Of a DNA stretch of 64,000 bases, positions 1-64,000 are shown piece after piece. The notes under the pieces are model-generated. The model was not told the DNA's origin. It saw nothing but the letters and a program-made list of their open reading frames with translations, and made no database searches. The position numbers were made by a program, and so were the translations under genes. Position 1 is the stretch's first letter, and the number at the start of each line of letters is the position of its first letter. The DNA comes from a virus (Duplodnaviria > Caudoviricetes), in the IMG/VR virus record IMGVR_UViG_3300014039_000027, positions 1 to 64,000 of that record. The stretch is one strand, 5' to 3'.

Positions 1-345
1 CCCCAGCTCATTTTCGACCTGGCCCAGCTGGGCGTGGACCACATTGTCAACCTCAACGACGGCCACCGCCAGTTTGCCGACCACATCCTCTCCCTCCGCT
101 TCCCCGGCGTCTACGGGGCTGCCCTCGCCGCCGCCCTCAGCGAAAACGGCGTCATGGTCTCCACCGGCTCCGCCTGTTCCTCCGGCGACAACGCCGCCTC
201 CGCCAACCTCATGGCCAGCGGCCTTACCGAGCAGCAGGCGCTGGAGACCATCCGCTTCTCCTTCGACTGGTACAACACCCGCCAGGAGGCATCCGAGGCC
301 GCCGCCATCATCGCCAGACTCGTCCCCGCACTCCGCCGCGGCTAA
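1..345 (+). CDS. Cysteine desulfurase (NifS/IscS group), C-terminal part, truncated by window start
   Basis: Frame +1 is open from base 1; catalytic-Cys loop VSTGSACSSG followed by IRFSF, typical of group I cysteine desulfurases. Confidence 0.85.
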   Translation, partial: PQLIFDLAQLGVDHIVNLNDGHRQFADHILSLRFPGVYGAALAAALSENGVMVSTGSACSSGDNAASANLMASGLTEQQALETIRFSFDWYNTRQEASEAAAIIARLVPALRRG

Positions 346-370
346 ATTCCGAAAAATTTTCTCAGATCCC

Positions 371-400
371 TTGCATAAAATCAGCCTTTGCCGGTAGACT
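371..400 (+). promoter_or_regulatory. Putative sigmaA promoter for the 436-1955 operon
   Basis: TTGCAT-N18-TAGACT upstream of AAGGAGG RBS and ATG 436. Confidence 0.45.
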
Positions 401-435
401 ATACTATGACAAAAATCTACAAGGAGGACATACCT

Positions 436-723
436 ATGTCTATCAGACCGGAAAAACTCAAGCAGTACATCTCCCTCAAGGAGGTCGCCCTCGCCCTGCG
501 CGGCCACGCCACCGTTTCCTGCAATGATCCCAAGCCCGACAGCCGCAACGCCACCGTTTCCCTGGTGTTCCGCGCCCCCTTCGCCGCCACCGGCAAGGTA
601 CATACCGCCCTCTCCTCCCTCCACAGCTTCTCCGATGCCGTCTACTTCGCCACCAGCCAGATACGCCCGGAGCTGCTCCGCTTCACCTTCGCCGTGGAGG
701 ATATGCAGCGAAAGGAGTCCTGA
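436..723 (+). CDS. Hypothetical protein, 95 aa
   Basis: AAGGAGG RBS, ATG 436, codon style matches neighbours. Confidence 0.7.
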   Translation: MSIRPEKLKQYISLKEVALALRGHATVSCNDPKPDSRNATVSLVFRAPFAATGKVHTALSSLHSFSDAVYFATSQIRPELLRFTFAVEDMQRKES

Positions 724-728
724 CCCAT

Positions 729-902
729 ATGCTCGTCACCAACGTCGTCAAGCGCGAATACCCCTTCACCGTCCGCCGCAAGCGGGACGGCGAGGTGTTC
801 ACCATGCTCATCACCGCCGAGTCCGAGTCCGCCGCAAGGCTCCTCCTCCCCGACACCGTGGAGCTCGTTGCGCCGCAGGAACCCCGCAGAAAGGAGGAAT
901 GA
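729..902 (+). CDS. Hypothetical protein, 57 aa (MLVTNVVKREYPF...)
   Basis: Read by hand, below the ORF-track cutoff; AAGGAG RBS; fills the gap between 723 and 906. Confidence 0.6.
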   Translation: MLVTNVVKREYPFTVRRKRDGEVFTMLITAESESAARLLLPDTVELVAPQEPRRKEE

Positions 903-905
903 CCT

Positions 906-1955
906 GTGCCCCGCACCTCTGCCGCCGAGCGCAAGCTCTGCGCCGCCACCGACTCCTACCTCAAAAACTGCGCCGCCACCGGCGCTTCTCCCCGCACCGT
1001 CGAGGCGTACACCGCCACGCTGGAGAACTTCATGAACTTCTTTATCGAATCCAAGGAGAACTACGCCGACCCCACCTACGCCACCATCCTTTTGTGGCGC
1101 GATCACCTCATAGACTCCGGCTGCAGCAGCTACACCGTCGCCCTCTATGTCAACCGGCTCCGCAGCTTTTTTGATTACGCCAGCGACCCCGAGTGCGGCG
1201 GCTGGTACGCCAACAATCCTGTCTCTCGCCGCCTGACGCCCGACACCCGCAAGACTGCCCGCCGCCCCTACGACGTGCTCCTCACCGACCAGCAGGTGAT
1301 GAAGCTTTGGCGCAACGACAAGCCCACGAACGCCAAGGCGAAAACCTGGCCCCGGAACTACGCTATCGTCATCATGCTCCTGACCACCGAGCTCCGCAAC
1401 GCCGAGCTCCTGGACCTCACCCCCGCCGACCTCCATTGGGAGGACGGTGAGCTCTCCGTCGAAAGCGGCAAGGGCAGCAAATTCCGCCGCATCGAGTTCC
1501 CCGACATCGCCCAGTCCGCCGTCCGTATCTACCTGTCCAGCGGCATCCGCCCCAAGGGTCTCCCCGACACCGCCCCTCTGTTTGGGAATACCGCGCCCAA
1601 GGGTTCCTTTGGCCCCCGCAGCGGTGAAGCTGGCGGCACATGGCAGCGCGGTTCCCGCCAGTGGCTCTCCACCCTTGTGGAGTCCCACGTCCGGGCCGTC
1701 ACCGGCGTTCCCAACATCCGCAGCCACGACCTGCGTCACGTGGGTGCCCGCATCGACCTCAACGCCGGCATGGCGCAGGAGGAATTGCAGTCCAAGCTGG
1801 GCCACACCAACCCCAACGTCACCCAGCGCTATTCAGGCCGCCTCCTCTCCCGCACCGGCAAGCGCTCCGCCGCCCTCGTCCTTGAAGCCCGGGACCGTCA
1901 GGCGGACATCAACGCCGGGCTGCTTTCAGAGAGGATGGCCGTGCAGAATGTGTAA
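906..1955 (+). CDS. Tyrosine recombinase, XerC/D-like (second recombinase)
   Basis: N-terminal SAM-like domain (SPRTVEAY); catalytic motifs ELRNAEL, GKGSK, SHDLRH, LGH, TQRY. Confidence 0.9.
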   Translation: MPRTSAAERKLCAATDSYLKNCAATGASPRTVEAYTATLENFMNFFIESKENYADPTYATILLWRDHLIDSGCSSYTVALYVNRLRSFFDYASDPECGGWYANNPVSRRLTPDTRKTARRPYDVLLTDQQVMKLWRNDKPTNAKAKTWPRNYAIVIMLLTTELRNAELLDLTPADLHWEDGELSVESGKGSKFRRIEFPDIAQSAVRIYLSSGIRPKGLPDTAPLFGNTAPKGSFGPRSGEAGGTWQRGSRQWLSTLVESHVRAVTGVPNIRSHDLRHVGARIDLNAGMAQEELQSKLGHTNPNVTQRYSGRLLSRTGKRSAALVLEARDRQADINAGLLSERMAVQNV

Positions 1956-1971
1956 AAATCGTCGAAACTCA

Positions 1972-2000
1972 TTGACGCGCCTCCCCTTTCGTGTTACAGT
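1972..2000 (+). promoter_or_regulatory. sigmaA promoter with no ORF downstream
   Basis: TTGACG-N17-TACAGT with extended TG; predicted +1 at G2007. Confidence 0.55.
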
Positions 2001-2006
2001 AAATTT

Positions 2007-2110
2007 GATGCAGCCCCACGCCAACACACGCGGGGCTACATCTCCCCCTTTTAAGTCCTCCCGCCGCTGAGTGTTACCCCCTTTCACTCCCGGCGGGAGG
2101 CACCTTTTTA
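2007..2110 (+). ncRNA. Candidate small RNA (two hairpins, CCCCCUUU motifs, U-tail)
   Basis: Stem 2007-2017/2032-2042; stem 2057-2066/2091-2100 with inner GAGTG/CACTC; CCCCCTTT in linker and loop; T-run after. Confidence 0.45.
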
Positions 2111-2178
2111 TTTCGCCCATAAGCGCCCTCTGCGGCGCTTCTTTTTGTCCCGTCAAACTACCCTCCCATTAAAATAGA

Positions 2179-2215
2179 AAGCCCCCTGTGACGCGCTGTG
2201 CGCCGCAGGGGGCTT
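2179..2215 (-). terminator. Intrinsic terminator of the lysis cassette
   Basis: 10-bp stem AAGCCCCCTG/CAGGGGGCTT followed by T-rich tail on the minus strand. Confidence 0.7.
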
Positions 2216-2263
2216 ATTCTTATTTCTCCGGTCGGTTTGCCTATCGGCTTCTGCGCTCCCCGG

Positions 2264-3523
2264 TCACTTCACGATCTCCCACGTGCCGCTTTTCCCGTCC
2301 GCGCTCCGCGTCACCTTCACGGTGTACGTTTCGGTCACGCCCGGCTCTTCCGGCTCCTCCGGCTGTTCCGGCTCCGCAGGCTGCTCCGGCTCCACGTATT
2401 CCAGTCCGCAGAAGGTACACAGCGCCTTGCAGTCCGCCACGGCGCACTCCTCCATGTGCTCGTGGAACCACGCCGCGTCCTCCGGATTGTCGTGGTACAC
2501 GTGCTCCATGTACACGGCGTAGGCGTTGGTGTCGTCCAGCTCGTGCAGGTCGCTCCGGGTCGTGGTCCGGCAGCCGTAGGGGTATATCTCCTTCCGGTAC
2601 TTCACCATCAGCTCCGCCAGTTTCTTCCCGTTGGCGCTGCTGGGATGGTACATCGCCAAAAATCCCTTTGCCGTGCCCTTTCCGGTGGGGCCGGTGGTGC
2701 TTCCGTTGGTGTGGGACACATAATGCACCTTTGCGCCCCACTCGTTGCTCTCCTTGATGGCGCGGTACATATAGTCCGGGCCGTATTCGTCGCTCATGGG
2801 CGTCCGCCGGGGGCCGCGCATCAGGTCAAAGCCGCAGCGCTCCAGCATGGGCTGCAAAATGTCCAGATACTCGTTGTTCTCCAGCGTTTCATAGCACTGC
2901 TGACCATCAGGCCGCTTATAGCAGCACTCGTTGGCCTGATGGTACGCCGGGGACAGGTAGATCTTCGGCTTCTCCGCCGGCGCGTCCTCATCGCTGTCCT
3001 GATAATCCGGGTAGCCGAAGGTGTACGTAGACTTCACGCTGGCATACTCCTTCTCGTACACGCCGCCGCCGTTGCTCACCACGCCGCTTTGCGGGCTGGT
3101 GTTGCCCTCGATGGTGCGGAAGCCCTTGCCCACGATCTCCGTCACGATGCCCGTGTGGTCGTCGCCGAAGAATACCTGTGCGCCCACCTTGGGGGTGCTG
3201 CCCAGCTGCCCCGCCGCCTTGAAGTAGCGCTTCAAATAGTACACGCCAGCGCCCAGCGAATCATCCGGTAGGTTCTGCAGCCGCTTTGCCTCCTCCACGC
3301 CGAACGCCTGCACGTTCACCCACGCCACGAACGTGGTACACCACGGGTACCCCTGCTTCGCCCCGTTGTAGAAATGGGGGATAGCGTCAATGTCCCGCGC
3401 GTACTTCGTGTAGTTCTTATCCCCGGCATTGGCGGTCTTGCTATCCAGCTGCGCGTTGGATGCCTTCTCCAGATAGCCCAGCTCCGCCCGGGCTATCTGG
3501 ATGGCCTTACTTGCGCCGTTCAT
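2264..3523 (-). CDS. Endolysin, CHAP-like plus Amidase_3-like domains
   Basis: YPWCTTFV, DHTGIV and TIEGNT (CHAP); IYLSPAYH, VSHTN, VYMEHVYHDN (Zn amidase); EPEQP repeat tail; follows holin. Confidence 0.85.
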   Translation of the reverse strand: MNGASKAIQIARAELGYLEKASNAQLDSKTANAGDKNYTKYARDIDAIPHFYNGAKQGYPWCTTFVAWVNVQAFGVEEAKRLQNLPDDSLGAGVYYLKRYFKAAGQLGSTPKVGAQVFFGDDHTGIVTEIVGKGFRTIEGNTSPQSGVVSNGGGVYEKEYASVKSTYTFGYPDYQDSDEDAPAEKPKIYLSPAYHQANECCYKRPDGQQCYETLENNEYLDILQPMLERCGFDLMRGPRRTPMSDEYGPDYMYRAIKESNEWGAKVHYVSHTNGSTTGPTGKGTAKGFLAMYHPSSANGKKLAELMVKYRKEIYPYGCRTTTRSDLHELDDTNAYAVYMEHVYHDNPEDAAWFHEHMEECAVADCKALCTFCGLEYVEPEQPAEPEQPEEPEEPGVTETYTVKVTRSADGKSGTWEIVK

Positions 3524-3741
3524 GCCGCTTCCTCCAGATCCTTTTCCTTCTTATAGCTGGCGCTGGAAATGCCCAGCACGGCACCCAGGAAAACGGTGAT
3601 GCAGGAAATGGTGCTCACGATCTGCTCCGCATAGGGCCAGCCCCAGATACCGGCCAGACCGGAGTACAGCGCCGCAATGGCGGGCAGCACGATGATAACG
3701 CACCACTTGATGATGTCATACATACGATTGCTCAGCTTCAT
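3520..3741 (-). CDS. Holin, Dp-1-like
   Basis: 73 aa, two hydrophobic helices, MKLSNRMYDIIKW start, overlaps lysin start. Confidence 0.8.
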   Translation of the reverse strand: MKLSNRMYDIIKWCVIIVLPAIAALYSGLAGIWGWPYAEQIVSTISCITVFLGAVLGISSASYKKEKDLEEAA

Positions 3742-3759
3742 AATTCGTCCTTTCCGGCT

Positions 3760-4068
3760 CTACGCCTCTCTCTTGATGGGCAGCTTCCTCACTTCCTCCA
3801 TGACCCTTTTTGCGCTGCCGTTGCCGCCCATCTTTTCATACGGCACATACAGGTAATCATTGAGGTTTTCATACTCATCCTGCGTGATGTACCCCCGCGT
3901 AACGTACACCATGCCCAGATGCACGATGCGGTCATGCGCCAGCCCTACCAGCATTTTGCGCTCCGCGTCGTTCTTATCCCGCCGCTTTCCTATCAGCGCC
4001 CACAGCCCATTGCTTGCCAGCACCGCCAGCACAATGGGCAGCAGCACCTCCTTGACCCACGGTTCCAT
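3760..4068 (-). CDS. Lysis-module membrane protein, 102 aa
   Basis: N-terminal hydrophobic helix; YEKMGGNG motif; directly upstream of holin. Confidence 0.65.
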   Translation of the reverse strand: MEPWVKEVLLPIVLAVLASNGLWALIGKRRDKNDAERKMLVGLAHDRIVHLGMVYVTRGYITQDEYENLNDYLYVPYEKMGGNGSAKRVMEEVRKLPIKREA

Positions 4069-4170
4069 TCGCCGCGTTCTCCTCTCAAATTATTTTTGCC
4101 CTTCGACACGTTTCGCCCTTTTGTGACACGCCCCCTGTGCTATGCTGCTTGCTGAAAGGAGGTGTTCCGT

Positions 4171-4386
4171 ATGGACGAGTATTTCACCCTGTTTAACGCC
4201 GTCACCGACGTTATTGCCCAGCTTGAGCAGACCGTGGCCGCGCTGAAACAGGCGCAAATCAATGCCGAAGAAGCCTACATCCGGCGGGGGGGAGTAAATC
4301 TCCCCGCCCTTTATTCTGCGTACACGCTCTCGATCAGGCTGCACAGCTCCGTGTACTCCTCGTCCGTAATGCGTCCCACGGCGTAA
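4171..4386 (+). CDS. Small hypothetical protein, opposite strand; G7 tract at 4286-4292
   Basis: AAGGAGGT RBS and extended -10 TGcTATGCT; one G fewer would end it as IRRGE* at the hairpin. Confidence 0.55.
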   Translation: MDEYFTLFNAVTDVIAQLEQTVAALKQAQINAEEAYIRRGGVNLPALYSAYTLSIRLHSSVYSSSVMRPTA

Positions 4387-4466
4387 AACACGTCGCACTT
4401 CTGCTGTGCCTCCTCACGGGTCTTGTAGAACCGCTTGTTGATGAGCTTCGTCATGATGTTGTACAT
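4311..4466 (-). CDS. XkdX-like small phage protein, 51 aa
   Basis: Read by hand: MYNIMTKLINKRFY...VGRITDEEYTEL; AAGGAG RBS. Confidence 0.6.
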   Translation of the reverse strand: MYNIMTKLINKRFYKTREEAQQKCDVFYAVGRITDEEYTELCSLIESVYAE

Positions 4467-4481
4467 AGTCGCTCTCCTTTC

Positions 4482-4769
4482 TTAGCCGATGTTGTCCATA
4501 TCCGCCTGATAGATGGTTTCCACAGCCTCGCCCAGCTGCTGCGTCAACGTTTCTGCTTCCGAGATAAGCCCTGCGACAAGCTCTGCGCCGTTAACGCGCT
4601 CCACGCTTCCGTTGATGACCTGTATGGTCTCTCCGTCGCCTGTGGCATCCACTGCGTAGCCCTCGCGTTCGCTTTCGTCGCACAGGACGTAGCTGCCGTT
4701 TTCTGCGATTTTTACTGGGTTTGCCGCTTCGCTGTAAAATGTCTCGCCGCCTGTATTCACCTTGTACAT
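4482..4769 (-). CDS. Hypothetical protein, 95 aa
   Basis: GAGGTG RBS before ATG 4769; tight packing. Confidence 0.6.
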   Translation of the reverse strand: MYKVNTGGETFYSEAANPVKIAENGSYVLCDESEREGYAVDATGDGETIQVINGSVERVNGAELVAGLISEAETLTQQLGEAVETIYQADMDNIG

Positions 4770-4918
4770 TCTTTCACCTCGCTTTCCAGCATCGCTAAAT
4801 CTTTTTCGTATTTGTCGGCCTCCGTATGCTGCCCTATGATTGCCGCCTGTTCCCGGCATATAGTCAGCAGCTCTGCACATACACCGGCCAGCTTTTCAAT
4901 GGTCTCCTGCAAGGGCAT
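4757..4918 (-). CDS. Hypothetical protein, 53 aa, overlapping RT stop
   Basis: MPLQETIEKL...; overlaps both neighbours. Confidence 0.5.
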   Translation of the reverse strand: MPLQETIEKLAGVCAELLTICREQAAIIGQHTEADKYEKDLAMLESEVKECTR

Positions 4919-6044
4919 AGCGCCAGCCCTCCTTATCCGGGTAAAAACCAAATATGCTTTTAAAGTATTCCGCCGACTTTCGCACGACCTTATGGCTGTT
5001 CCCCCGGCTCATGTGACCGCAATAGGAAGCCCAGACCGGGCGCACATCTGCAAGTGAAATTTTCCCAGCGTTTACCATCTTTTGGAGCTTTGGCAATTTC
5101 TTACGCAGACGCGCCGTAGCCTCACGCCCCATTCGCATTTTCACGCCGCCGTCCGGTTTTGTGTGGTACCGGCACTTAAGAAAAACAGACTTCTCTACGG
5201 GCGATATGCCCGTTTTCTTTTCGTTCACCACAATGCCGATTTCTGATGCCTTGCGGCGTATTTCTGCTAAACACGCTTCCAAATACGCCCGGCTTTCGTG
5301 CATAGCGTATCCGTCATCGTTATACCGCCCGTACCCTTTCAGTCGTAGTTTATCCTTGCATAGGTGGTCAATAGGGGATGCCAGTAGCAGCGCGCAAGTT
5401 TGCGATACCTGGCTGCCCAGCCCCAACCCCTTGTTGCCAAAATCCCGCACAAACCGGCTCACCTCGTCTGCTACGCGCTGGTCGTGAAACAGCCTGCGAT
5501 TTGCCTCAAAAATCGGCTCATGTGGTGCCGTATCAAAGAATTTACGGAAGTCGTACCGCAGCACATAGCCGCCCCGCTTTGCCTGCTTTGAAATTTGCTG
5601 CTTGTACCGCCGCATAGCAAAATCCATTCCTTTACCGCTTAGACTGGCGGAGTTGTCGTAAATGAACGTTGCTCGGTATATCGGCGTCAGCGCATAGTCG
5701 CACAGGCATTTTTGCACAACGCGCTCTGAGATATGTACCGCGCGGATACACCGCGCTTTCCCCCTTTCATGCACCACAAACTCGTGAAATCCTTTATGCT
5801 TGAACGTTCCGTTCATTACTTCGGTGTGTATGTCTGCTACGCGCACCAGCATATTGTTCATCAGGCTTTGCGTACTGGCTTTCCATTTCACGCCTTTGCA
5901 GCATTTCTTGGCGGATTTCCATAGGTGCATAAAACTGAATACTTCTTCAAAGCCGCCACACGCCATGCTCCGTTCTATACATTTGCGCTCTCGTTCAGCC
6001 TTCCGTCTGCGGTATCTCTTTTCTCGTCTTTCTGCGTTTGTCAA
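4896..6044 (-). CDS. DGR reverse transcriptase
   Basis: RYNDDG (YxDD) and GLGLGSQVSQ (DGR-type SQ motif); likely TTG start at 6044 with GGAGG RBS; adjacent to TR and avd. Confidence 0.93.
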   Translation of the reverse strand: MTNAERREKRYRRRKAERERKCIERSMACGGFEEVFSFMHLWKSAKKCCKGVKWKASTQSLMNNMLVRVADIHTEVMNGTFKHKGFHEFVVHERGKARCIRAVHISERVVQKCLCDYALTPIYRATFIYDNSASLSGKGMDFAMRRYKQQISKQAKRGGYVLRYDFRKFFDTAPHEPIFEANRRLFHDQRVADEVSRFVRDFGNKGLGLGSQVSQTCALLLASPIDHLCKDKLRLKGYGRYNDDGYAMHESRAYLEACLAEIRRKASEIGIVVNEKKTGISPVEKSVFLKCRYHTKPDGGVKMRMGREATARLRKKLPKLQKMVNAGKISLADVRPVWASYCGHMSRGNSHKVVRKSAEYFKSIFGFYPDKEGWRYALAGDH

Positions 6045-6244
6045 TATGCGCCTCCGTACAGTCTTATTGTCGGGTGCGGATTCTAACTGCGTAGTAGCCG
6101 CCATGAAACCGGGTGCCGCACACCCACCGGCCATGCACGTCAGCGTCCGGCGGCGTATCATCAGGGGCGAGTTTAACGGGTAAAGCGCTCCTTCGCTCAA
6201 AGCGTCGTTTTCAGCATTTGCCTACTAAGTCCTGCCTGTGCAGA

Positions 6245-6375
6245 GCGAATCCGGGGACAACGCCATTCGAGTTGCTGGCGTTGTTGTTGTTGATGCTGCC
6301 GCTGGTGTTGACATTGTAGAAGTTCGTCGTGTTGTCGAAGACCGCGTCACGCAACCACCAATTCACCGCAGAACC
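6245..6375 (-). repeat. DGR template repeat (TR), 131 bp
   Basis: Ungapped match to 6916-7046; 11 AAC/AAT codons; all 14 differences fall on TR adenines. Confidence 0.97.
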
Positions 6376-6426
6376 TCCCGCCGACACCACCGCCGCACAG
6401 ATACAGCGCTTTTCCTATATAAAGGC

Positions 6427-6852
6427 TCACGTCAAGCCCTTATACCGTTCCTTGTCGCTTTTCCGTACTTTGCCGATCAATTTCGCCTCCGCGCTGATAA
6501 GCTCTCCGTGTTTTTGCATGGCGTTTGCCACCCATTTATAGCGTTCTTCGTCATTGATAAGCTCCTCATATAGGTCTTCCAAATCGTCCGTAAGGTTTTG
6601 CAAAACCACGTTGGCGCGTCCCAAATAATCGGCACGTATCTGCGCCTCGTGCGCATTGTGTACGAACGTGTTGTTGGCGGCCTTTACGCTGTGCAATACC
6701 TCTCGCGCTTCTTCATAAATGGGCGCAAGAAGGAAAAACTGCAATCGCTTTGGGCACTTTTTGACCACTGTAAGCGTGTGCTGTTTCAGCTCTCTTGCCG
6801 TTTGGATAAACTGCATGGACGATTCGCCGCGTTGGCTCTTGGGTACGGACAT
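6427..6852 (-). CDS. avd: DGR accessory variability determinant
   Basis: 141-aa helical protein starting MSVPKSQRGESS, between target gene and TR. Confidence 0.85.
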   Translation of the reverse strand: MSVPKSQRGESSMQFIQTARELKQHTLTVVKKCPKRLQFFLLAPIYEEAREVLHSVKAANNTFVHNAHEAQIRADYLGRANVVLQNLTDDLEDLYEELINDEERYKWVANAMQKHGELISAEAKLIGKVRKSDKERYKGLT

Positions 6853-6866
6853 AGCGTTTCCTTCCC

Positions 6867-6895
6867 GCCACCGCCCCATTTGAGGGGCGGATGGC
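6867..6895 (-). promoter_or_regulatory. DGR target-recognition hairpin downstream of VR
   Basis: CCGCCCC-ATTTGA-GGGGCGG, extendable by GCCA/TGGC, about 20 nt after the target stop. Confidence 0.75.
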
Positions 6896-6908
6896 TTTTG
6901 ATGATAGA

Positions 6909-7889
6909 TTAAAATGCGAAGCCGGGGACAACGCCATACGAGTAGCTGGCGGAGTAGTTGTAGATGCTGCCGCTGGTGTAGACAAGGTAGAAGTACGTCG
7001 TGGAGTCGAAGACCGCGTCACGCAACCACCAAGTCACCGCAGAACCGGAAGCGTTGTTTTTGATCTTACTGTTGCCCGCAGCGTACCAGTTGTAGCCGCT
7101 GGTTCCCACATCGTTTTGGCTGTGTATCGCCAGTGTGTCTGTTGTTTGTTGGTTTGTGTTGGTGTTCGTTTTGCTGACGAGACTGCGCGCTTTAAGCGCC
7201 GCTTTCCACGCCGAGGGTATCGTATTGAGCAATGTCGTCATTGTGGAAGTTCGCATCAGCGAGGCGTTCCATCCCCCATCGCTTGTATTGCTGTTGTTCA
7301 TAGGGGCGCTGCTCACCGTTGTGACTGTGTCAAACGTCATGCCGCATTTCCCGGTCGCCGTTTCGCCTCCGTATGCCGCCGCATCCGCCAGCGTATCGGT
7401 GTTAAAGCTGATAAGCCGTGCCTGTACCGTGGTGTTGTTGATGGAAAAACTCATCGTGTCGCCGATGGTCAGTTTGCGACTGTCCGAGCCAAAGTCCAGA
7501 TATACCACGCTTGTGGTGCGCGATATAGCACTGTTGTTGGAAATGGCCTCCGCATACAGCGCCATCAGGTCGGGCGTCACGCCAGCCAAACCGTTGGCGT
7601 ATGTCACCCCGGCGGTTGCGCTCGTGTTTGCCACAGGCCGCAGCGGCAGCTCTATGACGGGGGGTGCGGGGTATGTTTTGATCGGGCTTTCCTTGCCGTT
7701 CAGCGTGGCTACGATAGACCACGTCCCCGCCTTGTTCAGTTTCAGCGTCGCTTTGCCGTCGCTGTCAGCTACAGCGGTGACAGAACTTGTCCCCAGCGTC
7801 GCGGTCACAGTCGCATTGGCGGAAGTCTCCACAATGTACCCCGCCCCACTTCCGCCTCCTGCTACCAGCGACCTACCGATAATTACCAT
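6909..7889 (-). CDS. DGR target: putative receptor-binding protein, Ig-like N-terminus and C-type-lectin-fold (DUF6273-like) C-terminus
   Basis: VR at the 3' end; MNNSNTSDGGWNAS and WWLRD...GVVPGF motifs; last gene of the tail module. Confidence 0.85.
   Translation of the reverse strand: MVIIGRSLVAGGGSGAGYIVETSANATVTATLGTSSVTAVADSDGKATLKLNKAGTWSIVATLNGKESPIKTYPAPPVIELPLRPVANTSATAGVTYANGLAGVTPDLMALYAEAISNNSAISRTTSVVYLDFGSDSRKLTIGDTMSFSINNTTVQARLISFNTDTLADAAAYGGETATGKCGMTFDTVTTVSSAPMNNSNTSDGGWNASLMRTSTMTTLLNTIPSAWKAALKARSLVSKTNTNTNQQTTDTLAIHSQNDVGTSGYNWYAAGNSKIKNNASGSAVTWWLRDAVFDSTTYFYLVYTSGSIYNYSASYSYGVVPGFAF
6916..7046 (-). repeat. DGR variable repeat (VR)
   Basis: Encodes GSAVTWWLRD...SYSYGVVPGF; differs from TR only at TR adenines. 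Confidence 0.97.
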
Positions 7890-7891
7890 CG

Positions 7892-8290
7892 TTAACTAAC
7901 CTCCTTCACGTCGTACACCGTCGCCTGAATACTCAGGTCAGCGGTGGGTTTTTCGCCCACAGCGTAGGCGGTGAATGTTCCGTTGTTGTTGGCGATGTAG
8001 ATGGCGTTGGTGCCATCGTCCAGCATCTGCTGTATCGCCGTTGCGTCCGCCTGAATGTCCGCCTGACTGGTGGCCGTGCCGCCGGAGATGGTCACGGCTT
8101 GGGTGTAGGGGCTTTCGCTCCCCGTCCAGCTTGCCGCCGCCAGCGTCAGCGATAGCTTGTCCGTGATGTCCTGCTTGTCCGGGAACCCTTCGCTCAGCTC
8201 CTCCACCTCGTTGCACAGCGCGTTCAGGTTCTCCGCGTTCAGTGCAGGCGGCGCGTCGTTGTTCCATCCGGGGTTCGTGTAACCTGCCAT
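7892..8290 (-). CDS. Tail fibre adaptor-like protein, 132 aa
   Basis: PALNAENLN and SWTGSESPYTQAV motifs; directly upstream of DGR target. Confidence 0.55.
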   Translation of the reverse strand: MAGYTNPGWNNDAPPALNAENLNALCNEVEELSEGFPDKQDITDKLSLTLAAASWTGSESPYTQAVTISGGTATSQADIQADATAIQQMLDDGTNAIYIANNNGTFTAYAVGEKPTADLSIQATVYDVKEVS

Positions 8291-8318
8291 ATCGTCCCTC
8301 GCTCCTTTCGTCTTGTGT

Positions 8319-10391
8319 TTATGATGCCTGCCACAGGGCGTCGCCCTGCCGTATCAGTATCTGTGCGCCCTCCGCGCTCCCAGTCTCCGCCCACGGCACC
8401 GCGCATATCAGCGCCTGCTGCCGCGTGTTGTCCTGTGTCTCGCAGGTGATCTCTGCGTTCACGAATACCTGCATCACCTCGCCCTTCCGGTTCTTCAGGA
8501 ATAGGGTGTTCTGCGTCAGCGCCAGGGCAAACAGCGCATCCCGCTTCGCCAGCGTGTCGCTGTACTCCGCGTTGGCGCCCACCTCGCCGATGTAGCCGCT
8601 TAACTCGCCGCTTTGGTACAGCTGCGGCGCCATCTGCACCGTGGGGTACCGCGTGAAGTTGTCCAGCAGCGTCGGGCGGTTGTTGTTGCTCACCGTCCCG
8701 CTTTCCACGTTCAGCGAGAAGCGGAATAGCTCCTCCACCCGGTACACGCCCTCGCTCGCTTCCGCGCAGGAGAGTATCGTCCAGTCCCACAGGCACACCG
8801 TCACCGGCTGGCTGGGCAGCGCCGTGGTCACGAAGGATGTCTCCCCCACGCCGAATACGTAGTAGGTGTACGTCCCCTGAGATGCCGCCGCGCAGTCGAT
8901 CACGCTGCGCTCTGCGTACCCCACGTCCGCCACGTGTACCAGCGCCGCCGCGCCCTCCTCCCTGCGGTATATGGCCCAGCCCGTCAGCGGCTCCTCCGCC
9001 ACGATGTTCCCGCCCCGCAGGTCCGTGGCGAAGTCCGCCAGAAACAGCGTCCTGTCGCCGAACTCCGGCGCATACCCTGCCGCGCTCATCAGCGCCGTCA
9101 CCACCGTGTCCGTCAGCACCCCGCTTTCTATCCACAGGTAGTCGCACACCTGCGCCCCGGCCAGCTCCACCGCCGTCACCGCCATGTCCGTCAGGGGTGC
9201 CTCCGCCGTGTACCTCACCAGTGAGAACTGGCTTGCCCGCGGGAATAGCGCCACCGACGGCAGCAGTGTTAGCGCCGGGAATAGTCCCCTCTCGTACCGC
9301 CGCCGCACGTACAGCTTTCCGCCCGTCAGCGCCACCGTCACCTCGTCCTCCGGGGCAAACGCGCCGCTTACCTTGCCTGCCGCCGTGCCGCCCTGCGTCA
9401 CCGTGATGCCGTCCGCCGCCGCCGTCACGGCGATGCTCTCTCCGTTCTCGCCCCGCAGGGTGAATAGCGTCCCCGGCAGAGTCTTTATGGTCCCCTGCCA
9501 CACCGCGCTCACAGGCGGCGTCAGCGCCATCGCCTCGCCTGTCACCGTTTCCCACGTCACCGTGGACCCGGCAGGAAGGTTCAGCTCCCCGTTCCGTATG
9601 GTGTATTCACCCGCCGCCGTGCCCGGTATGTCGTATGCGCCCGGCCACGACACCAGCACCCCGCTTTGCTTCCGCTTTACGCACGTCACCACCGCGCCGG
9701 TGTAGCTGCTGGCGCTGTATTGCACCGCGAACTGCACCCAGCCCGTGTCCGCCACCACGCCGTTGCTTGTCTCCACCCGGCACCGCACGGCGTATTCCTG
9801 CCCGGTGAATAGTCCGTCATAGTGGAACTGCAGCAGCGCCGTGGCCACGTTGCCCGTGTCGTACAGCACGTCCTCCGTGTTCGCCGCCGGTGCCAACTGC
9901 CACCGCGCCCAGATGATAGGGTCGCCCTGCGCCTGCGAATAGCTGGCCGTCCACGTCATCTCCTTCGCCGCCACCGGCTTTGTGAAGTCGTTGATGGTCA
10001 GCACCGGCGCGTTCCTGCACACGAATACCGATGCGCTCTGCTGCGTCACGCTGTCCTCGTCCGTCCACCACTGGGTAATGAGCAGCTTGTAGCTGTTCCC
10101 GTTGGTGATGCCCGCCGCCGCCAGCGCCGCCGCCGTGATCGTGTAGCTGAAAAACACCACGTCGCCCCTGGCGTTCCGCCCGTAGAAGGGGCACCCGTCC
10201 GTCCGCTTCCCGCTGTCGTACAGCTGTGCGCTCTCCGTCGTGTTGTCCAGGATTTTTATCTCAAACGCCGTCATGGCGTTCTGTCCGTCCACCTGCCAGG
10301 TCACGGTCATGTCGTTTCCCGCGTCCACCGTCCCGTTGCCCAGCGCTCCCAGCGTGGAGGGCGTGATATTCGTCGGCATAAAAAGCGCCAT
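8319..10391 (-). CDS. Baseplate/tail protein with beta-sandwich repeats, 690 aa
   Basis: Beta-rich sequence; position after tape measure and hub genes. Confidence 0.6.
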   Translation of the reverse strand: MALFMPTNITPSTLGALGNGTVDAGNDMTVTWQVDGQNAMTAFEIKILDNTTESAQLYDSGKRTDGCPFYGRNARGDVVFFSYTITAAALAAAGITNGNSYKLLITQWWTDEDSVTQQSASVFVCRNAPVLTINDFTKPVAAKEMTWTASYSQAQGDPIIWARWQLAPAANTEDVLYDTGNVATALLQFHYDGLFTGQEYAVRCRVETSNGVVADTGWVQFAVQYSASSYTGAVVTCVKRKQSGVLVSWPGAYDIPGTAAGEYTIRNGELNLPAGSTVTWETVTGEAMALTPPVSAVWQGTIKTLPGTLFTLRGENGESIAVTAAADGITVTQGGTAAGKVSGAFAPEDEVTVALTGGKLYVRRRYERGLFPALTLLPSVALFPRASQFSLVRYTAEAPLTDMAVTAVELAGAQVCDYLWIESGVLTDTVVTALMSAAGYAPEFGDRTLFLADFATDLRGGNIVAEEPLTGWAIYRREEGAAALVHVADVGYAERSVIDCAAASQGTYTYYVFGVGETSFVTTALPSQPVTVCLWDWTILSCAEASEGVYRVEELFRFSLNVESGTVSNNNRPTLLDNFTRYPTVQMAPQLYQSGELSGYIGEVGANAEYSDTLAKRDALFALALTQNTLFLKNRKGEVMQVFVNAEITCETQDNTRQQALICAVPWAETGSAEGAQILIRQGDALWQAS

Positions 10392-10412
10392 ATCGTCCTT
10401 CCCTCCTTCCGT

Positions 10413-11687
10413 TTATGTCTCTGTCTCCGTTTTCAGCGGCCACACCGTCACCGTCGCCACCGGGAAGTCCGCCACGCTGGTGGCGGATATGGTCATCTGC
10501 CCGTCCCCCGTCAGCGGGCGGGAAAAGCCTGTGATGAGGTGTCGCTCCGTGGGGCTTCCGGCCTTGTCGGTCCTCGCCAGCGTCACAAGTTCGTTCTCCT
10601 TGATATGGAAGATCTGCCCGCAGCTGATGTCCACGCTCTTCTGCAGCACTGTGGACCGCTTCAGTTCCCATTCCGCCCTGTCCCGGCACATGGTCTCCGT
10701 GGCGTAGCCATCTTCCTCCGTCCACACCGTCTTGCGGCCGATCAGCTGCACGTTGGTGTCGCTCATGGGGTCGTTGTTGGTGGCACGCGCTCCCGGCTGG
10801 CTGTTGTCCTCCAGCGCCGCCCCCAGCACGATGTAGTCGTTGTATACCTCGGTGTTCTCCACCGTGTACGTCATGCCCAGCAGCGTCGCCTCCCCCATCG
10901 AGAAGGCGTAGCTGATGGGCTTTTCGCTGTCTAAAAGGTCGTCCTGGCTGGGGTCTATCCGCAGCCGTCCCGTGGCGTCGTAGCCTATCCAGGCGTTCAG
11001 CATCTCCGCGAAGCTTAGTATCACCTCGGCGTAGGTGCCGCTTCCCGGCTCCACCTCCAGCGTGTACGGCGCATCCACAAGGTTCACCTCCGTGCCGTCC
11101 GTCAGCTTCTGCTTTTTCCCGTTGTAATACTCCGTGTACACCGGGGCTATGGGGTCCACCTTCCGCCCGTTGCCCTTGTCGTCCTGCAGCAGGTCGTTGA
11201 TCTGCTGAAAGATGTTCACATTCAGCTGCCCCTTGTAGGTGCCGTCCAGCTTGCCCCACAGCGTCCCGTCCAGGTTGGCCCACTTGTCCACCAGCTCGTA
11301 CTGCATCAGCCGCCGTCCCGGCTCCACCGTTTCCTGCGGACTCTGTATCAGGAAAACGCCCTGCTGTATGTAGTAGTCCTCGCCGTTTGGCAGCACCAGC
11401 CCCTCATCCAGCGCGATCTCCTGCCCGAACCACAGGTGGTTCACGTTGTAGTCAAAGGCACCGTCCACGTTCCCCAGCGTCACGCTGGCCGTGCGCCGCA
11501 CCCCGTTCTGTAGGTTCACCGTCAGCGCCCCGTCCGCGATAAACGCGCCGCTGTAAGCGTTTTTCGGGTTGTTGTCCACGAAGAACGCCGTGCTCCCGTC
11601 CGGGTTCAGAAACCGCAGCCGGCACAGCTTTTGGAACCGCCCCTTCAGCGCTCTCAGGTACGCCAGATATTTTTCCTGCTCCGTCAT
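10413..11687 (-). CDS. Baseplate hub-like tail protein, 424 aa
   Basis: VNLQNGVRRTASVT and VYNDYIVLG motifs; position. Confidence 0.55.
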   Translation of the reverse strand: MTEQEKYLAYLRALKGRFQKLCRLRFLNPDGSTAFFVDNNPKNAYSGAFIADGALTVNLQNGVRRTASVTLGNVDGAFDYNVNHLWFGQEIALDEGLVLPNGEDYYIQQGVFLIQSPQETVEPGRRLMQYELVDKWANLDGTLWGKLDGTYKGQLNVNIFQQINDLLQDDKGNGRKVDPIAPVYTEYYNGKKQKLTDGTEVNLVDAPYTLEVEPGSGTYAEVILSFAEMLNAWIGYDATGRLRIDPSQDDLLDSEKPISYAFSMGEATLLGMTYTVENTEVYNDYIVLGAALEDNSQPGARATNNDPMSDTNVQLIGRKTVWTEEDGYATETMCRDRAEWELKRSTVLQKSVDISCGQIFHIKENELVTLARTDKAGSPTERHLITGFSRPLTGDGQMTISATSVADFPVATVTVWPLKTETET

Positions 11688-11703
11688 GGCACGTACCCTC
11701 CGT

Positions 11704-11907
11704 TCAGCTGCGTTTGCGTTTCTTCCTGTCCTCCGCCGCCGTCAGCGCGTCGCACTCCTCGTCCGTGGCCGCCCTGATCCTCCGTATGTCCGGGTTCCCC
11801 TTGCGGTACTGGCTCTCACGGGTGATGTAGTACCGCCCCGTGATGCCCGTAATGGGTATCTCCCTGCCGCTTTTCATCACAAGGATGTGCCGCGTCTTTT
11901 TCGCCAT
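11704..11907 (-). CDS. Hypothetical basic protein, 67 aa
   Basis: RBS and operon packing. Confidence 0.5.
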   Translation of the reverse strand: MAKKTRHILVMKSGREIPITGITGRYYITRESQYRKGNPDIRRIRAATDEECDALTAAEDRKKRKRS

Positions 11908-11923
11908 AATCAGCCGTCCTTTC

Positions 11924-12229
11924 TCACATATTCCGTCCGTCTGCGTACATGAAAACCATGTGGTTCCCCGCGTTCTTCCCCTCGCCGAATACCAGCACCA
12001 CCACCTGCGCCCCCACCGGCGCCGCCGCCATCGTGCTCACGTAGGGCAGAAAGCTCTCCGTTGCGTCAAAGGGGCGCTTCACGCCGATCCTCCCGCCCGC
12101 CGCCGCGGTGGTCACCTGCGCCCGGTACTGCCGCACCATGTCCGTCTGTGTCTCCCGCACCCGCCGCACATAGAAGTTGTCCCACAGCCTCTTGGCCAGC
12201 GTCGCCAGCGTCTTTGCGTTCTCGTCCAT
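11924..12229 (-). CDS. Small tail protein, 101 aa
   Basis: Immediately after tape measure gene; OB-like beta content. Confidence 0.5.
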   Translation of the reverse strand: MDENAKTLATLAKRLWDNFYVRRVRETQTDMVRQYRAQVTTAAAGGRIGVKRPFDATESFLPYVSTMAAAPVGAQVVVLVFGEGKNAGNHMVFMYADGRNM

Positions 12230-12233
12230 GTCC

Positions 12234-15200
12234 TTATCCTCCGTAGGGCTTCACGTTGTGCGCCATCCGGCACAGCTGCGCCACCGTCAGGTGCTCCGCC
12301 TGCTGCTCCGTCAGCGTAATGCCCTTCACGTTGTAGGTGGGGCCGCTGTGGTCGCTGTAGCTGCGGTTGTCGCTGTTTCCCGCCACATCGCGGCGCACCG
12401 GTGTCTCGCCGTACAGTCCGCCCAGCTCGTTCACCCTGGCGCGGAACGCCGCCGTGGCCGTGGGCTTCAGCATCTTCGCCGTCACGTCGGGCGGCAGCAC
12501 CATCTCGTCGTCCACCGTGGCCTTTATGCCGCCCAGCCCGTGCAGCACACCGCCGCTGTCGTACTTCCGTCCGGCTCTGGAGGTGGTCCACGTGGACTTC
12601 GACGTGGATTTCCCCGGTCGATCTACGGTAGCCTTGCTTTTGTTGGTCTTTTTGCCGGTCGCTTTGCTCGCAGCCGATTCAGCAATGGCTCCAGCAATCA
12701 TTCCGGTAATGGCTCCAGCCTTTCCAGCGATGGTTCCTGCCGGCAGGCTCCCAACCGCCGCCTCATTGGCCGCGGCAATACCTTCAATATTGGCCCGCCG
12801 GGCTGCCTCCAGCGCCGCCGCCCGCGCTGCTGCGATTTTTGCCGCCGCCGCCTCATTGGCTGCTACTTCATCCTCCAGCAGTATTTTTTCCTGCTCGATC
12901 GTGTCGCTCAGCGCGTTGATGTACTCCTCCAGCGCGTCGATCTTCAGCTGGTACGCCGCCTCGATGGCCTTCTTCCTCGCCTCCAGCTCCTCAATGGCGA
13001 GGTCCAGCTCCATCTCCCGTTCATAGTCCCGCAGGTCCTTCTTCGCGTCCGCCAGGTCCTCCTCGGCCTGCTTCACCTTCTCCGGATCCGCGATCCACTC
13101 CCACTGTCCGGACTCGGCGTTGTACATCCGCACCGTGCGCTCGTTCCGGGCGTTCAGCAGCGCGTCCTGCTTCCGCATGACCTCCAGCCGCAGCTCCTCC
13201 AGCTTCTCGGCCTGCTCCAGCTCCTCGTTCTGCTTTTTCAGCGCCTCGATCTGCGCGTCTATGGCCGCCAGCTCCGCGTCCCGCTGCTTTTCCAGTGCCT
13301 CGATCTGCTCCTGCGCCGCGTCTTTCGCCGCACTGCTGCCGGAAGAACTCCCGCTGCTGTAGCTGCCGGAGCTGGACGTTACCTTACTGGTTGTATTCCC
13401 AATAGACCAAGACAAGTACCGCTGCATCTCAGACAGGTACTTCGACTCCGCCTGTTTGCGGCTCATGCCCTGCTGCATATACGCTTGGATTGTGCGCTCA
13501 CGATTTCGCACCTGGTCGGCAGAACTCATGTTGGTGCCAAACACGGCATTCATCTGTGCGGCAGACAATTCAGCTCTATTACCAAGAGCCTCAAGCGCGG
13601 CAATCTGCTGAGTAAAGTCGAGTTTTGTATTACTCGCCGTGATCTGCGCGGCCACCAGGTCATACAGCGCCTTGCCCGTGTACCCCGCCTGCGCCGCCTC
13701 GTCGATCAGGCCGTTTACGTAGTCCTGCGTGGCCTTTTGCGTCACGCCCAGGATCTCCTGTACCTTGTCGTAGGCCGCCACCAGCTGCCGCTGCTCGTCC
13801 GATACCGCAAAGCCATAGTTGATGGCCTTGCGTATCGTTTCCACTTCCTCCTCGCGGGCCTCCTGCAGCTTCGTCAGGGAATAGTAATACTCCTCCTGCG
13901 TCTTGATGCCCGCCTCCAGCTGGTCCTGCGCCAGCTTCAGCGACGCCTTGTACCGCGCCAGCGATTCCACGTCCGCCTGCACCATCTGTATGGGCGTCAC
14001 GCTCATGCCGTTGCCCACGCTGTCGCCGCCGCCTACGTACACCTCCGCACCGGTGCCGTGCAGGTCGTTCCATGCGTCCCACGCATCCGATTCCGCGTCC
14101 CGTACCGCTTTTTCCTGCTCCTCCCGCACGGCTTGCAGCACTTCCAGCCGCTTTTCCTCTGCCGCGGTAAGCTCCTCCGTCTTGTTGATAAGGGAGTCGT
14201 ATTCGCTCTCCGTATCGCTCAGGGCGCTTTGCGCTGTTTCCACGTCCTCCAGCGCCTTTTCATAGGCTCTTGCCTTCTCCGTACTCAGGCTGATCGCCAC
14301 GGCCAGCGCCGCGAATATGGCCGCGCCGATTCCGAACCCTTTGAGCTTTCCCAGTGAAGCGGTAAGAGTTTGCTTCAGTTCCGCCGCTTGCAAGGCCATT
14401 TCGCCATCGCCCGCAGCGGCGGCCTTTTTCGCTATTGCGTATGCGATAACTTCCTGTGTGAGCGTTTTTATCGCGCTGCTTGCGGCCTTGATGTCTTTGA
14501 TCGCTTCCGATGCCGCCAGCGCTTTCTTTGCCTGCCCAAGCAGGAGTATCGCGGCGGTTAGCGCACCGACCGTTACGACCAGGCGTCCCCCTTCGCTATC
14601 CAGCAGTTCCACCAGCCCGATCACGCCGTCCAGCGCACCCTTGATGGTGTCGGTCTCCACCAGGTTGCTGATGAACTCCGTCCACTTGTTGTGCAGTATC
14701 TCGGTCTTGCGGGTCCAGCTGTCCAGCGCGTTTTCCACTTCCTTGTCCGCGCTGCCCACCGCGCCGGCGTAGTCGCTCAGCATGGACTCGTACATATCCC
14801 AGTTCTGTATCAGCGCCAGCAGCTGGCTCGTCCGCAGCTTTCCGCCGATGTCGCTGACCATCTCCATGAGCTTCTGCTCCGTCAGCAGCCCGTCCTTCAT
14901 GCTCTGGGCCAGCCCGGCGATGGCCTTCATGGGGTTTATCACGCTGCCTGTGGCCTGCGCCGCGTCATAGGCGTCCTTGGCGTAGATCTTGATAACGTCC
15001 CGCAGCCCCGCGATCTCCCCGGTGGTCCACGTCACGCCCTCGTCTATCTCGGTTTTTGTGTCCCCGATGATGTTCAGAAACAGCGCCCGCAGCGCGGTGG
15101 AGGCTTCTGTCCCCGACCGCTGCGTCACTGCCGTGATGGTGCCGATGGCCGCCGTCAGCTCGTCCACGCCCACATGGGCTTGGGATGCGATGGGGGCCAC

Positions 15201-16283
15201 CTTGCCCAGTCCCTCGGCGATCTTCTCAATGCTCGTGGCGTACCGGTTGTCTATCTCGTTGGCCCCGTCCAGCACCTTTGTCAGCTGCTCGATGCTGCCC
15301 TGGTACTTGTATGCCGCGTCTACGGACAGTAGGAATTGCTGCGCGGTCTCCGCATCCGTGTCGCCCACGATCTGCGTCTTGGTGGCCAGCTCCGCCAGTG
15401 CGGATGCCTGCTCGCCGTAGCCTGCGCGGCTGAAGTTCGCCACACTGTTCAGGTACTCGTCCGCCGCCACGCCGTAGGCGCTGGCGGTCTCGTATGCCTG
15501 CTTCTCGATCTTGTTCAGTTCCTCCGTGGTCGCGCCGGTGACCTTGCGTATGGTCACCATCTCGTCGTCCACGTCCTTCATGGTCTCCAGCGCTTCCGTG
15601 AAGCTGCGCTTCACCCCGGCGATGGCGTTGCCCAGCATCTGCCACGTCGCCATTTGCAGGACGATCCGACTGAAGCTCTTGCCCATCAGGTCGGCAAAGC
15701 CGCTGCTCTCCTTGGCCGCCGTCCCCACGCTCTTGACCGACTTCGCCGCCTTGGCCGTGCTCTGCTGCACCTTCCCGCTGGCGTCCAGCCACGCCTTTTC
15801 AAATACCGCTGCGCTCTCCTTGGCGCTCTTGCCGCTTAGTCCGCTTACGCCGGTCAGGTTCTCAATGCGGCTCTGCATCGCCGTGGGCGCGTAGGTGCTG
15901 CTCTGCTGCGCCGCATAGGCGCGGTAAGCATCGTTGGCCGCCCGCACCTGCGCCGCCGCCTTCTCCGCCGCCTTGGCCTGCGCGTTGAAGTTCTGCGTCA
16001 CCTTCTTGCTGGTGACCTCCATCTCGCCGCTTTGCATATTCAGCGACTTGGACACCTGCACCACTTCGCCGATCTTGCTGCTGTAGTCCGCCACGGACCG
16101 CCGCAGCTCGCCCTCCGGGCTGAAGGTCTCCGTCAGCTTCTGCAAGCTCTGCCGCGTGGCGTTTATCTGTACATTGGCGTTCTGCGTATCCACGCCCAAA
16201 GTCACCGGGCTGCTCTGCAGCTTCGCTATCTCGCCCTTGAGCTGCGAAAAATCAGGTACAGCCGTTACTTTGAAAATCGCCAT
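12234..16283 (-). CDS. Tail tape measure protein, 1349 aa
   Basis: Longest ORF; Ala-rich helical; TP901-type core (MVTIRKVTG...VANFSRAGY). Confidence 0.9.
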   Translation of the reverse strand: MAIFKVTAVPDFSQLKGEIAKLQSSPVTLGVDTQNANVQINATRQSLQKLTETFSPEGELRRSVADYSSKIGEVVQVSKSLNMQSGEMEVTSKKVTQNFNAQAKAAEKAAAQVRAANDAYRAYAAQQSSTYAPTAMQSRIENLTGVSGLSGKSAKESAAVFEKAWLDASGKVQQSTAKAAKSVKSVGTAAKESSGFADLMGKSFSRIVLQMATWQMLGNAIAGVKRSFTEALETMKDVDDEMVTIRKVTGATTEELNKIEKQAYETASAYGVAADEYLNSVANFSRAGYGEQASALAELATKTQIVGDTDAETAQQFLLSVDAAYKYQGSIEQLTKVLDGANEIDNRYATSIEKIAEGLGKVAPIASQAHVGVDELTAAIGTITAVTQRSGTEASTALRALFLNIIGDTKTEIDEGVTWTTGEIAGLRDVIKIYAKDAYDAAQATGSVINPMKAIAGLAQSMKDGLLTEQKLMEMVSDIGGKLRTSQLLALIQNWDMYESMLSDYAGAVGSADKEVENALDSWTRKTEILHNKWTEFISNLVETDTIKGALDGVIGLVELLDSEGGRLVVTVGALTAAILLLGQAKKALAASEAIKDIKAASSAIKTLTQEVIAYAIAKKAAAAGDGEMALQAAELKQTLTASLGKLKGFGIGAAIFAALAVAISLSTEKARAYEKALEDVETAQSALSDTESEYDSLINKTEELTAAEEKRLEVLQAVREEQEKAVRDAESDAWDAWNDLHGTGAEVYVGGGDSVGNGMSVTPIQMVQADVESLARYKASLKLAQDQLEAGIKTQEEYYYSLTKLQEAREEEVETIRKAINYGFAVSDEQRQLVAAYDKVQEILGVTQKATQDYVNGLIDEAAQAGYTGKALYDLVAAQITASNTKLDFTQQIAALEALGNRAELSAAQMNAVFGTNMSSADQVRNRERTIQAYMQQGMSRKQAESKYLSEMQRYLSWSIGNTTSKVTSSSGSYSSGSSSGSSAAKDAAQEQIEALEKQRDAELAAIDAQIEALKKQNEELEQAEKLEELRLEVMRKQDALLNARNERTVRMYNAESGQWEWIADPEKVKQAEEDLADAKKDLRDYEREMELDLAIEELEARKKAIEAAYQLKIDALEEYINALSDTIEQEKILLEDEVAANEAAAAKIAAARAAALEAARRANIEGIAAANEAAVGSLPAGTIAGKAGAITGMIAGAIAESAASKATGKKTNKSKATVDRPGKSTSKSTWTTSRAGRKYDSGGVLHGLGGIKATVDDEMVLPPDVTAKMLKPTATAAFRARVNELGGLYGETPVRRDVAGNSDNRSYSDHSGPTYNVKGITLTEQQAEHLTVAQLCRMAHNVKPYGG

Positions 16284-16286
16284 ACG

Positions 16287-16826
16287 CTACCTCCAATCGT
16301 CCTCTTCCCGTATCATCCCGGTATCTTCTGCCAGCCCCAGCGCGGCATCCGCGCCGTTCATGGCCCGCACCAGCGTTTCCTCGGCCCTGCCGTCCAGCAT
16401 CTCCTCCACGAAGTTGCGGAAAAACGGTCTGTTCTTTGGCCGTCTGCCCCAGTTGTAGGCCGGGTCGTTTTTCTCGATCCGGTTCACCAGGTCGTCCCCG
16501 TCCACATGGGGGTCTATGGGCTCTCCGTTGCCGTCCGTGGCGCCGCTGGGGTGGTACAGCAGCGTCAGATTCATGCCGCCGTCCCGTTCATCGGAGTACA
16601 CCGTGGCGCTGGCGTTCATGTCTGCCAAGCCCTTTGTGCCGCGCCGCCGCACATATTCCTCCGGCTCCAGCTTGTCGTATACGTCCTCTACCACGTGCTC
16701 CCGCAGGCACTGCCGCATCTCCTCCGCCAGTGCTGGGCGCGACGCGCGAAAGGCGTCCTTTACCTGCTTTTCCAGTGCGGCGATGTCCTGCTCGAACCCG
16801 CTGAACTGTCCCACCAGCTTCGCCAT
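16287..16826 (-). CDS. Tail component/completion-like protein, 179 aa
   Basis: Position before TMP; YVRR and RPFF motifs. Confidence 0.45.
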   Translation of the reverse strand: MAKLVGQFSGFEQDIAALEKQVKDAFRASRPALAEEMRQCLREHVVEDVYDKLEPEEYVRRRGTKGLADMNASATVYSDERDGGMNLTLLYHPSGATDGNGEPIDPHVDGDDLVNRIEKNDPAYNWGRRPKNRPFFRNFVEEMLDGRAEETLVRAMNGADAALGLAEDTGMIREEDDWR

Positions 16827-16902
16827 TTCCCGCGCCTCCCCTCTCTATCAACAAACAGCAAGAACCAATCCGCAAAATTTGCGTTCTCGTCCCCACTTTT
16901 TG

Positions 16903-16931
16903 TTGCTTTCCTTTTTGTTTTGTGGTATTAT
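16903..16931 (+). promoter_or_regulatory. Promoter of HNH gene 1
   Basis: TTGCTT-N17-TATTAT, then GGAGG RBS and ATG 16964. Confidence 0.6.
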
Positions 16932-16963
16932 TATTGCAGGTACAACTTGCGGAGGTTTTCTGT

Positions 16964-17857
16964 ATGGAATCTATCGAAAATAACTTGCTTGGTCAGAAAT
17001 TCGGACGTCTGTCCCCTATCGCTTTTGAAAAATGCCAAGGTGGTCGCCGTGGATGGCGCTGCGTATGCGACTGCGGGAAAGAGGTCGTTGTACGAGAATC
17101 TGCGCTTCTCGGCGGAGGACGCACATCTTGCGGTTGTAAGAAGCGGGAAAGCCACCCATATCGAGGTAAGCCTCGCCAAGATTTAACCGGCCAAAGGTTT
17201 GGGCGTTTGGTCGTTGAATCTTGCGACCACTACGACAGCGCCGCCCGCGATTCTTATTGGTCATGTTTGTGCGATTGTGGGAAACGCACCATTGTCGCCG
17301 GCCATAGTCTCAGGCGTGGATGTACAAAAAGCTGCGGGTGTTATCAACGCGATGTTGCGCGGGAATCGTTGAAGCAGTCCCCCCGCCCGGTTCCTGCGAT
17401 TCGCACCGTACATGGTCTCCGACACACCCGGCTTTATGGCGTATGGCTTTCTATGAAGAACCGCTGCTACAATGAAAACGCGAAGTCCTACCATAGATAT
17501 GGAGGACGTGGAATCGGCATCTGCGATGAATGGCGATCCGACTTCGAGGCTTTCTATAACTGGGCCATCCAGACCGGTTATAATGAAAACGCGCCAAAAG
17601 GAACTTGCACTTTGGACCGGCGCGATAATGATGCGGATTATTCTCCGGATAATTGCCGCTGGATAACGCAAAAGCAGCAGTGCAACAATACAGCGTTCAA
17701 TCTCTATCTCGAATACAACGGTGAGCGTCACACTTTATCGGAATGGAGCCAAATCACCGGCATAGGTTCAGGTACGATTGAATCGCGTTTAAGACGCTAT
17801 AAATGGTCTGTCGAAAAAGCACTAACAACTCCGGTCCGTCGGGGGAGGGGCGATTAG
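16964..17857 (+). mobile_element. Free-standing HNH homing endonuclease 1, inverted inside the tail operon
   Basis: Two CxCDCG...SCGC repeats; RLYGVWLSMKNRC, YGGRGI, TLDRRDNDADYSPDNCRW; lower GC. Confidence 0.85.
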
Positions 17858-17870
17858 CCCCTCCCCTTTT
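17842..17870. terminator. GC hairpin between HNH1 and major tail gene
   Basis: GGGGAGGGGC-GATTA-GCCCCTCCCC, TTTT on plus strand only. Confidence 0.65.
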
Positions 17871-17872
17871 CG

Positions 17873-18988
17873 TCAGGGCTCTTTAACGCTTACTGCACAT
17901 TGATCCCTAAACGTAATTCCTTCGTATACGAAGGTCACGTTAAGGTCTGCGTCACCAGCGGTGGCCCCTGCGGAGATCAGACCTGCGGCGCTCACGGTGG
18001 TGCCGCTGGGTGCGCCGGTCAGGCTGTAGGCGCACTTGGCGGGGTCCAGCACCGCCAGCTGGCCGTTCTCCAGCACCGCCTGGGGCTTCACCTGCACCGT
18101 GCCGCTGACCGGCACGTTGATAACGCCGCCGATGGCGGTCACAAGGCCCGTCACCACCTCAGCGCCGCTGTCAGGCACATACACGTACCAGCTCAGGGTG
18201 CCGCCGGCGCAGTCCTCGCACTTGTCGGAGATCACGCTCTCGTCGATGCTCAGTGCGCGGCCCACGATGGCCGTGGTGTCGTAGTTGCTCTGGCTTCCGG
18301 TCACGGTGGCGGTGTCCGCCTGCAGCTTCAGGGGCACGTTCAGGTACAGCCAGCCCTGGCGGGTGCCCTCGTTGGTCTTGGCGTTCACGTTGCCGTACAC
18401 GGGCATCTGGGCTGTGAAAAGGCCCACCTTGCCGTTCATGCCGGTGGTCAGCTTGCCGCACATGGCGCTGAGCTTGTTTACGAAGTACCACACCTTGTAC
18501 TCCGTGCCGCTTACCGCGGTAAATCCGCTGATGGTGCCGTCCTCCGCGATCTCATAGGCAATGCCGCCCTGCTGGATGCCGGAGGCTTTCTTGGTCTCCT
18601 GCACGTAGGCGTAGGGCTTTGCCATCGCGTACTGCGCCACGGGAGCGCCGTCGGTCACGTCCACCTTCAGCACGGCGCTGTCCGCCGTCACCACCTGGCA
18701 CACCGGGGCCACGGCGTTGTAGGTCACAGCGCCCCCCACACCCGCCATCTTCGTCCGCAGGTCGAAGTTGGCCTGGGTGAAGTTCACCTGGATGTCCGGG
18801 TCGCTCTCGATGATGGTGGCGATACCGTTGTTCAGTCCCGCACGCAGGGGGTCCGCGTTCACCGTCACGGTGATGTTGCCCTCCTGGAACTTATTGCTGC
18901 TCAGCAGGACCTGACCCGTTTCCATGTCGGCGAACTGCGCGGCGCAGATGCCGCGGGTATACAGTCTCGGATCGGTAAAAGTAATCAT
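17873..18988 (-). CDS. Major tail protein with C-terminal Ig-like domain
   Basis: ATG 18988 with AAGGAG RBS; 371 aa; position; Ig-like C-terminus. Confidence 0.7.
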   Translation of the reverse strand: MITFTDPRLYTRGICAAQFADMETGQVLLSSNKFQEGNITVTVNADPLRAGLNNGIATIIESDPDIQVNFTQANFDLRTKMAGVGGAVTYNAVAPVCQVVTADSAVLKVDVTDGAPVAQYAMAKPYAYVQETKKASGIQQGGIAYEIAEDGTISGFTAVSGTEYKVWYFVNKLSAMCGKLTTGMNGKVGLFTAQMPVYGNVNAKTNEGTRQGWLYLNVPLKLQADTATVTGSQSNYDTTAIVGRALSIDESVISDKCEDCAGGTLSWYVYVPDSGAEVVTGLVTAIGGVINVPVSGTVQVKPQAVLENGQLAVLDPAKCAYSLTGAPSGTTVSAAGLISAGATAGDADLNVTFVYEGITFRDQCAVSVKEP

Positions 18989-19012
18989 TCTGCTTTCACT
19001 CCTTTTTGATAT

Positions 19013-19086
19013 AAAAAATGGAGGCAAAGCCCCGGTCTCCCGTTGGCTTCGCCCCACTTGGCGTTCCGCCCTGCCCGCTTGCAGGG
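19013..19086 (-). terminator. Hairpin-linker-terminator element C, upstream of major tail gene
   Basis: CCCTGC-AAGCGG-GCAGGG, 13-nt linker CGGAACGCCAAGT, GGGGC stem with GAGA loop, CTCCATTTTTT. Confidence 0.7.
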
Positions 19087-19099
19087 TCTATTCCCTTCT

Positions 19100-19906
19100 C
19101 TATGCCTGTCCCATGCCCCGCGTCGATTCCTCCACGGGCCGCAGTGCCGTGTTGCCCTCGCTCACCCGGTCATAAAACAGGCTCGGCCACGGGTTGCCCC
19201 GTTTCCACTGTGTTCCTCTCGCCTCCGCGATGGTGCAGGTCATATACCCCACTATCCGCTGCCACGTCCTCGCTTTCGTCTGCAGCTTCAGTACGGGCCA
19301 CGACTCTATCTCTGTTTCCTCCGCGTGCTCCAGCGCCGCCACCGTCGCCACCCGTTCCCACAGGTCTCCGCTTAGTTTTGCGCCGCCGTTCATCTCCGCC
19401 AGCTCCCGCTGCGCCTCCACCAGCTCCGGGTTGGCCTCCGGGGGCGTCAGCTCTATGCCGTTCTGCGCGGCGATGATCTCCCGCAGGTACTGGAACTGCG
19501 CCGGCGTAATGCGCCACAGCTCCTCTCCGTGCATCACGAACTCTACCGCCGTCAACCGGCTGGGGTCCTTCGTGTCCACCTTGCAGCGGAATGCCCTCAA
19601 GCGCTCGTCCAACGCCTTTCCTCTCCCCAGCCGCAGGGAGAGCGCCAGCATCAAAAGCGCCCTTGACAGCAGTCCCACTGTCTCCTCTCCGCGCTCCATC
19701 GCGTCGTACTCCATCTTGTAGTAGGCCGCCAGCAGCGGCATCACAGCATACGCCACAGGGAGGCTCTGCTGCACGATGTCAATGCCCGGTCGTGCCAACT
19801 CGAATGTCTCCATCTCCTCTACAAGGATGGGGTACAGCGTCAGTCCCTCCGCCTCTATCTCCTCATAGCGGCGGCAGGCCCTTTCTATGCTCTGTGAGAT
19901 CGCCAT
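19100..19906 (-). CDS. Hypothetical virion-module protein, 268 aa
   Basis: Clean ORF in late operon. Confidence 0.55.
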   Translation of the reverse strand: MAISQSIERACRRYEEIEAEGLTLYPILVEEMETFELARPGIDIVQQSLPVAYAVMPLLAAYYKMEYDAMERGEETVGLLSRALLMLALSLRLGRGKALDERLRAFRCKVDTKDPSRLTAVEFVMHGEELWRITPAQFQYLREIIAAQNGIELTPPEANPELVEAQRELAEMNGGAKLSGDLWERVATVAALEHAEETEIESWPVLKLQTKARTWQRIVGYMTCTIAEARGTQWKRGNPWPSLFYDRVSEGNTALRPVEESTRGMGQA

Positions 19907-19956
19907 ATAAACTCTTTTCCTCCCTCACGAAACACCTTGTTGAATATGCAGTTTTC

Positions 19957-20259
19957 TTATAAATGGATCCCGGCCTGTACCAGCAGCGCCGTCACCGCGC
20001 CGCCCAGCACCAGCCATACCAGCTTTTCCACCACGTCGTTCCACCGCTTCGCCGGCAGGTTCGTCAGCGTCTTTACGTCCTTCTTGACCTCCGACAGGTC
20101 CTCCCGTATGTCCTTCTGCTCCCTGGTCATCAGCGCCACCGACGTGGCCAGCTCGTTCAGCGCCTTCTGCTCCTTGGCCAGCTCGTCTATGCGGTGCGTG
20201 TTGCTCTTGCTCCGCTGTTCCACCTCCGTCAGCCGGTGGTCAAAGGTCACTTCGTCCAT
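19957..20259 (-). CDS. XhlA-like coiled-coil membrane protein, 100 aa
   Basis: RLTEVEQRSKSNTHRIDEL coiled coil and C-terminal hydrophobic helix. Confidence 0.6.
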   Translation of the reverse strand: MDEVTFDHRLTEVEQRSKSNTHRIDELAKEQKALNELATSVALMTREQKDIREDLSEVKKDVKTLTNLPAKRWNDVVEKLVWLVLGGAVTALLVQAGIHL

Positions 20260-20279
20260 CTGCGCCGTCCTCCGTTCTC

Positions 20280-20972
20280 TCAGAATGTGGTCACGACGCT
20301 TCCTTCGTCGCTGTCCGCCCACGCAAGGCTCATGTGTACCCGCCGCCCCACGTTCATGCCCTGGTCGTATATGGCGTGAGAGCCGTTGTCCGGGTGCGCC
20401 CCTCTGTCGAAGGTCATCACCCCCGCCCCGCCTATGTTCACGCCGTTCAGCGCCTCTATGATGCACTGCTCCATGTCGTAGCTGCGGGAGTAATCGTCCG
20501 TCCGCGTGGTGGTCTCGTGCCCGTAGTTGCACAGGATGTCAAAGTACACCCCCACCGCCGCCGTAAACGGCGTCTTGGGTATCACCCGCCCGATGTACAC
20601 CTTTACCACCGTCTGCGCCATGCTCTGCGCCTGTCCCCAGTATTCCAGCGGAAACAGCCTGTACCCCTTGGGGTGCTTCGCTTTCTGCTCCTCCGTGTCC
20701 ACCGCCGGGGCCTCGCCGTCAAACAGGACGCTCAGCTTCTCCTCCGCCGTGGGCAGGGGCTGCGCCAGCGGGTTCGCCCCGTCATAGCAGATGTACTTCA
20801 TCAGCCGCACCCGCGGCCTTGCGTTGTCATCCACCGGCGCGTACCCGTTCCTGTCCGGCAGATCCAGCAGGTAGTTCACGATCTTTTTCGGTATCTTCTC
20901 CGCGCCCTTAAAGGTGCCGTAACTCTGAATATGCTCAAATGGGTAGTACGGACTTTCAAAATCCACGCTCAC
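20280..20972 (-). CDS. Neck/tail-terminator-like protein, 230 aa
   Basis: Position between head-tail genes and major tail gene. Confidence 0.45.
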   Translation of the reverse strand: MSVDFESPYYPFEHIQSYGTFKGAEKIPKKIVNYLLDLPDRNGYAPVDDNARPRVRLMKYICYDGANPLAQPLPTAEEKLSVLFDGEAPAVDTEEQKAKHPKGYRLFPLEYWGQAQSMAQTVVKVYIGRVIPKTPFTAAVGVYFDILCNYGHETTTRTDDYSRSYDMEQCIIEALNGVNIGGAGVMTFDRGAHPDNGSHAIYDQGMNVGRRVHMSLAWADSDEGSVVTTF

Positions 20973-21001
20973 GCCCTCACCCCGCTTTCCGTTTTCGTCA
21001 T

Positions 21002-21017
21002 TGTTTCACATGAAACA
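21002..21017. promoter_or_regulatory. parS-like ParB/Spo0J binding site
   Basis: TGTTTCACATGAAACA, 15/16 match to TGTTTCACGTGAAACA, in an AT-rich intergenic gap. Confidence 0.75.
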
Positions 21018-21024
21018 TAGTCAT

Positions 21025-21079
21025 TTCCGTTGCGTTTCGAATATTTTTGCAACTTTTACTTCCGTTGCGTTTTGAATAT
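21025..21079. repeat. Two 20-bp direct repeats TTCCGTTGCGTTT(C/T)GAATAT
   Basis: 21025-21044 and 21060-21079, one mismatch; partial third copy at 20987. Confidence 0.85.
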
Positions 21080-21636
21080 CACTTGCCGGTTTTCTGCGCC
21101 TGCTCCGCCAGCTCCGTCAGCTCCTTCATGCTCTCCGGCGTCATGGCGGCAGCGGCGCTCATGGCCATCCGCGCCACCACATCGTTCATCACCGCCAGAT
21201 TGGCGTTGATCTCCGTGTTCAGCATCTTCTCCAGGTCCCGATAGTCCGCCAGCAGGTCATACGCCTTGTCCCGCAGCGCGTCGCTCTGCTTCTTCATCCG
21301 GTCGATCTGATTGACCAGCTGCACCCCGCCCACCAGGTCGTAGTCGTCGGCGCTCATCAGCCATTTGTCCTCCTCGCAGCCGTCGAAGTCCAGCCGCAGG
21401 TACGCCCGCGATAGTATGCCCATCAGGTAACGGCGCTTCCGTTGCCCGTTCTCCCTATACATGGGCGGCACGTCGCCCCGGAATTTCTCCCCGGTGTTCA
21501 CCACCACCCGGTCGATGCACCTCTCCGCGCAGTGGCTCACAATGGCCGCCTTCTCCATTAGCGGCACATAGGCGTTGGCCTTGGCGAATACCTCTTTCAT
21601 GGTGATGGGCTTGCGCTCCTTGATGCTGTTTTCCAT
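21079..21636 (-). CDS. Hypothetical protein, 185 aa
   Basis: Clean ORF with RBS. Confidence 0.6.
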   Translation of the reverse strand: MENSIKERKPITMKEVFAKANAYVPLMEKAAIVSHCAERCIDRVVVNTGEKFRGDVPPMYRENGQRKRRYLMGILSRAYLRLDFDGCEEDKWLMSADDYDLVGGVQLVNQIDRMKKQSDALRDKAYDLLADYRDLEKMLNTEINANLAVMNDVVARMAMSAAAAMTPESMKELTELAEQAQKTGK

Positions 21637-21681
21637 CTCTCCTGCTCCTTTCAGATTCCTAATGGAAATTCCCTCGCGTGT

Positions 21682-21861
21682 TTACTTTCTGTCCTTACAC
21701 CGCAGTGAGCAGTTCCGCCACTGCGCCGCGTTTTCGTACCGTCCGCTGTCCGGGCAGTGGTACTGGTAGCAGCAGAAGTCGTGTGTCCCCGTCTGCTTCC
21801 CGCACCGTATGATGATCTCCCCCACCTTCCGGTAGGCGTGCTCGCATATCGGCTTTGCCAT
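21682..21861 (-). CDS. Small Cys/His-rich protein, 59 aa
   Basis: ATG 21861 right after previous stop; several Cys and His. Confidence 0.5.
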   Translation of the reverse strand: MAKPICEHAYRKVGEIIIRCGKQTGTHDFCCYQYHCPDSGRYENAAQWRNCSLRCKDRK

Positions 21862-21866
21862 CGTCC

Positions 21867-23186
21867 TTACCACCCCTCCAGTGTGATGTCTGTGCTTACG
21901 CTCTTTCCCTTGCACCGGGCCGTCACCGTCAGGGGCTTCACACTGCCGCCCCAGCAGTACACGGCAGCGGTGTTCCCGTCTGCCTCTGCGGTGTAGCTGT
22001 CCTCCGCCGCCCCGGTGAAGGTCCATTCTATTGCGTCGCCGGTCTCCGCGCCGTTCTCGGTGTATATGGCCGTCAGCGTGGTCTTACCGTAGGCTTCCAG
22101 CCTCTCCACCGGGTCCGTCTGCCAGTGTACGCCGCTTACGCTCTCCGCCACCGTCACCGCATAGGTGCCATAGTGTTCCTCGTTCTGTACCAGCACCGCC
22201 GTTATGGTGCAGTCTCCCTCGCCCACCGCCGTCACGCTGCCCGTGGGGTCCACCCGGCATACGCTCTCATCGCTGCTGTACCACAGGTAGCGGGTGGGGT
22301 GCTCCGCGTCGCCGTCCGCCGCCTCTCCGTTCCGCAGGGACGCGGCGGTGAATTTTGCTTTTTCGCCCACGCTCATGGCCGCCCTGCCGCCCACGTTCAC
22401 CTCCCAGGTGAAGGGGTAGGCGTTGGCCACCCGGCGCGTCAGGTCATCTTTCTCCTTGTCCGGCTCCGTCATCCGCGCCGTGAACCGCAGCAGCCGGCAG
22501 CTCTCGTCGTCCCCGGTGAACTCCTGCGCCACGTCGCTGTACCCGGTGATCTGATACGCCATCCGCCCCAGTATCAACCGGCTGTTCACGTCCAGGTCCT
22601 CCGTTTCACAGTTGCGCTGTATGATAATGTTGAAGTACCCCTGCATAATGAGCATGGTCTCCTGGAAGTCGTTGGCGCTGGCGTTCAGCTTCACGTTCTC
22701 CACCACCATCGGCTCCTTCAGCACGTTGCCGTACCAGTCCAGGTGGTTCCATGTGGCGTTGCACCGCCTTACGATGCCGCCGCCCACGGCGGAGGATATG
22801 TTGGCCGGGTTCGTCACCAGCCAGGTGGAGCCCATTGTCTCCATCTTTGCCCCTTCGGGCACATATTCGATGCGCTTGTCTACAAACAGGAACTCCTTGT
22901 AGTTGTCTATGGGCCGGTCTATGGCGTTGCCCTTCTTCCGCGCGTCGGCAAAGCGTATCAGCTGCTCGCTCCACTCGTAGAAGTTGTTGGGGTCGCTGTC
23001 CAGCCCCTGCACCCGGCAGGCGGTGTAGTCGCTGGCGTACTTGCCGTATGCCTGCACGAACCGCGCCGTGGGGTCGCCGAAGTAGGGGTTCCGCCTGTCG
23101 TTGTACTGTGCGGGTCGGTTGGTGGGCGACTGGGGTCTCTCCGCCATCGCGGCGATATTGCTCAGATTTTTCCGTATGTCCGCCAT
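21867..23186 (-). CDS. Head-closure-like protein with Ig-like (Big_2) domain, 439 aa
   Basis: WYSSDESVCRVDPTGSVTAVGEGDCTITA is a Big_2-type segment; position. Confidence 0.6.
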   Translation of the reverse strand: MADIRKNLSNIAAMAERPQSPTNRPAQYNDRRNPYFGDPTARFVQAYGKYASDYTACRVQGLDSDPNNFYEWSEQLIRFADARKKGNAIDRPIDNYKEFLFVDKRIEYVPEGAKMETMGSTWLVTNPANISSAVGGGIVRRCNATWNHLDWYGNVLKEPMVVENVKLNASANDFQETMLIMQGYFNIIIQRNCETEDLDVNSRLILGRMAYQITGYSDVAQEFTGDDESCRLLRFTARMTEPDKEKDDLTRRVANAYPFTWEVNVGGRAAMSVGEKAKFTAASLRNGEAADGDAEHPTRYLWYSSDESVCRVDPTGSVTAVGEGDCTITAVLVQNEEHYGTYAVTVAESVSGVHWQTDPVERLEAYGKTTLTAIYTENGAETGDAIEWTFTGAAEDSYTAEADGNTAAVYCWGGSVKPLTVTARCKGKSVSTDITLEGW

Positions 23187-23206
23187 CGCCCTTCACCTCC
23201 CCTGTC

Positions 23207-23929
23207 TCACAGGAACTGGTATCGTCCATACCCGCCGCGCCCTCTCTGCACCGTGTTCAGGAACGTACAGTCCTGTTCGTACTTGTGCAGCTCGTCTGTC
23301 AGCCTTGCCCGGTTCTTCTCGTGCTTCGCCGCGCCCTCTCTCATGTAGGTGCCCTCGTTCACCGTGTCAAAGCTCGCGTCCTTTATCTTCATTTGGTCGT
23401 TCAGCCAGTTGCGGAAGAATCGCTCGTCCCACACGTTCGCCACGCACAGTCCCAATATCCGCTTCTGCTCCAGCGTCAGCTCGTGACCAAATTCACCGTC
23501 TGTGTAAAAGTCCAGCGTGTAGTTTATCCCCGCCATGTCCTGCATGGGGAACGTCACCACGCCCGTTTCGGCGTTGTAGCTCGCCCCGGTGTACGGCACC
23601 GCCGTCATGCCGCCCGTCACATCCTGCTCCACAATGGCGCAGGAGAATAGCTCGTAGCCCACCATCCCGGTGTCCACTTCCGTTTCGCCCATCAGGCTGC
23701 TTTCGTCACTGGTCCAGTAGAAGTCGCCGTACTGCGGCTCCACCAGTCCCTCCTTCAGGTACGCCCGCATCTGCACCGGCAGGGAGAATAGGGGGATGGC
23801 ATTGGCCACATACAGGCTCATCCGCCGCAGAAACGCCGCCGGGTCGTTGGCAGCCTCCTCCTGCAGCCGTACATCGTCTATGTCCACCATCGCGTGGTTC
23901 GTCACGATCTCGCTCCACTTCGTCCCCAT
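23207..23929 (-). CDS. Head-tail connector-like protein, 240 aa
   Basis: Position after capsid-associated genes. Confidence 0.5.
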   Translation of the reverse strand: MGTKWSEIVTNHAMVDIDDVRLQEEAANDPAAFLRRMSLYVANAIPLFSLPVQMRAYLKEGLVEPQYGDFYWTSDESSLMGETEVDTGMVGYELFSCAIVEQDVTGGMTAVPYTGASYNAETGVVTFPMQDMAGINYTLDFYTDGEFGHELTLEQKRILGLCVANVWDERFFRNWLNDQMKIKDASFDTVNEGTYMREGAAKHEKNRARLTDELHKYEQDCTFLNTVQRGRGGYGRYQFL

Positions 23930-23941
23930 GTTCTCCCCTCC

Positions 23942-24469
23942 TTATGCCGGAATATAAATGGTTATCATCTCTCCCGCCGTGCCGTCTGTCAGCGCCACGC
24001 CGTCCGCGCCGGTCGAGTCTCCGCCCAGCCCCTCCACCAGCGGCGCGTTGCTGGGGTAGGTGTTTGCTCCGGGGTACAGGGTCGTGCTGGGCATCAGCCC
24101 GGTCTTTTCCGCCTGTGGGTACAGCGTTGCGGAGGGGTACAGTGTCTCTGAAGGGAATAGCCCCTTCGTTATCCGTACAAAGTCCCCCGCCTGTACCGCG
24201 GAGCCGGGGGCGACGCGGTAGGCCGCCTCCCAGTCTCCGTTGCCGTACAGGTACAGGGCATAGCCCTCTCCGCTTGCCAGCGGAAGGCGTATCTGCCCCA
24301 TATCGGGGTAGGTGGAGTTGTTTATCTTCACTCCCGCCTTCCACTTTTCCAGCGCTCCGGGCGCACCGTTGATCTGCATGAACCGTGCCGTGCCTCCTGC
24401 GGCCAGCGGCACCTGCACGACGGAGATGCCCGTATAGGTCACGCCGTTGATCTTTACATCTCTCGCCAT
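23942..24469 (-). CDS. Fibre-like structural protein, 175 aa, with LYP repeats
   Basis: VKINGVTY start; LFPSETLYPSATLYP repeats. Confidence 0.5.
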   Translation of the reverse strand: MARDVKINGVTYTGISVVQVPLAAGGTARFMQINGAPGALEKWKAGVKINNSTYPDMGQIRLPLASGEGYALYLYGNGDWEAAYRVAPGSAVQAGDFVRITKGLFPSETLYPSATLYPQAEKTGLMPSTTLYPGANTYPSNAPLVEGLGGDSTGADGVALTDGTAGEMITIYIPA

Positions 24470-24487
24470 GCTTTCCGTTCCTCTCCG

Positions 24488-24673
24488 TCAGGCTATCGTC
24501 AGTACGCTGCCCGCCGCGGTGATCTGCGGCGTGGTCAGCGTCCCCACGATGGGTGCCCCACTCTTGTCGTGGGCGGTGGCGCCTTTCGCCAGCGTGTTGG
24601 CCGTCACGCTGTCCCCTGACAGGTCCAGCTTTACCGCGCCGTCCACCACGACCTTGTTCACGTTTTTTGCCAT
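24488..24673 (-). CDS. Fibre-repeat protein, 61 aa
   Basis: TAHDKSGAPIVGT; paralogous to N-terminus of 24702-25289. Confidence 0.6.
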   Translation of the reverse strand: MAKNVNKVVVDGAVKLDLSGDSVTANTLAKGATAHDKSGAPIVGTLTTPQITAAGSVLTIA

Positions 24674-24701
24674 CGCCCTTTTACCTCGCTCTCTCCGCCT
24701 C

Positions 24702-25289
24702 TCAGGCGCCGATGGTCAGCGTCACGCCGCCGGCCTCGTTGTCGGTCTCGCTGACGGGAATGGCGTTCACCGTCACGCTGGACAGGCAGTTATAGTCCTC
24801 GTCGGGCAGGATCTCCTGGCTGGCGAAGGTGGGCGTCACGGTCTTGGCCTGCGCCTTCATGTCCTCGCTGCCGGACATGGTGCCCTCCACGCCCAGGATG
24901 GTCACACCCTCGCGGATGTTGGTCGCGATCAGCTTGGCCTGCTCCGCCTCGGCGATCTGCACGGTGCCGCTGCCGTCATGGAAGCCCAGGGGCACGGTAT
25001 ACACCTGCGCCTTGGTGGTGATGCTGCCGGCCACAGCGCCGTTGTTGGGCATGGTACCGGTGACCTCCACGCCCTTCACGAACGCGGTCTTGCCCAGCAG
25101 GATCTCCGCTGCGGACGCGGTAGCGCCGGAGGTGTCCGCATCATAGGTGCAGGTACCCACGATGGGTGCGCCGGTCTTGTCATGGGCGGTGATGCCCTTG
25201 AGCAGCTGGGCAGGCGCCACGCTGTCGCCGGTCAGGTCGATCTTTACCTGACCGCCCAGAATTACTTTGTTGATGTACTGATTAGCCAT
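24702..25289 (-). CDS. Fibre-repeat protein, 195 aa
   Basis: TAHDKTG, EILLGKTAFVKG, VTGTMPNNGA motifs common in phage fibres. Confidence 0.6.
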   Translation of the reverse strand: MANQYINKVILGGQVKIDLTGDSVAPAQLLKGITAHDKTGAPIVGTCTYDADTSGATASAAEILLGKTAFVKGVEVTGTMPNNGAVAGSITTKAQVYTVPLGFHDGSGTVQIAEAEQAKLIATNIREGVTILGVEGTMSGSEDMKAQAKTVTPTFASQEILPDEDYNCLSSVTVNAIPVSETDNEAGGVTLTIGA

Positions 25290-25581
25290 ACTCCACATCT
25301 CCTATCGTTAAAGTTTTTCCGCCGGCGGCATTGCTGACTTCGTACTGGGGAATCTTCTTCACCGTCACGTCGTCGTTCATGCGTTTGGCTTTTGTATGCA
25401 GCACAACAGGCTCGTCCACCTGTGGTGTTACCTCGTATTCGCCCTCGTAGGCGGGGATGATTTCTCCCCCGGTCTGTATCACTACATCCCGTATCTCTAT
25501 CTCCACCACGGGCGTGCCCACCGGGGCGGTATTGGCGTTGGCGTTCTTTTTCTGTTCCGCCGCGAACTGCTGCAGCGCCAT
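25282..25581 (-). CDS. Hypothetical structural protein, 99 aa
   Basis: C-terminal IPQYEVSNAAGGKTLTIG shared with downstream gene. Confidence 0.55.
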   Translation of the reverse strand: MALQQFAAEQKKNANANTAPVGTPVVEIEIRDVVIQTGGEIIPAYEGEYEVTPQVDEPVVLHTKAKRMNDDVTVKKIPQYEVSNAAGGKTLTIGDVEYG

Positions 25582-25890
25582 TTACATCACCCCTTTTGAC
25601 CGACTTGCGGAGACATAGATGGTCTTGCCCTTCGCCCCCACCACGCTCTCGTCGTTGAATTTTATCCGCGCCTGCACCGGCGGCGTCCTCCCCGCCTTAA
25701 AGGCGAAGGTCTGCTCCTGCGTCAGCGGGAATAGCCACTGTCCGTTTTCCTCGTCGTAGCGCACCACGCCGGGGTACGTCCTCGTCAGGTTCCCTATGGT
25801 GATCTCCAGCCGCAGCACCATCTCCGGCGTTATCAGCAATTCGCCTTGCCGCAGCACGATGGGCAGCGAATAGGCGTCACCCTGCATCAT
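25582..25890 (-). CDS. Hypothetical structural protein, 102 aa
   Basis: MMQGDAYSLPI start; RBS. Confidence 0.55.
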   Translation of the reverse strand: MMQGDAYSLPIVLRQGELLITPEMVLRLEITIGNLTRTYPGVVRYDEENGQWLFPLTQEQTFAFKAGRTPPVQARIKFNDESVVGAKGKTIYVSASRSKGVM

Positions 25891-25932
25891 GGCCGTTCCC
25901 TCCTTCCGCTTGTATGGCCAAGGACTCCGCTT

Positions 25933-26739
25933 TTACTTGGCGTCCTTTTCGTTCATGTCCTCAATGATGGCAATAAAGTCGCCCTTCTCGTGTCCCTTGC
26001 GTTTGCTCAGCGCGTTCAGCTTCACCGTGCGCTCCCGCGTCACGTACCGGCTGCCCTGGCGATAGGCATCGGCGTACATCTGCGCCGCCATCACCTTGTG
26101 TCCCTCGCACAGCGCCGGGTAGATGTGCAGCAGCTCATCCCCCAGCTCCACCAGCTTGGCAAACGCCCGCTTGTCCAGCACCTCGCCGGGCTTGTAGTCC
26201 ACGCCCAGCGCCTCGCGCTCCTCGTCCGTCAGGCCGCTTACCACCAGCAGCCACCGCTGCGCCATGAACCGGCGGTTCATCTCCGTCAGTATGCGGCTCA
26301 GGTCCGGCTTCGGCACATAAAAGCTCCCTGTCTTTCCCACGATGTTGCCGTACATTCCGCCCTCGCCGAACTGCACCACGTTGTCGTCCGCCACCGGCGC
26401 CATCCACAGGAAATGTACCTGCTCCGCGCTGGTGCTCACCTGCACGATCTGCGGCGCCGCCTGCTGAGGAATGTTTTTCAGCGCCTCCGCCACGGCGGCG
26501 GCAGCGGCCTCTTTCATCATCTGCTGCACCTGCTCCGCGGTGTACATCACCGGCGCGGCGGGCGCTTCCGGGGCATCAGCCGCCGCCTGCGCGTTCTCCT
26601 GCGCCGCAGTGTTCACGTCCCCGCCCTCGTCGGGAGCGTCCGCGCTCACCTGGGGCGCCAGCATCACCTGGTCCTCCTCGCTCTCCTCCGCTGCGATCTG
26701 CGCGGCCAGCTTGCTTCCGCTTTTCTTCTGCTTACCCAT
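25933..26739 (-). CDS. Hypothetical protein following the capsid gene, 268 aa
   Basis: GAAAGGAG RBS before ATG 26739; acidic/Ala-rich N-terminus. Confidence 0.6.
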   Translation of the reverse strand: MGKQKKSGSKLAAQIAAEESEEDQVMLAPQVSADAPDEGGDVNTAAQENAQAAADAPEAPAAPVMYTAEQVQQMMKEAAAAAVAEALKNIPQQAAPQIVQVSTSAEQVHFLWMAPVADDNVVQFGEGGMYGNIVGKTGSFYVPKPDLSRILTEMNRRFMAQRWLLVVSGLTDEEREALGVDYKPGEVLDKRAFAKLVELGDELLHIYPALCEGHKVMAAQMYADAYRQGSRYVTRERTVKLNALSKRKGHEKGDFIAIIEDMNEKDAK

Positions 26740-26779
26740 GCTTTCTGCTCCTTTCATATTCCTTTCATGGTCTGTTTCT

Positions 26780-27105
26780 GTCTGCCGCAATGCGTCAAGG
26801 CTCCCGCCGCTGCCCCGTTTACACGTCGGCGCATTGCATACCCTCCGGTCTCCCGGCACTTCCTTTTGAAAAAGTCCCCGCTGGGCCACATCGCTGAGAG
26901 GTGCGCGGGGTCCTATACACAAGCCCGCAGTATTGCGCCTTCCGGCCCGCGGGAATTGTTTTTGCAAGCCGCCTTTTTACACCGGACGGACGGCGTGTCT
27001 GCTGGCAACCGTGTTACTTTTAGGCGCTCAATACACGGATAAAGCGCCAATGCTGACACACTTTCAGGGCGGCGCTATGCCATTGCCCAACGGCAGTGTC
27101 CTCCG
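26780..27105 (-). ncRNA. Candidate structured RNA behind tRNA-Trp
   Basis: Four GNRA-capped hairpins (GGAA, GAGA, GUAA, GGGA) on the minus strand, 8-bp closing stem, alternative AGCGCC/GGCGCT pairings. Confidence 0.55.
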
Positions 27106-27109
27106 CTTT

Positions 27110-27184
27110 TGGCACGGACGCGAGGACTCGAACCCCGAACTGCGGTTTTGGAGACCGCCGTTTTCCCGCTTAAACTAAATCCGC
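27110..27184 (-). tRNA. trnW: tRNA-Trp (CCA)
   Basis: Cloverleaf; anticodon stem GCGGT/ACCGC with loop CTCCAAA; GTTCGAG T-loop; encoded CCA; one U7-C66 mismatch. Confidence 0.9.
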
Positions 27185-27190
27185 ATATCC

Positions 27191-27215
27191 GGGGAGGGGC
27201 TTTCGCCCCTTCCCC
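27191..27215 (-). other. GC hairpin with GAAA loop after capsid gene
   Basis: GGGGAAGGGGC-GAAA-GCCCCTCCCC, no U-tail on coding strand. Confidence 0.65.
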
Positions 27216-27229
27216 TGTGTGGTTTTTCC

Positions 27230-28447
27230 TTACACGGTGAAGTGCGCGATCTTGGACGCAAACGTGGCCACACTGTCCAGGGCGATGGTCAGGTTCAGGC
27301 CGATCTCGAAATCCCCGGTGCGGGTGGGATCCATCTCAATAGAGATGGGTGTGCCGCTGGTGTAGCCGATGGTCAGCGGCTTTCTGCCGTTGCCCGCCAG
27401 CATCCAGATGTCGTTCTCGCTGAGCATGGTCTCCACGGTGGTGTTCTGGGTGCCGGGGATGATGACATCCCGCATGGGCATCAGGCGCACCGCCATGAAC
27501 TCGCCCAGGTAGCCGGCCTTGGTGTAGTCCGCGCCCAGCAGGGTGGCGATAGCGGCGTCCATGTTCACGTTGGTGGAGCCGGTCACGGTGTTGGGCAGGA
27601 CCTTGCTCAGGGCCACGGTGCTGCCGGTGGCAAACACGTCGGAGATGGTGGTGTTGTTCAGCGCGGCGATCTTGTTGGCGCCCTTCACCCAGTTCTGATT
27701 GTTGAAGGTGAAGTTCAGGTTGGTGGGGATCAGGCTGGTGTCCTCCGTAGCGGCGGTCATGGCCTCATTCCACATACCCATGGTCTTGGCGTACATACCT
27801 GCCACCATGTTGGCGAAGAAAACGCCGAAGTCCATGTTGGTGCCCACCAGCTGCATCCACTTGGCGGTGATCCAGCAGCTCTTGGGGGTGGGGTTCAGGG
27901 TATAGTCGCGGGAATAGAAGCGGTTGCGCGGCACGCTGCGGCTGGCGCCCCAGCTGGAGTCCTGGAAAACGGGGATGTCGTTGCTGCCGATGCTCACGGC
28001 GTAGGTCTGGCCCAGCTCGATCTCCACGGTCTCGGCGAAGTCGCTCAGCGCCTCGGAGTACACGGCGGGCAGAATGGGGATGATGACCTCCTGCCAGATG
28101 CCCTGCAGCACGGCGTAGAACCGGGCGTTGCCGTAATACTCGCCGCCGTTGCGCTTGAACTCCTCCCAGCTCTCGGGGGCCTTCTTGCCGGTGCTGGCGC
28201 AGGCCAGCTTGGCGGCGTACAGCAGGCTTTCCCGCTGGAACTGCTCGTTCAGCTGCTTGTAGCCCCGGTCGTTCATGGTGCGCTGCACGGGGGTGTTCTG
28301 CCCCTTGGCGCTCAGAACGGCCATCTTGCCCTTCAGGGCGTGTTCATAAAACAGCACGCGGCCCTTGGCCACGATGTCCTCGCGCTGGTCGTTTCCGTTG
28401 ATGGCGAAAACCTCGTTGGAAACGCTGTTCAGGTTCAGCTTTGCCAT
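27230..28447 (-). CDS. Major capsid protein, 405 aa
   Basis: Size and position after protease/scaffold and decoration genes; strongly biased codon use. Confidence 0.7.
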   Translation of the reverse strand: MAKLNLNSVSNEVFAINGNDQREDIVAKGRVLFYEHALKGKMAVLSAKGQNTPVQRTMNDRGYKQLNEQFQRESLLYAAKLACASTGKKAPESWEEFKRNGGEYYGNARFYAVLQGIWQEVIIPILPAVYSEALSDFAETVEIELGQTYAVSIGSNDIPVFQDSSWGASRSVPRNRFYSRDYTLNPTPKSCWITAKWMQLVGTNMDFGVFFANMVAGMYAKTMGMWNEAMTAATEDTSLIPTNLNFTFNNQNWVKGANKIAALNNTTISDVFATGSTVALSKVLPNTVTGSTNVNMDAAIATLLGADYTKAGYLGEFMAVRLMPMRDVIIPGTQNTTVETMLSENDIWMLAGNGRKPLTIGYTSGTPISIEMDPTRTGDFEIGLNLTIALDSVATFASKIAHFTV

Positions 28448-28470
28448 TTCTTACTCACTCTCCTCTCTCA

Positions 28471-29064
28471 TTAGCCCGCCACGGTGCTGACCTTGCAGGC
28501 CCACACGTCGTAGTACACAAAGCTCTGCACGGTGCCCTCGGTGAAGTTGCCGGTGCCCTTCAGTTTGAAGTAGATGGCGCCGGTAGCGGTGGGGGCGGCA
28601 GCGGCGGGTACCAGCAGGCCGTTGGCGATGGTGAAGATGGTGTTCTCACCAATGGCGCCGTTCACGTTGCCCTCGCCGAAGCGATAGGCGTGCTTGCCGT
28701 CAAACACGATCTCGGTGAAGGTGCCGTCCCGTCCGGCGGGGATGCCCAGCCCCAGGGTGGCGGTGCCCACGGCGTAGTTGTTGCCGTTGCGTCCGCCCAG
28801 CATGGGCCACTCGTAGGTGTTGCAGGCGTACACGCCGGTGTCGGCGTTGGCGTCTGCGCCGGCGGCGCTCATGTAAAAGGCGTTCTCGTTCTTGATGCCC
28901 TTGAAGCCCGCGCAGGGCAGCTGCTCGCCGCGCACCACCAGCAGGCCCGCGGAGCAGTCCGCGTCCGCCTCGGACACCTGATAGCGTCCCGTGATGTTGC
29001 ACAGTTCGTTGAACTCGTTGTTGGTGATCCGCGGCTCAAACGCGGTTTTCTCGATGTATGCCAT
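28471..29064 (-). CDS. Capsid decoration-like protein, 197 aa
   Basis: Between scaffold and capsid genes; beta-rich. Confidence 0.5.
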   Translation of the reverse strand: MAYIEKTAFEPRITNNEFNELCNITGRYQVSEADADCSAGLLVVRGEQLPCAGFKGIKNENAFYMSAAGADANADTGVYACNTYEWPMLGGRNGNNYAVGTATLGLGIPAGRDGTFTEIVFDGKHAYRFGEGNVNGAIGENTIFTIANGLLVPAAAAPTATGAIYFKLKGTGNFTEGTVQSFVYYDVWACKVSTVAG

Positions 29065-29087
29065 GTTCGTTCACTCTCCTTTTCGTT

Positions 29088-30479
29088 TTACTTGCCGGCG
29101 TCGATGCCCCACTTGTTCAGCAGAGCGTCCACACCCTCGCTGCCCTCGCCGCTGTTGCCGGCGATATGCTCCCAGGCGTAGGTGGTCTTGCGCTTCTGTG
29201 CGCTGCGCTTGTCGCTCTCCATCACGGCCTCGCCGCACACGGCCAGCACCGCCTCGCGCACCAGCTTCTCGCCCAGCCACGCGCCGTCCTTGTCGCAGCT
29301 GTTGGCGTACAGACCGGACTCGATGTTCTCGTTCACGGCCTTGATGGCCTCCTCCGCCACCTTCTCCTCGCGGTTGGCGTTGAACGCCTCCAGCGTGGCC
29401 TTGGCGGTATTCTTGCAGGCGCTCAGCCGGCGCTTGCTCTCCGCCTCCTGCATGGCGCGGATCTGCTCGTTGGCAGCCTCCAGCTTGGCGTTCAGGCTCT
29501 TCACCTCGCCGTCGGTCTCCTTCACGGAGGCCACGGTGTAGTCCACCACGTCCGCCACATCGGCGTTCAGCTCCACCTCGCCCACGCTCAGCACGATGTG
29601 CGCCGCGCAGGGGGCGATCTTGCTGGCGATCACCTCGCCGTTGTCGTCCGCGTTGAAGGTGTAGCCGAAAAGATTGCCGGAAGCGTCCAGCAGCGCCACG
29701 TTCAGCCCGTCCTCGCTCATGGAGAGCACCTTGTGGTGGGGGAACTTGGTCTGCATCTGCTCCATCGCTCTCTTGTTCATGTTGCTTTTCACTCCTTTTT
29801 TCGTGTTTTTGTCGTTTCCGTTGCCCTCGCTGCCCTCTGCGGCTGTGTGCAGCGATGCGGCCCGCAGTTTCAATTCCTTAAATTCCTCCTGCATGGCCGC
29901 CAGTCTTGCGATGCTCGCTCCCGGTATCGCCGGGTTCACCCTGTCTCCCAGAATGGTCACGCCTATGCCCGCCCATTTGGTAAACACGTCCACATCGCCC
30001 TCTTTGTGGCTCTCCGACACCATTGTCTCGGCGGAAACGTCCATCGTGCCCTGTTTCACGATCTTCCGCGTCAGCTCCGGGGCGTAAAAGGCAAACAGTC
30101 TCCCCTTCGCTCTGAGCCATGTATGACCGCCCCTCTCCACAAGGGTAAAGTCCTTTTCGTCGTCGGACAGCGTTCCCACGATGCGCTCCGCCGTCCCGTC
30201 CATGAAGGATTGGTACTCCTCCCCGGTCTGGGGGTCCCGGCGCTTGCTCATGTTGTGTCCGTCCCCCACCTGCTGCCCCACATAGGCGATCAGAATGGGC
30301 TGCCCGATGAAGGTCTTGTAGTACTTGTCCAAATTCTTGTACGACCAGTTGTTCCGATTTGGATCTTCTCTCATTACCCAGAGTTCGACACCAAATTCGT
30401 ATTCACTGAGTCTTTGCAAAACCTTTAGAGACCCCGTTGCACGAGTCTTTTGGGGAATTTGCTTTGTCTTGATTCCCAT
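29088..30479 (-). CDS. Prohead protease-scaffold fusion-like protein, 463 aa
   Basis: N-terminal protease-like region (NRNNW, GQPIL, DVSAE, GVTILG) and coiled-coil C-terminus. Confidence 0.65.
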   Translation of the reverse strand: MGIKTKQIPQKTRATGSLKVLQRLSEYEFGVELWVMREDPNRNNWSYKNLDKYYKTFIGQPILIAYVGQQVGDGHNMSKRRDPQTGEEYQSFMDGTAERIVGTLSDDEKDFTLVERGGHTWLRAKGRLFAFYAPELTRKIVKQGTMDVSAETMVSESHKEGDVDVFTKWAGIGVTILGDRVNPAIPGASIARLAAMQEEFKELKLRAASLHTAAEGSEGNGNDKNTKKGVKSNMNKRAMEQMQTKFPHHKVLSMSEDGLNVALLDASGNLFGYTFNADDNGEVIASKIAPCAAHIVLSVGEVELNADVADVVDYTVASVKETDGEVKSLNAKLEAANEQIRAMQEAESKRRLSACKNTAKATLEAFNANREEKVAEEAIKAVNENIESGLYANSCDKDGAWLGEKLVREAVLAVCGEAVMESDKRSAQKRKTTYAWEHIAGNSGEGSEGVDALLNKWGIDAGK

Positions 30480-30480
30480 G

Positions 30481-31173
30481 TCACTCCCTCCTATGAATTT
30501 GCTTGTTTGCCGCCTGCTCCTGCCACGTTGCCCAGCGGACATTCCCCGGTTCGTAGTCCCCGTCAACATTGATTCTGTCAATGGTCATCCCCGGCTCTCC
30601 GTAATGCGGCAATCTGCAAACGTAGTCGTAAAACGCTTCAAAACTGTCGCGCCATTCTTCGCAGACTCGGATGCCCCTGCCGCCATACCACTTGTATGCA
30701 GCGGCGTTTGGATTTCCACACCGGTGCTTCATTCCGCACCATACGCCGTATATCTTTTCGGCAGACATTCCGTGCGTTGTAACTTTCTCTGCCGTCAATC
30801 GCGTTTCTACGCTCTTGCATCCGCAGCTCTGAGATGCTCCAAAATTCAACGCGCCGGTATGGACTACCGAAGTCCGCCCGCAATCGCAAATACAGTTCCA
30901 TGCGGAGTTCCCTGCGTAAGAAAGAACCGTCAGTCGTCCAAACCGCCTACCGATCAGATTTTCTTTAGGCCCCTGCTCAAGTTTTGCGTTACGCTGCAAT
31001 CTTTTTGCATCGCAACCGCAAGAGCGCGTCCCTCCGCTATTCAAGCTATCCGTTCGTACCGCTTTTTCTTTGCCGCACTCACACTTACACAGCCAGTATT
31101 TTTTACCCGCAGGGCGAATCAGTGTCCAAAGTCCATAGCGCTCTCCCGGCGCATTTTTTCTCGGTCTGCCCAT
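30481..31173 (-). mobile_element. Free-standing HNH homing endonuclease 2
   Basis: CKCECG/CICDCG-SCGC repeats; YGGRGI; TIDRINVDGDYEPGNVRW. Confidence 0.85.
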
Positions 31174-31271
31174 ATTCAATTACCGCCTTTCGTAATCAGC
31201 CTTCTTTTCGAAACAAGGGGAAGGCGGCAAGGCTAACCGCTTTTCGGGAGCTACCCTATCCCCATGTTTTT

Positions 31272-31805
31272 TCACTCATTGCCGCCTTCAAACAGTTCTC
31301 TGCACCAGCTGTCAAAGGTGGCGCGGCTCATCTGCCCGTTGTCCCACATGGTCCAGGCGTCCAGCAGCTTGCGCCGATCGTCGGTGTTGGCGATCTGCAG
31401 CTCCTCCGCCTTCAGCGCAAGCGCGTTGAACTCCCCGTCCGCCGCTGCACGGATAAAGCCGCCCAGCGCCTCGTTGATGCCGTCCACAATGGCCACGCAC
31501 ACCTCGAATACCCGGTCCAGGTCGTTGTCCAGCTCCTCGTCCAGCTCCGGCGTTCCGGGGTACATCAGCCGCAGGTGGTAGTCGTGGGGTATCTCCGCGA
31601 ACTCGTCTATCCTCTCCGGCTGCCTGTGCTCCAGTTTGTGTATGGCGTCCGACAAAAACGGCATCCCCATGTCGCACAGCACTCGGTCCTTGATGTCTGC
31701 GAACCACTTTTCCCCGTTGCCGTAGGCTTCCATCACCCGGCGCATGGGTTCTTTTATGGGCGCGAACCGGGGGTTATCCCAGCTGGCGTATTCCTGTGCT
31801 CTCAT
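31272..31805 (-). CDS. Ferritin-like four-helix protein, 177 aa
   Basis: HKLEH...DEF and EAL helices spaced as in ferritin-like bundles; judged by eye. Confidence 0.4.
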   Translation of the reverse strand: MRAQEYASWDNPRFAPIKEPMRRVMEAYGNGEKWFADIKDRVLCDMGMPFLSDAIHKLEHRQPERIDEFAEIPHDYHLRLMYPGTPELDEELDNDLDRVFEVCVAIVDGINEALGGFIRAAADGEFNALALKAEELQIANTDDRRKLLDAWTMWDNGQMSRATFDSWCRELFEGGNE

Positions 31806-31826
31806 GTCCTCACTCCCTCTCTCCGC

Positions 31827-31904
31827 AAAATGAAAATGGAGCCGCAGCCGGTGTTCTCCACTGGCGCAGCCCCATTTGGCCCTTCTCGCAGTCCCTTTAC
31901 CGCG
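31827..31904 (-). terminator. Hairpin-linker-terminator element B, upstream of head genes
   Basis: CGCGG-TAAAGGGA-CTGCG, 13-nt linker AGAAGGGCCAAAT, GGGGC stem with GAGAA loop, CTCCATTTTCATTTT. Confidence 0.7.
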
Positions 31905-31949
31905 ATTATTCGTTTTTCGGTCCCCACTGTCGCAGGGGCTCTCGCCGCC

Positions 31950-32126
31950 CTATCGCTCTGTCGGCAGCGGCATGGCCGCGCCTTTCTTTTTCTTCACCGT
32001 GTGCACGGTGTGTGCCTTTATGGCCAGCCCGTCCGCCGTCCGGCGTATCTCCACGTCGTTGCCGCGGGCCAGTTCCCGGTTGATCTCGTGCAGGTCGTCC
32101 GCCGTCAGTATCGCCGTCATGCTCAT
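31950..32126 (-). CDS. Small protein B, 58 aa, paralog of 53709-53852
   Basis: ATG 32126 four nt after portal stop; 15/47 ungapped identities with small protein A. Confidence 0.7.
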   Translation of the reverse strand: MSMTAILTADDLHEINRELARGNDVEIRRTADGLAIKAHTVHTVKKKKGAAMPLPTER

Positions 32127-32130
32127 CCTC

Positions 32131-33933
32131 TCAGTCTCCCGCGTCCTCTGACGCTTCCTGTCCCTCGGTCCCCGGCGCTCCCTCCGATGCCGGTCTCCCT
32201 CCGGGGTCTGTCGCTCTTTTGGCCTCCGGCGTCTGACCACCGTTTCCATTTCCGCCGTTCTTTGTCTCCGTGAATGTGGAACTAAGCGGTTTTCTCAGGT
32301 CCATGATCCCGGATTCCGTCACCGCGCGGCTTATGGACATATCATCCAGCAGGGACATATTGTTCATAGCCAAATATTTCAGCGTTGCCGGCAATATGCC
32401 CAGCGTCATATCTTTTCTCAGGCTTTCTCTCAAATCATTGTCCGTGGCAATGTCCCCGAAACACTCAAATCGCCAGGAAAATTTCAGGTTCAGCCCGTCC
32501 ATGATGCCCTGCATCATGCGCTCGTAGCAGCGGTATATCTGCTCAGCGAATTTGCTCTCTATCTGCAAGCTGATGTTCGCCACACCCGCCCGCGGCTCGT
32601 CGCTGGTGGGTATCAGGGCAGAAAGGCCCGCCTTCGCCATGGTGTAACCGTACCCGGCGGAGCTTATCTTTGTGGCGCTGGGCGCCTCGGCCAGCTGGTG
32701 CAGCGACATATTTTTCAGCGGCGCTGCGTACCAGCCTATGCCGCTGGTGTTGTTCTCCGCCAGCTCGTCGTAGAACCGCGTGCGGAAAAGCTCCCACCCC
32801 GCGTTGCTCAGCTTGTAGGCGTCGGACAGATTGCGGTTGCTGTCGTCCGCGTACTCTATCTCGCCCGTCAGCAGCGAGATCAGCGGGTTCTGTACCAGCT
32901 CCAGCTGTATCTGCTCGTACTGCGCGATCTGTATAAACGACAGGAAAAGCCCCGTCAGCGGCGATACCACCGCCGTCTGCGCGTCGTCTATCTCGAAGGG
33001 GTATACAGCGTCCACCGGCAGTGTCACCCAGTAGCACCACTTCCCGTTCTGATAGTACACGTCCGGGTCTCCCGGCAGCAGTCCGCCGTCACGCTCCGCC
33101 GCCGTTTTCAGCGCCGCAAACTTGTTCATGTTGATGGTGTTCTTCGCCGCGTATACATACCGGGTGCCCGCGCCCTTGGGCGGCCTTGCCGCCACCTGGG
33201 TGAATATCCCCCAGTACGGCTTAAACAGGTCTCCGAACTGCGCCGGTTCGCACCCCGGCTTCATGAAGTACATCATGTTGAAGGCCACCGTGTACTTCGA
33301 CACACTGTTGAACCCCACGATCTTTACCCAGTCGCTGGGCAGCTGCTGCATAAAGGCGTAGTTCACCTTGTTGTGGGGCTTGTCCACGCTTACGCGGGGG
33401 TAGTAGAATACCTTGCCCTCCTGCACCGCCTGTCCCGCCAGCTTATGGGCGGTGGCCTTTACGTCCATTTTCCGCCGCAGCTTCTCCAGCAGCTTCCACT
33501 CCCGCCAGAACTCGTCGTTCTTCGCCGTGTCCTTGTCGGTGAACTCCGGCGCGATGTAGCTGTGGTATGTCAGCAGATCCTGGTACATCTTCCGGGTGTG
33601 GAAAAGCGGGTACGCGGTAAATTCCAGCCCGTGCTCCACCTGCCGCAGCCCCTGCTCGTTGCCCAGGGGGGCGGTCAGCATCTCCGCCACCTTGTTTTTC
33701 GTAAAGTCCTCCGGCAGCGAGGATATGGCCTGTACGCGGCGGTTCTGAATGTAGGGGTTCGCCCGCGCCGCCTGGCTCATGCTCACCCTGCTGAAGGCGC
33801 TGGCCAGCGCCCCTGCCGGCATATTGCCGTACTGCTCCGCCAGCGCGTTGAACCTCTTGAATATGTCGGGGTAGGTGCCGCAGGCCACGCTCTGCAATTC
33901 ACTTGTCAGGTTTCTCCGCTTCTCCTGCTCCAT
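32131..33933 (-). CDS. Portal protein, 600 aa
   Basis: Size and position after terminase, before head genes. Confidence 0.75.
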   Translation of the reverse strand: MEQEKRRNLTSELQSVACGTYPDIFKRFNALAEQYGNMPAGALASAFSRVSMSQAARANPYIQNRRVQAISSLPEDFTKNKVAEMLTAPLGNEQGLRQVEHGLEFTAYPLFHTRKMYQDLLTYHSYIAPEFTDKDTAKNDEFWREWKLLEKLRRKMDVKATAHKLAGQAVQEGKVFYYPRVSVDKPHNKVNYAFMQQLPSDWVKIVGFNSVSKYTVAFNMMYFMKPGCEPAQFGDLFKPYWGIFTQVAARPPKGAGTRYVYAAKNTINMNKFAALKTAAERDGGLLPGDPDVYYQNGKWCYWVTLPVDAVYPFEIDDAQTAVVSPLTGLFLSFIQIAQYEQIQLELVQNPLISLLTGEIEYADDSNRNLSDAYKLSNAGWELFRTRFYDELAENNTSGIGWYAAPLKNMSLHQLAEAPSATKISSAGYGYTMAKAGLSALIPTSDEPRAGVANISLQIESKFAEQIYRCYERMMQGIMDGLNLKFSWRFECFGDIATDNDLRESLRKDMTLGILPATLKYLAMNNMSLLDDMSISRAVTESGIMDLRKPLSSTFTETKNGGNGNGGQTPEAKRATDPGGRPASEGAPGTEGQEASEDAGD

Positions 33934-34270
33934 GCGCCGCCTCCTCGTCTATGCGGGAGCGTTCCTTTTCCAGCTCCCTCTCCCACGCATCCAGCAGCTC
34001 GTTCAGCCGCTTCTGCGTGTCAGCCCTGTTCTTCTTCACGCCGTCCGCCAGCGCCGCCGCTATGCAGTCCGCCAGCCACAGCCGGTCTCGCTCCGTCAGG
34101 CGCTTCAATTCCGCGCCCCGTATCTCCACCGTTTGTATCTTTTTCGGCGCCGCAGTGCGGTACAGCAGCATATATCCCGCCGTTATCCGCACAAAGCGTT
34201 CCTTCTCCGCCAGCGCCACGGTCTCTCCTGTCACCCGCGCCGCGTATAGCTTGTACTTCCTTGCCGCCAT
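33899..34270 (-). CDS. Hypothetical protein, 123 aa
   Basis: Packed between TerL and portal. Confidence 0.55.
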   Translation of the reverse strand: MAARKYKLYAARVTGETVALAEKERFVRITAGYMLLYRTAAPKKIQTVEIRGAELKRLTERDRLWLADCIAAALADGVKKNRADTQKRLNELLDAWERELEKERSRIDEEAAHGAGEAEKPDK

Positions 34271-34271
34271 T

Positions 34272-36135
34272 TCAGCATATCCTCCCGCCGCGCCGCGCCG
34301 TCACCGTGCGGCCTCCCGCGCCCGTCGCCGCCGTTCTGTGCTGGGCGGCTACGCGGTTTTTGTATTTTGCCAGCTCCTCGTCCCAGTCGCTCTTGTGCCG
34401 CACCGCCTGTGCCAGCTCCTCGCGCTCCAGTATCTGCGCCACCCGCAGCGCATATTTCAGCGCCGACCATATATCGCGCTGTATGTGCTTGGATATGCGC
34501 TCCTCTTTCTGTGTGGTGCCGCTGGCCACCTTTTTCAGGTTCTGTATCTGCCCCACCAGCTCGCGGGTCTTTATGTAGGGGTCTGCCAGCATGGCGTCCA
34601 TGCTGTCGTCCTTGATCCGGTGATACTTCTTGTAGTTCTCCACGCCCTCGTTCACGTTGGAGCACAGCAGCTCCACGTTTCGGTTCTCAAACTGCAGCTC
34701 CGCGTACCGCACCATCTCCGCGTCCGGGTCGGTCACGCCCGCGCCGCCCGCTTTGATGGGGTACAGGCACGGCACGGCGTTCTCCTGCTCCAGCTCCGTG
34801 AAGCTTGCGTGGTTCCGCACGCACAGCGGCGCAAGGCCGTCGCCCAGGTCCATCATCAGGTTCTCCACCACGCTGGTGCCGTACTGCCATGCGTCTATGG
34901 CCAGATAGGTAGGCGCTCCGCCGTCGCAGCAGAACCGGCTCCACACGTCCTTGATGCGCTGGGCCTGCATCATGCTCTTCACCGGCGGGTTCCACACGTC
35001 CACATAGACCACCTGCTTCAAATAGCGGTCCCGCTTCAGCCAGTCCGTCTGTCTCGTGCATTTCAGCACCACGCAGGCGCATTTCGCGTTCTTCTTATCG
35101 TCGGCGTAGCTCACGTCGTACCCCACGATGTAGATCACGTCCTCCGGCTTCAGTTTGTTGCCCACGTCGTAGGCGCAGTGCCGGTTCTCCGCGATCATCA
35201 GCTTTCGGCTCTCCGTCAGCACCTCGTCCCGCACGATGGGATTGCTGTCCGCCCCGGTATAGCGTGATTCCATTTCGCGCATCCATCGCTCCGGTGTCAG
35301 CTTCGTCCGCAGCTTCTGTGCCCAGGAGTAGGGCCGCATTTGCTGCAAAACTACGCATTGCCACGGCACGTCCATGGTAAAGGCGCTTTCCCCGCGTCCC
35401 ATCTCCTTCATCACCTCACAGCGGACTTGAAATGCGTGGTTCTGCTTCCGCCCTGCGCTGGTGATAGAGTGGTTTTTATAGGCCACAAAGTTTGGATCGG
35501 GTTCCCCGTTCACGTTGTGCCGCAGACGTACTGCCGGCAGCACAACGGTGGTGTATTCGTCAAAATCGAAAGCGGGCTGTTCTTCCTGCGCGAACTCCTC
35601 TGCGGTAGCCGCGTGCAGGTTGTCGCCGCGCTTTTCTCCGATGTAAAAGGCGCTGCCGTAATCGGTCTCTATCTTGAAGTCGTCCTTGCTCTCCGCCGTC
35701 ACCCGCCAGTGCTTCGCAAGCGCTGAGTAGTCATGCTCTATGGCGTGGAACGTCTTTCCGCCTATGGACGCCAGCTGCTTCAGCGAAGGCCCGGTATATA
35801 TCACCTGCGTCCCCGGCCACGCGACACCATTCATCATTTCGGAGATCATCTTGGTGTACGTCTTGGTCATGCCTCGCGTACCCGTTATCGCCACGTCCGT
35901 ATACCGGGCATAGGCTCTCAGCATGATCCGCTGTACGATCTCCAGCGTCTTGAAGTCGCTGTCATCGCTCCGCAGGATGTCCGCCAGTTTGTCAGGGCAA
36001 CTAATACCAACGTGCGACCCAGACCAGCCATGCCCACCAGCTGTCCGCCATGTTCTCGTAGTTCCGTTCCTGCGTGGGCTTTTTTGTTACCCAGCCAAGT
36101 CCGGTCACATACGCCTTGCCTGTCCGTCGCGCCAT
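34272..36135 (-). pseudogene. terL: Terminase large subunit interrupted by a 7-nt insertion (44-aa ORF 36001-36135 plus ORF 34272-35924)
   Basis: Walker A TGTRGMTKT, Walker B ATAEEF, nuclease YIVGYDVS; ...CGT TGG TAT [TAGTTGC] CCT GAC...; removing 7 nt gives a 618-aa frame reading RWYPD. Confidence 0.75.
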
Positions 36136-36171
36136 TGGTTCAGATCACCTCGCCCGCCGCCGTGCGGCTTC

Positions 36172-37119
36172 TTATTTTTTGTGCTTCCGCAGCAGCCCCA
36201 TCTTTTCATAGGCTTCCTGCTCCGCCTCGTTGGGTTCTTCAGCGAACTCGTCCAGTTCGTCCTCGATCTTCGCGTCCTCCGGCAGTTCCACCAGCTCCGG
36301 CAGCCCATCGTTTATGCGGGCCTGATTGATGATCGCCAGCAGCATTTTTTCCGCTGCGTCCGCCGTATAGGTGTACTTGCACGGTCTGCCAAATATCAGC
36401 TGAAACGCCTCATCCGGCGTACACTGCTTTCCGTTTTTCATCAGGCCCGCTTTTTCCAGCCTGTCCACTATGCCGTCCAGCCGCAGGTCCTCCACCGGCT
36501 TCGTGTCCTTCTTCCGCAGGTTTTCCGACGCCAGGTTCTCCTGTATCATGCTGGACAGCTTCTTGGCCTTGTCTATGGCGCCCATCTCCGCCGCGTCGTT
36601 CATCTGCTTTGTCCACTTCGCCACGTTGCGGAGTATCAGCTGCTGCTTGGCGCTCACCGCCTGCTCCCCGCCGAAGTCGGCGCACAGCGCGTTGTATATC
36701 CGGTCAAACTCGTTGTAGTCCTCGCTGGTGTAGGGCGCTTTTCCCGTGCCCTCGCCCCAGTCGGCGGCCTGCCGCTTCGTGCCCTGCTTGCCCTCTCTGG
36801 CGCTTTTCTCCGCGCTCACGGATCTCGTGAAGGTGCCGCTGTCCAGCCCCTCTCCGAATATCTTGGTGACGTCCGTCAGCCCGTCCAGAAAGCCCAGCTC
36901 CCCGCCGCCCGGCGTCCGGTCCAGCTTTTTCTTGGTCAGTTTCTCGCAGTAGGCGCTCCACTTGTTCTTCGCCCCGCCTCCCGGCAGCGCGTTCATGTCA
37001 AAGGGCTTGTTGAACCGTATGCACGCATAAAAATAAGCCAAACTCTCCCCCACCGCGTCCTTGAGTAGGTCGTAGTACGCCTGCTGCTTCTCTGCGCTCA
37101 TCGGTTCCAGTTCGGCCAT
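36172..37119 (-). CDS. Terminase small subunit-like protein, 315 aa
   Basis: Directly upstream of TerL; helical core; AAGGAG RBS. Confidence 0.55.
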   Translation of the reverse strand: MAELEPMSAEKQQAYYDLLKDAVGESLAYFYACIRFNKPFDMNALPGGGAKNKWSAYCEKLTKKKLDRTPGGGELGFLDGLTDVTKIFGEGLDSGTFTRSVSAEKSAREGKQGTKRQAADWGEGTGKAPYTSEDYNEFDRIYNALCADFGGEQAVSAKQQLILRNVAKWTKQMNDAAEMGAIDKAKKLSSMIQENLASENLRKKDTKPVEDLRLDGIVDRLEKAGLMKNGKQCTPDEAFQLIFGRPCKYTYTADAAEKMLLAIINQARINDGLPELVELPEDAKIEDELDEFAEEPNEAEQEAYEKMGLLRKHKK

Positions 37120-37133
37120 GCTGCTCTCCTTTC

Positions 37134-37223
37134 GGAAACAAAAATGGTACATGGTAGAGTTTGCCACTCTCTCATGTACCATTTTCGCAGGTTCTCCGCC
37201 ATGTGAGGGACTTTTAAGTCCCT
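37134..37223 (-). terminator. Hairpin plus terminator-like stem upstream of packaging genes (element D)
   Basis: AGGGACT-TAAA-AGTCCCT, then 13-bp inverted repeat AAAATGGTACATG/CATGTACCATTTT followed by TGTTT. Confidence 0.55.
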
Positions 37224-37235
37224 TTCTGAATTTTT

Positions 37236-37445
37236 TTATTCACGGCCCAGAAGATAGTCCACCGTCACCTCGAAGTAGTCCGCCAGCACCTCCAGTGATG
37301 AGGCTTTCGGCTCCATCTCCCCCTCCTCGTACCGGCGTATCATGTGCTGGCTCAGTCCACACAGCTCCGCCAGCACCCGCCGCTTGATCTGCTTCCTCTC
37401 CCGCAGCGCCCGCAGCCTTTTGGGGAATAGCTCGTTGCCCGCCAT
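37236..37445 (-). CDS. XRE-family helix-turn-helix regulator
   Basis: LAELCGLSQHMIRRYEEGEMEP...LADYFEVTVDYLLG. Confidence 0.85.
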   Translation of the reverse strand: MAGNELFPKRLRALRERKQIKRRVLAELCGLSQHMIRRYEEGEMEPKASSLEVLADYFEVTVDYLLGRE

Positions 37446-37446
37446 C

Positions 37447-37928
37447 TCACTGTCCCTCCGTGTCCGGCTGCTTCACCGCCTCCAGCAGCATCTGCGCCTC
37501 CGTGTCCGATATGGGCACGCCCATGCGCTTCCGCCGCTGTATGCTCTTTATCCTGTCCGCCAGAGCCCTTTCCCTCGTCTTGAAGAACGGGCACTTCCCC
37601 TTTGCGCTGCACACCAGCTCCCGCAGCCCCGCGCACTCGTTCTTGATGGGTATGTACAGGTCGCACCCGCCCTTGGGGCGGTACGGTCCCTGCGGCGGCG
37701 GTGCCTTTCTTCCCTTGTTCATGTCTCCCGCCACCCCTCTTTCCACAGGTACGCGCTGCCCACGATCAAAAACGCCATGTCCGCTACCACCACGATGATG
37801 CACAGCACGCCCATCAGCGTTTTATATACGCCCGCCACTATCAGCAGTACCTCCGCCGCCTGCATCAGCAGCGCCAGCAGTATGTACACCACCGCCCACC
37901 GGCGGTATTTTGCCCTTGTGTCCCTCAT
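37447..37928 (-). CDS. Two hypothetical proteins (37447-37722 Cys-containing; 37719-37928 two-TM membrane protein)
   Basis: ORF track and operon packing. Confidence 0.5.
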
Positions 37929-37932
37929 GCGC

Positions 37933-38541
37933 TCATCGCTCCTTCCAGCCCTCCGGCTCCGCCTGTCCCTCTCCGGGCTTCAGTATCGTCATGCCGTCCT
38001 CTGTCTCTCCGTCGATGACGAATACGCCGGGCTCCGCCTTGTCCTCCGGGGCGATCACGCCCACGTCCACCTTGGGCGTCAGCAGCTGCACGTCCAGGCC
38101 GCGGCCCGTCACCAGCACCTGCGCCATGCCCTTCTGCGCGTACCCGATGACCGGCGACAAGCGCACCGTCCTCTCCTCCTCATAGGCTTGCAGTCTTACG
38201 TAGTTGGCCACCGCACTGGTGTACGCGCCCACGTTCATGGTGCTTTCCGCGGCCACGTCCAGCACCTTCCGGTAGTTCTTCGAGTCTCCCTCTTTGTACA
38301 GCGTGTCTATCGTGTAGCGTATGCACCTCTCCACGCCGTGCCAGTCGCTCATGCCGAACTTTTCTGCCACCTTGTCGTACACGCCGCCCTTCTTCGTCCA
38401 CTGTATCGGCCTGTCCACGCCGCCCTCCAGCACCAACCGCACCGCCTCCACCGTGTAGTCGAAGCCTGCCAGGTCCTCCCTTACGCCCATCGTCCGCAGC
38501 GCCTTTATGGCGTATGCCTCATATTTGCTGATATTCTCCAT
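37933..38541 (-). CDS. Spo0A C-terminal DNA-binding domain protein without receiver domain
   Basis: LRTMGVREDLAGFDYTVEAV...VYDKVAEKF...GVERCIRY aligns by eye to the Spo0A_C fold. Confidence 0.75.
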   Translation of the reverse strand: MENISKYEAYAIKALRTMGVREDLAGFDYTVEAVRLVLEGGVDRPIQWTKKGGVYDKVAEKFGMSDWHGVERCIRYTIDTLYKEGDSKNYRKVLDVAAESTMNVGAYTSAVANYVRLQAYEEERTVRLSPVIGYAQKGMAQVLVTGRGLDVQLLTPKVDVGVIAPEDKAEPGVFVIDGETEDGMTILKPGEGQAEPEGWKER

Positions 38542-38544
38542 GCG

Positions 38545-39487
38545 TTATCTCTCCTTTTCCGGTTCTTCTTCGTAGTATTCCGCCAGTACCAGTTCCTCGT
38601 CCCGTACCTGGCAGTGTATGATGCCGCACTTCCTGCACTTCCGTTTTCGCAGGTCGAGCCATGCGTCCTCCGTCACCTCGTCGCCCCACTCATGGCTGCA
38701 GCCGTACACTTTTTTCAGGAACGCCTCATACTCGCTTCCCGGCGCGTCCTCGCCGCCTACAAAGCGGTCATATTCCGCCAGTTTCTCCAGTTCCACGCTC
38801 TCCCGTGACGGCAGAAAGCTTTTCAGCAGCTCCAGCGGCGCGTACAGTTTCGCCACCGGTGCATGGTTATTTTTGTTCTCCACGCCGCCTGTTCAGCTCC
38901 TTTCCGCCCATGATCTGCACGTCCCTTGTCCACGCGCACAGGTGCTTGTATCTGCACTCCTCCGGGCATCTCGTCGTCCCCGCGCAGCCCAGATACTGGT
39001 GCAGCTTCACCCGCATGGCCGTCACCACGCCGTTCCACCTCTCCAGCTCCGTGTCTCCCCACTTCGCGGGGTCAAACGCGAGCATAGCTTCCGCCTCCCG
39101 CCATGTGCCACACCGGCGGCTTGTACGACGTGCCGCACTTGCTGCACTTTATCCAGCTCTCACCCGGTGCCTGGGCGTCCGGGTAGCGCACCGGGCTTTG
39201 GCTCTCCGGCGTGCCGCACATCGGGCAGCATAGTTCATATCCCTTTGCATATTTCAACGTGATCTCAGCCATCGCTCCGTACCTCCTCAATAATCCGTGA
39301 CCACGACCGGCAGCCGCCTGAATGGGTCAAACACCACCTTGTCAACCTCGAACGGCTTTACATCGTCGTACAGCTGGCCGAACCTCTTAATAGCCTGTTT
39401 CTTTGTCCAGCAGAAGCAGTACGCCACATCGTCTGTAAATTCGTGGTCCTCCATTTGTGAAGCGCGGGTGAATATCCAGCAGAACAC
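38545..39487 (-). CDS. Four small hypothetical early genes (38545-38883, 38867-39085, 39072-39272 Zn-ribbon, 39287-39487)
   Basis: Overlapping ORFs with RBS; CxxC pairs. Confidence 0.5.
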
Positions 39488-40059
39488 TACTTCGCACCTC
39501 CGTCCATCTTTTTGGTATTCCGTTTATTTCGTTGTTGAATGTCCATGCCAACCCAGCGGCAATTTTCAGGACAGTAGTTGCCATTTACATCAATTCTATC
39601 TATTGTGCATTTCCCAAACTTCGCCGCATATGAATATCCATTTGTAACCGCCCATTCTTTGAATACCGCAAAATCGTCCCACTCCTTGCAGATGGTGATG
39701 CCGCGACCTCCGTAATTTTTATAGTCTTTACAAGATTTCGTAAAGCAGCGCTTTCGCATAGATGTCCAAATCTTGTAAAGGCGGTCTATGTTGCTATGAT
39801 TGCCACTTGCCCCATGCTTAAACTTGGCTCGGCTTGTTCGTTCTTTTTGGAGACATCCACATGATTGCGTCTTTTTAGAAACGAGTTGGTTGCTCGATGC
39901 AATAGTTTCACATCCACAGTCACACAAACACTTCCAAAGAATATGCCTGTCTTTTGTTCGCCCCGCTTCGCACAAAACAATAAGTTTCCCAAATCTTTCC
40001 CCTTGCAAATCATTGTGCTTATACATCGGCCTAATCCCTAATATCCATCTTTGCCCCAC
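39487..40059 (-). mobile_element. Free-standing HNH homing endonuclease 3
   Basis: WKCLCDCG, SCGC, RLYKIWTSMRKRC, YGGRGI, TIDRIDVNGNYCPENCRW; low GC. Confidence 0.85.
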
Positions 40060-41772
40060 AGTGTGGGCAGTAGTCCGTCTTGGCCGCGAACCCTATCTCA
40101 CAGGCGGAGCAATACTGAATATCTCCCGCGACCTCACTATGGAACGGCACCCATCGTCCATGCACTTTCTGCGTTTCCTCTTTCAGCTCGTCATACAGCT
40201 CACCGAACTTCTTGTTCCAATGCTTCAACCAGACAAGAACCTGAATGCCTATCACAATCCATAGCGCTGAAGCCAGATTCTGTAACAGATTGTCCATCAT
40301 CTCACTACCTTTCTCCAGAACTCACGACGGCACTTATAGCAGTTTGTTCCACGACATTCGGCTATAAGCTTGGTAAGTTCTTCACCCTTACACAGTTGTC
40401 TGGGGCAGATGATTACACTGCCCTCTCTATCAAGTTGTGTATCAGGCCACTGTTCCAGAAAAACACTCTGACGTGTCTTGCGGGGATGTGCGGCAGACCA
40501 CTCCTCTACAGCTGCAACCATCCGTCCTGCGTCTGCGTCGGTTGTGTTCATATAGCCGCCGCGCGGTGTTCCCTTCAACGGGCAATTCGTACAGTATCCC
40601 TGACTTTTACACAGTCTTTTGCGTTCTTCGATGAACCTCACAGCATCCATTTACTTCTCCTCCTGCCGTTTTGCATCAATACTGGCGCAAAGCATTTCCC
40701 AGCATTTATCATGAACATCCAGCCGTACCCACCATCTCTCGTGGAAACTGTATTCTCGCTTTTTGAGTTTGTATTCGCTCCATTCAGAAGGGAATTCAAT
40801 TTCTCTCCCGCAAATGTCGCAAAACTTTTTGTTCATTTACTTCGCCCTCCATCTGCACCCGTCACAGGCGCCCTCGTGTGCTTGTTTGTACTTCCCGCAG
40901 TATTGGCATAGCTCGTTGATAAGGGCCTTGCGGTCTGCGCCCAGCTTCATGTTGCTGCCAAACAGCGTTTCATTGATGGCCGCGTATTGCTCGGCGGTGT
41001 TCTTTGCGCCCTGCAATTCTTCTTTCAGCTTCACGATTTCACAAATTGCATTGCCGTTTGCCGCCATCATGTCGGTCACATCGTTTGGCATCAGGCCGGT
41101 GTCCTCGTAGGCGGCCAATCGGTCAACAAACTCCGCTTGGTATTGGACGCCTTCAAAGTCCAGTCTCCAATATCCGTCCTTGAAATATGTCAGCCTGTTC
41201 ATTCCTGCTCCCCCTTGTACTTTGGCATAGCTGCCCACGCTTTCACACCGTCCCAATCTCCGTGGCTTTCCAACCCGATCAGGTTGTTGCACCCATCGCT
41301 GTCCATGCAGCAAATATCTTTATCCACGCCCCAGCTGGTGGCGATCAAAATCTCCTGTCCATCCTCCGGCATTTCGCAGTCCAGAATGTACGCCGGAAGC
41401 TCATAGCCCGCATACCCTCGTTCAGCAAAGTCAGCCTTTTCCTCCTCAGTAACCGGCCTTTCTGTGATCTCATGCCAAATGATTTTCTCCTCAAACATCC
41501 TGTTCCTCCTTCACCGCCACAGCCTTTGTCAGCTGTGCCATGCCTTGCTTCATGTCCTCTATCTGCCTGTCCCGCCGTGCAATAGCGTCTTTCAAGCTGT
41601 CGTTGGCTTTCATCAGCGCCTCTATGTGCCGCTGCTGGTTCTTGATCAGGTCAGCGGCGGGTCCTGCCATTTTTTCAATGCAGTCTGGGTCGTCAAGCCC
41701 AATCGGGCAATCGTAGCATTTGGCGATTTCAGCACAGCACCGCAGCGCCGCCACGATCTCGTCTTTGGTCAT
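40031..41772 (-). CDS. Six small hypothetical early genes (40031-40300, 40297-40650, 40651-40836, 40837-41202, 41199-41498, 41491-41772)
   Basis: Tightly overlapping ORFs; Cys motifs; RLAAYEDTGL motif. Confidence 0.5.
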
Positions 41773-42215
41773 GTTGTCCCTCCTCTCCATATCACTACCA
41801 TGCTTGGGAACGGCGCTGTCCCCATTGGCTTACCGTCCAGTTCAAATTTCAGCCTACCGCGCAGAAAGCGTATTTCCGCCTTGCCCAATATGTAGTCGTG
41901 AAAGCTGGCGCGGTCTGTCCGGGCCGGTATCAACAGCGCCACCGTTGTCCCCGGCTTCTGTCCCTCCCGGCAGCACTTCTCCGTCCAAATCCCGGTTTCC
42001 TTGCTCCCATAGGGTGGATTGCAAAACACTGTTTCACCCCCCCAATTTTGCCGTAAACCGTCCTCTTTCTGCGTGAAATACCGCTTGCACTTGTGGTTTT
42101 CGTCACTGGCCGCGGCATCCAGCGTAAAATGAAACTCCGCGTCCAGCTCGTCAAACAGTTTTTGCGGTGTCTCCCAGTAGTTCTTGTCACTGGAAAACAT
42201 GACTTCTGTGTTCAT
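41769..42215 (-). CDS. Phage N6-adenine DNA methyltransferase
   Basis: WETPQ, FTLDAAAS, catalytic NPPY, LIPARTD, FLRGRLKF. Confidence 0.85.
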   Translation of the reverse strand: MNTEVMFSSDKNYWETPQKLFDELDAEFHFTLDAAASDENHKCKRYFTQKEDGLRQNWGGETVFCNPPYGSKETGIWTEKCCREGQKPGTTVALLIPARTDRASFHDYILGKAEIRFLRGRLKFELDGKPMGTAPFPSMVVIWRGGTT

Positions 42216-42219
42216 GCGT

Positions 42220-43908
42220 TCATTCCTCCCCAAACCATTTCTTCGTCACCACGATGGGAAACTGCTCGATCTCGCTTGCCCACCGCGCCATGCCTCTGCC
42301 GTGTATTCTCTCGAAAGCTAAGGGGAAACCCCCTATGCCATCAAACAAGCTCCCCAGCGTCGCGCCCTCCGGCAGATACCGCGCCATACGCCGCAGCATC
42401 CACTCCCAGAAAGGCAGGGCGATGGAGTTCCCCAGCGCCTTGTACTTGGGGCTGTCCGCGTCCTTGTGCTTCTTGCCCTTCTCGTCCACCCAGTCGCCGA
42501 TGTCCACCCAACCGTAAGTGCTCACAATTTGCTGAACCCTGCTTTTGCAAATTCCGTATTTTTCGGAAAGCTCTTTCGTCGTCATTTCACCGCTTCTGTA
42601 CAGTTCAACAACTTCCTTTCTCTTTGAAACTGGCAATTTTGTGGATGGGTTGTCATCGCCAACCAAGTATCGCCCATCACGGTGCGCTTTGTGTGAGTTT
42701 TCCTCCGGCGTTAATAGCTGTAAATTGCTAATCCGATTGTCCGCTTTGTCGTTGTTTATATGGTCAATAACATAGCCTTCGGGGATAATTCCATTCTTTG
42801 CAATCCACACCACGCGGTGTACCCGGCATTGCAATTTTGTGTCACCATTCCTAATGCTTACAACTCTGTACCCGTTGACGTTAGTCCCCGCAAGAAGCCT
42901 CGGTTCAGAAAGCCTTTTACCTCCCGGTCCTTTCGTTGTATATATCTTCCCATTCTCGCAATCAACCACAATTTGCCCGGAGGCAATATTGGCTGCAATA
43001 TATTCGTCTTTCGTCATTTCTTCTATGTTCATCTCCATAAACTCCGGATACCCCTGCAGCCGGGTACATTCCAGCGGCGTCAACCGGCGCACCACCATGT
43101 TCTGCACCGGGTATGTCTCCGCATCCTCCCGGTACGCGCAGTTGGCTTTTGCCCGCAATGTTTTCGACACATCCGGATTCTCTGCGCCGAAAACAAGCAT
43201 ATCATTATAGGCATCCTGACCGTTGTAGCTTCCCGCATGAGCGCCGGGAGATAGCGTTCCCGCAACGTCCTGATATGTAAGCGGTATCTGATTGCCGCCC
43301 GTGCCCATTCGTGCCTGTAATGCCGGTGCCTGCTCTCCGCAGTCGCGTATCACATCGCAGGCGTGGGACATATCCAGCACCGCGCAGGGTACATGGGCGT
43401 TCGCATTCAGCGTATGGCACGGCTTGCCAAACTCCGGCTGGCTTCCGTTTTCCTTGCTGGTAATCTGCGTAGTGTCAAAGGCCATCACCGCTGGGGTTTG
43501 GTTCGTCCCGCTGGGTGTAGCCGCCAGTGTGGGCGAAACTTCTTCGCTGTACCCGATACCCCCCGCCTGTGCGCCCTGTCCCGCTTTGAACCCAGCACAT
43601 AGCACGGCTTCACGGTTCAGCCCGCTGTTTTCGCGGGAGCTCAGCGTGGGCGAGATGCCGTCCCCATCGTACACACGCTGGCTCTGCGCGTCCCAAGGCG
43701 TCATGCACATCACCCCGTGTCGGTCGCCTGCGGTCAGCGTTGGGGAGGGATCGCCCTCTTTACCCACGCCCAGCCCATTGCCGCTTCCATCGTGATTGCG
43801 GTTCTCTCCGCCACCCTGCCACCGCGTGGCTTTGTCGTTGATGGGAATTGCCGTAAATATCGTCTGATCGTTTCCCGTGCCCAGCGTCCCGCTTCTCTCC
43901 GTCTGCAC
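42220..43908 (-). CDS. C5 cytosine methyltransferase, C-terminal half (TRD, IX, HNH insert, X, I, II)
   Basis: RRLTPLECTRLQGYP (IX), YKALGNS (X), SLFDGIGGF (I) at the C-terminus. Confidence 0.85.
   Translation of the reverse strand: MQTERSGTLGTGNDQTIFTAIPINDKATRWQGGGENRNHDGSGNGLGVGKEGDPSPTLTAGDRHGVMCMTPWDAQSQRVYDGDGISPTLSSRENSGLNREAVLCAGFKAGQGAQAGGIGYSEEVSPTLAATPSGTNQTPAVMAFDTTQITSKENGSQPEFGKPCHTLNANAHVPCAVLDMSHACDVIRDCGEQAPALQARMGTGGNQIPLTYQDVAGTLSPGAHAGSYNGQDAYNDMLVFGAENPDVSKTLRAKANCAYREDAETYPVQNMVVRRLTPLECTRLQGYPEFMEMNIEEMTKDEYIAANIASGQIVVDCENGKIYTTKGPGGKRLSEPRLLAGTNVNGYRVVSIRNGDTKLQCRVHRVVWIAKNGIIPEGYVIDHINNDKADNRISNLQLLTPEENSHKAHRDGRYLVGDDNPSTKLPVSKRKEVVELYRSGEMTTKELSEKYGICKSRVQQIVSTYGWVDIGDWVDEKGKKHKDADSPKYKALGNSIALPFWEWMLRRMARYLPEGATLGSLFDGIGGFPLAFERIHGRGMARWASEIEQFPIVVTKKWFGEE
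42515..43042 (-). mobile_element. 528-nt in-frame HNH plus HTH insertion inside the methyltransferase
   Basis: RVHRVVW...DHINNDKADNRISNL; low GC; precise removal restores CCG GAC GGT TGG (PDGW). Confidence 0.85.
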
Positions 43909-44552
43909 TAACGCGCCTTTTCCTCCGCCGTCACAGCCCCCCCCCTGATGCGGACTGCATAAGAAGTACTTGTTTCAGCAGCTTCGGCAGATCCTTCCCC
44001 CGCCGTTCCGCCCTCCGCAATATCCCCTGACACGCTTTTGCGGTCAAATTGTATTTCGGATGCGGTGTCTCCTCCAAAATCTGCGACAACCGAGATACGA
44101 CGGCGGCGTTGGGGCACTCCCCAGTATTGCGCGTCGTGAGTTCGCCACACCACGCTCCATCGTCCTCCCACTTCATCGTGGTAGCCCCCCCAGGTAGGCC
44201 AGCCCTTTTCAGGCACTTCAATACCGGGGGCTTCCGGCTCGACGATTTTGATGATTTCTTCGAGCACGGCTGCGAAGTCTTTTCCTTTGTTGCTGCTAAA
44301 GGCTCCGACCACGTTTTCCCACACGAGATACCGAGGTCTGACCATGTCACCTGTCCGTCCATTCCTTTTGTCCGCCTCCCTCATTTCTTTTACAATGCGT
44401 ACCTGCTCCATAAACAGGCCGCTTCGCGCACCGGCAAGCCCTGCGCGTTTTCCCGCGATACTAAGGTCCTGGCATGGGCTTCCGCCGGTGATGCACCACA
44501 CCGGCTCGATCTCCGCGCCGTTGATCTTCGTTATATCTCCAAGATGTACCAT
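43908..44552 (-). CDS. C5 cytosine methyltransferase, N-terminal half (motifs III-VIII)
   Basis: GDITKI, GGSPCQD, WENV, DAQYWGVPQRRRR. Confidence 0.88.
   Translation of the reverse strand: MVHLGDITKINGAEIEPVWCITGGSPCQDLSIAGKRAGLAGARSGLFMEQVRIVKEMREADKRNGRTGDMVRPRYLVWENVVGAFSSNKGKDFAAVLEEIIKIVEPEAPGIEVPEKGWPTWGGYHDEVGGRWSVVWRTHDAQYWGVPQRRRRISVVADFGGDTASEIQFDRKSVSGDIAEGGTAGEGSAEAAETSTSYAVRIRGGAVTAEEKAR
43931..44362 (-). CDS. Overlapping alternative-frame polypeptide, M.EcoHK31I-beta-like
   Basis: LSQILEE...KYNLTAKACQGILRRAERRGKDLP; nested in the N-terminal half; ends just past the G tract. Confidence 0.6.
   Translation of the reverse strand: MDGQVTWSDLGISCGKTWSEPLAATKEKTSQPCSKKSSKSSSRKPPVLKCLKRAGLPGGATTMKWEDDGAWCGELTTRNTGECPNAAVVSRLSQILEETPHPKYNLTAKACQGILRRAERRGKDLPKLLKQVLLMQSASGGGL
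43937..43945 (-). repeat. G9 homopolymer at the three-frame junction
   Basis: C9 on plus strand; G8 fuses the nested frame, G7 or G10 fuse the catalytic frame to the C-terminal half. Confidence 0.9.
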
Positions 44553-44555
44553 GTT

Positions 44556-45347
44556 CTAATCTCCAAACACCACGCCGCACTCGTCCTTCAGCACGTCCTT
44601 GATGTGCCTCCGCTTGATGCGGCCTTCGTTTATCTCCTCTGCCAGCTTCTCCAGGCACTCATACAGGTACGCGATGCTCTGCGTGTCTCGGCTGTCCGCT
44701 GTCTCCTCAAAGACGTGCCAGCCGCACTTGTCTATCAGCACCATCGCCACCATGTCCATGTTCTCCCGTGTGCCTTGCAGCTTGCCTTTCATAAATAACC
44801 GTTCGTCCCGGCTCAAATGCTGCTTGCCCATCGTCAATCGTCCTCCGAAATACGCACGATCTCATAGCACCCGAACCGTCCGCCGTTTCGGTATGCCTTA
44901 CATATCGCGCTTCGTGTGCTGGCGTAGGATCTCCCGGACCGATGTGCCAGTTCCGCCGTGGTGGTGCCCCACCATCGCGGCAGCCGATATTTATCCCGCG
45001 ACACGATCATATACACCGTCGTCATGGCCTTACACCTCCCCGCACCGGCGCAGACGCAGGCTGTCCGCCAGCTCCTGTGCCGACCGCTTTCCCCTGTGCC
45101 GTCTGTCCTTTTTGCTCTCCCAGCAGTTGCGGCACTCCGGGTACGGGCAGTTCATGCACTTGTCTATCCTTGCCTGCGGTTCCCGCTGCTCGTCCACCAG
45201 CGCCCCGCTTAAAAATCGTCCCGTTTCTCCGCAATGTTCCTGCCTGTGGCTCTCCGCCGCGGCATCCACCGTCAGCCACGGCGCCTTGGCGTTTCCAAGG
45301 CTCCGTACAAACGCGCCGACGCTCATCGTTCCCTGCATTGCGTACAT
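44556..45347 (-). CDS. Three hypothetical genes (44556-44837, 44834-45025, 45030-45347)
   Basis: Overlapping ORFs with RBS. Confidence 0.5.
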
Positions 45348-45353
45348 GATGTT

Positions 45354-45860
45354 CTATACCTCCCTCACCTCGATGCCGTGGAAATACAGCATCATCTTCC
45401 GTTTCATCACGAATAGCCTGTATGCGGCGGCGCTGGTACCGCGGAAGCCCTTGCTGTCCTCCACCACCGTTTCCCCGCCCTGCTCATACACGAAGTCGGC
45501 CACATAGTCTATGGCTCTCTCTTTCTTGCCGTCCTTGCGCTCCTGCTTCGGTATCAGCTCGTACTTTACCTGTGTCCGCAGTCCGGATATTTCTCCGGCC
45601 CTTTGCATCAGCCACAGGTCCATGTACCGCCGCGCCTCCCGCTTGCTGTCGAAGTGCATCAGCGTGCCGTCCGGCATGGTCATGTCCACCTTTTCCGCGT
45701 GCAGCTTGTTGCCTTTCTTCGATTTTGCAGCCTTCTCCGCCTCCTGCGCTGCTTTCTGTGCCGTCTGCTGCGCCTGGACCTTCTGCAATATCTGCGCCTG
45801 TGCCCTTTGGCCGAAGCGGCCTATGTCCTCCATCGTCAGTCCCATCGGTTCAATCCTCAT
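45354..45860 (-). CDS. DUF1064-like nuclease/resolvase
   Basis: FDSKREARRY, QVKYELIP, YVADFVY, VVEDSKG (PD-(D/E)xK-like). Confidence 0.75.
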   Translation of the reverse strand: MRIEPMGLTMEDIGRFGQRAQAQILQKVQAQQTAQKAAQEAEKAAKSKKGNKLHAEKVDMTMPDGTLMHFDSKREARRYMDLWLMQRAGEISGLRTQVKYELIPKQERKDGKKERAIDYVADFVYEQGGETVVEDSKGFRGTSAAAYRLFVMKRKMMLYFHGIEVREV

Positions 45861-47229
45861 CCCCGCGGCTCATGTCCAGCCGCTTCCGTCTTGGCCGCTG
45901 GTGGAACTTGTCTGTCGGCTCATCGTCGTATGTCCGATAACTCAGTTCCGTGAAAGTCATCTTCGACCCGTCGAAGTAGAAGTTCACGTCCCCGGTGCGG
46001 CCCCGCCGGTTCTTTGCCACCGTGCAGCCCACCTGTGTCTCGTCCCCGGGGGCGGTTTTCCAGAGGAATATGACCTTCACCGCGTTCTGCTCCAGCTCGC
46101 CGCTGTCCCGTAGCGAGCTCAGCTTCGGCTTGTCCGTTTCGTTCACCGTGCGGCTCAGCTGCGCCGCCGCCACAATGGGTATCTCCAACTCCGACGCCAG
46201 CAGTTTCAGCTCCCGGCTTATGCCGCCCAGCTCCAGGTTGCGGTTCTCAGCCTTCCTATCCTTTTCGCCGATCATCAGCCCCAGGTAGTCCACCACGATC
46301 ATCTTCAGGTCGTCTATGCCCAGCGCCAGTTCCCGTATGCGGCTCACCGTCACGTCCGGCCCGTCGTAGAAGTACACCGGCAGCCGGCTCTCCCAGCTGG
46401 CGGCCTCCGCCACGCTGGCCCACAGTCCCTCGTCCTCCGGCATCCCGTCTATGAGCTGGTCCATCGTCACGCCGTCTGCCCGCTTGGCCAGCAGTCGCTC
46501 GCCCACTTCGCCAGCCAGCATCTCCGCCGTGATGTGCAGCACCGTCTTGCCCTTCATGGCGGCGGCCTCTGTCATCTCCATGCACATGGCGCTCTTGCCG
46601 CAGCCCGGCCTTGCGCCCACCAGTATCAGCTGTCCCGGCCACAGCCCCTTCAGCGTCGCGTCCAGCAGAGGGAACCCCGTGTCTATCCGCCCCTCCTTTT
46701 TGCCGCTGATGCTGTTCATGGCCTCGCTCATGGCATCCGACATGGTTTTCAGCCTTCCGCCCCGCCGCGCCTTCATCTTTTGGTGGCATATCGCCGCCAC
46801 CGCCGCCTGCGGGTCCTCGTCCTCGCTCAGCGCTTCCAGCACCGCCTTGGTGAAGCGGCGCTTCTCCGCCTTTTTACGCACGATCCCGGCGTACTCCATC
46901 ACGTTGGCGCTGGTGGGGGTGATCTCCATGCACTGCAGCAGGTAGTTGCGTGTTTCGCTGCTGTACAGGCCCTCGCGCTCCAGCTCGCTGGCCACGGTCA
47001 CGCCGTCTATGGGCTTTGCCGCCACGTGCATCCGCCGTATGGCGGTGAATATCTCCTGGTTGGTGCTGATGTAGAAGTCGTCCGCCTCCACCGCGCCCAG
47101 CACGTCCTTTACGCAGTCCGCGTCTATCAGCATCGAGCCGATCACCGCCCTCTCCGCGTCCCCGGAGTAGTCCTGCTGCCACAGCGCCGTGCCCGCGGTG
47201 GGGGCTTTCTCGATCACGCCTATCTCCAT
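45850..47229 (-). CDS. dnaB: Replicative DNA helicase, DnaB family
   Basis: GARPGCGKS Walker A, VVDYLGL, AAQLSR, LRDSGELEQ, KNRRG. Confidence 0.93.
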   Translation of the reverse strand: MEIGVIEKAPTAGTALWQQDYSGDAERAVIGSMLIDADCVKDVLGAVEADDFYISTNQEIFTAIRRMHVAAKPIDGVTVASELEREGLYSSETRNYLLQCMEITPTSANVMEYAGIVRKKAEKRRFTKAVLEALSEDEDPQAAVAAICHQKMKARRGGRLKTMSDAMSEAMNSISGKKEGRIDTGFPLLDATLKGLWPGQLILVGARPGCGKSAMCMEMTEAAAMKGKTVLHITAEMLAGEVGERLLAKRADGVTMDQLIDGMPEDEGLWASVAEAASWESRLPVYFYDGPDVTVSRIRELALGIDDLKMIVVDYLGLMIGEKDRKAENRNLELGGISRELKLLASELEIPIVAAAQLSRTVNETDKPKLSSLRDSGELEQNAVKVIFLWKTAPGDETQVGCTVAKNRRGRTGDVNFYFDGSKMTFTELSYRTYDDEPTDKFHQRPRRKRLDMSRGDED

Positions 47230-47236
47230 GTGTTCC

Positions 47237-48331
47237 TCACTCCTTCACCGCGCCCTGCTCCTTCACCATGTCGGCGAATATCTCGTTGAAGTACCGCTTC
47301 AGGTCGTAGGCGCTCTGCACCTTCTTCCCCCACCACTGGCTGTTCAGCGCAAAGTACAGCACGTTGTCCATCGTGTCCCACGCCACGCCGTTCTGCTCAT
47401 GCAGTTCGTTCAGCGCCACGGCCTGCTTCTGCATTTCCGCCTCCGTGGGCTGCGCCCTGCCGGGGTTGTCGCGGGCTTTCTCCTGCGCCAGGTACTTGGC
47501 GATCTGATAGGCTTCGCTGGTGTGGTCAACGGCGGGGCCGTCGTTTTCAGGGGCAAACTCCTGCGTGTAGTTCCCCTCAAGTGTTTTCTGGAAGTTGTCC
47601 GGGCTGGTAATGAGCCAGTCGAAGCTGGCCACAAACCCCCGCTTGTTTTTGCCTTTCAGGAACGGGCTGTTCTTCACGTTCTCAATGGCTTTCAGCACAC
47701 CGTCCACGCCGTTTTCCCGTATGCGGGCTTTCAGCGCCCTGCCCCGTTTTGTCTCCGCCGTCACCTTCATCACCTGTGTCAATCCGGTGTCGTTCCACGC
47801 CGCCACAATGCGTCGGACATCACTTGTCCGACACACAGGCTCTTTAGAGCCTGTAGATATATCTAACCTATCCTCACCTACACTATCCTTACCTAACCTA
47901 TCCTGTGGCAGACAGGCGGCAACCACTTGGCAACCATCCGGCAACCATTTGGGCACTACGTTGTACCCGCTTTTCTCTGCTACGTTGTCATCCACCGTGT
48001 ATGCTCCGTTTGCTTCAAGCGTGAGCAGCGATAATTCCTCCTTGAAACGGGTCTGCGTGTACCGGTCTTTTCGCAGCGCGTTCGCCATGCGCCAGTGCTT
48101 GATAACGATCACACCGTTCTCAAACTGGTAGATATAGCGGCATTTCAGCAGAGTTTCGAGGTCCGATACACTGGCGTGCGCCTTAAACATGGACGCGGAG
48201 ACCTGATTGCAAAAACCGTCATCGTCTGCGGCCATCGAGAGGTGAAGGTAAAGGGCTTGGGCGGAAGATGACATTTCCATGAAATGGTCATCATCCGTGA
48301 CGCTCTTTGTAAACATCCTCCGGGTCGCCAT
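47237..48331 (-). CDS. Phage replication initiator
   Basis: MATRRMFTK...SAQALYLHL N-terminus; ASFDWLI C-terminal domain; upstream of helicase. Confidence 0.8.
   Translation of the reverse strand: MATRRMFTKSVTDDDHFMEMSSSAQALYLHLSMAADDDGFCNQVSASMFKAHASVSDLETLLKCRYIYQFENGVIVIKHWRMANALRKDRYTQTRFKEELSLLTLEANGAYTVDDNVAEKSGYNVVPKWLPDGCQVVAACLPQDRLGKDSVGEDRLDISTGSKEPVCRTSDVRRIVAAWNDTGLTQVMKVTAETKRGRALKARIRENGVDGVLKAIENVKNSPFLKGKNKRGFVASFDWLITSPDNFQKTLEGNYTQEFAPENDGPAVDHTSEAYQIAKYLAQEKARDNPGRAQPTEAEMQKQAVALNELHEQNGVAWDTMDNVLYFALNSQWWGKKVQSAYDLKRYFNEIFADMVKEQGAVKE
47863..47947. repeat. Iteron-like repeats inside the initiator gene (putative origin)
   Basis: GGCAACCA x3 at 11-bp period (47918, 47929, 47940); CTAACCTATCCT x2 (47863, 47893). 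Confidence 0.6.
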
Positions 48332-48708
48332 CAGCTTTTCTCCCCCCAGACCTTCAAAAATTCTCCGATGTCCGCAGGTTTTCCGGTGCCCTCCTCGTCC
48401 TCTCCGCCTCCGCAAAGCCCACGCAGAACACAGCATTTGCAGTTGTCCTCATACTGGTCGCTGACGCACTGGCAAAGCAGCATTTCCTTCACCTCGTGGT
48501 CACAGCACACAATGTCGAAAATGCCGGGCTGTTCGTCGTACTGTCCCTGCGGGCAATCCACTTCGCCGATCTCACACAGTTTCACGATGCCCTTCTCGCC
48601 GCCGCAAGCGCTGTACAGCGGGCACGCTTTACAGTCGTTCCCCTTTACTCTGCCGCCGCAGACCTCCAGCATCGCGGCAAATTCTTCCTTGGTGCAGATA
48701 ATTTTCAT
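48331..48708 (-). CDS. Cys-rich hypothetical protein, 125 aa
   Basis: Internally duplicated CxxC...CGG motif. Confidence 0.55.
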   Translation of the reverse strand: MKIICTKEEFAAMLEVCGGRVKGNDCKACPLYSACGGEKGIVKLCEIGEVDCPQGQYDEQPGIFDIVCCDHEVKEMLLCQCVSDQYEDNCKCCVLRGLCGGGEDEEGTGKPADIGEFLKVWGEKS

Positions 48709-48721
48709 TTCATTACCTCCC

Positions 48722-49282
48722 TCAAATGCCCAGGTCGTAGTCCTCGTCCCCGCCGTCCCGGTCCCAGGGCAGCGGCTCGTCCTCCTCGATCTCCTGAAAG
48801 CCCGCCGCGCTCTGCGGCGCGGTGTTCTGCGTCCCGCAGGGCTTACCGGTGGCCATCTCCCCGGCGCACAGTTTTTCCAGCTGCGGCAGCAGATCCGCCA
48901 GCCGCAAAAATACCTCCACCGGCACCTGCAGCAGCGTTTCCAGCGCCCCCAGCGGTATCACCAGGTCGGCGCGGAGCTCGCTCCACACCTTGGCCTCGCC
49001 GTCCTTGGTGGTGTACGGCCTCTGCCGCCATGTGCCCACCACGCACACCGCGTCGCCCTTTTCCAGGCAGGCGCTCAGCTTCGTGGCGGCGTTGTCTCCC
49101 ACGGCGCACACGTTCATGAACTGCTTGCTGTCGTAGCCCATGCCGAACTCCACCTTCGGCAAATTGTTCTTGGGTATCGCGCCTATCCGGGGGTCCCGGC
49201 TGACGGAGCCGGTACAGATCATGTACTGGCTCCCGTCAGCCTTACCCTCTCCGTCCAGACGCTTCCGGACGAATAGCGGCAT
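48722..49282 (-). CDS. ssb: Single-stranded DNA-binding protein
   Basis: OB-fold pattern (LEKGDAVCVVGTWRQRPY) and acidic tail. Confidence 0.8.
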   Translation of the reverse strand: MPLFVRKRLDGEGKADGSQYMICTGSVSRDPRIGAIPKNNLPKVEFGMGYDSKQFMNVCAVGDNAATKLSACLEKGDAVCVVGTWRQRPYTTKDGEAKVWSELRADLVIPLGALETLLQVPVEVFLRLADLLPQLEKLCAGEMATGKPCGTQNTAPQSAAGFQEIEEDEPLPWDRDGGDEDYDLGI

Positions 49283-50310
49283 TACTGCTCACCCTCCCCG
49301 AAGAACCCTGCGGAGTAGTCCTTTGCCTCCGCCTTTGTCTCTGTTTTGGCTTCTGCGGCGCTCTGTGCGCGTTTGCGGGTGGGGGCGGTGTCGTTGCCCT
49401 CCTTCGGCCCTGCGTCGCTGTGAGCGACCTCTGTGTGGCCGACGGGAGGGTTTACCGCCGTTTCCTCGTCCACCACATAGCCGGAGGTGGTGATGACCGG
49501 CTCAGTCACCGTCCCGTCCTCTGCGGCGATCACGGCATCCTCGCCGTCCTCGCTGAAGTAGCCGCGTACCTCGTTACTCAGCGGGGCATAACCGCTGTTC
49601 AGCAGCTGGCGGATCATGGTCTTACGGCACATCTTGTCCTGTCCGCCGTTCACGTCGTACCAGGGCGTGCCGTTCAGCAGCTTCTTCACCTCACCGGCGT
49701 CCAGTTCGCCCGCCTCCATCGCCTTGTACTTGTCCAGCTTAAATGCCGGGGAGTACCGGTCCGCGTGCTGCAGCAGCCGGTCCATCGACCAATAGATCGA
49801 CCGGAACGTGCCGTCCTTCAGCTCGTAATAGGCGTAGTAGCCGATGATCTTGTGGCTCTCGCGCTCCTCGTCCGTGTCATACTTGGCCAAGTTCACCACC
49901 GGCTTGCCCGTGCGGCGGTCGCGGCTCTCCAGCTCACCCTCGCGCACCTCAAGGCAGTCGATGTCCGCGTAGTACCCGGTGGACATGGCCAGCTGTATGT
50001 AGCCCTTGTACGCCAGCAGGTATGCCGCCGTGCTGCCGTAGGGCACGATGTAGTAGCCGTGGCCGTAGATCAGGCCCATGCCCTCGCCCCGCAGACCGGC
50101 GGCAATGATGGTGCCGGGGTCGCAGGCTTTCAGTGTCTCGCTGGCGCTCACCGCGCCGATCAGGGTGCTGGTGAACCGCGCCGCCATCTTGTCGTTCTTC
50201 AGCGCCCGCTGTATCATCTGCTGGGTGTTGGGCGCCGTGATCGCCATGCTGAATGTGGGCTTCTTGGCCTGTGCCATCTGCGTGAAGCCCGCCTGATTCT
50301 GTACTTTCAT
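49282..50310 (-). CDS. recT: RecT-family recombinase
   Basis: YYIVPY, YKGYIQLA, MCRKTMIRQLL. Confidence 0.85.
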   Translation of the reverse strand: MKVQNQAGFTQMAQAKKPTFSMAITAPNTQQMIQRALKNDKMAARFTSTLIGAVSASETLKACDPGTIIAAGLRGEGMGLIYGHGYYIVPYGSTAAYLLAYKGYIQLAMSTGYYADIDCLEVREGELESRDRRTGKPVVNLAKYDTDEERESHKIIGYYAYYELKDGTFRSIYWSMDRLLQHADRYSPAFKLDKYKAMEAGELDAGEVKKLLNGTPWYDVNGGQDKMCRKTMIRQLLNSGYAPLSNEVRGYFSEDGEDAVIAAEDGTVTEPVITTSGYVVDEETAVNPPVGHTEVAHSDAGPKEGNDTAPTRKRAQSAAEAKTETKAEAKDYSAGFFGEGEQ

Positions 50311-50325
50311 TCCGTTTCTCCTCCC

Positions 50326-51285
50326 TTACTCCTGCGGCACCGGCATAAACCGGATGCCGTTTTTCTGCATATAGGCTTTCAGTCCGTCCAGCTGCCGCGC
50401 CGTTCCGAATGCGCGGAAGTCTACCTTGTACTCCGGCTCCTGTACCTGTGCGGGCATCTCGTGGCTGTCCTCGTCCACCAGGTCGTTGACCGGCTGCGCC
50501 TGCTGGGGTTCTACCGTTCCTGCGATGCCGATCACCTCGTACCCGTCAGACTCGCCGATGCACTCCGGCTTCAGCGGCGCTGTCTTTTGCTGCTGTGCCG
50601 CTGCGTACTTCGCTGCGGCCTCCGCCTCCTTACGCTTGCGCTCCTCCTCGGCGGCTTTCATCCGTCCCAATGTCTCGTTCTTCACCAGCACCGCGCTGAT
50701 GTTACGGGTCCGGGTGTACTCGTCCAGCAGCGTGGTCTCGAACTCGCTGTGCAGCGCACGGATGGCGTTCAGGTCTGCGCGGCAGCGGTCAATGGCGGCG
50801 CAAATATCCATCTGCGCCGTGCTCTCGGCATAGGTGGCGTTCAGCCACTTGGGGTTAAAGCAGTCGTCAAAGGTCAGCCACTCCGTCATGTCGCCCACCA
50901 CCTGGGCGAAGTACGCAGCCAGCCGGTCCTTCTTCTCCTGCTTCGCCGCCTCCTCCATCGCCTTGATCTGCACGTCCAGCGCTTGGACACCTCGCTCAAA
51001 GACTGCCTCCAAATCCTTGCAGTTGCTTTCTTCTGCGGCGCAAGTTGACAGTGCGGCGGCACGCATCTCCTTCCTCACGTCGCTTACTCCGCTTTGCGCC
51101 TTGCGGAGACTTGCTCTGTCGGCCTTTGCCTGTGAAATCGTATCGGGCGTCACAACGATGTTCTCGTACTGTGCCACAACGCTTTCCGCCCACTTTTTTA
51201 CGGCAGGATAGTTGGTCGTAATAACCTGCTTCCGCACCTCCTGCAAATCGCTTGTAATGCAGAACTCCATAAGTTCTCCGGTCAT
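50326..51285 (-). CDS. DUF1351-like protein
   Basis: Coiled-coil with FNPKWLNAT motif; next to RecT. Confidence 0.65.
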   Translation of the reverse strand: MTGELMEFCITSDLQEVRKQVITTNYPAVKKWAESVVAQYENIVVTPDTISQAKADRASLRKAQSGVSDVRKEMRAAALSTCAAEESNCKDLEAVFERGVQALDVQIKAMEEAAKQEKKDRLAAYFAQVVGDMTEWLTFDDCFNPKWLNATYAESTAQMDICAAIDRCRADLNAIRALHSEFETTLLDEYTRTRNISAVLVKNETLGRMKAAEEERKRKEAEAAAKYAAAQQQKTAPLKPECIGESDGYEVIGIAGTVEPQQAQPVNDLVDEDSHEMPAQVQEPEYKVDFRAFGTARQLDGLKAYMQKNGIRFMPVPQE

Positions 51286-52010
51286 GCAATGATTTCCTCC
51301 TTTGCCTTGTATTTTTCGGATGTTCGCTTGTTGGCAGCCTGTGTTTTCATATCCACCCAGCGGCAGTTCTCCGGGCAGTAATTGCCGTTTACATCGATAC
51401 GGTCTATGGTGCATTGCCCACGCGGCGCATTTTCGTCGTAGCCGGTTGCAAGCGCCCAGTCTCGGAACGCTTCGTAGCTATTGCGCCACTCATCACAGAC
51501 AGTGATCCCTCTGCCGCCGTAGTTGTGAAAGCTCTTGTTCTGTGGGTGATAACATCTCGCCAGCATCGCGGTCCAAATCGGATAGAGCCTGCTGCCGTGA
51601 CCTCCGTGTGTCCGGTTCAAATAGCCCATTTCTCGCACTCGCTCCAAATTCAGGCATCCGCACGACCTCGTATGACCGGAGCGCAGGTCGTGAGCTGTGG
51701 AAAGACACTCACCTCCACAATCACAGGCGCAGCGCCAAATATGGTCGCCCCACCTGTTCTGCCCAACTCTTTCGACTGGGCGCAACCTCCCAAAAACGCA
51801 GCCTTTCAAATCGGCGGTCCTTCTTGCTGCGGATAACTCCCGAAACAGGCACCCACACGATTGCGAAGCGCCGCTTTTCAATGAATTGACATAGACCTCG
51901 CGTTCTGTCCCGCAATCGCACTTGCAAAGGTAATACTTCTTGGTTCCGCGCTTTGATGCAGGCGCCACAACCGTCCACCGGCCAAACCTCGCATCCACGA
52001 GGTCGCTCAT
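51282..52010 (-). mobile_element. Free-standing HNH homing endonuclease 4
   Basis: Two CxCDCG-SCGC repeats; YGGRGI; TIDRIDVNGNYCPENCRW. Confidence 0.85.
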
Positions 52011-52934
52011 GCCGTCACCTCCGCGTCGTACTTGGTGATGTGCTTCACCCTGTCCGCCCACGCCGGGTCAATGGCGCTCTCCGGCAGGTCCACCTCGGTG
52101 ATGATGGCCTTCTTCTCCGCCCCCTCGCCGCCGGGGACAAGTACCTTGTCTCCGGGGCGCAGCGGCAGGTCGGTCAGGAAGGTGTATGCCTGCCCGCCGT
52201 AGCCGTTCAGCTTCGGCTTGTGGTACATGGCCTTTACGATCATCCCTGCTCACCCACCTTCCCGGCATCGGCAGCGCCATTTCCCGGCTGCGCTTCTGCG
52301 CTCACGTCCACGATCTTTCCAAGAACGCCCAGTTTGACGAGCCCGTAGGCTATACACACGGCCTTGTTGTCGCGGAGATTCTTTTCCACGGCACTGTCAA
52401 CGCCAGCCAGACAATGGGCGAAGTCGGCCGCGGTCATGTTTCCTCCCCGCGTCACAGAGTGGAAGTCCACGCCCTCCTCCGTCTTGCGCCCGAAGCACAT
52501 CATGGCAAAATCCAGGTTGGCTTCCTCGTGCAGCGCCTCGCCGGTCTCGGCGTTGGTCATCGTCAGCTTCAGTTTCATCACTTGCCCTCCTTCTTGGCCG
52601 TGCGCTTGCCGCCCTTTCTGGCGGCGGGCTTCTTCGGGACGGCTTCCTGCGCCGCCTGTGCCGCGGCCCACGCCGCGTCGTCCTCGTTCATCTTCTGCCG
52701 GATGCGGCTGTCCTTTTCGGTCACGAGCTTTACGGCGTTCTCCGTCAGACGCACCAGCAGCCCCGCCGTTCCGATGGGCACGTTCTCAGCTACGTTGGCG
52801 GCGGCCACGCCGTCATACTTGTCCTCCTCGCCCTCCTTGGGCATCACCGCCGCGCATATCACGCCGCAGGCGTTCCGCACGAATACGCGCTCCTCTCCCG
52901 TTTCCATGTCCAGCACGGTCACTCGAAATGCCAT
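52007..52934 (-). CDS. Three hypothetical genes (52007-52243, 52240-52578, 52578-52934)
   Basis: Packed ORFs; the last two share a similar N-terminus (xxxTxxxxETGE). Confidence 0.5.
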
Positions 52935-52958
52935 TTCATTTCTCCTTTCGTTTTTCAC

Positions 52959-53621
52959 TTAAAGTCGTAATATTGCCGCCGGGGGAACCCCGTTGAGCAC
53001 GTTGTTTTGGTAGAAGTCCGTTTCCTTTTCCAGCAGCCACGCCATGTCCGCTTCCTGTTCCGCCCTCTCGAAGTGATAAGTGCGTATGCTCAGGTCACCG
53101 TCCATGTTCTCCAGGCTTGCCATCAGGTCCGCAAACTCATACCCGGTGGCCAGCATTTGGTGCAGGATCTGCGCCATATAATGGCTGGGGATCTGCCCGT
53201 CCCACTTCGCCCAGCCCGCCTTGCCGTTGGGTGTCGCTGTCTTGATCTCCAAAATGCCCCTCCGCCCTCGCTCGTCAGTGATCTCGCCGTCCAGCGTGGC
53301 GAATATAAATGGCCGTTCTTTCTGATACAAAATGTCGTAGGGGTAGTAGTCCACCGTGCGCCCCGGGTGCATAGCGGTGTACAGCCCCCGCAGCGCCGGT
53401 TCCATCCGCACGCCGCGGCTCACCGCCGCGCTGCCGCTTAGGTCCTTGGGCTTGTCCGCCCCCACCTTCAGCCGCCACAGTTCCAGTTTCGACAGCCACG
53501 GGGACATTCCCACTACCGCTGCGGCTTCGCTGGCGCCTATTCCCTGCATACGTCCGGCCAACCAGTCCTCCCGGTTCTCAAAGTGCAGCCGTTCCAGTTC
53601 TTTTCCATCTCCTTCCCACAA
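52959..53621 (-). CDS. YqaJ/lambda-exonuclease-like protein
   Basis: RMQGIGASEAA, ATLDGEI, ILEIKT, YMAQILHQM. Confidence 0.88.
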   Translation of the reverse strand: MWEGDGKELERLHFENREDWLAGRMQGIGASEAAAVVGMSPWLSKLELWRLKVGADKPKDLSGSAAVSRGVRMEPALRGLYTAMHPGRTVDYYPYDILYQKERPFIFATLDGEITDERGRRGILEIKTATPNGKAGWAKWDGQIPSHYMAQILHQMLATGYEFADLMASLENMDGDLSIRTYHFERAEQEADMAWLLEKETDFYQNNVLNGVPPAAILRL

Positions 53622-53623
53622 AC

Positions 53624-53703
53624 AAAAAGAGCGCCGCCAAGCGGTCCGGTTTTCCGAACCACTCGACGACGCTCCGCCCTTCCCGCCAACTGACTTAGGC
53701 GGG
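53624..53703 (-). terminator. Hairpin-linker-terminator element A, upstream of recombination and replication genes
   Basis: CCCGCC-TAAGTCAGTT-GGCGGG, AAGGGCG linker, 21-bp stem with G-U pairs, TTTTTGTTT. Confidence 0.8.
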
Positions 53704-53708
53704 GTACG

Positions 53709-53852
53709 CTATTTGGTCTTTACCTCTGCTCTGCTGACCTTGACGATTTTCACGCCATCCTTCAGGGGTATCAGCTCAATGCGAAAGTTCTTCGCCAGTG
53801 CCGCGTTGATAACGGCGATTTGTTCTGTTGTGATATGCGCGGTTTCTTTCAT
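53709..53852 (-). CDS. Small protein A, 47 aa, paralog of 31950-32126
   Basis: Read by hand: MKETAHITTEQIAVINAALAKNFRIELIPLKDGVKIVKVSRAEVKTK; start overlaps previous stop. Confidence 0.7.
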   Translation of the reverse strand: MKETAHITTEQIAVINAALAKNFRIELIPLKDGVKIVKVSRAEVKTK

Positions 53853-54247
53853 GCGTCTCTCTTCCCCAAGAATGATTTTGCTGCCTCATAAATTTCGTTT
53901 ACAAAGTCATCAACATCTTTCCAGTCGTAGACACAAAGGTACTTCCCCCGATTTACCACTACAGAACAATCTGGAAGATCTTTCCTCCGAGGTTTGCCTG
54001 CGTGGGATTTTATATATATCGTCCCTTTTCTGTTAGGATCTTCATCTCCCCGCCTCTCTACATTGGATGGTTTCCCACGCTCCACAAATACATAATACCC
54101 TTCGTAAAGAAGCCTGTTCTCCGCATTGAGGTCAGCAGCTGTTTTGGGCGCAATACCGCGCTTTAACCTGTCGAGTTCTTCTTCGAGTTTTGCTATCTGC
54201 GTCTCTCTGATCGCAATTTTTTTCTCTACCGATTTAATTCTACCCAT
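53849..54247 (-). CDS. AT-rich hypothetical protein, 132 aa
   Basis: Distinctly low GC; GAGG RBS. Confidence 0.6.
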   Translation of the reverse strand: MGRIKSVEKKIAIRETQIAKLEEELDRLKRGIAPKTAADLNAENRLLYEGYYVFVERGKPSNVERRGDEDPNRKGTIYIKSHAGKPRRKDLPDCSVVVNRGKYLCVYDWKDVDDFVNEIYEAAKSFLGKRDA

Positions 54248-54277
54248 AACTAAAAGAACCTCTCATTAAAATTTTGT

Positions 54278-54859
54278 TTATTTATAAAGCCCCATGGCTT
54301 TACAGCTTGTCCACACGCCCACAAGGGCGGCTCCCGCGAGAAGCAGCAGCCACAGCGAGCCGCCGTTCTCCACTTCTCCGATGACGCCCCACGCCAGGAA
54401 GGCACTCACGCCCAGCAGCCATTTCCACTTTCGGCTCCGCCGGCGCTCATTCCGCGTCTTGCTCATCGTCCTTCACTTCCTCCATGTGGTCCTCTCCGCA
54501 CACCGGGCAATACACCTCCCGGCGCACCTCGATGCCGTTCTCACCGTCCAGGTTCTCTTTCCTCTCCCGGACCACCGGCGCGTCGAACTTCACGCCGCAT
54601 ATCCTGCACCGATAGCTCATAGCGTGATGGCCGACCGCAGGTCATCAATGGGGATGTGCAGCTTCCGGCACGCCGCCTGAAGCTCCCGCACCGTGAAGTC
54701 CAGCGGGCTTTTCTTCCGCCGCAGCAGCGTCATGGTGGTCATGTTCATGGCCTCCGCCAGCTCCTGCTTTTTCACGCCCTCTGTTTCCAGTGCGCCATAC
54801 AGCAGCGTCACGATCTTCTGCTCTGTGGGGTTCACCCCCAGCGGCTTCACTCTCGGCAT
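54278..54859 (-). CDS. Three small genes (54278-54466 membrane, 54447-54620 Zn-ribbon, 54617-54859 HTH-like)
   Basis: TM helices; CxxC pairs; KQELAEAMNMTTMTL helix-turn-helix. Confidence 0.55.
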
Positions 54860-55659
54860 TTTCTCCCCTCCCTGTTGCTTAAAAACCTGTCCACGAAGTA
54901 CGTCTGCCCGCGGCCCGTTACCTTCACTGTTTTGCTGACGGTAACGGAACCGTCCGACCGGGTAATGGCCGTTTCCTTGATGCTGAAAAGCCCCATTTCC
55001 ATCGACCGCTGCGTGGGCATATTGTAGTCTGTTCCATTGCGGCGGATCAGATAGCCGTTGTCCCGGAGCCATCCAAACAATCGGTTCTGTCCGATGTTCA
55101 CGCCGTTCTGCCGCAGCAGCTTCGCCAGCTCACCCACCAGGATGGAGGTGTGGGACGCGCTTACAGCATCCGCAAACAGTACCTTTGGCCTGTCCGCTTC
55201 CGCCTGCTGCTCCAGCGCCCTGCGCTTCTGCTGCTCCTGCTTGAGTGTTGTGGCCAGCTGGATAATGTAGTCCGGGTCTGTCAGCGTCCGTTCGATGACC
55301 TCCGGCGTCATGTAAGCGCCGTTGCGCCGAATGGAGGGCAGGACTTCCTCCGTTACCCAGTCGGTGAACTTCTCCGCCGTCGGCAGCTTCGAACCAAACA
55401 CCAGCCGGTAAATGTCGCTTTCGGGGATAAATGACATTCCCGTTGCTCGCGTCGCCGGCGTTCCATCCGCCCTTTCTCCGGTTTGTACCCATGCGTCGCG
55501 TTTCACGACACCCCTGCAATGGCGCAAGATGGCATCACGAGGGTTGCTATATCCCAGCGCCCGTGCTACGTCTGTAGCGCAAAAAAGAATCCTGCTGTTT
55601 TCCTCGATAGTGCGAATGCTGCCGAACTCCGGATTGCTGAAAACCTGCATCTCGTTCAC
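54847..55659 (-). CDS. Phage antirepressor, Bro-N plus ANT/KilA-C
   Basis: FSNPEFGSIR, DVARALGY, EVLPSIRR, PKVLFADAV, VTGRGQ. Confidence 0.9.
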   Translation of the reverse strand: MNEMQVFSNPEFGSIRTIEENSRILFCATDVARALGYSNPRDAILRHCRGVVKRDAWVQTGERADGTPATRATGMSFIPESDIYRLVFGSKLPTAEKFTDWVTEEVLPSIRRNGAYMTPEVIERTLTDPDYIIQLATTLKQEQQKRRALEQQAEADRPKVLFADAVSASHTSILVGELAKLLRQNGVNIGQNRLFGWLRDNGYLIRRNGTDYNMPTQRSMEMGLFSIKETAITRSDGSVTVSKTVKVTGRGQTYFVDRFLSNREGRKCRE

Positions 55660-55865
55660 TTTCGCCCCTCCCCCTTCATCAGCTCATCCAATGTGCAGCG
55701 GTACAGCGCAGACAGTTTATGCAGGATTGCTACGGAAGGATCGGACTTTCCTGTCTCATAAAGACTCACCGCCGAAACGCTTACTCCCAGCAGGTTCGCC
55801 ACTGTTTTCTGCGAATACCCCGCTTTCTTTCTCTGCTCCTTGTAGCTCAATTTCTCATCTCCCAT
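55656..55865 (-). CDS. Cro-like XRE regulator
   Basis: SQKTVANLLGVSVSAVSLYETGKSDP; divergent from cI. Confidence 0.85.
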   Translation of the reverse strand: MGDEKLSYKEQRKKAGYSQKTVANLLGVSVSAVSLYETGKSDPSVAILHKLSALYRCTLDELMKGEGRK

Positions 55866-55885
55866 CAAAAATAATTGAGAAATAC

Positions 55886-55914
55886 TTGACTTTTTCTGAA
55901 ATTCGCCTTATTAT
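55886..55914 (+). promoter_or_regulatory. Promoter for cI
   Basis: TTGACT-N17-TATTAT. Confidence 0.65.
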
Positions 55915-56003
55915 GTGTTTGCCTACACGAATAACTTAGCAAATTTCGCTTAATAAAAGCGGTTGTTTTCTCCATGTTTGCTCGAATTATTTTGCGTAGC
56001 TTT

Positions 56004-56032
56004 ATATTAACTCAATATTCACTCAATATCAA
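56004..56032 (-). promoter_or_regulatory. Lytic (cro) promoter
   Basis: TTGATA-N17-TAATAT; overlaps ACTCAATAT direct repeats. Confidence 0.6.
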
Positions 56033-56092
56033 GAGCAATCTGCTTCATTTCTCAATGTTTGTAGCAATGCACAATTTTGGAGGTATACTTTT

Positions 56093-56446
56093 GTGAATGG
56101 TGAACTGTTCGTTTACAAGATTTGGCAATTATGCAAAGCCAAGGGGCTGACAAAGGCCGAGTTCTACGAGGCTGCCGGCATCACTCCGTCGGCAATGGCT
56201 CTCTACAAAAAGGGAAAAACAAAGCCGTCAATGGACACACTTCGTACTATTGCGCGTGTTTTGGAAATCGACGTTTCTTATTTACTGGCTGAACTTTACG
56301 GCGATGAAACAGAAAAAGAGCCCGCTTCCCAACTGGAAAGCGAACTCGATTCCGCCCTGGTGAAATTGTTGTGCTCTCTTACCCCGACTGAACTGGCGCA
56401 GGTGCAGGGCTTTGCCGCAGCGCTGATAGCAGCTCGTAAAGCCTGA
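56093..56446 (+). CDS. CI-like repressor without S24 peptidase domain, 117 aa
   Basis: XRE HTH (ITPSAMALYKKGKTKPS) and short helical C-terminus; GGAGG RBS. Confidence 0.85.
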   Translation: MNGELFVYKIWQLCKAKGLTKAEFYEAAGITPSAMALYKKGKTKPSMDTLRTIARVLEIDVSYLLAELYGDETEKEPASQLESELDSALVKLLCSLTPTELAQVQGFAAALIAARKA

Positions 56447-56501
56447 CCTTTTCCTCCATCGTCAAGGTGGAGACCAACTTCCTTGCTTCCTGTTCGTTCA
56501 T
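56379..56501 (-). CDS. Small protein resembling the repressor C-terminus, 40 aa
   Basis: GAGGGGG RBS; KLVSTLTMEE versus cI KLLCSLTPTE. Confidence 0.55.
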   Translation of the reverse strand: MNEQEARKLVSTLTMEEKVRLYELLSALRQSPAPAPVQSG

Positions 56502-56711
56502 TTCTCTGTGCCCCCTCATTTGTCGTTTCGTGTCGTCTGCCTGGTTTGATCGTACTCCCTGTATGCCTCGGTGTCTATACTCATTTCGGGGAAACGCTCC
56601 CCAATTTGGGGAAATGCTGCCCGGTCGCTTATCCATATTTGGCTGTCTGCCACCCAAATATGGATTTTTGGGGGATGAAATATCATCCGTTACCGATAGA
56701 AAGGGGAAATC

Positions 56712-57332
56712 ATGTCTATATCAGAGATCCAGCACATCGCACCGTATATCCAGAAATTCCCGGAGCTTGTCCGCCACGCCAAAACCGCTGCCGGACTGAC
56801 CAACGAGGAGCTGTCCGACCTGTCCGGCGTTCCTTACTCCACCGTCTGCAAGATCCAGTCCGGTGAGCGCGATCCCAAGCTATATGACGCCATCGCCATC
56901 ATGCAAGCGCTTGGCATCTCCCCCTATCAGGCGTTTGCCATCCCGTCGGATGGGGACGCCGACGCCGCTGCCGCCCAGGAGCGCATACACGAGCTGGAAT
57001 TGGATAACGCCGTTGCCTCCGGTGATGTGGCGCGGCTGGAGCAGGTCAACGGCCTCTGCACAGAGCGTCTGGATGCTGTCATTCACCAGCGCGACTACTA
57101 CAGGCGCCGGTCCATCTTTGCTTCGATCTTTTCTGCCGCACTCTCGCTGTTCCTGGTCGTTTACCTGTTCTTCGATTTCCGCACCCCCAACTTCGGCTTT
57201 GTTCTCCAGGGCAGCCCAACGGCCTTTGCGTGGCTCGTTATTCTTCTCGTGGCTATCTCCGTCGGTGGGTGCGGCATCGTCGGGTATCGGGCGTTGCTTA
57301 AAACCGCAAAAGAGACCGTCTTGCGGAAATAG
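56712..57332 (+). CDS. XRE-HTH protein with C-terminal membrane helices, 206 aa
   Basis: LTNEELSDLSGVPYSTVCKI, coiled coil, two hydrophobic helices. Confidence 0.75.
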   Translation: MSISEIQHIAPYIQKFPELVRHAKTAAGLTNEELSDLSGVPYSTVCKIQSGERDPKLYDAIAIMQALGISPYQAFAIPSDGDADAAAAQERIHELELDNAVASGDVARLEQVNGLCTERLDAVIHQRDYYRRRSIFASIFSAALSLFLVVYLFFDFRTPNFGFVLQGSPTAFAWLVILLVAISVGGCGIVGYRALLKTAKETVLRK

Positions 57333-57344
57333 AACGCACGTTCG
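57331..57344. promoter_or_regulatory. LexA (SOS) box
   Basis: AGAAC-GCAC-GTTCG matches the Firmicutes GAAC-N4-GTTC consensus. Confidence 0.65.
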
Positions 57345-57356
57345 ACTGTGTTCTAC

Positions 57357-57385
57357 ATTATACGTCACAAGTTTCTTGTTTTCAA
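57357..57385 (-). promoter_or_regulatory. Near-consensus leftward sigmaA promoter
   Basis: TTGAAA-N17-TATAAT; LexA box just downstream of predicted +1. Confidence 0.7.
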
Positions 57386-57540
57386 TACACACATTTAACA
57401 AGTTTCTTGAGATTTTTTGTTGAAAAAAGAAAAAGCCGCCCAATCGGACGGCTTTTCCATATAAGTTCCATTCCCACCAACACCATCACGAGTCTTAAAG
57501 AAAGGAGCCTACAACAGTAGGGTAACACGAAAATATCAAA

Positions 57541-58659
57541 ATGTCAACGAAATGCAAGTCCTGCAAGCGCGAAGTTCCCGACAACGCCACCTTCTGCCCC
57601 TGGTGCGGCCACAAGCAGGTGCGCGAGCGCAAAAAGGACGGCGTTATCAAAGTGCCGGAACCGAAACAGCTCCCCTCCGGCAGCTGGCGCATTTACCTTC
57701 GCGCGGAGCAGCAGTCTGTTACCGAACCTACCAAAGACCGCTGCATCGCCAAGGCCAAGGCCATCCGCGCCGGTTTTGTGGAGCAGCAGAAAAAGGCCAA
57801 GGACGAGCCCCTTCTGCTCTCCGAGGCCATTGAGAATTATATCACACGCCGCGCCCTGCTCTCCCCCAACACCATCCGCGGCTACCGCATCTATCAGAAA
57901 AACCGGTTCAAATCCTGTCAGGGCGTTAATATCCGCGAGCCGGTGGATTGGCAGTCGTATATAAACGAAGAGGCCGCGCTCTGCGCCCCTAAAACGCTGA
58001 AGAATGCCTGGGGCTTTATAAAGTCCGTCTTAGAGGAAAACGGCATCGCTGTTCCAAAAGTAACACTGCCGAAGCTTCCCGTTTCCGAGCATAAGTGGCT
58101 CACGCCGGAGCAGATCATCGTATTCTGCAAGGCCATCGAGGGCAAGCCCTTCGAGAAGGAAGCGCTTTTTGCCCTCCACAGTCTGCGCCGCGGAGAACTG
58201 CTGGCCCTCAAATGGGAGGACATAGATTTCAAGTCCGATTCCTTCCGCGTTCATGCCGTCATCGCGCAGAACGAAAAAAACGAGTACGTGGAGAAAATAA
58301 CGCCCAAAACACAAAAGTCCAACCGCGTCGTCCCCTTTATGATCCCGCGCCTCCGCCAGCTCCTCAAGGAGGAAAATGGCCCCAAAGGCAAGCGCGTGTC
58401 CTATCAGCCGCCAAACGGCCTCTGGCGTAAGTTCAACGATGTCTGTGAAGCAAACGGGCTCCCCAAGGTCGGTGTGCATGGCCTGCGCCACAGCTTCGCC
58501 TCCCTGGCCTACAGCCTCGGCTTCAAGGAGGAGGAATGTATGCGTATCGGCGGCTGGTCAGATTACAGGGTCATGCACGAAATATATACCCACCTCGCCG
58601 CCCGCGATATAAACGCCCGCGTCAAGGAGATGGAAAATTTCTATAAAGAAAACCTGTGA
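57541..58659 (+). CDS. int: Phage integrase (tyrosine recombinase) with N-terminal Zn ribbon
   Basis: LRRGELLAL, PKT, HGLRHS, GGWS, IYTH; attP immediately downstream. Confidence 0.93.
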   Translation: MSTKCKSCKREVPDNATFCPWCGHKQVRERKKDGVIKVPEPKQLPSGSWRIYLRAEQQSVTEPTKDRCIAKAKAIRAGFVEQQKKAKDEPLLLSEAIENYITRRALLSPNTIRGYRIYQKNRFKSCQGVNIREPVDWQSYINEEAALCAPKTLKNAWGFIKSVLEENGIAVPKVTLPKLPVSEHKWLTPEQIIVFCKAIEGKPFEKEALFALHSLRRGELLALKWEDIDFKSDSFRVHAVIAQNEKNEYVEKITPKTQKSNRVVPFMIPRLRQLLKEENGPKGKRVSYQPPNGLWRKFNDVCEANGLPKVGVHGLRHSFASLAYSLGFKEEECMRIGGWSDYRVMHEIYTHLAARDINARVKEMENFYKENL

Positions 58660-58675
58660 CCCCGCCAGGCCATAC

Positions 58676-58940
58676 CCGTGTGTAAATTCGTGTGTAAATC
58701 CGTGTGTAAAAACGCCCAAAAAGCCTGTTTGTAAAGCAACAAAAGCATAGCAAAGCAAACGCAGAAGTTATGCCGCAAAAACGCCAAAACCCATTGAAAT
58801 AACAAGAAATCCCGCAGTCTCAACGACTGCGGGATTTCCCTTCACTTGGCAGCGGGAGAAGGATTCGAACGCTCACTTTTCCTTATAAACCCGCTGTGCC
58901 ACAACACTTTTGAAATCCGTGTGCATTTTCGTGTGTAAAA
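58676..58940. other. attP: tRNA 3'-end core (58847-58870) with arm repeats on both sides
   Basis: Minus strand GTTCGAATCCTTCTCCCGCTGCCA; YCGTGTGTAAAW-like 12-mers at 58676, 58688, 58700, 58917, 58929; tRNA-Gln identity is a guess. Confidence 0.85.
58806..58838. terminator. Perfect 14-bp hairpin beside the att core
   Basis: GAAATCCCGCAGTC-TCAAC-GACTGCGGGATTTC. Confidence 0.8.
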
Positions 58941-58992
58941 TTGCATACTTACAACCCTGCTTGCCTCGCTGCGCCCGTTGTCGAATAATGTA

Positions 58993-59020
58993 AAAATACA
59001 TTATATAATATGTAGGGTTT
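58993..59020. other. dif-like 28-bp site with 18-bp perfect palindrome
   Basis: AAACCCTACAT-TATATA-TAATGTATTTT on the minus strand. Confidence 0.45.
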
Positions 59021-59649
59021 TATTCCTCACACCACCACACCGTTTCCCTTCTGGCTCCCGCCACAGCGGCCTCCTCGTGGGTCATCAGTATGTCAACGTG
59101 CTTGCCTATTACGCCCACGTCCAGGGCGATGTATGTCTTGTCTCCGATAATGACCGTGCTGCCGGTCGGTATCACATCCGGATCCGTCGCCACGCAGGAA
59201 CCAGGGTACACCCACTGGCCGCTGGCGGTCAGGACGCGCCCAAACTCGTCCTGGTTCATGTGCGCGTACTTCTCCACGCAGTCGGCGCAGTAGCCGGTAA
59301 TGATGCAGTCCTCCAGCACGTTGCTTTTGGCCTTGATGGCTTCCAGTATGCGTTCCGACTCATCGGGGTCCTCTTCTACGATTGTATCATGGCTGTCAAC
59401 ATCTTCGCCCCACTCCACCCGCAGGACAGTGTTCGGCGTGTCCGCGCTGGCTCTCCACGGGGCGATCAGCGCGAAGATCAGCAGCGCCAGCAGCATGAAC
59501 TCCAGCAGAAAATGTGTCTGCTCCCGCCGCACCACGCGCCGGTACTCTGCCCGCATGGACACGAATGGACCGGGGCATAAACCGAACTCCCCGGCGCGGG
59601 CTATGTTCTCGCTCATCGCCTTATATACTATCTGCTCTCTTTTGGTCAT
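59020..59649 (-). CDS. 3D-domain cell-wall protein with membrane anchor
   Basis: ITGYC, TASG, VATDPDVIPTGS, ALDVG, HVDIL. Confidence 0.8.
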   Translation of the reverse strand: MTKREQIVYKAMSENIARAGEFGLCPGPFVSMRAEYRRVVRREQTHFLLEFMLLALLIFALIAPWRASADTPNTVLRVEWGEDVDSHDTIVEEDPDESERILEAIKAKSNVLEDCIITGYCADCVEKYAHMNQDEFGRVLTASGQWVYPGSCVATDPDVIPTGSTVIIGDKTYIALDVGVIGKHVDILMTHEEAAVAGARRETVWWCEE

Positions 59650-59664
59650 TGATTATATCGCTCC

Positions 59665-60215
59665 TCACGAATAGTACAGGTTTACTCTGCGGTCAGCGCA
59701 GTGCTTGAATATCGCTTTCCAGTGTTCAAACATATTGTAGGGCTTCATCACATGGTAATTGTGCCCCATCATATCGGATTTCAAATCCTTCATGGCGTTG
59801 TATATCTTGCGGCACTCCTGCGGAGTGAATTTTCCTCCGCAGTCTGAATGGAAAATCAGGATGTCCAGATCATCGTTGCAATGCGCGTCCCAGTATTTCG
59901 CTTCTGCGTCAGAGAAGGGCGTACCGCGGAGCATATTCCTCTTGAAAATGTCGTGGCACTGTTGCCCGTAGGCAACCTTTATCAATTCAAGGATAAACGT
60001 TCCGTATGTAAGATAGCCGCAGTCGAAGCCGGCTCCATCAGGCAATCCTTTCGCATGAGCGCAAAGTCCCATTATTCTTCACCGTCCTTCTCTTCTTTCT
60101 CATACAGCGGGCACCCGCAGTTTACAAAGTCGGCACAGTGGGGGCTGTCCCCATTGAAGCACGCCCACGTCCACTCCTCGTGCCATTTGCAGCCGACACA
60201 GCATTTGTTCTTCAT
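59665..60215 (-). CDS. Two hypothetical genes (59665-60072 with HSDCGG motif; 60072-60215 Cys-rich)
   Basis: ORF track and hand reading. Confidence 0.55.
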
Positions 60216-60415
60216 GCTCTCACCTTCTTGCTCAGTCTGTTCCAGCTTGCCGTAGCCGCACTCTGGCTCCACCCAGACAAGGTGAACCCACAGCTTGCAC
60301 AGCGGACGTAATACCGTTCCGGCACATGGACGCCGATCTTGCGCTCTCCGCTGTCCCTGCCGCAGTGGGGGCACACCTCCAGCTTCCCGCGGGGCTTTCT
60401 GTTGTACTGGTTCAT
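60212..60415 (-). CDS. Lar-like restriction alleviation Zn-finger protein
   Basis: CPHCG...YYVRCASCG...ATASWNR. Confidence 0.6.
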   Translation of the reverse strand: MNQYNRKPRGKLEVCPHCGRDSGERKIGVHVPERYYVRCASCGFTLSGWSQSAATASWNRLSKKVRA

Positions 60416-60663
60416 CCTAAATACTCCTTCATCTTCTTATCCAGCCCCTTCTCCCGCAGCGTCCTGCCGTTCATGGTGTACTGCCGCAGCCGAAGCATGA
60501 GGCTTTCCTCATGGCAGCGGTCGCAGTAGCCCCGCATCGCTCTGTCCCGCATCGGGTCTCTCTGCTGCTCGTGTGTCAGATACACGATGTACTCCGCCTC
60601 CATCTCCTTGATGCACTTGGGGCACAGTTTGGCAGTGCGGACCGTCCAAATGGCCTTATCCAT
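60412..60663 (-). CDS. Hypothetical Zn-ribbon protein, 83 aa
   Basis: CPKC and CDRC. Confidence 0.5.
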   Translation of the reverse strand: MDKAIWTVRTAKLCPKCIKEMEAEYIVYLTHEQQRDPMRDRAMRGYCDRCHEESLMLRLRQYTMNGRTLREKGLDKKMKEYLG

Positions 60664-61024
60664 TATGGCGCTCTCTTCTTTCGCGTATACTCTTTTCGGT
60701 GGAAGCTACGGCGCGGAGGATGTCGTAAGAGTCAACCCTCGAAAGAGTGTCAACGGCAATAACGTCTTTCCCGATGTATCTCGCATAGTCGTACTCCAAT
60801 TTTGCGCCCTTGCTTACCTCCCATCCGCGCTGAAAAAGCACCACATCCGCGCTCTCCAGCATGGCAAAGCATATACGCATATAGTCCGCCGGCTTCATGC
60901 CCTCCGGCAGCTCCGCCGGGTTCAGGACGGTGTGCCCCGCCTCCTGCAGCACGGCTTTCGTTTCCTTAAACTCTGCCTTATAATCCGGGTTTCCGTTGAT
61001 CCGGCCCGCTATGTAGATCTTCAT
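60656..61024 (-). CDS. DUF4406-like (nucleoside deoxyribosyltransferase fold) protein
   Basis: KIYIAG, VLNPA, GWEVSKGAKLE. Confidence 0.75.
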   Translation of the reverse strand: MKIYIAGRINGNPDYKAEFKETKAVLQEAGHTVLNPAELPEGMKPADYMRICFAMLESADVVLFQRGWEVSKGAKLEYDYARYIGKDVIAVDTLSRVDSYDILRAVASTEKSIRERRERHNG

Positions 61025-62773
61025 TTCTCCGTTTCCTCCTTCTCCAGCTTGTCCAGCGCCTTCCCGATAAGTTTCCAGCGGTCTACGCCAATGTCCCTCG
61101 CCTCGATCAAGCCGAAGCGCACCACATCGGGTGCCACCTTGCCGCCGGTGGCATCAGACACTCTCTGCGCCCATCCCAGCTTCGTTTTCTGCTGGTAGGC
61201 TTGCAGTCGTATAAAAACCTCGCGTTTGATCTCCGCCATCGCGCCCTTGGGCTTAAACGGTGTAGCGGGTTCCGTCAGCTGCGGTGCGGGAGCTGGCGGG
61301 GCATCCTTGCCCTCCGCCTGTTCGCCATCCTCCTGCACCTGCACATACGCGCCGACGGGACGTATATCTTCCTTGTTGAGTATCTTTATCGCTTGTACGC
61401 CGTCAGGCACGACCGCAAATATCGTGTCCTCATTCTCCACGCCCAGCGCAGGAAACTCCTCGACGGCGTAGGACGTGACTTCCTCCGGCAGCACCAGCAC
61501 ACCACGCACCAGTCCCTCCATGATGTGGTTGGTCACACCCTGCGCTATCTGCATACCGCCTTTCACGCGGACGATCAGCACCTTTCGTTCCGTCATTTCT
61601 GCATCCCCTTTCGTAGTTCGTTCACCGCATCCACCAGTTCGTTGATTTTGGCGACAACGCCATCGTCGCTAAAACTCACGTTCCAACCACGAGGCGGCAA
61701 CTTGCCAATTTCTTTCGGCTGCTGTGTCTCTTGGGTCTCATCCGCGTTCGTCCACCGTCCGATGCGCTTATAGCCCTTGAAGCCGTTTTCCGCCTCGTAC
61801 TTGGTGATGCAGTCCTCCTCACCGTCCGTAAAATGTACGGTCGGCTCATAGAACCCGCGCTTCCGGCATTTTTCGCACCGGCAGACACTCTTGATATACC
61901 CCACGCGGCCATCCGCGGTCTCCACAAAGTCTCCTTCGTGCAGGTTTCCCGGCACCATCATCAGTTTCGTGGAGCTCATCTTGTCGAGCTCATCCTTTTC
62001 TGCATATCCGCAATCCCTGATCGCTCTGATCCACGCAAAGTCGTACTTGCCAATGCGAGTAAAATTCTGCGGCAGATCCTCTATATTGCCACTCCAGCCC
62101 GTCTGCGTCCCATCGTCCCACTTGAAAATGAAACTGTGCCCGGACACTAATCGCTGGTGAGACGACACATATCCGGTAAGCGTTTTGGATGATGTGCCAT
62201 CGGCACGTTCCAGCCTCACATAATCTCCCACATGAAATGTGTATATCATTTCTGCTCGCCCTCCTGCAGCGCTTTCTCCGCCTCCTCGCTGGTGAGGAAT
62301 ACGGTTCGCCCAATGGCAAACCGTAGCGGCGTGATAATCGGCGCAAGGGTGTCTGTAGCCAGAACCGCGCTCACTCCCGGTTTTGAAAATCCGTTCACGC
62401 GGAACTCGATAGCGGTTTTCTCTACGACCTCACCGCAAAGGATCGTATATACCTTGTCCCCCACCCTGAATGGAAGTACCACCAATCTTTTATCTTTGTT
62501 TGCCTTGCAGATTTCTCGTATCATATCGATCCCACCGCACTCCCCCACAGCGGTGCATAGGTCGCTCCAGTCTTTAATCAGCTCAGACACCTCCGCTGGC
62601 GTTAGCCCCGTGTCCTCATATTCCACCAGCCGGTCTAACAAACGATTGCGGCAATACAGCGCAGTGCAGTCAGCCATTGGCTTACCATGCTTACCCGTCC
62701 AATCCGCTTCGCACTTCTGGCAGTCCATCATTGCTTGTCCATCGGTGTCACGCTTCGTCATTCTTTTGTTCAT
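61021..62773 (-). CDS. Three hypothetical genes (61021-61596, 61593-62249, 62246-62773)
   Basis: Overlapping ORFs; the last has RLVEYEDTGLTP. Confidence 0.55.
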
Positions 62774-63300
62774 TTCTGCTCCTCCACATAGCACCAGCTC
62801 TGGGGCGGGCGCTTAATATGACCGCCATTTTCGCAAGATGCACAGCCAAACTCATCACACACTTTGTCTATGCAGTGTTCAAACGGGTGTGAAAACTCGC
62901 TCAGATTCTTCGGCTTATCGTAGATTTTCATTTCGGAGATGTGCCAGCCGTAGCCCTTTGCCGCTTTCAGATATTCGTGCATATCTCTGAGGGTCAGGCA
63001 CGACTGCTGCGCCACATCGTTTGTTGTCGGCTGATCTTCTCCATTGACGTAGTAGCTGCCGCCGGGTAAGCGCGTTTCCAGCTCGTAGATGCGGTCGCAG
63101 GTAAACTCACCAATAACACGCCCTCCGACTCTGAATACCATGATGCCGTCCTTCTCCACAAATCCCCTTGTCTCATAGATGTAGCACTTGAACGGCGTTT
63201 GCAGTTTCGGGCGGGTCTTTCTGACCTCGATAGTTTTTTCACCGCTGGCAATCCTCTCGCACCACTTCGGGCGTATGCTTATCATCACGGCCTTGCTCAT
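62770..63300 (-). CDS. ASCH-domain protein
   Basis: SIRPKWCERIASGEKTIEVRK...CYIYET, GRVIGEF. Confidence 0.8.
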   Translation of the reverse strand: MSKAVMISIRPKWCERIASGEKTIEVRKTRPKLQTPFKCYIYETRGFVEKDGIMVFRVGGRVIGEFTCDRIYELETRLPGGSYYVNGEDQPTTNDVAQQSCLTLRDMHEYLKAAKGYGWHISEMKIYDKPKNLSEFSHPFEHCIDKVCDEFGCASCENGGHIKRPPQSWCYVEEQK

Positions 63301-63731
63301 GTCTTTTCCTCCTCCCACGGCGTATTCACGCACTCCGGTTTCTTACACCGCATCTCAATGGCCCACAGCAAATTCCATGCCGCTGCCAGCAGGTGGTCCT
63401 CGTCGGTCTGACCGTCCAGATACTTCGCCGCGTGGCGCATGGCGCTGTCCAACAGGCTGCTGGTGGGGATGCCCTTATCGACGTTGTGTTCCCCATATTT
63501 CAGTGCCCCGGCCTCACAGTGCTTACTTACCTCGATGATCGCCGCCCAGGGCAGAAGATCCATGCGGCCTTTCCCGCCGTGCATATCCCGCTGCGCCCCG
63601 GTGCTGAAGGTGGTACGCTCTCCGCTGTCCTTGATACCTGTGTGAAGGCTCGCCGCATAACACTCCGGGCACAGCTCTGAATTAACGCTGTTTGTAGTAA
63701 ATTCCCTTCCGCATCGTGTACACACGCTCAT
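63297..63731 (-). CDS. dATP/dGTP diphosphohydrolase-like (DUF5664) protein
   Basis: GKGRMDLLP, KYGEHN, DSAMRH, EDHLLAAAWN. Confidence 0.75.
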   Translation of the reverse strand: MSVCTRCGREFTTNSVNSELCPECYAASLHTGIKDSGERTTFSTGAQRDMHGGKGRMDLLPWAAIIEVSKHCEAGALKYGEHNVDKGIPTSSLLDSAMRHAAKYLDGQTDEDHLLAAAWNLLWAIEMRCKKPECVNTPWEEEKT

Positions 63732-63955
63732 TTCTCTTCCTCCCGCTTCAATATTCCCATGTCAACACACAGGTCGATCAGTTTGTCATCGTTCAGTTCT
63801 ATGGCTCGCTTCGCAATTTCTGTCAGATAGCCGTTGAGCAGAGCAAGTCCAATGCCTATGCTAAGAGCGTTTTCTCTTGCCGCATTGCTCCTGCTTGCAC
63901 TCACCGTCCTGTCGATCTTCTCGACCAAGTTGTTGTAGTCCATTTTCACTCTCAT
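63728..63955 (-). CDS. Hypothetical protein, 75 aa
   Basis: ORF track. Confidence 0.5.
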   Translation of the reverse strand: MRVKMDYNNLVEKIDRTVSASRSNAARENALSIGIGLALLNGYLTEIAKRAIELNDDKLIDLCVDMGILKREEEK

Positions 63956-64000
63956 GCCCGTTCCTCCATCATCCTTGCCATCCTCATATCCAGCGGTTCC

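Follow-up and report, generated by a model that had tools for sequence, protein, structure and literature searches.

Two paralogous mini-proteins are encoded in the gut phage genome analysed here, each followed by a dual-hairpin RNA related to the Rfam motif gut-2, with the second hairpin overlapping an intrinsic terminator. By analogy with ANTAR systems, the explanation we lean towards is that the proteins clamp the two hairpins so that RNA polymerase reads through, which would be passive, one-site antitermination with feed-forward timing of successive gates. It is also conceivable, and is proposed here tentatively, that the pair represents a new class of minimal (~45 aa) phage RNA-binding antiterminators targeting gut-2 RNA, with paralogous protein-RNA pairs that differ in loop sequence, and orphan RNA copies acted on in trans, gating a transcription axis of more than 50 kb sequentially.

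The window, by which we mean the whole stretch of DNA analysed, represents 64 kb from the start of an IMG/VR phage record that is 80.7 kb long and rated as complete by CheckV. Nearly all of the window genes are carried on the minus strand and unidirectional transcription spans more than 50 kb. The early end is marked by the integrase and a Cro-like HTH gene, and the tail and lysis genes are located near 2 kb of the window. The early block runs from the HTH gene through a Bro-N/KilAC antirepressor gene and small ORFs to P0002 and a terminator, followed by a YqaJ-type exonuclease gene and a DUF1351 gene, and the late block from a terminase-like gene through the portal gene to P0001 and a terminator, followed by a 177-aa ORF, an HNH gene and the head genes. 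Each module is thus placed before a major gene block, as the initial annotation had it, with the early copy preceding the YqaJ-type exonuclease and early genes and the late copy preceding the head genes. The genes concerned are the following:

57541-58659, plus strand: integrase gene, marking the early end
55656-55868: Cro-like HTH gene, also marking the early end
53709-53852, minus strand: P0002, early-type small protein of 47 aa, the start of which overlaps the stop of the upstream 132-aa ORF (ATGA)
52959-53606: YqaJ-type exonuclease gene, located after the early terminator
32131-33933, minus strand: portal protein gene (phrog_2739, E 1e-29), directly upstream of P0001
31950-32126, minus strand: P0001, late-type small protein of 58 aa, starting 5 nt past the portal stop codon

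The gapless alignment of the two proteins reported in the initial annotation (15 identities over 47 positions) was reproduced, and at least 15 identities at any offset were reached in only 1 of 20,000 shuffles. BLASTP gave no alignment between P0001 and P0002, the homology being visible at the profile level only, where the family profiles A1 and A2 match each other with an hhalign probability of 95.4% (E 1.9e-8). The same elements are predicted for both proteins by AlphaFold2, namely a helix at residues 9-20 and two strands at residues 24-30 and 33-39 forming a beta-hairpin, with a mean pLDDT of 88 for P0002 and 74 for P0001. Because of the gapless identities, the profile match and the shared predicted fold, P0001 and P0002 are true paralogues. 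Both are basic, and P0001 has in addition a disordered tail with the basic stretch KKKK. Only close relatives of P0001 were retrieved by a word-indexed search, and an exhaustive search with P0002 returned 55 representatives (50% clustering). The residues R24, P29 and R41, which are invariant in the early type, are not retained in the late type according to the family alignments.

Neither protein belongs to an informative family in Pfam, NCBIfam or PHROGs; P0002 weakly matches phrog_29211, a family of unknown function, and a search of the Atlas returned only clusters of "hypothetical proteins". No significant relative emerged from a PDB profile search, Foldseek or VIA-align (best Z 3.5), so RNA binding is not inferable from the fold. 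Matches of P0001 to TraI_middle and to small terminases had E values above 0.1 and were uninformative, and those of P0002 to the giant proteins P0039 and P0055 (RTX/Ig-repeat proteins) were judged to be chance matches to repeats. Three database proteins of 129-136 aa (P0094, P0096 and P0099) contain an N-terminal Cro/C1-type HTH domain (PF01381) joined to the small-protein domain, and in P0098 the small-protein domain is followed by a DnaJ-like CxxCxGxG zinc-finger region; these are either genuine fusions or merged gene calls. Given the rare HTH fusions, the domain could be a dimerisation or DNA-related module.

Both genes are followed by a hairpin, the common sequence GAAGGGC and a strong intrinsic terminator, just as described initially, and GAAGGGC can now be resolved into a linker and the 5′ arm of a second, 4-bp hairpin that overlaps the terminator. 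The RNA features of the window, including a third copy in the tail region, are as follows:

53665-53703, minus strand: early RNA element, consisting of hairpin 1 CCCGCC-UAAGUCAGUU-GGCGGG, linker AAG and hairpin 2 GGCG-GAGCGU-CGUC
53620-53675, minus strand: early intrinsic terminator with a 22-bp stem and a U-tract, overlapping hairpin 2
31886-31905, minus strand: late RNA hairpin 1, UCGCGGU-AAAGGG-ACUGCGA
31868-31881, minus strand: late RNA hairpin 2, GGCC-AAAUGG-GGCU, the loop and 3′ arm of which form the base of the terminator 5′ arm
31827-31877, minus strand: late intrinsic terminator with a U-tract, excluding hairpin 2 and exceeding the hairpin-2 fold in stability by about 12 kcal/mol
19049-19089, minus strand: third RNA element, CCCUGC-AAGCGG-GCAGGG, CGGAA, CGCC-AAGUGG-GGCG
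19012-19059, minus strand: terminator of the third copy, overlapping hairpin 2 of the third element

A stem of 6-8 bp and a hexaloop, often with a flanking U-U mismatch, make up hairpin 1, and a 3-nt purine linker (AAG, AGG or GAA) connects it to hairpin 2, a 4-bp stem with a hexaloop similar to the first. The loops conform to the consensus RARNGK with A2 and G5 invariant; most early-type modules have AAGCGU/GAGCGU and the late type has AAAGGG/AAAUGG, while AAGUGG is present twice at locus L065. A gapless 8-6-8-3-4-6-4 frame fits 61 distinct sequences and all three window copies. A correlation between loop and protein type (Thr at the turn with GG-ending loops) is suggestive and has exceptions, so it was kept out of the evidence.

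Two hexaloop hairpins, one of 8 bp and one of 4 bp, connected by about 3 nt rich in purines, were found in all window copies, and this architecture is characteristic of gut-2 (RF02990), an orphan Rfam motif typed as "Gene; sRNA" with no listed partner or function. The late copy matches the gut-2 model with 27.3 bits (E 3e-5 in the genome) against a gathering score of 39.8, matches are absent for the early copy up to E 10 and for the third copy up to E 1, while the elements after homologous genes at L065 (46.1 bits) and L032 (41.9 bits) pass the gathering score. Since the window copies remain below 39.8 while L065 and L032 exceed it, the former are divergent gut-2 relatives rather than formal members. 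They differ from gut-2 as described in having a mini-protein gene upstream and in overlapping a terminator, and the Rfam model does not cover the early-type (GAGCGU) and third-copy variants. The module had initially been called possibly undescribed, which has to be given up for the RNA, as it belongs with gut-2, and may still apply to the pairing: literature keyword searches on phage small-protein antiterminators found no description of a mini-protein paired with such an RNA, and a function of gut-2 or the P0001/P0002 family was found described nowhere in the literature consulted, in which neither the name gut-2 nor the peptide motif of the family occurs; the main text of Weinberg 2017 does not mention gut-2. 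The family of phage mini-proteins of about 45 residues, with one helix and a beta-hairpin, is regarded as undescribed.

Profile matches of the P0002 family defined 80 viral loci, in which nearly every family gene has a very stable terminator within about 100 nt downstream. Almost every distinct subfamily shows the dual hairpin after the gene, and compensatory changes are numerous. An RNA model, R1, was built from 12 viral sequences and scores the early element of the window at 28.5 bits. When applied to 28 Oscillospirales loci chosen by protein alone, from genomes of Oscillospiraceae, Oscillibacter, Ruminococcus, Acutalibacter, Dysosmobacter and Butyricicoccus, R1 matched 24, always on the strand of the gene and always downstream of it, which bears out the linkage of homologues to the RNA element that the initial proposal presupposed. 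In the bacterial alignment, which was fitted to the R1 model and so somewhat favours the structure, 98.1% of cells pair and all 11 of the 11 pairs show double changes; these values were reached in 0 of 500 shuffles, and slid controls gave 32-50% pairing. Conversely, a pattern scan for the RNA in viral contigs yielded 81 instances, and for about 71 of these the gene lies upstream (65 with a family ORF no more than 450 nt away and 6 with one at 0.5-1.5 kb); the remaining matches mostly lack hairpin complementarity, as expected of chance, or lie at truncated ends of loci. A structured RNA copy with no family gene close upstream of it was found at L182/L184. Going by these genomic comparisons, the protein-RNA linkage is real in both directions.

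Extra genes occupying 0.5-1.5 kb lie between the small-protein gene and the RNA element at L143, L153, L171, L179, L183 and L128, and at L075 a 62-aa HTH gene has copies of the element on both sides; insertions at this junction seem to be tolerated or targeted.

The linkage might be no more than synteny, the dual hairpin and terminator being a cis switch or insulator operated by a host factor or by the RNA alone and the protein having another role, for instance as a dimerisation, DNA-binding or assembly module. We consider this unlikely, though it is the kind of explanation that the HTH fusions, a fold without an RNA-binding relative and the orphan RNA copies without an adjacent gene would fit. 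It is at odds with a two-way linkage that persists across divergent subfamilies and in two unrelated contexts, early and late, and with the presence of the protein in every RNA-bearing phage among the sampled loci that has enough upstream sequence, L182/L184 excepted. In addition, paralogous proteins within one phage accompany different loop sequences.

Hairpin 2 and the terminator form a classical antiterminator/terminator arrangement in which, to judge from base pairing, the two folds are mutually exclusive. At essentially all loci the 5′ arm of the terminator starts within loop 2 or the 3′ arm of hairpin 2, and the 4-nt 5′ arm of hairpin 2 is a repeat of a segment of the terminator 3′ arm, both of them pairing with one and the same stretch. 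The terminator fold is favoured by 10-18 kcal/mol in the three window copies, and when hairpin 2 is enforced only a shortened leftover hairpin, detached from the U-tract, can form. At two loci with no terminator, it is the Shine-Dalgarno sequence of the following gene that hairpin 2 covers, and in such variants protein binding would repress rather than activate. In addition, L075 carries a second copy of the canonical type, with a terminator, 240 nt downstream.

A second conserved small hairpin with a U-run (GGUAAAACCCGC...GCGGUUUUUAUA) was observed at L028, L053, L229, L239, L075 and other loci, about 10-50 nt past the gut-2-linked terminator and before the scaffold gene; it could serve as a tandem terminator or as a leader element of that gene.

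The strength of the window structures (z -3 to -5.7) and the terminator at their end, together with the Rfam typing of gut-2 as an sRNA gene, would suit a stable 3′-end RNA or sRNA, or a retroregulatory structure determining the stability of the upstream mRNA, with the protein being a chaperone or unrelated. Such a role is rather improbable, as neither an sRNA nor a 3′ stabiliser needs a conserved and covarying hairpin 2 that excludes the terminator, and as the position of hairpin 2 over the ribosome-binding site of the next gene in the variants points to cis control of what lies downstream.

The whole window was scanned both with the descriptor and, with filters off, with a second RNA model, R2, made from 61 sequences, none of which come from the window or are related to the third copy. 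The R2 scan detected exactly three elements, with scores of 36 bits for the late copy (E 2.6e-7), 26.4 bits for the early copy (E 6.7e-5) and 23 bits for the third copy (E 4.6e-4), the best background score being 9.9 bits. The third element is located in the tail region between a 268-aa ORF and a 371-aa ORF (17873-18988), about 2.7 kb upstream of the tape-measure gene, and no family ORF was found within 1.5 kb of it; the 80.7-kb genome contains only two family ORFs. The two complete modules of the initial annotation, taken there as a two-stage system, are therefore to be replaced by three RNA gates and two proteins. One protein gene together with two RNA copies was also found in other phages (L142, L170, L182, L075/L150 and L270), and one protein with several RNA sites is what is expected of a trans-acting regulator. 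The third gate is presumably served in trans, probably by P0001.

Two module contexts recur across the loci. In the early one an antirepressor gene and small ORFs precede the module, which is followed by a RecE- or YqaJ-type exonuclease gene, and in the late one the module is located between the portal gene (and head-morphogenesis protein gene) and the genes for the scaffold and major head proteins; close relatives of the window phage have the early and late copies on one contig. The core of the initial proposal, a small protein coupled to an RNA that would control read-through of a terminator, in early and late copies, is well supported on comparative grounds by the two-way linkage, the covariation and the conserved overlap. 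At L065 a tRNA gene and a GP20-b leader RNA (RF03003) are found between the module and the scaffold gene.

The closest parallel to this layout is provided by the targets of ANTAR regulators (EutV, AmiR, NasR), in which P1 is the upstream hairpin, P2 forms part of the terminator, and stabilisation of both hairpins by the regulator keeps the terminator from forming; this dual-hexaloop logic is experimentally established (PMC8934654, PMC3369931). Common to both are two hairpins in tandem, whose hexaloops are similar and whose linker is short and fixed, a second hairpin embedded in the 5′ arm of the terminator and the terminator as the default fold, and the mutual exclusion of hairpin 2 and the terminator stem that is typical of ANTAR systems was found here as well. 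In both, one regulator has several terminators and there are variants overlapping ribosome-binding sites (PMC8934654, PMC3369931). The hexaloops differ, with A1 and G4 in ANTAR targets and A2 and G5 (RARNGK) in the present elements. No ANTAR domain (PF03861, a three-helix bundle) was detected in P0001 or P0002 by a Pfam scan at E ≤ 1, and a PF03861 scan of the phage genome gave no match, as was also the case for the control genomes. The mini-protein, by contrast with an ANTAR regulator, is an unrelated helix plus beta-hairpin of about 45 aa with no Pfam match or sensor domain, and its gene lies immediately upstream of the target in a phage operon, for which reason time or dose is a more probable input than a metabolite. 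By this comparison the module is ANTAR-like in layout, with an unrelated mini-protein, and is not a member of the ANTAR systems.

Because of the ANTAR-like anatomy of the RNA, the mini-proteins are proposed to bind the loops and hold hairpin 2. When no protein is available, the far more stable terminator would fold and transcription would end. P0001 or P0002, on the other hand, would bind both similar hexaloops of the gut-2-type dual hairpin in the nascent transcript, so that hairpin 2 would be held and the lower 7-11 bp of the terminator stem blocked, leaving a hairpin about 10 nt away from the U-tract and allowing RNA polymerase to read through in a passive, single-site, ANTAR-like mode. As each protein gene is located upstream of its own gate in the same operon, the module would act as a feed-forward timer, with the downstream genes being switched on only once the upstream products accumulate. 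All three gates lie on one long minus-strand transcription axis, on which the 53.7-kb gate would separate immediate-early genes from recombination and replication genes, the 31.9-kb gate terminase and portal genes from head genes, and the 19.1-kb gate head/neck genes from tail genes.

In the initial annotation lambda N/nut and the pLS20 conAn system had been taken as models. Lambda N is a disordered arginine-rich peptide that recognises a GNRA-like pentaloop (boxB) together with boxA and acts processively at a distance with Nus factors. It resembles the present case in that the gene of a small phage protein is located at the early/delayed-early border near an RNA hairpin and terminators, as a temporal gate, and differs from it in that a folded structure is predicted for the mini-protein, the RNA carries two hexaloops and the element lies over each terminator. 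The conAn system of pLS20-type conjugative plasmids is a bipartite protein and RNA antitermination system of Firmicutes mobile elements, in which the protein gene is likewise followed by its own RNA and ConAn1 corresponds to Pfam pXO2-34 (PF17362) (PMC8191782). No match to PF17362 was found in P0001 or P0002 by a Pfam scan at E ≤ 1, and conAn2 is large and processive on distant terminators, in contrast to the window RNA of about 40 nt. Processive antitermination of either type, with a protein-RNA complex riding with RNA polymerase and suppressing many terminators, thus has only a slim chance of being correct here: it could account for a small basic protein located, like N by nutL/nutR, beside an RNA hairpin where early and delayed-early genes meet, and for one-direction transcription over more than 50 kb, but a processive system has no need of an element that overlaps each terminator and recurs at every gate, and the lack of a PF17362 match, the RNA of 40 nt and the predicted helix and beta-hairpin (pLDDT 88), as opposed to an N-type arginine-rich peptide, also speak against it. 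The anatomy points instead to passive, site-specific control of the ANTAR type, so the two models were set aside.

Passive antitermination by a protein that stabilises an RNA overlapping the terminator is also shared with the CAT/RAT systems (BglG, SacY, LicT) and with HutP. RAT is a single hairpin bound by a dimer of CAT domains in proteins with PTS-regulated domains, and HutP is a hexamer binding UAG repeats. No CAT_RBD or HutP domain was detected in P0001 or P0002 by the Pfam scan, and the window RNA is a dual hairpin, not a single RAT hairpin. Ribosome-mediated attenuation of the leader-peptide kind, in which translation of the small ORF up to its stop codon would select the RNA fold, is hardly credible. 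It would suit those loci at which the stop codon lies within or 5 nt before hairpin 1, but the stop-to-hairpin distance varies from -17 to about 1500 nt, the protein is conserved in sequence and fold and the third element has no nearby ORF.

Several observations were counted against antitermination by the mini-proteins, namely the HTH fusions, the absence of significant structural relatives, the Shine-Dalgarno variants and the lack of conservation in the late type of residues that are invariant in the early type. It also seems counter-intuitive that the late gates, with their terminators, precede genes for abundant structural proteins (scaffold, capsid and probable tail tube). If the mini-proteins do constitute a new class, the result would be a self-timed expression cascade made of attenuators alone and widespread in gut Oscillospirales phages. 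Confirmation would give an orphan Rfam motif a function and a protein partner, add an RNA-binding antiterminator fold that is new, very small and distinct in origin from ANTAR, CAT and HutP, and mean that temperate phages of gut Clostridia (Oscillospiraceae, Ruminococcus and Acutalibacter, dominant but poorly studied) order early, head and tail expression with neither N nor Q of the lambda type. A 45-residue protein with a 40-nt RNA switch would then also be an attractive compact part for synthetic circuits in Firmicutes, possibly as orthogonal pairs.

Some other features were noticed in the window. Just ahead of the late hairpin, at 31933-31905, there is a sigma-70-like match in 9 of 12 positions; this was put down to chance, as 4 such matches were found against 1.8 expected. 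An int-alpA RNA (RF02996) is located at 31200-31266 on the minus strand (50.5 bits against a gathering score of 35.8), between the 177-aa ORF and the HNH gene and just downstream of the late module; the early element also matches int-alpA weakly (15.2 bits, E 1.4). The HNH endonuclease gene directly following this RNA (30481-31179, minus strand; phrog_374, E 1e-77) has a lower GC content and is inserted among the head genes. Within the head-gene block, just downstream of the gene for a probable major capsid protein of 405 aa, there is a tRNA gene at 27113-27184 on the minus strand (49.3 bits with the Rfam tRNA model). An RT-2 RNA (RF03077, 105.6 bits) at 6029-6239 on the minus strand overlaps the 5′ end of the 434-aa ORF at 4896-6200 and the sequence just upstream of it, which is consistent with the diversity-generating retroelement noted earlier at 4896-7889.

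Follow-up and report, generated by a model that had tools for sequence, protein, structure and literature searches.

Homing endonuclease genes located in useful or essential genes have generally been thought to survive only by means of a self-splicing intron or intein, or else by residing between genes. A third way, plain translation through the insert, was proposed for the DNA methylases of actinobacteriophages (PMC11855218, PMC9957025). These phages provide the two closest published precedents for the locus described here: (i) the ShiLan domain, or Pacc40 gp60 insertion, a hidden, out-of-frame HNH endonuclease in DNA methylases (Arsenault, Gosselin and Gogarten 2025, PMC11855218; Gosselin et al. 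2023, PMC9957025), and (ii) the Taj_79-type methylase, which contains an in-frame LAGLIDADG endonuclease domain, has been reported in nine related phages and is apparently inherited vertically (PMC9957025).

We analyzed a 64,000-nt stretch of DNA from a gut phage (hereafter the window), in which an HNH endonuclease is inserted into a C5 cytosine methyltransferase (MTase). Like the ShiLan/Pacc40 insertion, this is a homing-type HNH element that interrupts a phage DNA methylase in one of its conserved stretches and leaves the reading frame open. In both cases intein and intron features are undetectable, the distribution is disjunct, which points to homing, and translation as a loop has been proposed. 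The ShiLan HNH, however, uses a GTG start and a TAA stop of its own in a different frame, and what the host frame yields there is a loop with little structure, whereas the present HNH lies in the host frame, has no stop codon and has its alternative frames closed (8-12 stops). The host protein should consequently carry a folded endonuclease domain that is presumably active. The two systems also differ in their hosts (a C5 methylase occupied at the linker that joins motif IX to motif X, in gut phages and several bacterial phyla, vs. actinophages) and in their domains (HNH_3 plus helix-turn-helix [HTH] vs. HNH plus zinc fingers). The Taj_79-type protein resembles the present one in being a phage methylase with an in-frame homing endonuclease and no intein domains, which AlphaFold predicts as a separate domain beside an intact methylase fold; it belongs to the LAGLIDADG family, whereas the HNH family described here is large, spans several phyla and has a history discordant with that of its hosts.

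Two further systems share the type of endonuclease. I-HmuI and I-BasI, intron-encoded HNH nicking enzymes of the phage SPO1 group (PDB 1u3e), have the same succession of N-terminal sheet, HNH and C-terminal helical/HTH parts and a similar size (I-HmuI, 174 aa; the present insert counted from its Met10, 167 aa), but sequence identity between I-HmuI and the insert is just ~21-26%. Moreover, I-HmuI is a separate protein, its coding sequence lying within the self-splicing group I intron of a DNA polymerase gene, whereas the present ORF is fused on both sides. HNH inteins (e.g. L095, L137-L185) contain the same HNH_3/NUMOD-type endonuclease in frame within a host protein, but there the endonuclease is flanked by Hint blocks, which the MTase-embedded copies lack. 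A search of the literature, which did not extend to subscription journals, revealed no description of C5 MTases that carry an HNH in frame at the IX/X linker.

Structure of the insertion and of its host gene

The insert comprises 528 nt (176 codons) of the minus strand (43042..42515) between motifs IX and X of the MTase; the features of the locus are listed in Table 1. Deletion of these 528 nt yields CCG GAC GGT TGG, i.e. P-D-G-W. The boundaries lie mid-codon, at the third nucleotide of GAG (E) and the second of TAC (Y), and are ambiguous by 1 nt due to a repeated A. The inserted segment begins with E-F and finishes with T-Y, the next residue being G. Its G+C content is 0.446, compared with 0.598 and 0.600 for the flanks in the window, and in all four loci compared (4/4) the insert was 7-15 points lower than its flanks. 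The earlier note, made from the letters alone, had described a low-GC insert of 176 codons between motifs IX and X whose exact removal restores PDGW, and this description proved correct; real empty alleles read the same.

Table 1. Features of the occupied methyltransferase locus (window positions)
Feature	Position	Strand	Basis or remark
214-aa ORF, MTase catalytic core	43908..44552	-	Pfam DNA_methylase, E 7.4e-22
GDITK motif of the 214-aa ORF		-	
PCQ motif of the 214-aa ORF	44477..44469	-	
ENV motif of the 214-aa ORF	44318..44310	-	
QRRRR motif of the 214-aa ORF	44111..44097	-	
G9 tract, putting the catalytic ORF out of frame with the TRD/HNH ORF	43937..43945	-	
562-aa ORF: TRD, motif IX, HNH insert, motifs X, I and II	42220..43908	-	GTG start
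Motif IX, RRLTPLECTRLQGYP (incl. RLQGYP); left flank, part of the putative homing site	43045..43089	-	Pfam DNA_methylase profile 255-291
In-frame insertion, predicted complete gene for an HNH homing endonuclease of the I-HmuI type, lacking a stop codon	42515..43042	-	removal restores PDGW
Leader EFMEMNIEE, 9 codons from the motif IX Pro to the conserved Met	43018..43044	-	contains GGAG and ATG
Met10, start of MTKDEYIA	43015..43017	-	corresponds in alignments to residue 1 of the free-standing relatives
HNH_3 catalytic motif	42694..42825	-	Pfam; 1u3e alignment
C-terminal helix-turn-helix, predicted DNA-binding module	42514..42624	-	Pfam HTH_28, HTH_23, Sigma70_r4
Motif X, ALGNSIALP, 3' of the insert	42412..42438	-	superposition of the model helix on M.HhaI extends to residue 325
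Motif I, LFDGIGGF, AdoMet-binding loop, C-terminal, after motif X	42325..42348	-	phrog_116

The host frame is the sole open frame across the insert, the remaining five containing 3-12 stops each in the window. In the two alternative sense frames the stops number 8 and 12 there, and 10-29 in other variants. The insert is exactly 176 codons long in all four diverged variants (52-77% aa identity). Its 9-codon leader varies in sequence and is kept at 9 residues in 42 of the 52 embedded relatives; the left junction (residues 345-351 of the AF2 model) has a pLDDT below 50, corresponding to a flexible linker.

The 562-aa ORF (cluster P0001) is identical on seven contigs, and its GTG start overlaps the upstream stop (TAGTG). 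All of the motifs of C5 MTases (Pfam PF00145), namely IV (PCQ), VI (ENV), VIII (QRRRR), IX, X (GNS) and I (FxGxG), are present. Since the G9 tract splits the catalytic ORF from the insert ORF, the full methylase-nuclease fusion is not a single frame in the window. A tract of G7 or G10 would join both ORFs as in P0007, and G8 would join an overlapping alternative frame as in P0005. In the window, the fusion postulated in the earlier note does not extend to the catalytic ORF. In the AF2 model the MTase halves on either side of the insert can both be superposed on M.HhaI (Z 14.1, rmsd 2.5 Å, model 1..574 spanning the insert), with M.HhaI aligning to the model from residue 55 on. The MTase part located 3' of the insert has a dN/dS of ~0.09 between two occupied alleles. 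A gene encoding a Dam-like MTase lies immediately downstream of the host gene.

The inserted endonuclease

Residues 74-117 of the in-frame 177-aa segment (43044..42514) match Pfam HNH_3 (E 1.7e-19). Alignment to 1u3e places insert residues His95 and Asn116 opposite His75 (general base) and Asn96 (metal binding) of I-HmuI, whose catalytic residues have had their roles described (PMC3384342); this catalytic His and Asn are invariant across the four diverged variants. HTH_28 corresponds to residues 141-177, and HTH_28, HTH_23 and Sigma70_r4 together cover residues 139-177 (Pfam). The HTH module continues directly into the host G-W. The whole architecture, i.e. a DNA-binding N-terminal domain, HNH_3 and HTH, is that of a complete I-HmuI-like endonuclease. 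With the structure model (AF2; insert pLDDT 85-97), Foldseek retrieved 1u3e_M (E 4e-6, 164 columns of 174, full-length rmsd 8.4 Å), and VIA superposed model residues 361-474 on residues 4-107 of the I-HmuI chain (Z 12.1, rmsd 2.5 Å). The insert endonuclease is under purifying selection, with pN 0.14 vs. pS 0.80 (window vs. L005). Dating based on dS was dropped because synonymous sites are saturated. Judged by its sequence, the insert is an I-HmuI-like (HNH_3) homing endonuclease, combining a ββα-metal motif, a modular monomeric organization and the marks of mobility described below.

Absence of intein and intron features

Neither Hint nor Intein_splicing was matched in the window protein or in six other embedded ORFs (Pfam), whereas the control, the intein-borne cousin L137, gave Intein_splicing and ends in VSHN|T. 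The first residues of the four variants are E/E/V/N, the last are Y/S/P/T and the next is G or W, so that none of the junction residues is conserved among these variants; the junctions are likewise variable in the ~52 embedded clusters. An intein was rejected, given the absence of nucleophiles and Hint blocks in a search that did detect the intein-borne cousin. An Rfam scan of positions 41500-45000 (evalue mode) yielded nothing at E≤1. The homology to HNH enzymes extends over insert residues 10-175, so that at most ~27 nt remain on the 5' side and 9 nt on the 3' side, which is no space for a ribozyme. A group I or group II RNA intron was rejected on these grounds and on the misfit of the boundaries to U|...G and GUGYG...AY. 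The initial description of an in-frame HNH insert in an MTase lacking intein or intron signatures is thus borne out by the HNH_3 match and by the ends, which have no C/S/T nucleophile and no HN and resemble neither intron type.

Two other arrangements were considered and rejected: a hidden gene in an alternative frame of the ShiLan type, since stops abound in the remaining frames, and ribosomal bypass of the T4 gene 60 type, since the 528 nt encode protein in the host frame and evolve there under purifying selection. The bypass in T4 gene 60 spans ~50 nt.

Occupied and empty alleles

The earlier note had proposed a survey of occupied and empty alleles, and this survey revealed that both exist. 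PDGW or PDHW is found at the site, which marks it as empty, in 76 of 80 DNA loci and in 107 of 118 close homologs; 4 DNA loci and 11 close homologs are occupied (~5-9%). Empty alleles reading RLQGYPDGW include P0010, P0012, P0014 and P0016, and the nearest empty alleles are P0018 and P0093. Occupied and empty alleles occur on backgrounds 93-94% identical. Inserts sharing 94-99% identity are found within flanks of 63-73% identity, and the reverse case was also observed. In addition, an HNH of 99% identity is present in MTases with different TRD sets. The discordant histories of insert and flanks, together with occupied and empty alleles on near-identical backgrounds, indicate that the element is mobile.

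The insertion point (empty-site sequence …CTGCAGGGNTAYCCGGAYGGNTGG…) coincides with the most conserved DNA stretch among the 76 empty alleles, where a homing site would be expected to lie, and CCGG spans it in 48 of them. The opposite polarity, in which the HNH is ancestral and the empty alleles are deletions, was rejected in view of the ~5-9% occupancy, the G+C difference and the relationships of the embedded forms, which are nested within the free-standing endonucleases.

The insert was matched by 58 protein clusters at E<1e-30, ~52 of them embedded at the same MTase site. At all 12 additional DNA loci the element is in frame on both sides (16/16 DNA loci in total). The additional loci come from Lachnospiraceae, Paludibacteraceae and Verrucomicrobiota MAGs and from phages, and the hosts of the embedded relatives are permuted as well as canonical MTases of Bacillota, Bacteroidota and Verrucomicrobiota. 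The occupied MTase ORFs (570-1080 aa) are intact and keep their catalytic motifs. Other relatives are homing endonucleases that either stand alone or are carried by true inteins (cousins in L095, L137-L185). As judged from these sequences, the HNH family is old and crosses phyla.

A conserved internal methionine

Met10 is retained as Met in 47 of the 52 embedded representatives and is probably the codon at which the endonuclease gene originally started; it may also serve as an internal start. Five gene calls (P0136, P0146, P0159, P0184 and P0187) begin at Met10 and continue into motif X. The near-universal presence of this residue hints at separate expression of the endonuclease. A Shine-Dalgarno-like motif precedes Met10 in just 3 of 12 DNA loci. 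The GGAG 9 nt before an internal ATG, pointed out in the earlier note, does exist (GGAG, 43045..43042; 9-nt spacer; ATG, 43032..43030), but this ATG encodes Met5, which is not conserved in the relatives, whereas Met10 is.

Probable mode of persistence of the element in the methyltransferase

We consider it probable that a mobile gene for an HNH homing endonuclease of the I-HmuI type colonized the IX/X linker of C5 MTases and persists there unspliced, translated through as a loop domain. The element would consist of an entire ORF of the free-standing type plus the 9-codon leader, and its lack of a stop and its exact 176-codon length would let the ribosome pass without interruption from motif IX into the endonuclease and on to motif X. 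In the model, the endonuclease appears to fold as a separate module on a surface hinge, with the motif X helix still docking to the catalytic core; the MTase could thereby stay functional and the insertion would be cheap for the phage. The endonuclease would be made as an internal domain, possibly also from Met10, and would nick or cut the conserved IX/X coding DNA of empty alleles, its presumed target, in co-resident phages or prophages, whereupon repair off the occupied allele would copy the element in. The fusion is presumably not processed, and both activities may persist in it. The window product would be TRD-IX-HNH-X-I-II, made through translational coupling or after slippage at the G tract. 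That a homing-type HNH is tolerated as a domain in this linker, as initially suggested, is the simplest interpretation of the in-frame conservation, the AF2 fold and the patchy, discordant distribution.

The most serious alternative, though an unlikely one, is that the insertion cripples the MTase, the endonuclease being made alone from Met10 as an HNH-X-I-II protein that persists since the MTase is dispensable and homing outpaces loss. This would agree with the retention of Met10, equivalent to residue 1 of free-standing relatives, in 47/52 embedded copies, with the gene calls running from Met10 to motif X, with the adjacent Dam-type gene, with the frame break that the window host gene already has at G9, and with the extended architecture of I-HmuI, which may clash with insertion in a loop. 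However, the left junction and the 9-codon leader are in frame and free of stops in 16/16 loci and ~52 clusters, which would not persist if read-through from motif IX were irrelevant; moreover, the intact occupied ORFs with their catalytic motifs, the low dN/dS (~0.09) of the downstream MTase part, the scarcity of Shine-Dalgarno-like motifs before Met10 (3/12) and the MTase fold kept in the model all speak against this alternative. Next in probability, and improbable in our estimation, is domestication as a bifunctional enzyme, with the HNH co-opted, e.g. as a methylation-sensitive nuclease directed at rival phages or at host DNA (a one-chain restriction-modification [R-M] or exclusion device) or a methylation-coupled nickase. 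The single reading frame shared by nuclease and MTase, the strong purifying selection with catalytic residues intact over long divergence, the old, cross-phylum family and the CCGG across the insertion point in 48/76 empty alleles, through which methylation could in principle influence cutting, are all compatible with such a role, but only ~5-9% of close homologs are occupied, the 99% identical HNH accompanies different TRD sets, so that the specificities of nuclease and MTase are not matched, and the histories of insert and host are discordant. The persistently lower G+C content of the insert, its free-standing or intein-borne homing relatives and its location in the most conserved DNA of the empty alleles, as for a homing site, also argue against co-option. 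The compact R-M unit put forward in the earlier note accordingly finds no support in the varied TRDs, the ~9% occupancy and the homing-endonuclease relatives; shared specificity and obligatory co-occurrence, which define single-chain R-M systems (Type IIC/IIG-like), were not observed here, the carriers amounting to ~5-9%.

Very improbable, finally, is an unrecognised self-splicing element, be it a new intein-like form of protein splicing or an RNA intron with an in-frame ORF. Location in a conserved motif is typical of inteins and phage introns, and the same HNH family occurs within a true intein, but a nucleophile is conserved at neither junction, Hint blocks are absent although the intein-borne control was detected, and the endonuclease accounts for all 176 aa. 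Rfam was empty, with at most ~27 nt (5') and 9 nt (3') outside the HNH homology, and an RNA intron would not need strict in-frame, stop-free conservation.

Several observations tell against translation through the insert, the reading preferred here: the near-universal Met10, the gene calls that begin at it, the frame break of the window host gene at G9 and the architecture of I-HmuI. DNA-bound I-HmuI is an extended molecule with its termini far apart (PMC3384342). This may conflict with ends anchored next to each other in a folded MTase, so that the two activities could be mutually exclusive. Quite speculatively, and with little probability, the protein might act as a two-state enzyme, in which the endonuclease extended on DNA pulls motifs X-I-II off the core (methylation off) and, folded back, restores them (methylation on). 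If so, cutting of the unmodified empty alleles of competitors would be mechanically coupled to self-methylation, turning a selfish element into a self/non-self device in phage-phage competition and explaining its long, cross-phylum retention at a hinge.

Compared with the actinophage methylases, the present case is cleaner and much larger: a whole in-frame endonuclease at one hinge, in at least ~50 clusters from three bacterial phyla and from phages. It shows signs of ongoing mobility, and the translate-through lifestyle can be tested directly with a well-behaved enzyme pair. The IX/X linker appears to be a permissive insertion site of C5 MTases that could serve protein engineering, and these genes may offer natural single-chain methyltransferase-nickase proteins. 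In annotation, such genes should not be labelled inteins, pseudogenes or R-M fusions.

Circular permutation of the host methyltransferase

The MTase is circularly permuted, with the order III/IV-VIII, TRD, IX, X, I, II common to all homologs. Profile positions 209-250 of phrog_116 match the C-terminal motif I region, and positions 255-390 match the upstream ORF. The canonical I-to-X order in one polypeptide was not found in the window MTase, which is both permuted and split at G9. The permutation was missed in the first reading of the sequence. Other hosts of the same HNH (L089, L092, L093 and L123) have the canonical motif order.

Boundaries and domain content of the insert

The earlier note had described, from the sequence alone, an HNH nuclease in the frame of a C5 cytosine methyltransferase (MTase), between motifs IX and X, and this observation was confirmed in every particular. 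Deletion of the 528 nt at 43042..42515 (minus strand), an interval with both ends mid-codon, restores CCG GAC GGT TGG (P-D-G-W); the G+C content of the insert is 0.446, compared with 0.60 on either side. The in-frame 177 aa match the Pfam family HNH_3 (E 1.7e-19) as well as HTH families, and PHROG HNH-endonuclease families span insert residues 11-174. The GGAG, the 9-nt spacer and the ATG are also all present. The alignment with free-standing relatives begins at residue 10 (the M of MTKDEYIA) and extends to about residue 175; the element is a whole endonuclease ORF of the free-standing type, preceded by a 9-codon leader and lacking a stop codon.

His95 and Asn116 of the insert correspond to His75 and Asn96 of I-HmuI, whose catalytic roles are taken from PMC3384342, and are invariant among the four variants found at occupied (insert-carrying) DNA loci: the window, L005, L015 and L025. 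The four inserts share 52-77% protein identity, yet each adds exactly 176 codons. The host frame is their sole open frame, the other five containing 3-29 stops. Between the inserts of the window and L005, pN is 0.14 and pS 0.80.

Intein and intron signatures

Protein splicing does occur around related enzymes: the L137 group of loci (~35% identity, same HNH family) sits in a true intein, for which Pfam gives Intein_splicing and whose frame ends …VSHN|T. This cousin served as an internal positive control for Pfam intein detection. Pfam found no Hint or Intein_splicing domain in the window protein, nor in any of six further embedded ORFs, and neither a nucleophile nor His-Asn is conserved at the junctions, which differ in the four variants (P|E…Y|G, P|E…S|G, P|V…P|W and P|N…T|W). 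With variable junctions and no splicing domain, though the control cousin was detected, an intein was rejected. The same holds for an RNA intron: an Rfam scan of positions 41500-45000 in E-value mode gave no match, and the endonuclease homology covers all of the insert except 27 nt at its 5′ end and no more than 9 nt at its 3′ end, so a ribozyme would not fit. The absence of both signatures reported in the earlier note was thus upheld.

Intein-borne cousins (~35% identity) with NUMOD4 were found at loci L095, L137, L139, L146, L170, L173 and L185 (e.g. L137:1478-3991), in open frames of roughly 780-840 aa, on many gut phage contigs and in a Dysosmobacter MAG. At 34664-35176 of phage MT121960.1, where the annotated CDS is DNA polymerase I, there is an HNH match 33% identical to the insert; this match, too, may represent an endonuclease lodged in another kind of host gene, either in frame or within an intein.

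Relatives at the IX/X site

Used as query in an exhaustive phmmer search, the insert retrieved 58 cluster representatives at E<1e-30. In ~52 of the best matches the module is internal, directly after R-L-Q-G-F/Y-P and before G/x-W-T…G-N-S/A. To avoid gene-caller bias, DNA was searched as well, with full-length relatives of 46% identity or more counted. This gave 12 further loci, on phage contigs and in MAGs of Lachnospiraceae, Paludibacteraceae and Verrucomicrobiota; in all 12 the relative occupies the IX/X site and is in frame with both flanks. Both permuted MTases (loci L090 and L120) and enzymes with the ordinary I-to-X order (L089, L092, L093 and L123) serve as hosts.

In 42 of the 52 embedded representatives the leader has 9 residues, and in 47 the Met that follows it is conserved. 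This conservation may reflect an internal start yielding HNH-X-I-II, a weakly supported reading since a Shine-Dalgarno-like motif lies upstream of Met10 (43017..43015 in the window) in only 3 of the 12 loci. Five gene calls (P0136, P0146, P0159, P0184 and P0187) start at the conserved HNH Met and run into MTase motif X; they could be contig-end artefacts or split MTases with the endonuclease fused to the C-terminal fragment only.

Occupied and empty alleles

The survey of occupied and empty alleles proposed earlier was carried out on 80 DNA loci from IMG/VR and GenBank, and revealed 76 empty and 4 occupied sites. Among the closest protein homologs 11 of 118 are occupied; the protein search also returned the continuous single-ORF forms P0007, P0009 and P0067, and many insert-free homologs reading RLQGYPDGWVDIGDW or RLQGFPD(G/H)WTDIGEW. 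Occupied and empty alleles occur on backgrounds that are 93-94% identical (216/230 residues for occupied P0002 and empty P0093; 201/216 for occupied P0005 and empty P0018). Insert identity and the identity of ~90 residues of flank show only a moderate correlation (Spearman 0.45), with discordance both ways: the insert is the more similar in P0002/P0067 (99% vs 70%), P0128/L090 (94% vs 63%) and P0130/P0131 (97% vs 73%), and the flank in P0131/L005 (75% vs 57%). At all four occupied DNA loci the G+C content of the insert is 7-15 points below that of the flanks.

In a maximum-likelihood tree, the window HNH belongs to a clade of 13 rows (SH-aLRT 98), all of them embedded, in which permuted and canonical hosts and different phyla are mixed. 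The 71-row crown clade comprises mostly embedded forms, plus some calls labelled free-standing; beside it stand a basal free-standing clade and the intein-borne forms as outgroup.

In the empty alleles, the 60 nt around the insertion point carry 1.46 bits/position, compared with 0.77-1.03 in downstream controls; upstream controls, lying in the indel-rich and poorly aligned target-recognition region (TRD), were not relied on. These 60 nt are the most conserved DNA in this region of the gene, which is what a homing site would be expected to show. In 48 of the 76 empty alleles the insertion point itself (CC-GGA|C) is spanned by CCGG, and their consensus has CTGCAG 9 nt upstream. Should the MTase methylate CCGG- or CTGCAG-type sites, it could itself influence cleavage of the homing site.

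Structural model

The allele folded, with a 71-sequence alignment, was P0007, which is continuous, has a shorter TRD and is 99% identical to the gene in the window. The pLDDT is ~90 in the catalytic core, 85-97 in the insert and 80-96 in the X-I-II tail, but below 40 in the TRD and below 50 for 7 left-junction residues. M.HhaI 55..325 superposes on model residues 1..574 as one rigid body (Z 14.1, rmsd 2.5 Å, 167 residues), so the prediction is that the motif X helix docks as usual in spite of the insertion. The N-terminus of the model corresponds to HhaI residue 55, consistent with circular permutation. I-HmuI (1u3e) matches model residues 361-474 with Z 12.1 and rmsd 2.5 Å; by Foldseek it aligns over 164 columns of 174 with rmsd 8.4 Å, and this high full-length value suggests that the insert modules are arranged unlike those of DNA-bound I-HmuI.

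Interpretation and known systems

The most economical reading is a homing endonuclease that survives because ribosomes translate through it, making it a loop domain of the host protein. Such an enzyme could do without its own promoter, ribosome-binding site or stop codon, and without any splicing apparatus. Several lines argue for a functional host protein: (i) the frame is strictly kept at both junctions in every lineage, (ii) the long MTase ORFs are intact, with catalytic motifs, (iii) dN/dS is ~0.09 between two occupied alleles in the downstream MTase segment, and (iv) the structural prediction. We infer the lack of processing, the activity of either domain within the fusion and the cleavage target, like every functional statement made here, from sequence, evolution and predicted structure. 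The other reading offered for the methylase-nuclease fusion, a compact restriction-modification unit, was not borne out: the same HNH occurs with different TRD sets, only a scattered minority of alleles carry it, and the enzymes related to it are homing endonucleases.

The published precedents come from a single research group studying actinophage methylases (PMC11855218, PMC9957025). In the ShiLan domain and the Pacc40 insertion, the host frame is open and the HNH, with a start and a stop of its own, is concealed in a different frame (PMC11855218), while Taj_79-type methylases contain an in-frame LAGLIDADG domain, apparently inherited vertically (PMC9957025). The loop-domain endonuclease of the window shares their splice-free principle, but differs in that (i) it lies in the host frame and is predicted to be folded, (ii) it is an I-HmuI-type HNH_3 enzyme, (iii) its host is a C5 MTase, always at the IX/X linker, and (iv) it belongs to a large family, in several phyla, with signs of mobility. 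No description of an in-frame HNH family at this linker was found in the literature searched.

The host methyltransferase

The phage record in IMG/VR is complete (80.7 kb), and its C5 MTase is encoded on the minus strand by two abutting ORFs. The enzyme is circularly permuted, beginning with motif III/IV (GDITK…PCQ) and ending with X, I and II, an order common to all close homologs. If joined, its C-terminal …KKWFGEE and its N-terminal …VHLGDITK would make a natural junction; in phrog_116, positions 209-250 correspond to the C-terminus and 255-390 to the N-terminal ORF.

Features of the methyltransferase region in the window
Feature	Position	Strand
ORF, 214 aa (GDITK, PCQ, ENV, QRRRR)	44552..43908	-
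Alternative-frame ORF, 143 aa, overlapping the motif VIII region; protein-like block …ECPNAAVVSRLSQILE…KACQGILRRAERRGKDLP…	43931-44362	-
G9 run where three frames meet; catalytic ORF and TRD/HNH ORF in different frames	43945..43937	-
ORF, 562 aa (TRD, motif IX, insert, motif X, then motif I)	43908..42220	-
Motif IX, RRLTPLECTRLQGYP	43089..43045	-
Motif X, ALGNSIALP	42438..42412	-
Motif I, LFDGIGGF	42325..42348	-
Dam-type N6-adenine MTase (Pfam Dam, E 4.8e-28)	41769-42233	-

With G7 or G10 the catalytic ORF would be fused to the TRD/HNH ORF, as in the continuous P0007, and with G8 the overlapping alternative frame would be joined, as in P0005; G9 joins neither. The GTG start of the 562-aa ORF overlaps the stop of the upstream ORF (TAGTG), so it is possible that the downstream product is made by translational coupling; this product is recorded identically on 7 contigs. 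Database proteins including P0012 and P0004 start in the alternative frame of the 143-aa ORF and continue into the TRD half.

The TRD (43100-43900, minus strand) is strongly mosaic in the window and in homologs P0003, P0004, P0009 and P0041, and its repeat modules (…CMTPWD.QS.R.YD…SPTL…, …GGNKPAV…) vary in number and order among close homologs. In this respect it presumably resembles multispecific phage C5 MTases. The Dam-type gene follows the C5 MTase ORF directly, with a 14-nt overlap, which gives the phage two MTases in tandem. In a cultured relative, Faecalibacterium phage FP_Toutatis (NC_047915.1; locus L001, 1922-3333), the annotation divides the homologous MTase between two separate CDSs, gp14 and gp15, each called 'DNA methyltransferase'; its IX/X site is empty (GYPDGWTDIGEW) and its X-I-II tail shows 67% identity.

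Follow-up and report, generated by a model that had tools for sequence, protein, structure and literature searches.

A phage cytosine-5 methyltransferase encoded in three overlapping frames, with a G run whose length probably sets how its chains are joined

A DNA cytosine-5 methyltransferase of a gut phage is probably encoded by three overlapping reading frames, with the length of a G run at the point where the frames meet determining which of two fused chain topologies is made. The locus lies on the minus strand of the window, a 64-kb stretch of DNA that forms part of an 80.7-kb IMG/VR virus record. Under the proposed mechanism, frame A would encode the catalytic core (motifs III-VIII), frame C would encode the target-recognition region together with motifs IX and X and, in their relocated position, motifs I-II for cofactor binding, and frame B, translated from its own ribosome-binding site, would give a separate protein with a predicted three-helix tail. 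The G run would be prone to slippage and its length modulo 3 would pick the chain topology: with the short linker found in the window, G7 (or G10) would yield A and C joined in a single long chain, with B as a free protein of ~150 aa, G8 would yield two chains, A and B-C, and G6 or G9 would leave nothing fused. Each of the two fused states is common among natural relatives, with many flips between them along the tree, and the unfused state is strongly depleted. The junction sequences point to a real toggle that is fast and has two states, one with a fused A-C chain and B free, the other with A accompanied by B-C.

Direct reading confirmed the coordinates given in an earlier note on this DNA: on the minus strand frame A is in phase 0, frame B in phase +1 and frame C in phase +2, and the three meet at a G9 tract (43945-43937; Table 1). 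The frame arithmetic of that note was likewise correct, in that G8 fuses B to C, G7 or G10 fuses A to C and G9 fuses neither, the TAG of A overlapping a GTG in frame C, and the G7 and G8 outcomes are realised in relatives. Frame A matches the C5 methyltransferase family PF00145 (Pfam, E=7e-22) and carries motifs IV, VI and VIII (QxRxR) as SPCQ, ENV and QRRRR, and frame C, in which PF00145 gives a weak match on motif IX, carries motifs IX and X and the AdoMet-binding motif I (FxGxG). After 'VADFGG..EIQF', frame A continues as an unselected tail that ends, in the G9 allele, at TAG 43910-43908. Frame B consists of a leader of ~85 aa overprinted on motifs VI-VIII, followed by a conserved tail, 'SRLSQILEETPHPKYNLTAKACQGILRRAERRGKDLPKLLKQVLLMQS'. 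An out-of-frame stop at the TAGTG position is kept in relatives by means of different codons (TTAG or CTGA). Most relatives lack the HNH_3/HTH insertion, P0015 and P0003 reading 'RLQGYPDGWVDIGDW' uninterrupted, and P0066 and L068 share it. The G9 tract is the sole run of G8 or longer within the window; since composition shuffles give a mean of 5.8 matches, this is no rarity, and the weight of the G run lies in its position and conservation.

Table 1. Features of the three-frame methyltransferase locus, in coordinates of the window.
Feature	Coordinates	Strand	Content
Frame A ORF	44552-43908	minus	ATG 44552 to TAG 43910-43908, 213 aa
Frame A motifs		minus	III (LGDI); IV (PCQ, 44477-44469); VI (ENV, 44318-44310); VIII (QRRRR, 44111-44097); then 'VADFGG..EIQF'
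SD-like GGGAGG	44375-44380	minus	12 nt upstream of the ATG of B (44362-44360)
Frame B ORF	44362-43931	minus	ATG 44362 to TGA 43933-43931, 143 aa, lying within A in the +1 frame
Dual-coding core	44046-44089	minus	A reads 'VADFGGDTASEIQF', B reads 'LSQILEETPHPKYNL'
Poly-G tract	43937-43945	minus	G9 in the record; junction of A, B and C
TAGTG	43906-43910	minus	TAG of A overlapping frame C GTG 43908; GGAGGA 12 nt upstream
Frame C	42220-43974	minus	584 codons open; 562 aa from GTG 43908
Frame C content, in order		minus	'CDGGGKGALVQTE', mosaic TRD, motif IX, HNH_3 + HTH insert, motif X, motifs I-II
Frame C motif IX	43092-43066	minus	VRRLTPLEC (VRRLTPLECTRLQG)
HNH_3 nuclease + HTH in-frame insertion	42505-43044	minus	Between motifs IX and X; HNH_3 E=1e-18, HTH_28 (Pfam)
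Frame C motif X	42432-42418	minus	GNSIA
Frame C motif I	42345-42328	minus	FDGIGG, at the C end
Frame C motif II	42279-42265	minus	ASEIE, at the C end

In the window, as in single-ORF homologs, the motifs run in the order III-IV-VI-VIII-TRD-IX-X-I-II, and the C frames of homologs end '...FDGIGGFPL...WASEIEEFPIAVTKLRFGED'. Since motifs I-II stand at the C end, the order is that of a Type B circular permutation, and the locus is thus a natural Type B (Class B) permutation with its N-terminus between motifs II and III, as the class is defined in PMC5944983. Among all engineered permutants of M.MpeI and M.SssI, activity was highest in those of Class B, and Type B seemingly does not occur naturally according to the same study (PMC5944983). 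The engineered cp62M.MpeI and cp58M.SssI share with the phage locus both the motif order and the new N-terminus between motifs II and III, and the active fragment pair Mpe[62-279] and Mpe[280-61] corresponds to chain A and chain C here; they differ from it in that they have no nested frame and no tract (PMC5944983).

Several lines of coding evidence show that frame B is a real, conserved nested gene. Among 72 unique phage homologs, selection by codon position acts on frame A through motif VIII, on both frames over ~50 nt and then on B only, and codon-phase entropy in the B tail of these 72 sequences is.89 at B third positions as compared to.53 and.31. Within the dual-coding core 18 nt (TTGTCGCAGATTTTGGAG) are nearly invariant among the 72 unique homologs and read 'VADFGG' in A and 'LSQILE' in B. 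Over the dual-coded stretch A uses codons that it otherwise avoids (GAT TTT in 59/59 and ATA in 56/59), and these are fixed by frame B. No homolog has a stop in frame B. In 59/59 unique phage sequences the +1 frame stays open over 75-113 upstream codons, whereas synonymous shuffling of A leaves it open in just ~20% of cases. In 106/128 unique loci an SD core stands 4-13 nt ahead of an ATG that itself falls within 14 codons after the last +1-frame stop. Most relatives have AAGGAG-N7-10-ATG and the lineage of the window has GGGAGG-N12-ATG (44362), the SD and ATG shifting together between lineages. This conserved covariation, together with the long open +1 frame upstream, favours independent initiation over frameshifting from A. 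Programmed +1 ribosomal frameshifting as a route from A into B was set aside because B is open for 75-130 codons upstream of its conserved part and has a conserved SD and ATG, and a frameshifting model needs neither.

The tail of B is widespread. A profile of the 45-residue tail matched 4165 clusters at 50% identity among 1.84 billion representatives, and among the best 150 of these matches 101 look like nested B proteins, 41 look like B-C fusions and 7 have an A part upstream. All 7 of the latter lack QRRRR, suggesting either a switch of frame from A to B before motif VIII or chance matches, and QRRRR and the B tail were found in one frame in none of the best 150 profile matches. In a large protein collection more than 1283 called proteins are B-C fusions with the B tail in frame; one of these, P0111, occurs on 82 contigs from several sources. 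The nested +1-frame tail is also present in Mycobacterium phage Porcelain, in Caulobacter phage DMCA and in a gut phage with a 728-aa enzyme, and in a set of bacterial-genome loci (n=80), mostly with ordinary motif order, it was found in 73/74. Selection on the tail is seen in bacterial loci in the A-C state as well (34 unique sequences from 39 loci), where tail entropy is 1.42 at B third positions versus.78 and.63 and amino-acid identity over the tail is.65 in B versus.29 in A. The B tail is thus under purifying selection in phage and bacterial relatives, even where A runs on into C.

AlphaFold predicted three helices for the B tail (about 50 aa) with pLDDT of about 77-79. Models of the B-C chain and the A-C chain had a mean pLDDT of 50 overall with the TRD unmodelled, and an A-C homolog was modelled confidently only as far as residue ~170, where 'EILF' ends and selection on A stops. 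Frame B matched no Pfam family, and a profile of B compared with PDB sequences found no relative among solved structures; P0003 gave marginal motif IX matches alone against PDB, and a protein-atlas look-up of a B homolog returned 'hypothetical protein' clusters alone. From its conservation and gene position we infer that the enzyme needs the B tail as an essential module, supplied in trans in the A-C state and in cis in the B-C state. Since the tail would be available either way, both fused states would be active.

Tract length was found to vary, ranging from G5 to G9 among close relatives. In G8 relatives (L087, L011 and L049) B is fused to C ('...LLMQSASGGGCDGGGKG...'), and in G7 relatives (L001, L005 and L043) A is fused to C ('...SYAVRIRGGCDGGGKG...'). 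A census by pattern scan of IMG/VR, in which 87 distinct junctions were classified, gave 52 A-C, 33 B-C and 2 unfused, counts drawn from metagenome assemblies that include related contigs, so that the statistics overstate independence. The junctions fall into two linker classes, a short one, which is the type of the window, and a long one with an additional 70 nt. With the short linker, G7 gives A-C (34), G8 gives B-C (13) and G6 is unfused (1; L013); with the long linker, G7 gives B-C (15), G6 gives A-C (5) and G8 is unfused (1). The tolerated direction of length change reverses with linker class (Fisher p=0.002), indicating selection on frame outcome rather than on tract length; such a reversal is predicted by frame-outcome selection and not by sequencing or mutational bias.

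A 50-tip tree of loci that carry the junction, computed with the tract left out, requires at least 15 state changes, no fewer than with shuffled labels (15-18). Besides slippage, topology may also move on the tree by recombination of linker/TRD cassettes. Among IMG/VR pairs at least 98.5% identical on both flanks, none differed in state, the closest pairs being ~98-99% identical upstream. Both fused forms also occur in a locked condition. A B-C form (L028) is joined via 'AGGAGTC' with no G run, A-C forms with broken runs are found in L041, L046, L052 and L007, and in L019 the A-C fusion is restored by a compensating neighbouring 1-nt deletion. Of the loci from bacterial genomes, 39 have the A-C form and 28 the B-C form, the B-C isolates including Hathewaya proteolytica DSM 3090, Angelakisella massiliensis and Lawsonibacter hominis, and both fused architectures are found without any G run in cultured bacteria. 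With the length of a coding tract differing between close relatives, and with consequences for the reading frame, the locus has the appearance of a homopolymer contingency locus.

The same observations bear on a simpler reading, on/off phase variation, in which just one fused state (A-C or B-C) would be active and the population would hedge between methylating and not methylating. Homopolymer-driven switching of methyltransferases is well known, the state changes on the tree are very frequent, and the A tail that replaces B in A-C enzymes is unselected and predicted to be disordered, all of which would suit such a switch. However, both states also exist locked, without a G run and in cultured isolates, the B tail is selected in both of them, and split fragments of Class B permutants cut at the same place are active (PMC5944983). 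Furthermore, an off state should be dispensable like the unfused state (2/87), yet B-C accounts for 33/87. We consider on/off switching unlikely and retain two working fused states as the preferred reading.

At long homopolymers transcription can slip and ribosomes can shift frame, and both A-C and B-C might in that case arise from any one DNA allele, with DNA length setting only their ratio. Besides this general capacity, slippage of the RNA polymerase or ribosome is favoured by the fact that the run is uninterrupted across diverged lineages though synonymous codons could break it. On the other hand, many lineages do without any run, and the marked scarcity of the unfused state at the DNA level speaks for an effect of DNA length. 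Production of both chains from a single allele is therefore distinctly improbable, and a topology fixed by the DNA allele remains the reading adopted here.

The switch described in the earlier note had three states. The part of that claim that concerns two fused architectures is borne out by the census (A-C 52 and B-C 33 of 87), but the third state is not, unfused junctions numbering 2/87. In that state G9 would be used either as off or as a three-chain enzyme with C re-initiated at TAGTG, and a free C chain would have GTG 43908 as its sole candidate start. G9 is the length in the record, TAG overlaps GTG with GGAGGA 12 nt upstream, and two other loci are unfused, the short-linker L013 (G6) and a long-linker one (G8). 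Nevertheless, a C chain from GTG 43908 would be without the conserved 'CDGGGKGAL' segment, and nothing suggests that a chain starts there.

The allele of this phage itself was checked in Logan contigs of four runs, all from one study, that carry it. In X15, the run that covers it best (0.96 of words, depth 39), the sequence has G8 in place of G9 and is otherwise identical over 790 nt; X16 and X18 also have G8, and X17 has G7 plus three substitutions. Since G9 appears in the contigs of none of the four runs, the G9 in the record is most likely a sequencing or assembly error, or else a minor, short-lived null variant. We infer that the usual allele of this phage is G8, the two-chain A plus B-C form, and use of G9 as a state of its own appears very unlikely. 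Least probable is that the length differences as a whole are homopolymer errors of sequencing or assembly in a real gene with a single fixed architecture: G runs of 7-9 are error-prone, most of the data are metagenome assemblies and the G9 of the record conflicts with an independent assembly, probably of the same or a sister sample, but the direction of tolerated length change reverses by linker class, unlike an error bias, A-C and B-C are also found where there is no homopolymer, where an indel compensates and in the genomes of isolates, and the B-C protein P0111 recurs on its 82 contigs from several sources.

The locus joins two known kinds of system, homopolymer phase variation on the one hand and C5 methyltransferases of the heterodimeric or alternate-frame type on the other. 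In M.EcoHK31I, a heterodimeric C5 methyltransferase, the obligatory beta chain is read from a different frame within the gene for the alpha chain (PMC2836561). The nested frame, which the earlier note had likened to this chain, is indeed comparable to it and a genuine conserved gene: B (44362-43931) is a small polypeptide encoded wholly within the methyltransferase gene A (44552-43908), in an alternative frame, with its own start and conserved. It does not supply motif IX as the beta chain of M.EcoHK31I does; here motif IX lies in C, and B is instead a predicted three-helix tail that follows motif VIII in gene order. In addition, no G tract or fusion toggle is described for M.EcoHK31I, and the enzyme here is circularly permuted.

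A split of the M.AquI type, with two overlapping genes divided between motif VIII and the variable region, is found in the G8 (B-C) state, that is in L087, L011 and L049 and in 28 bacterial loci, and not in the record as written (G9). Here, in contrast to M.AquI-type enzymes, the overlap codes in both frames over a length of ~100 codons or more, motifs I-II are likewise placed on the second chain, and in relatives the split can be undone by a 1-nt change in the G run. Phasevarion methyltransferases such as ModM (PMC6902483) likewise have a homopolymer in the methyltransferase gene that changes length and frame, but the classical cases switch on and off, whereas here two of the three frame outcomes would give complete sets of enzyme parts in different topologies, and the host of the locus is a phage. 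Literature searches returned nothing specific on an overlapping or alternate-frame gene in C5 methyltransferases or on phase-variable phage C5 methyltransferases. What is new here is the junction census and the asymmetry between linker classes.

Three rare features coincide in the locus: it is a Type B permutation that occurs naturally, two of its frames overlap over a long stretch in which dual coding is conserved, and its slippery tract stands just where the frames meet. It would represent a single enzyme in two interconvertible chain topologies that lie one nucleotide apart. The toggle may be adaptive, through tuning or on/off switching, or it may be a near-neutral flip between two working architectures. 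More specifically, the G run could be a maintained contingency locus that rewires subunit topology by placing the B tail in trans or in cis and in this way tunes the level or timing of methylation against host restriction, a proposal that we advance tentatively and regard as rather doubtful. For annotation, gene callers treat these genes inconsistently and call many nested B ORFs 'hypothetical', and where assemblies of these genes differ by a single base in a homopolymer, this should not be taken as the sign of a pseudogene. Phage methyltransferases protect phage DNA from host restriction, and the way in which this enzyme is built and regulated therefore bears on host range in the gut.

The frame that is not fused to the C-terminal half of the C5 methyltransferase (frame C) always terminates within about 30 nt, since the out-of-frame stop 3′ of the poly-G tract is kept at one position in the window and in diverged relatives (L041, L046, L053 and L054). 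This stop is created in either of two ways: by TTA, a rare Leu codon, with a G after it (TTAGTG), or by CTG with ATC after it (CTGATC).

The linker near the tract was found in several forms. In the long-linker class (L003, L006, L016, L039, L045 and L047), the difference from window 43950-43975 is a 70-nt segment lying between GCAGTC(C)G repeats. Its occurrence among genes that are near-identical elsewhere suggests that it was exchanged as a cassette through short-repeat recombination. A third linker type, present in L002, L004, L022 and other related loci, is without the CDGGGKG module encoded early in frame C.

The 5′ end of the gene was also variable. An alternative, AT-rich first ∼80 nt (codons 1-30) is present in at least 21 IMG/VR relatives (L032, L034-L036, L038, L039, L043-L045, L047-L049, L051, L055-L057, L059, L068, L070, L077 and L080). 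It terminates in a 4-nt TAGA insert immediately 3′ of the catalytic Cys codon (CCT TGT TAGA CAG GAT), giving an in-frame TAG and a frameshift. Two sequencing runs with contigs of the window phage, X17 and X18, have a stretch of 109 other nucleotides in place of window 44459-44556. Separately, L060 (4080-4110) carries a 26-nt insert immediately 3′ of CAGGAT in the PCQD motif; it is bordered by a direct repeat of CAGGAT and disrupts the reading frame, and it resembles either a footprint or a small insertion.

Features at and around the methyltransferase gene in the window
Feature	Position	Strand	Details
Dam-type N6-adenine methyltransferase gene	41769-42233	-	PF05869
HNH_3 nuclease + HTH domain	42505-43044	-	in-frame insertion between motifs IX and X
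Out-of-frame stop after tract	43906-43911	-	
Second G run (G7)	44185-44191	-	within frame A; reads WGG; proteins listed: P0090, P0168

A few database proteins, such as P0090, are fusions of frame A (motifs III-VIII) to the nested frame B through loss of 1 nt at the second G run, and these are without motif VIII; conservation of this run across the methyltransferase family is absent. The HNH_3 and HTH insertion is common to the window, P0066 and L068, while most relatives are without it, and no intein-like ends were seen. Directly 3′ of frame C, and overlapping its end by 14 nt, is the Dam-type gene; the phage therefore has two methyltransferases in tandem.

In Mycobacterium phage Porcelain (L082), the annotation divides the methylase between two genes, gp116/gp117, which overlap and are read in different frames, and a +1-frame peptide, 'LSDILE...KYFLSAKACQGILRRAAKRGRKLP', is nested 3′ of motif VIII. 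The nested frame therefore extends to actinophages and a Caulobacter phage (L083).
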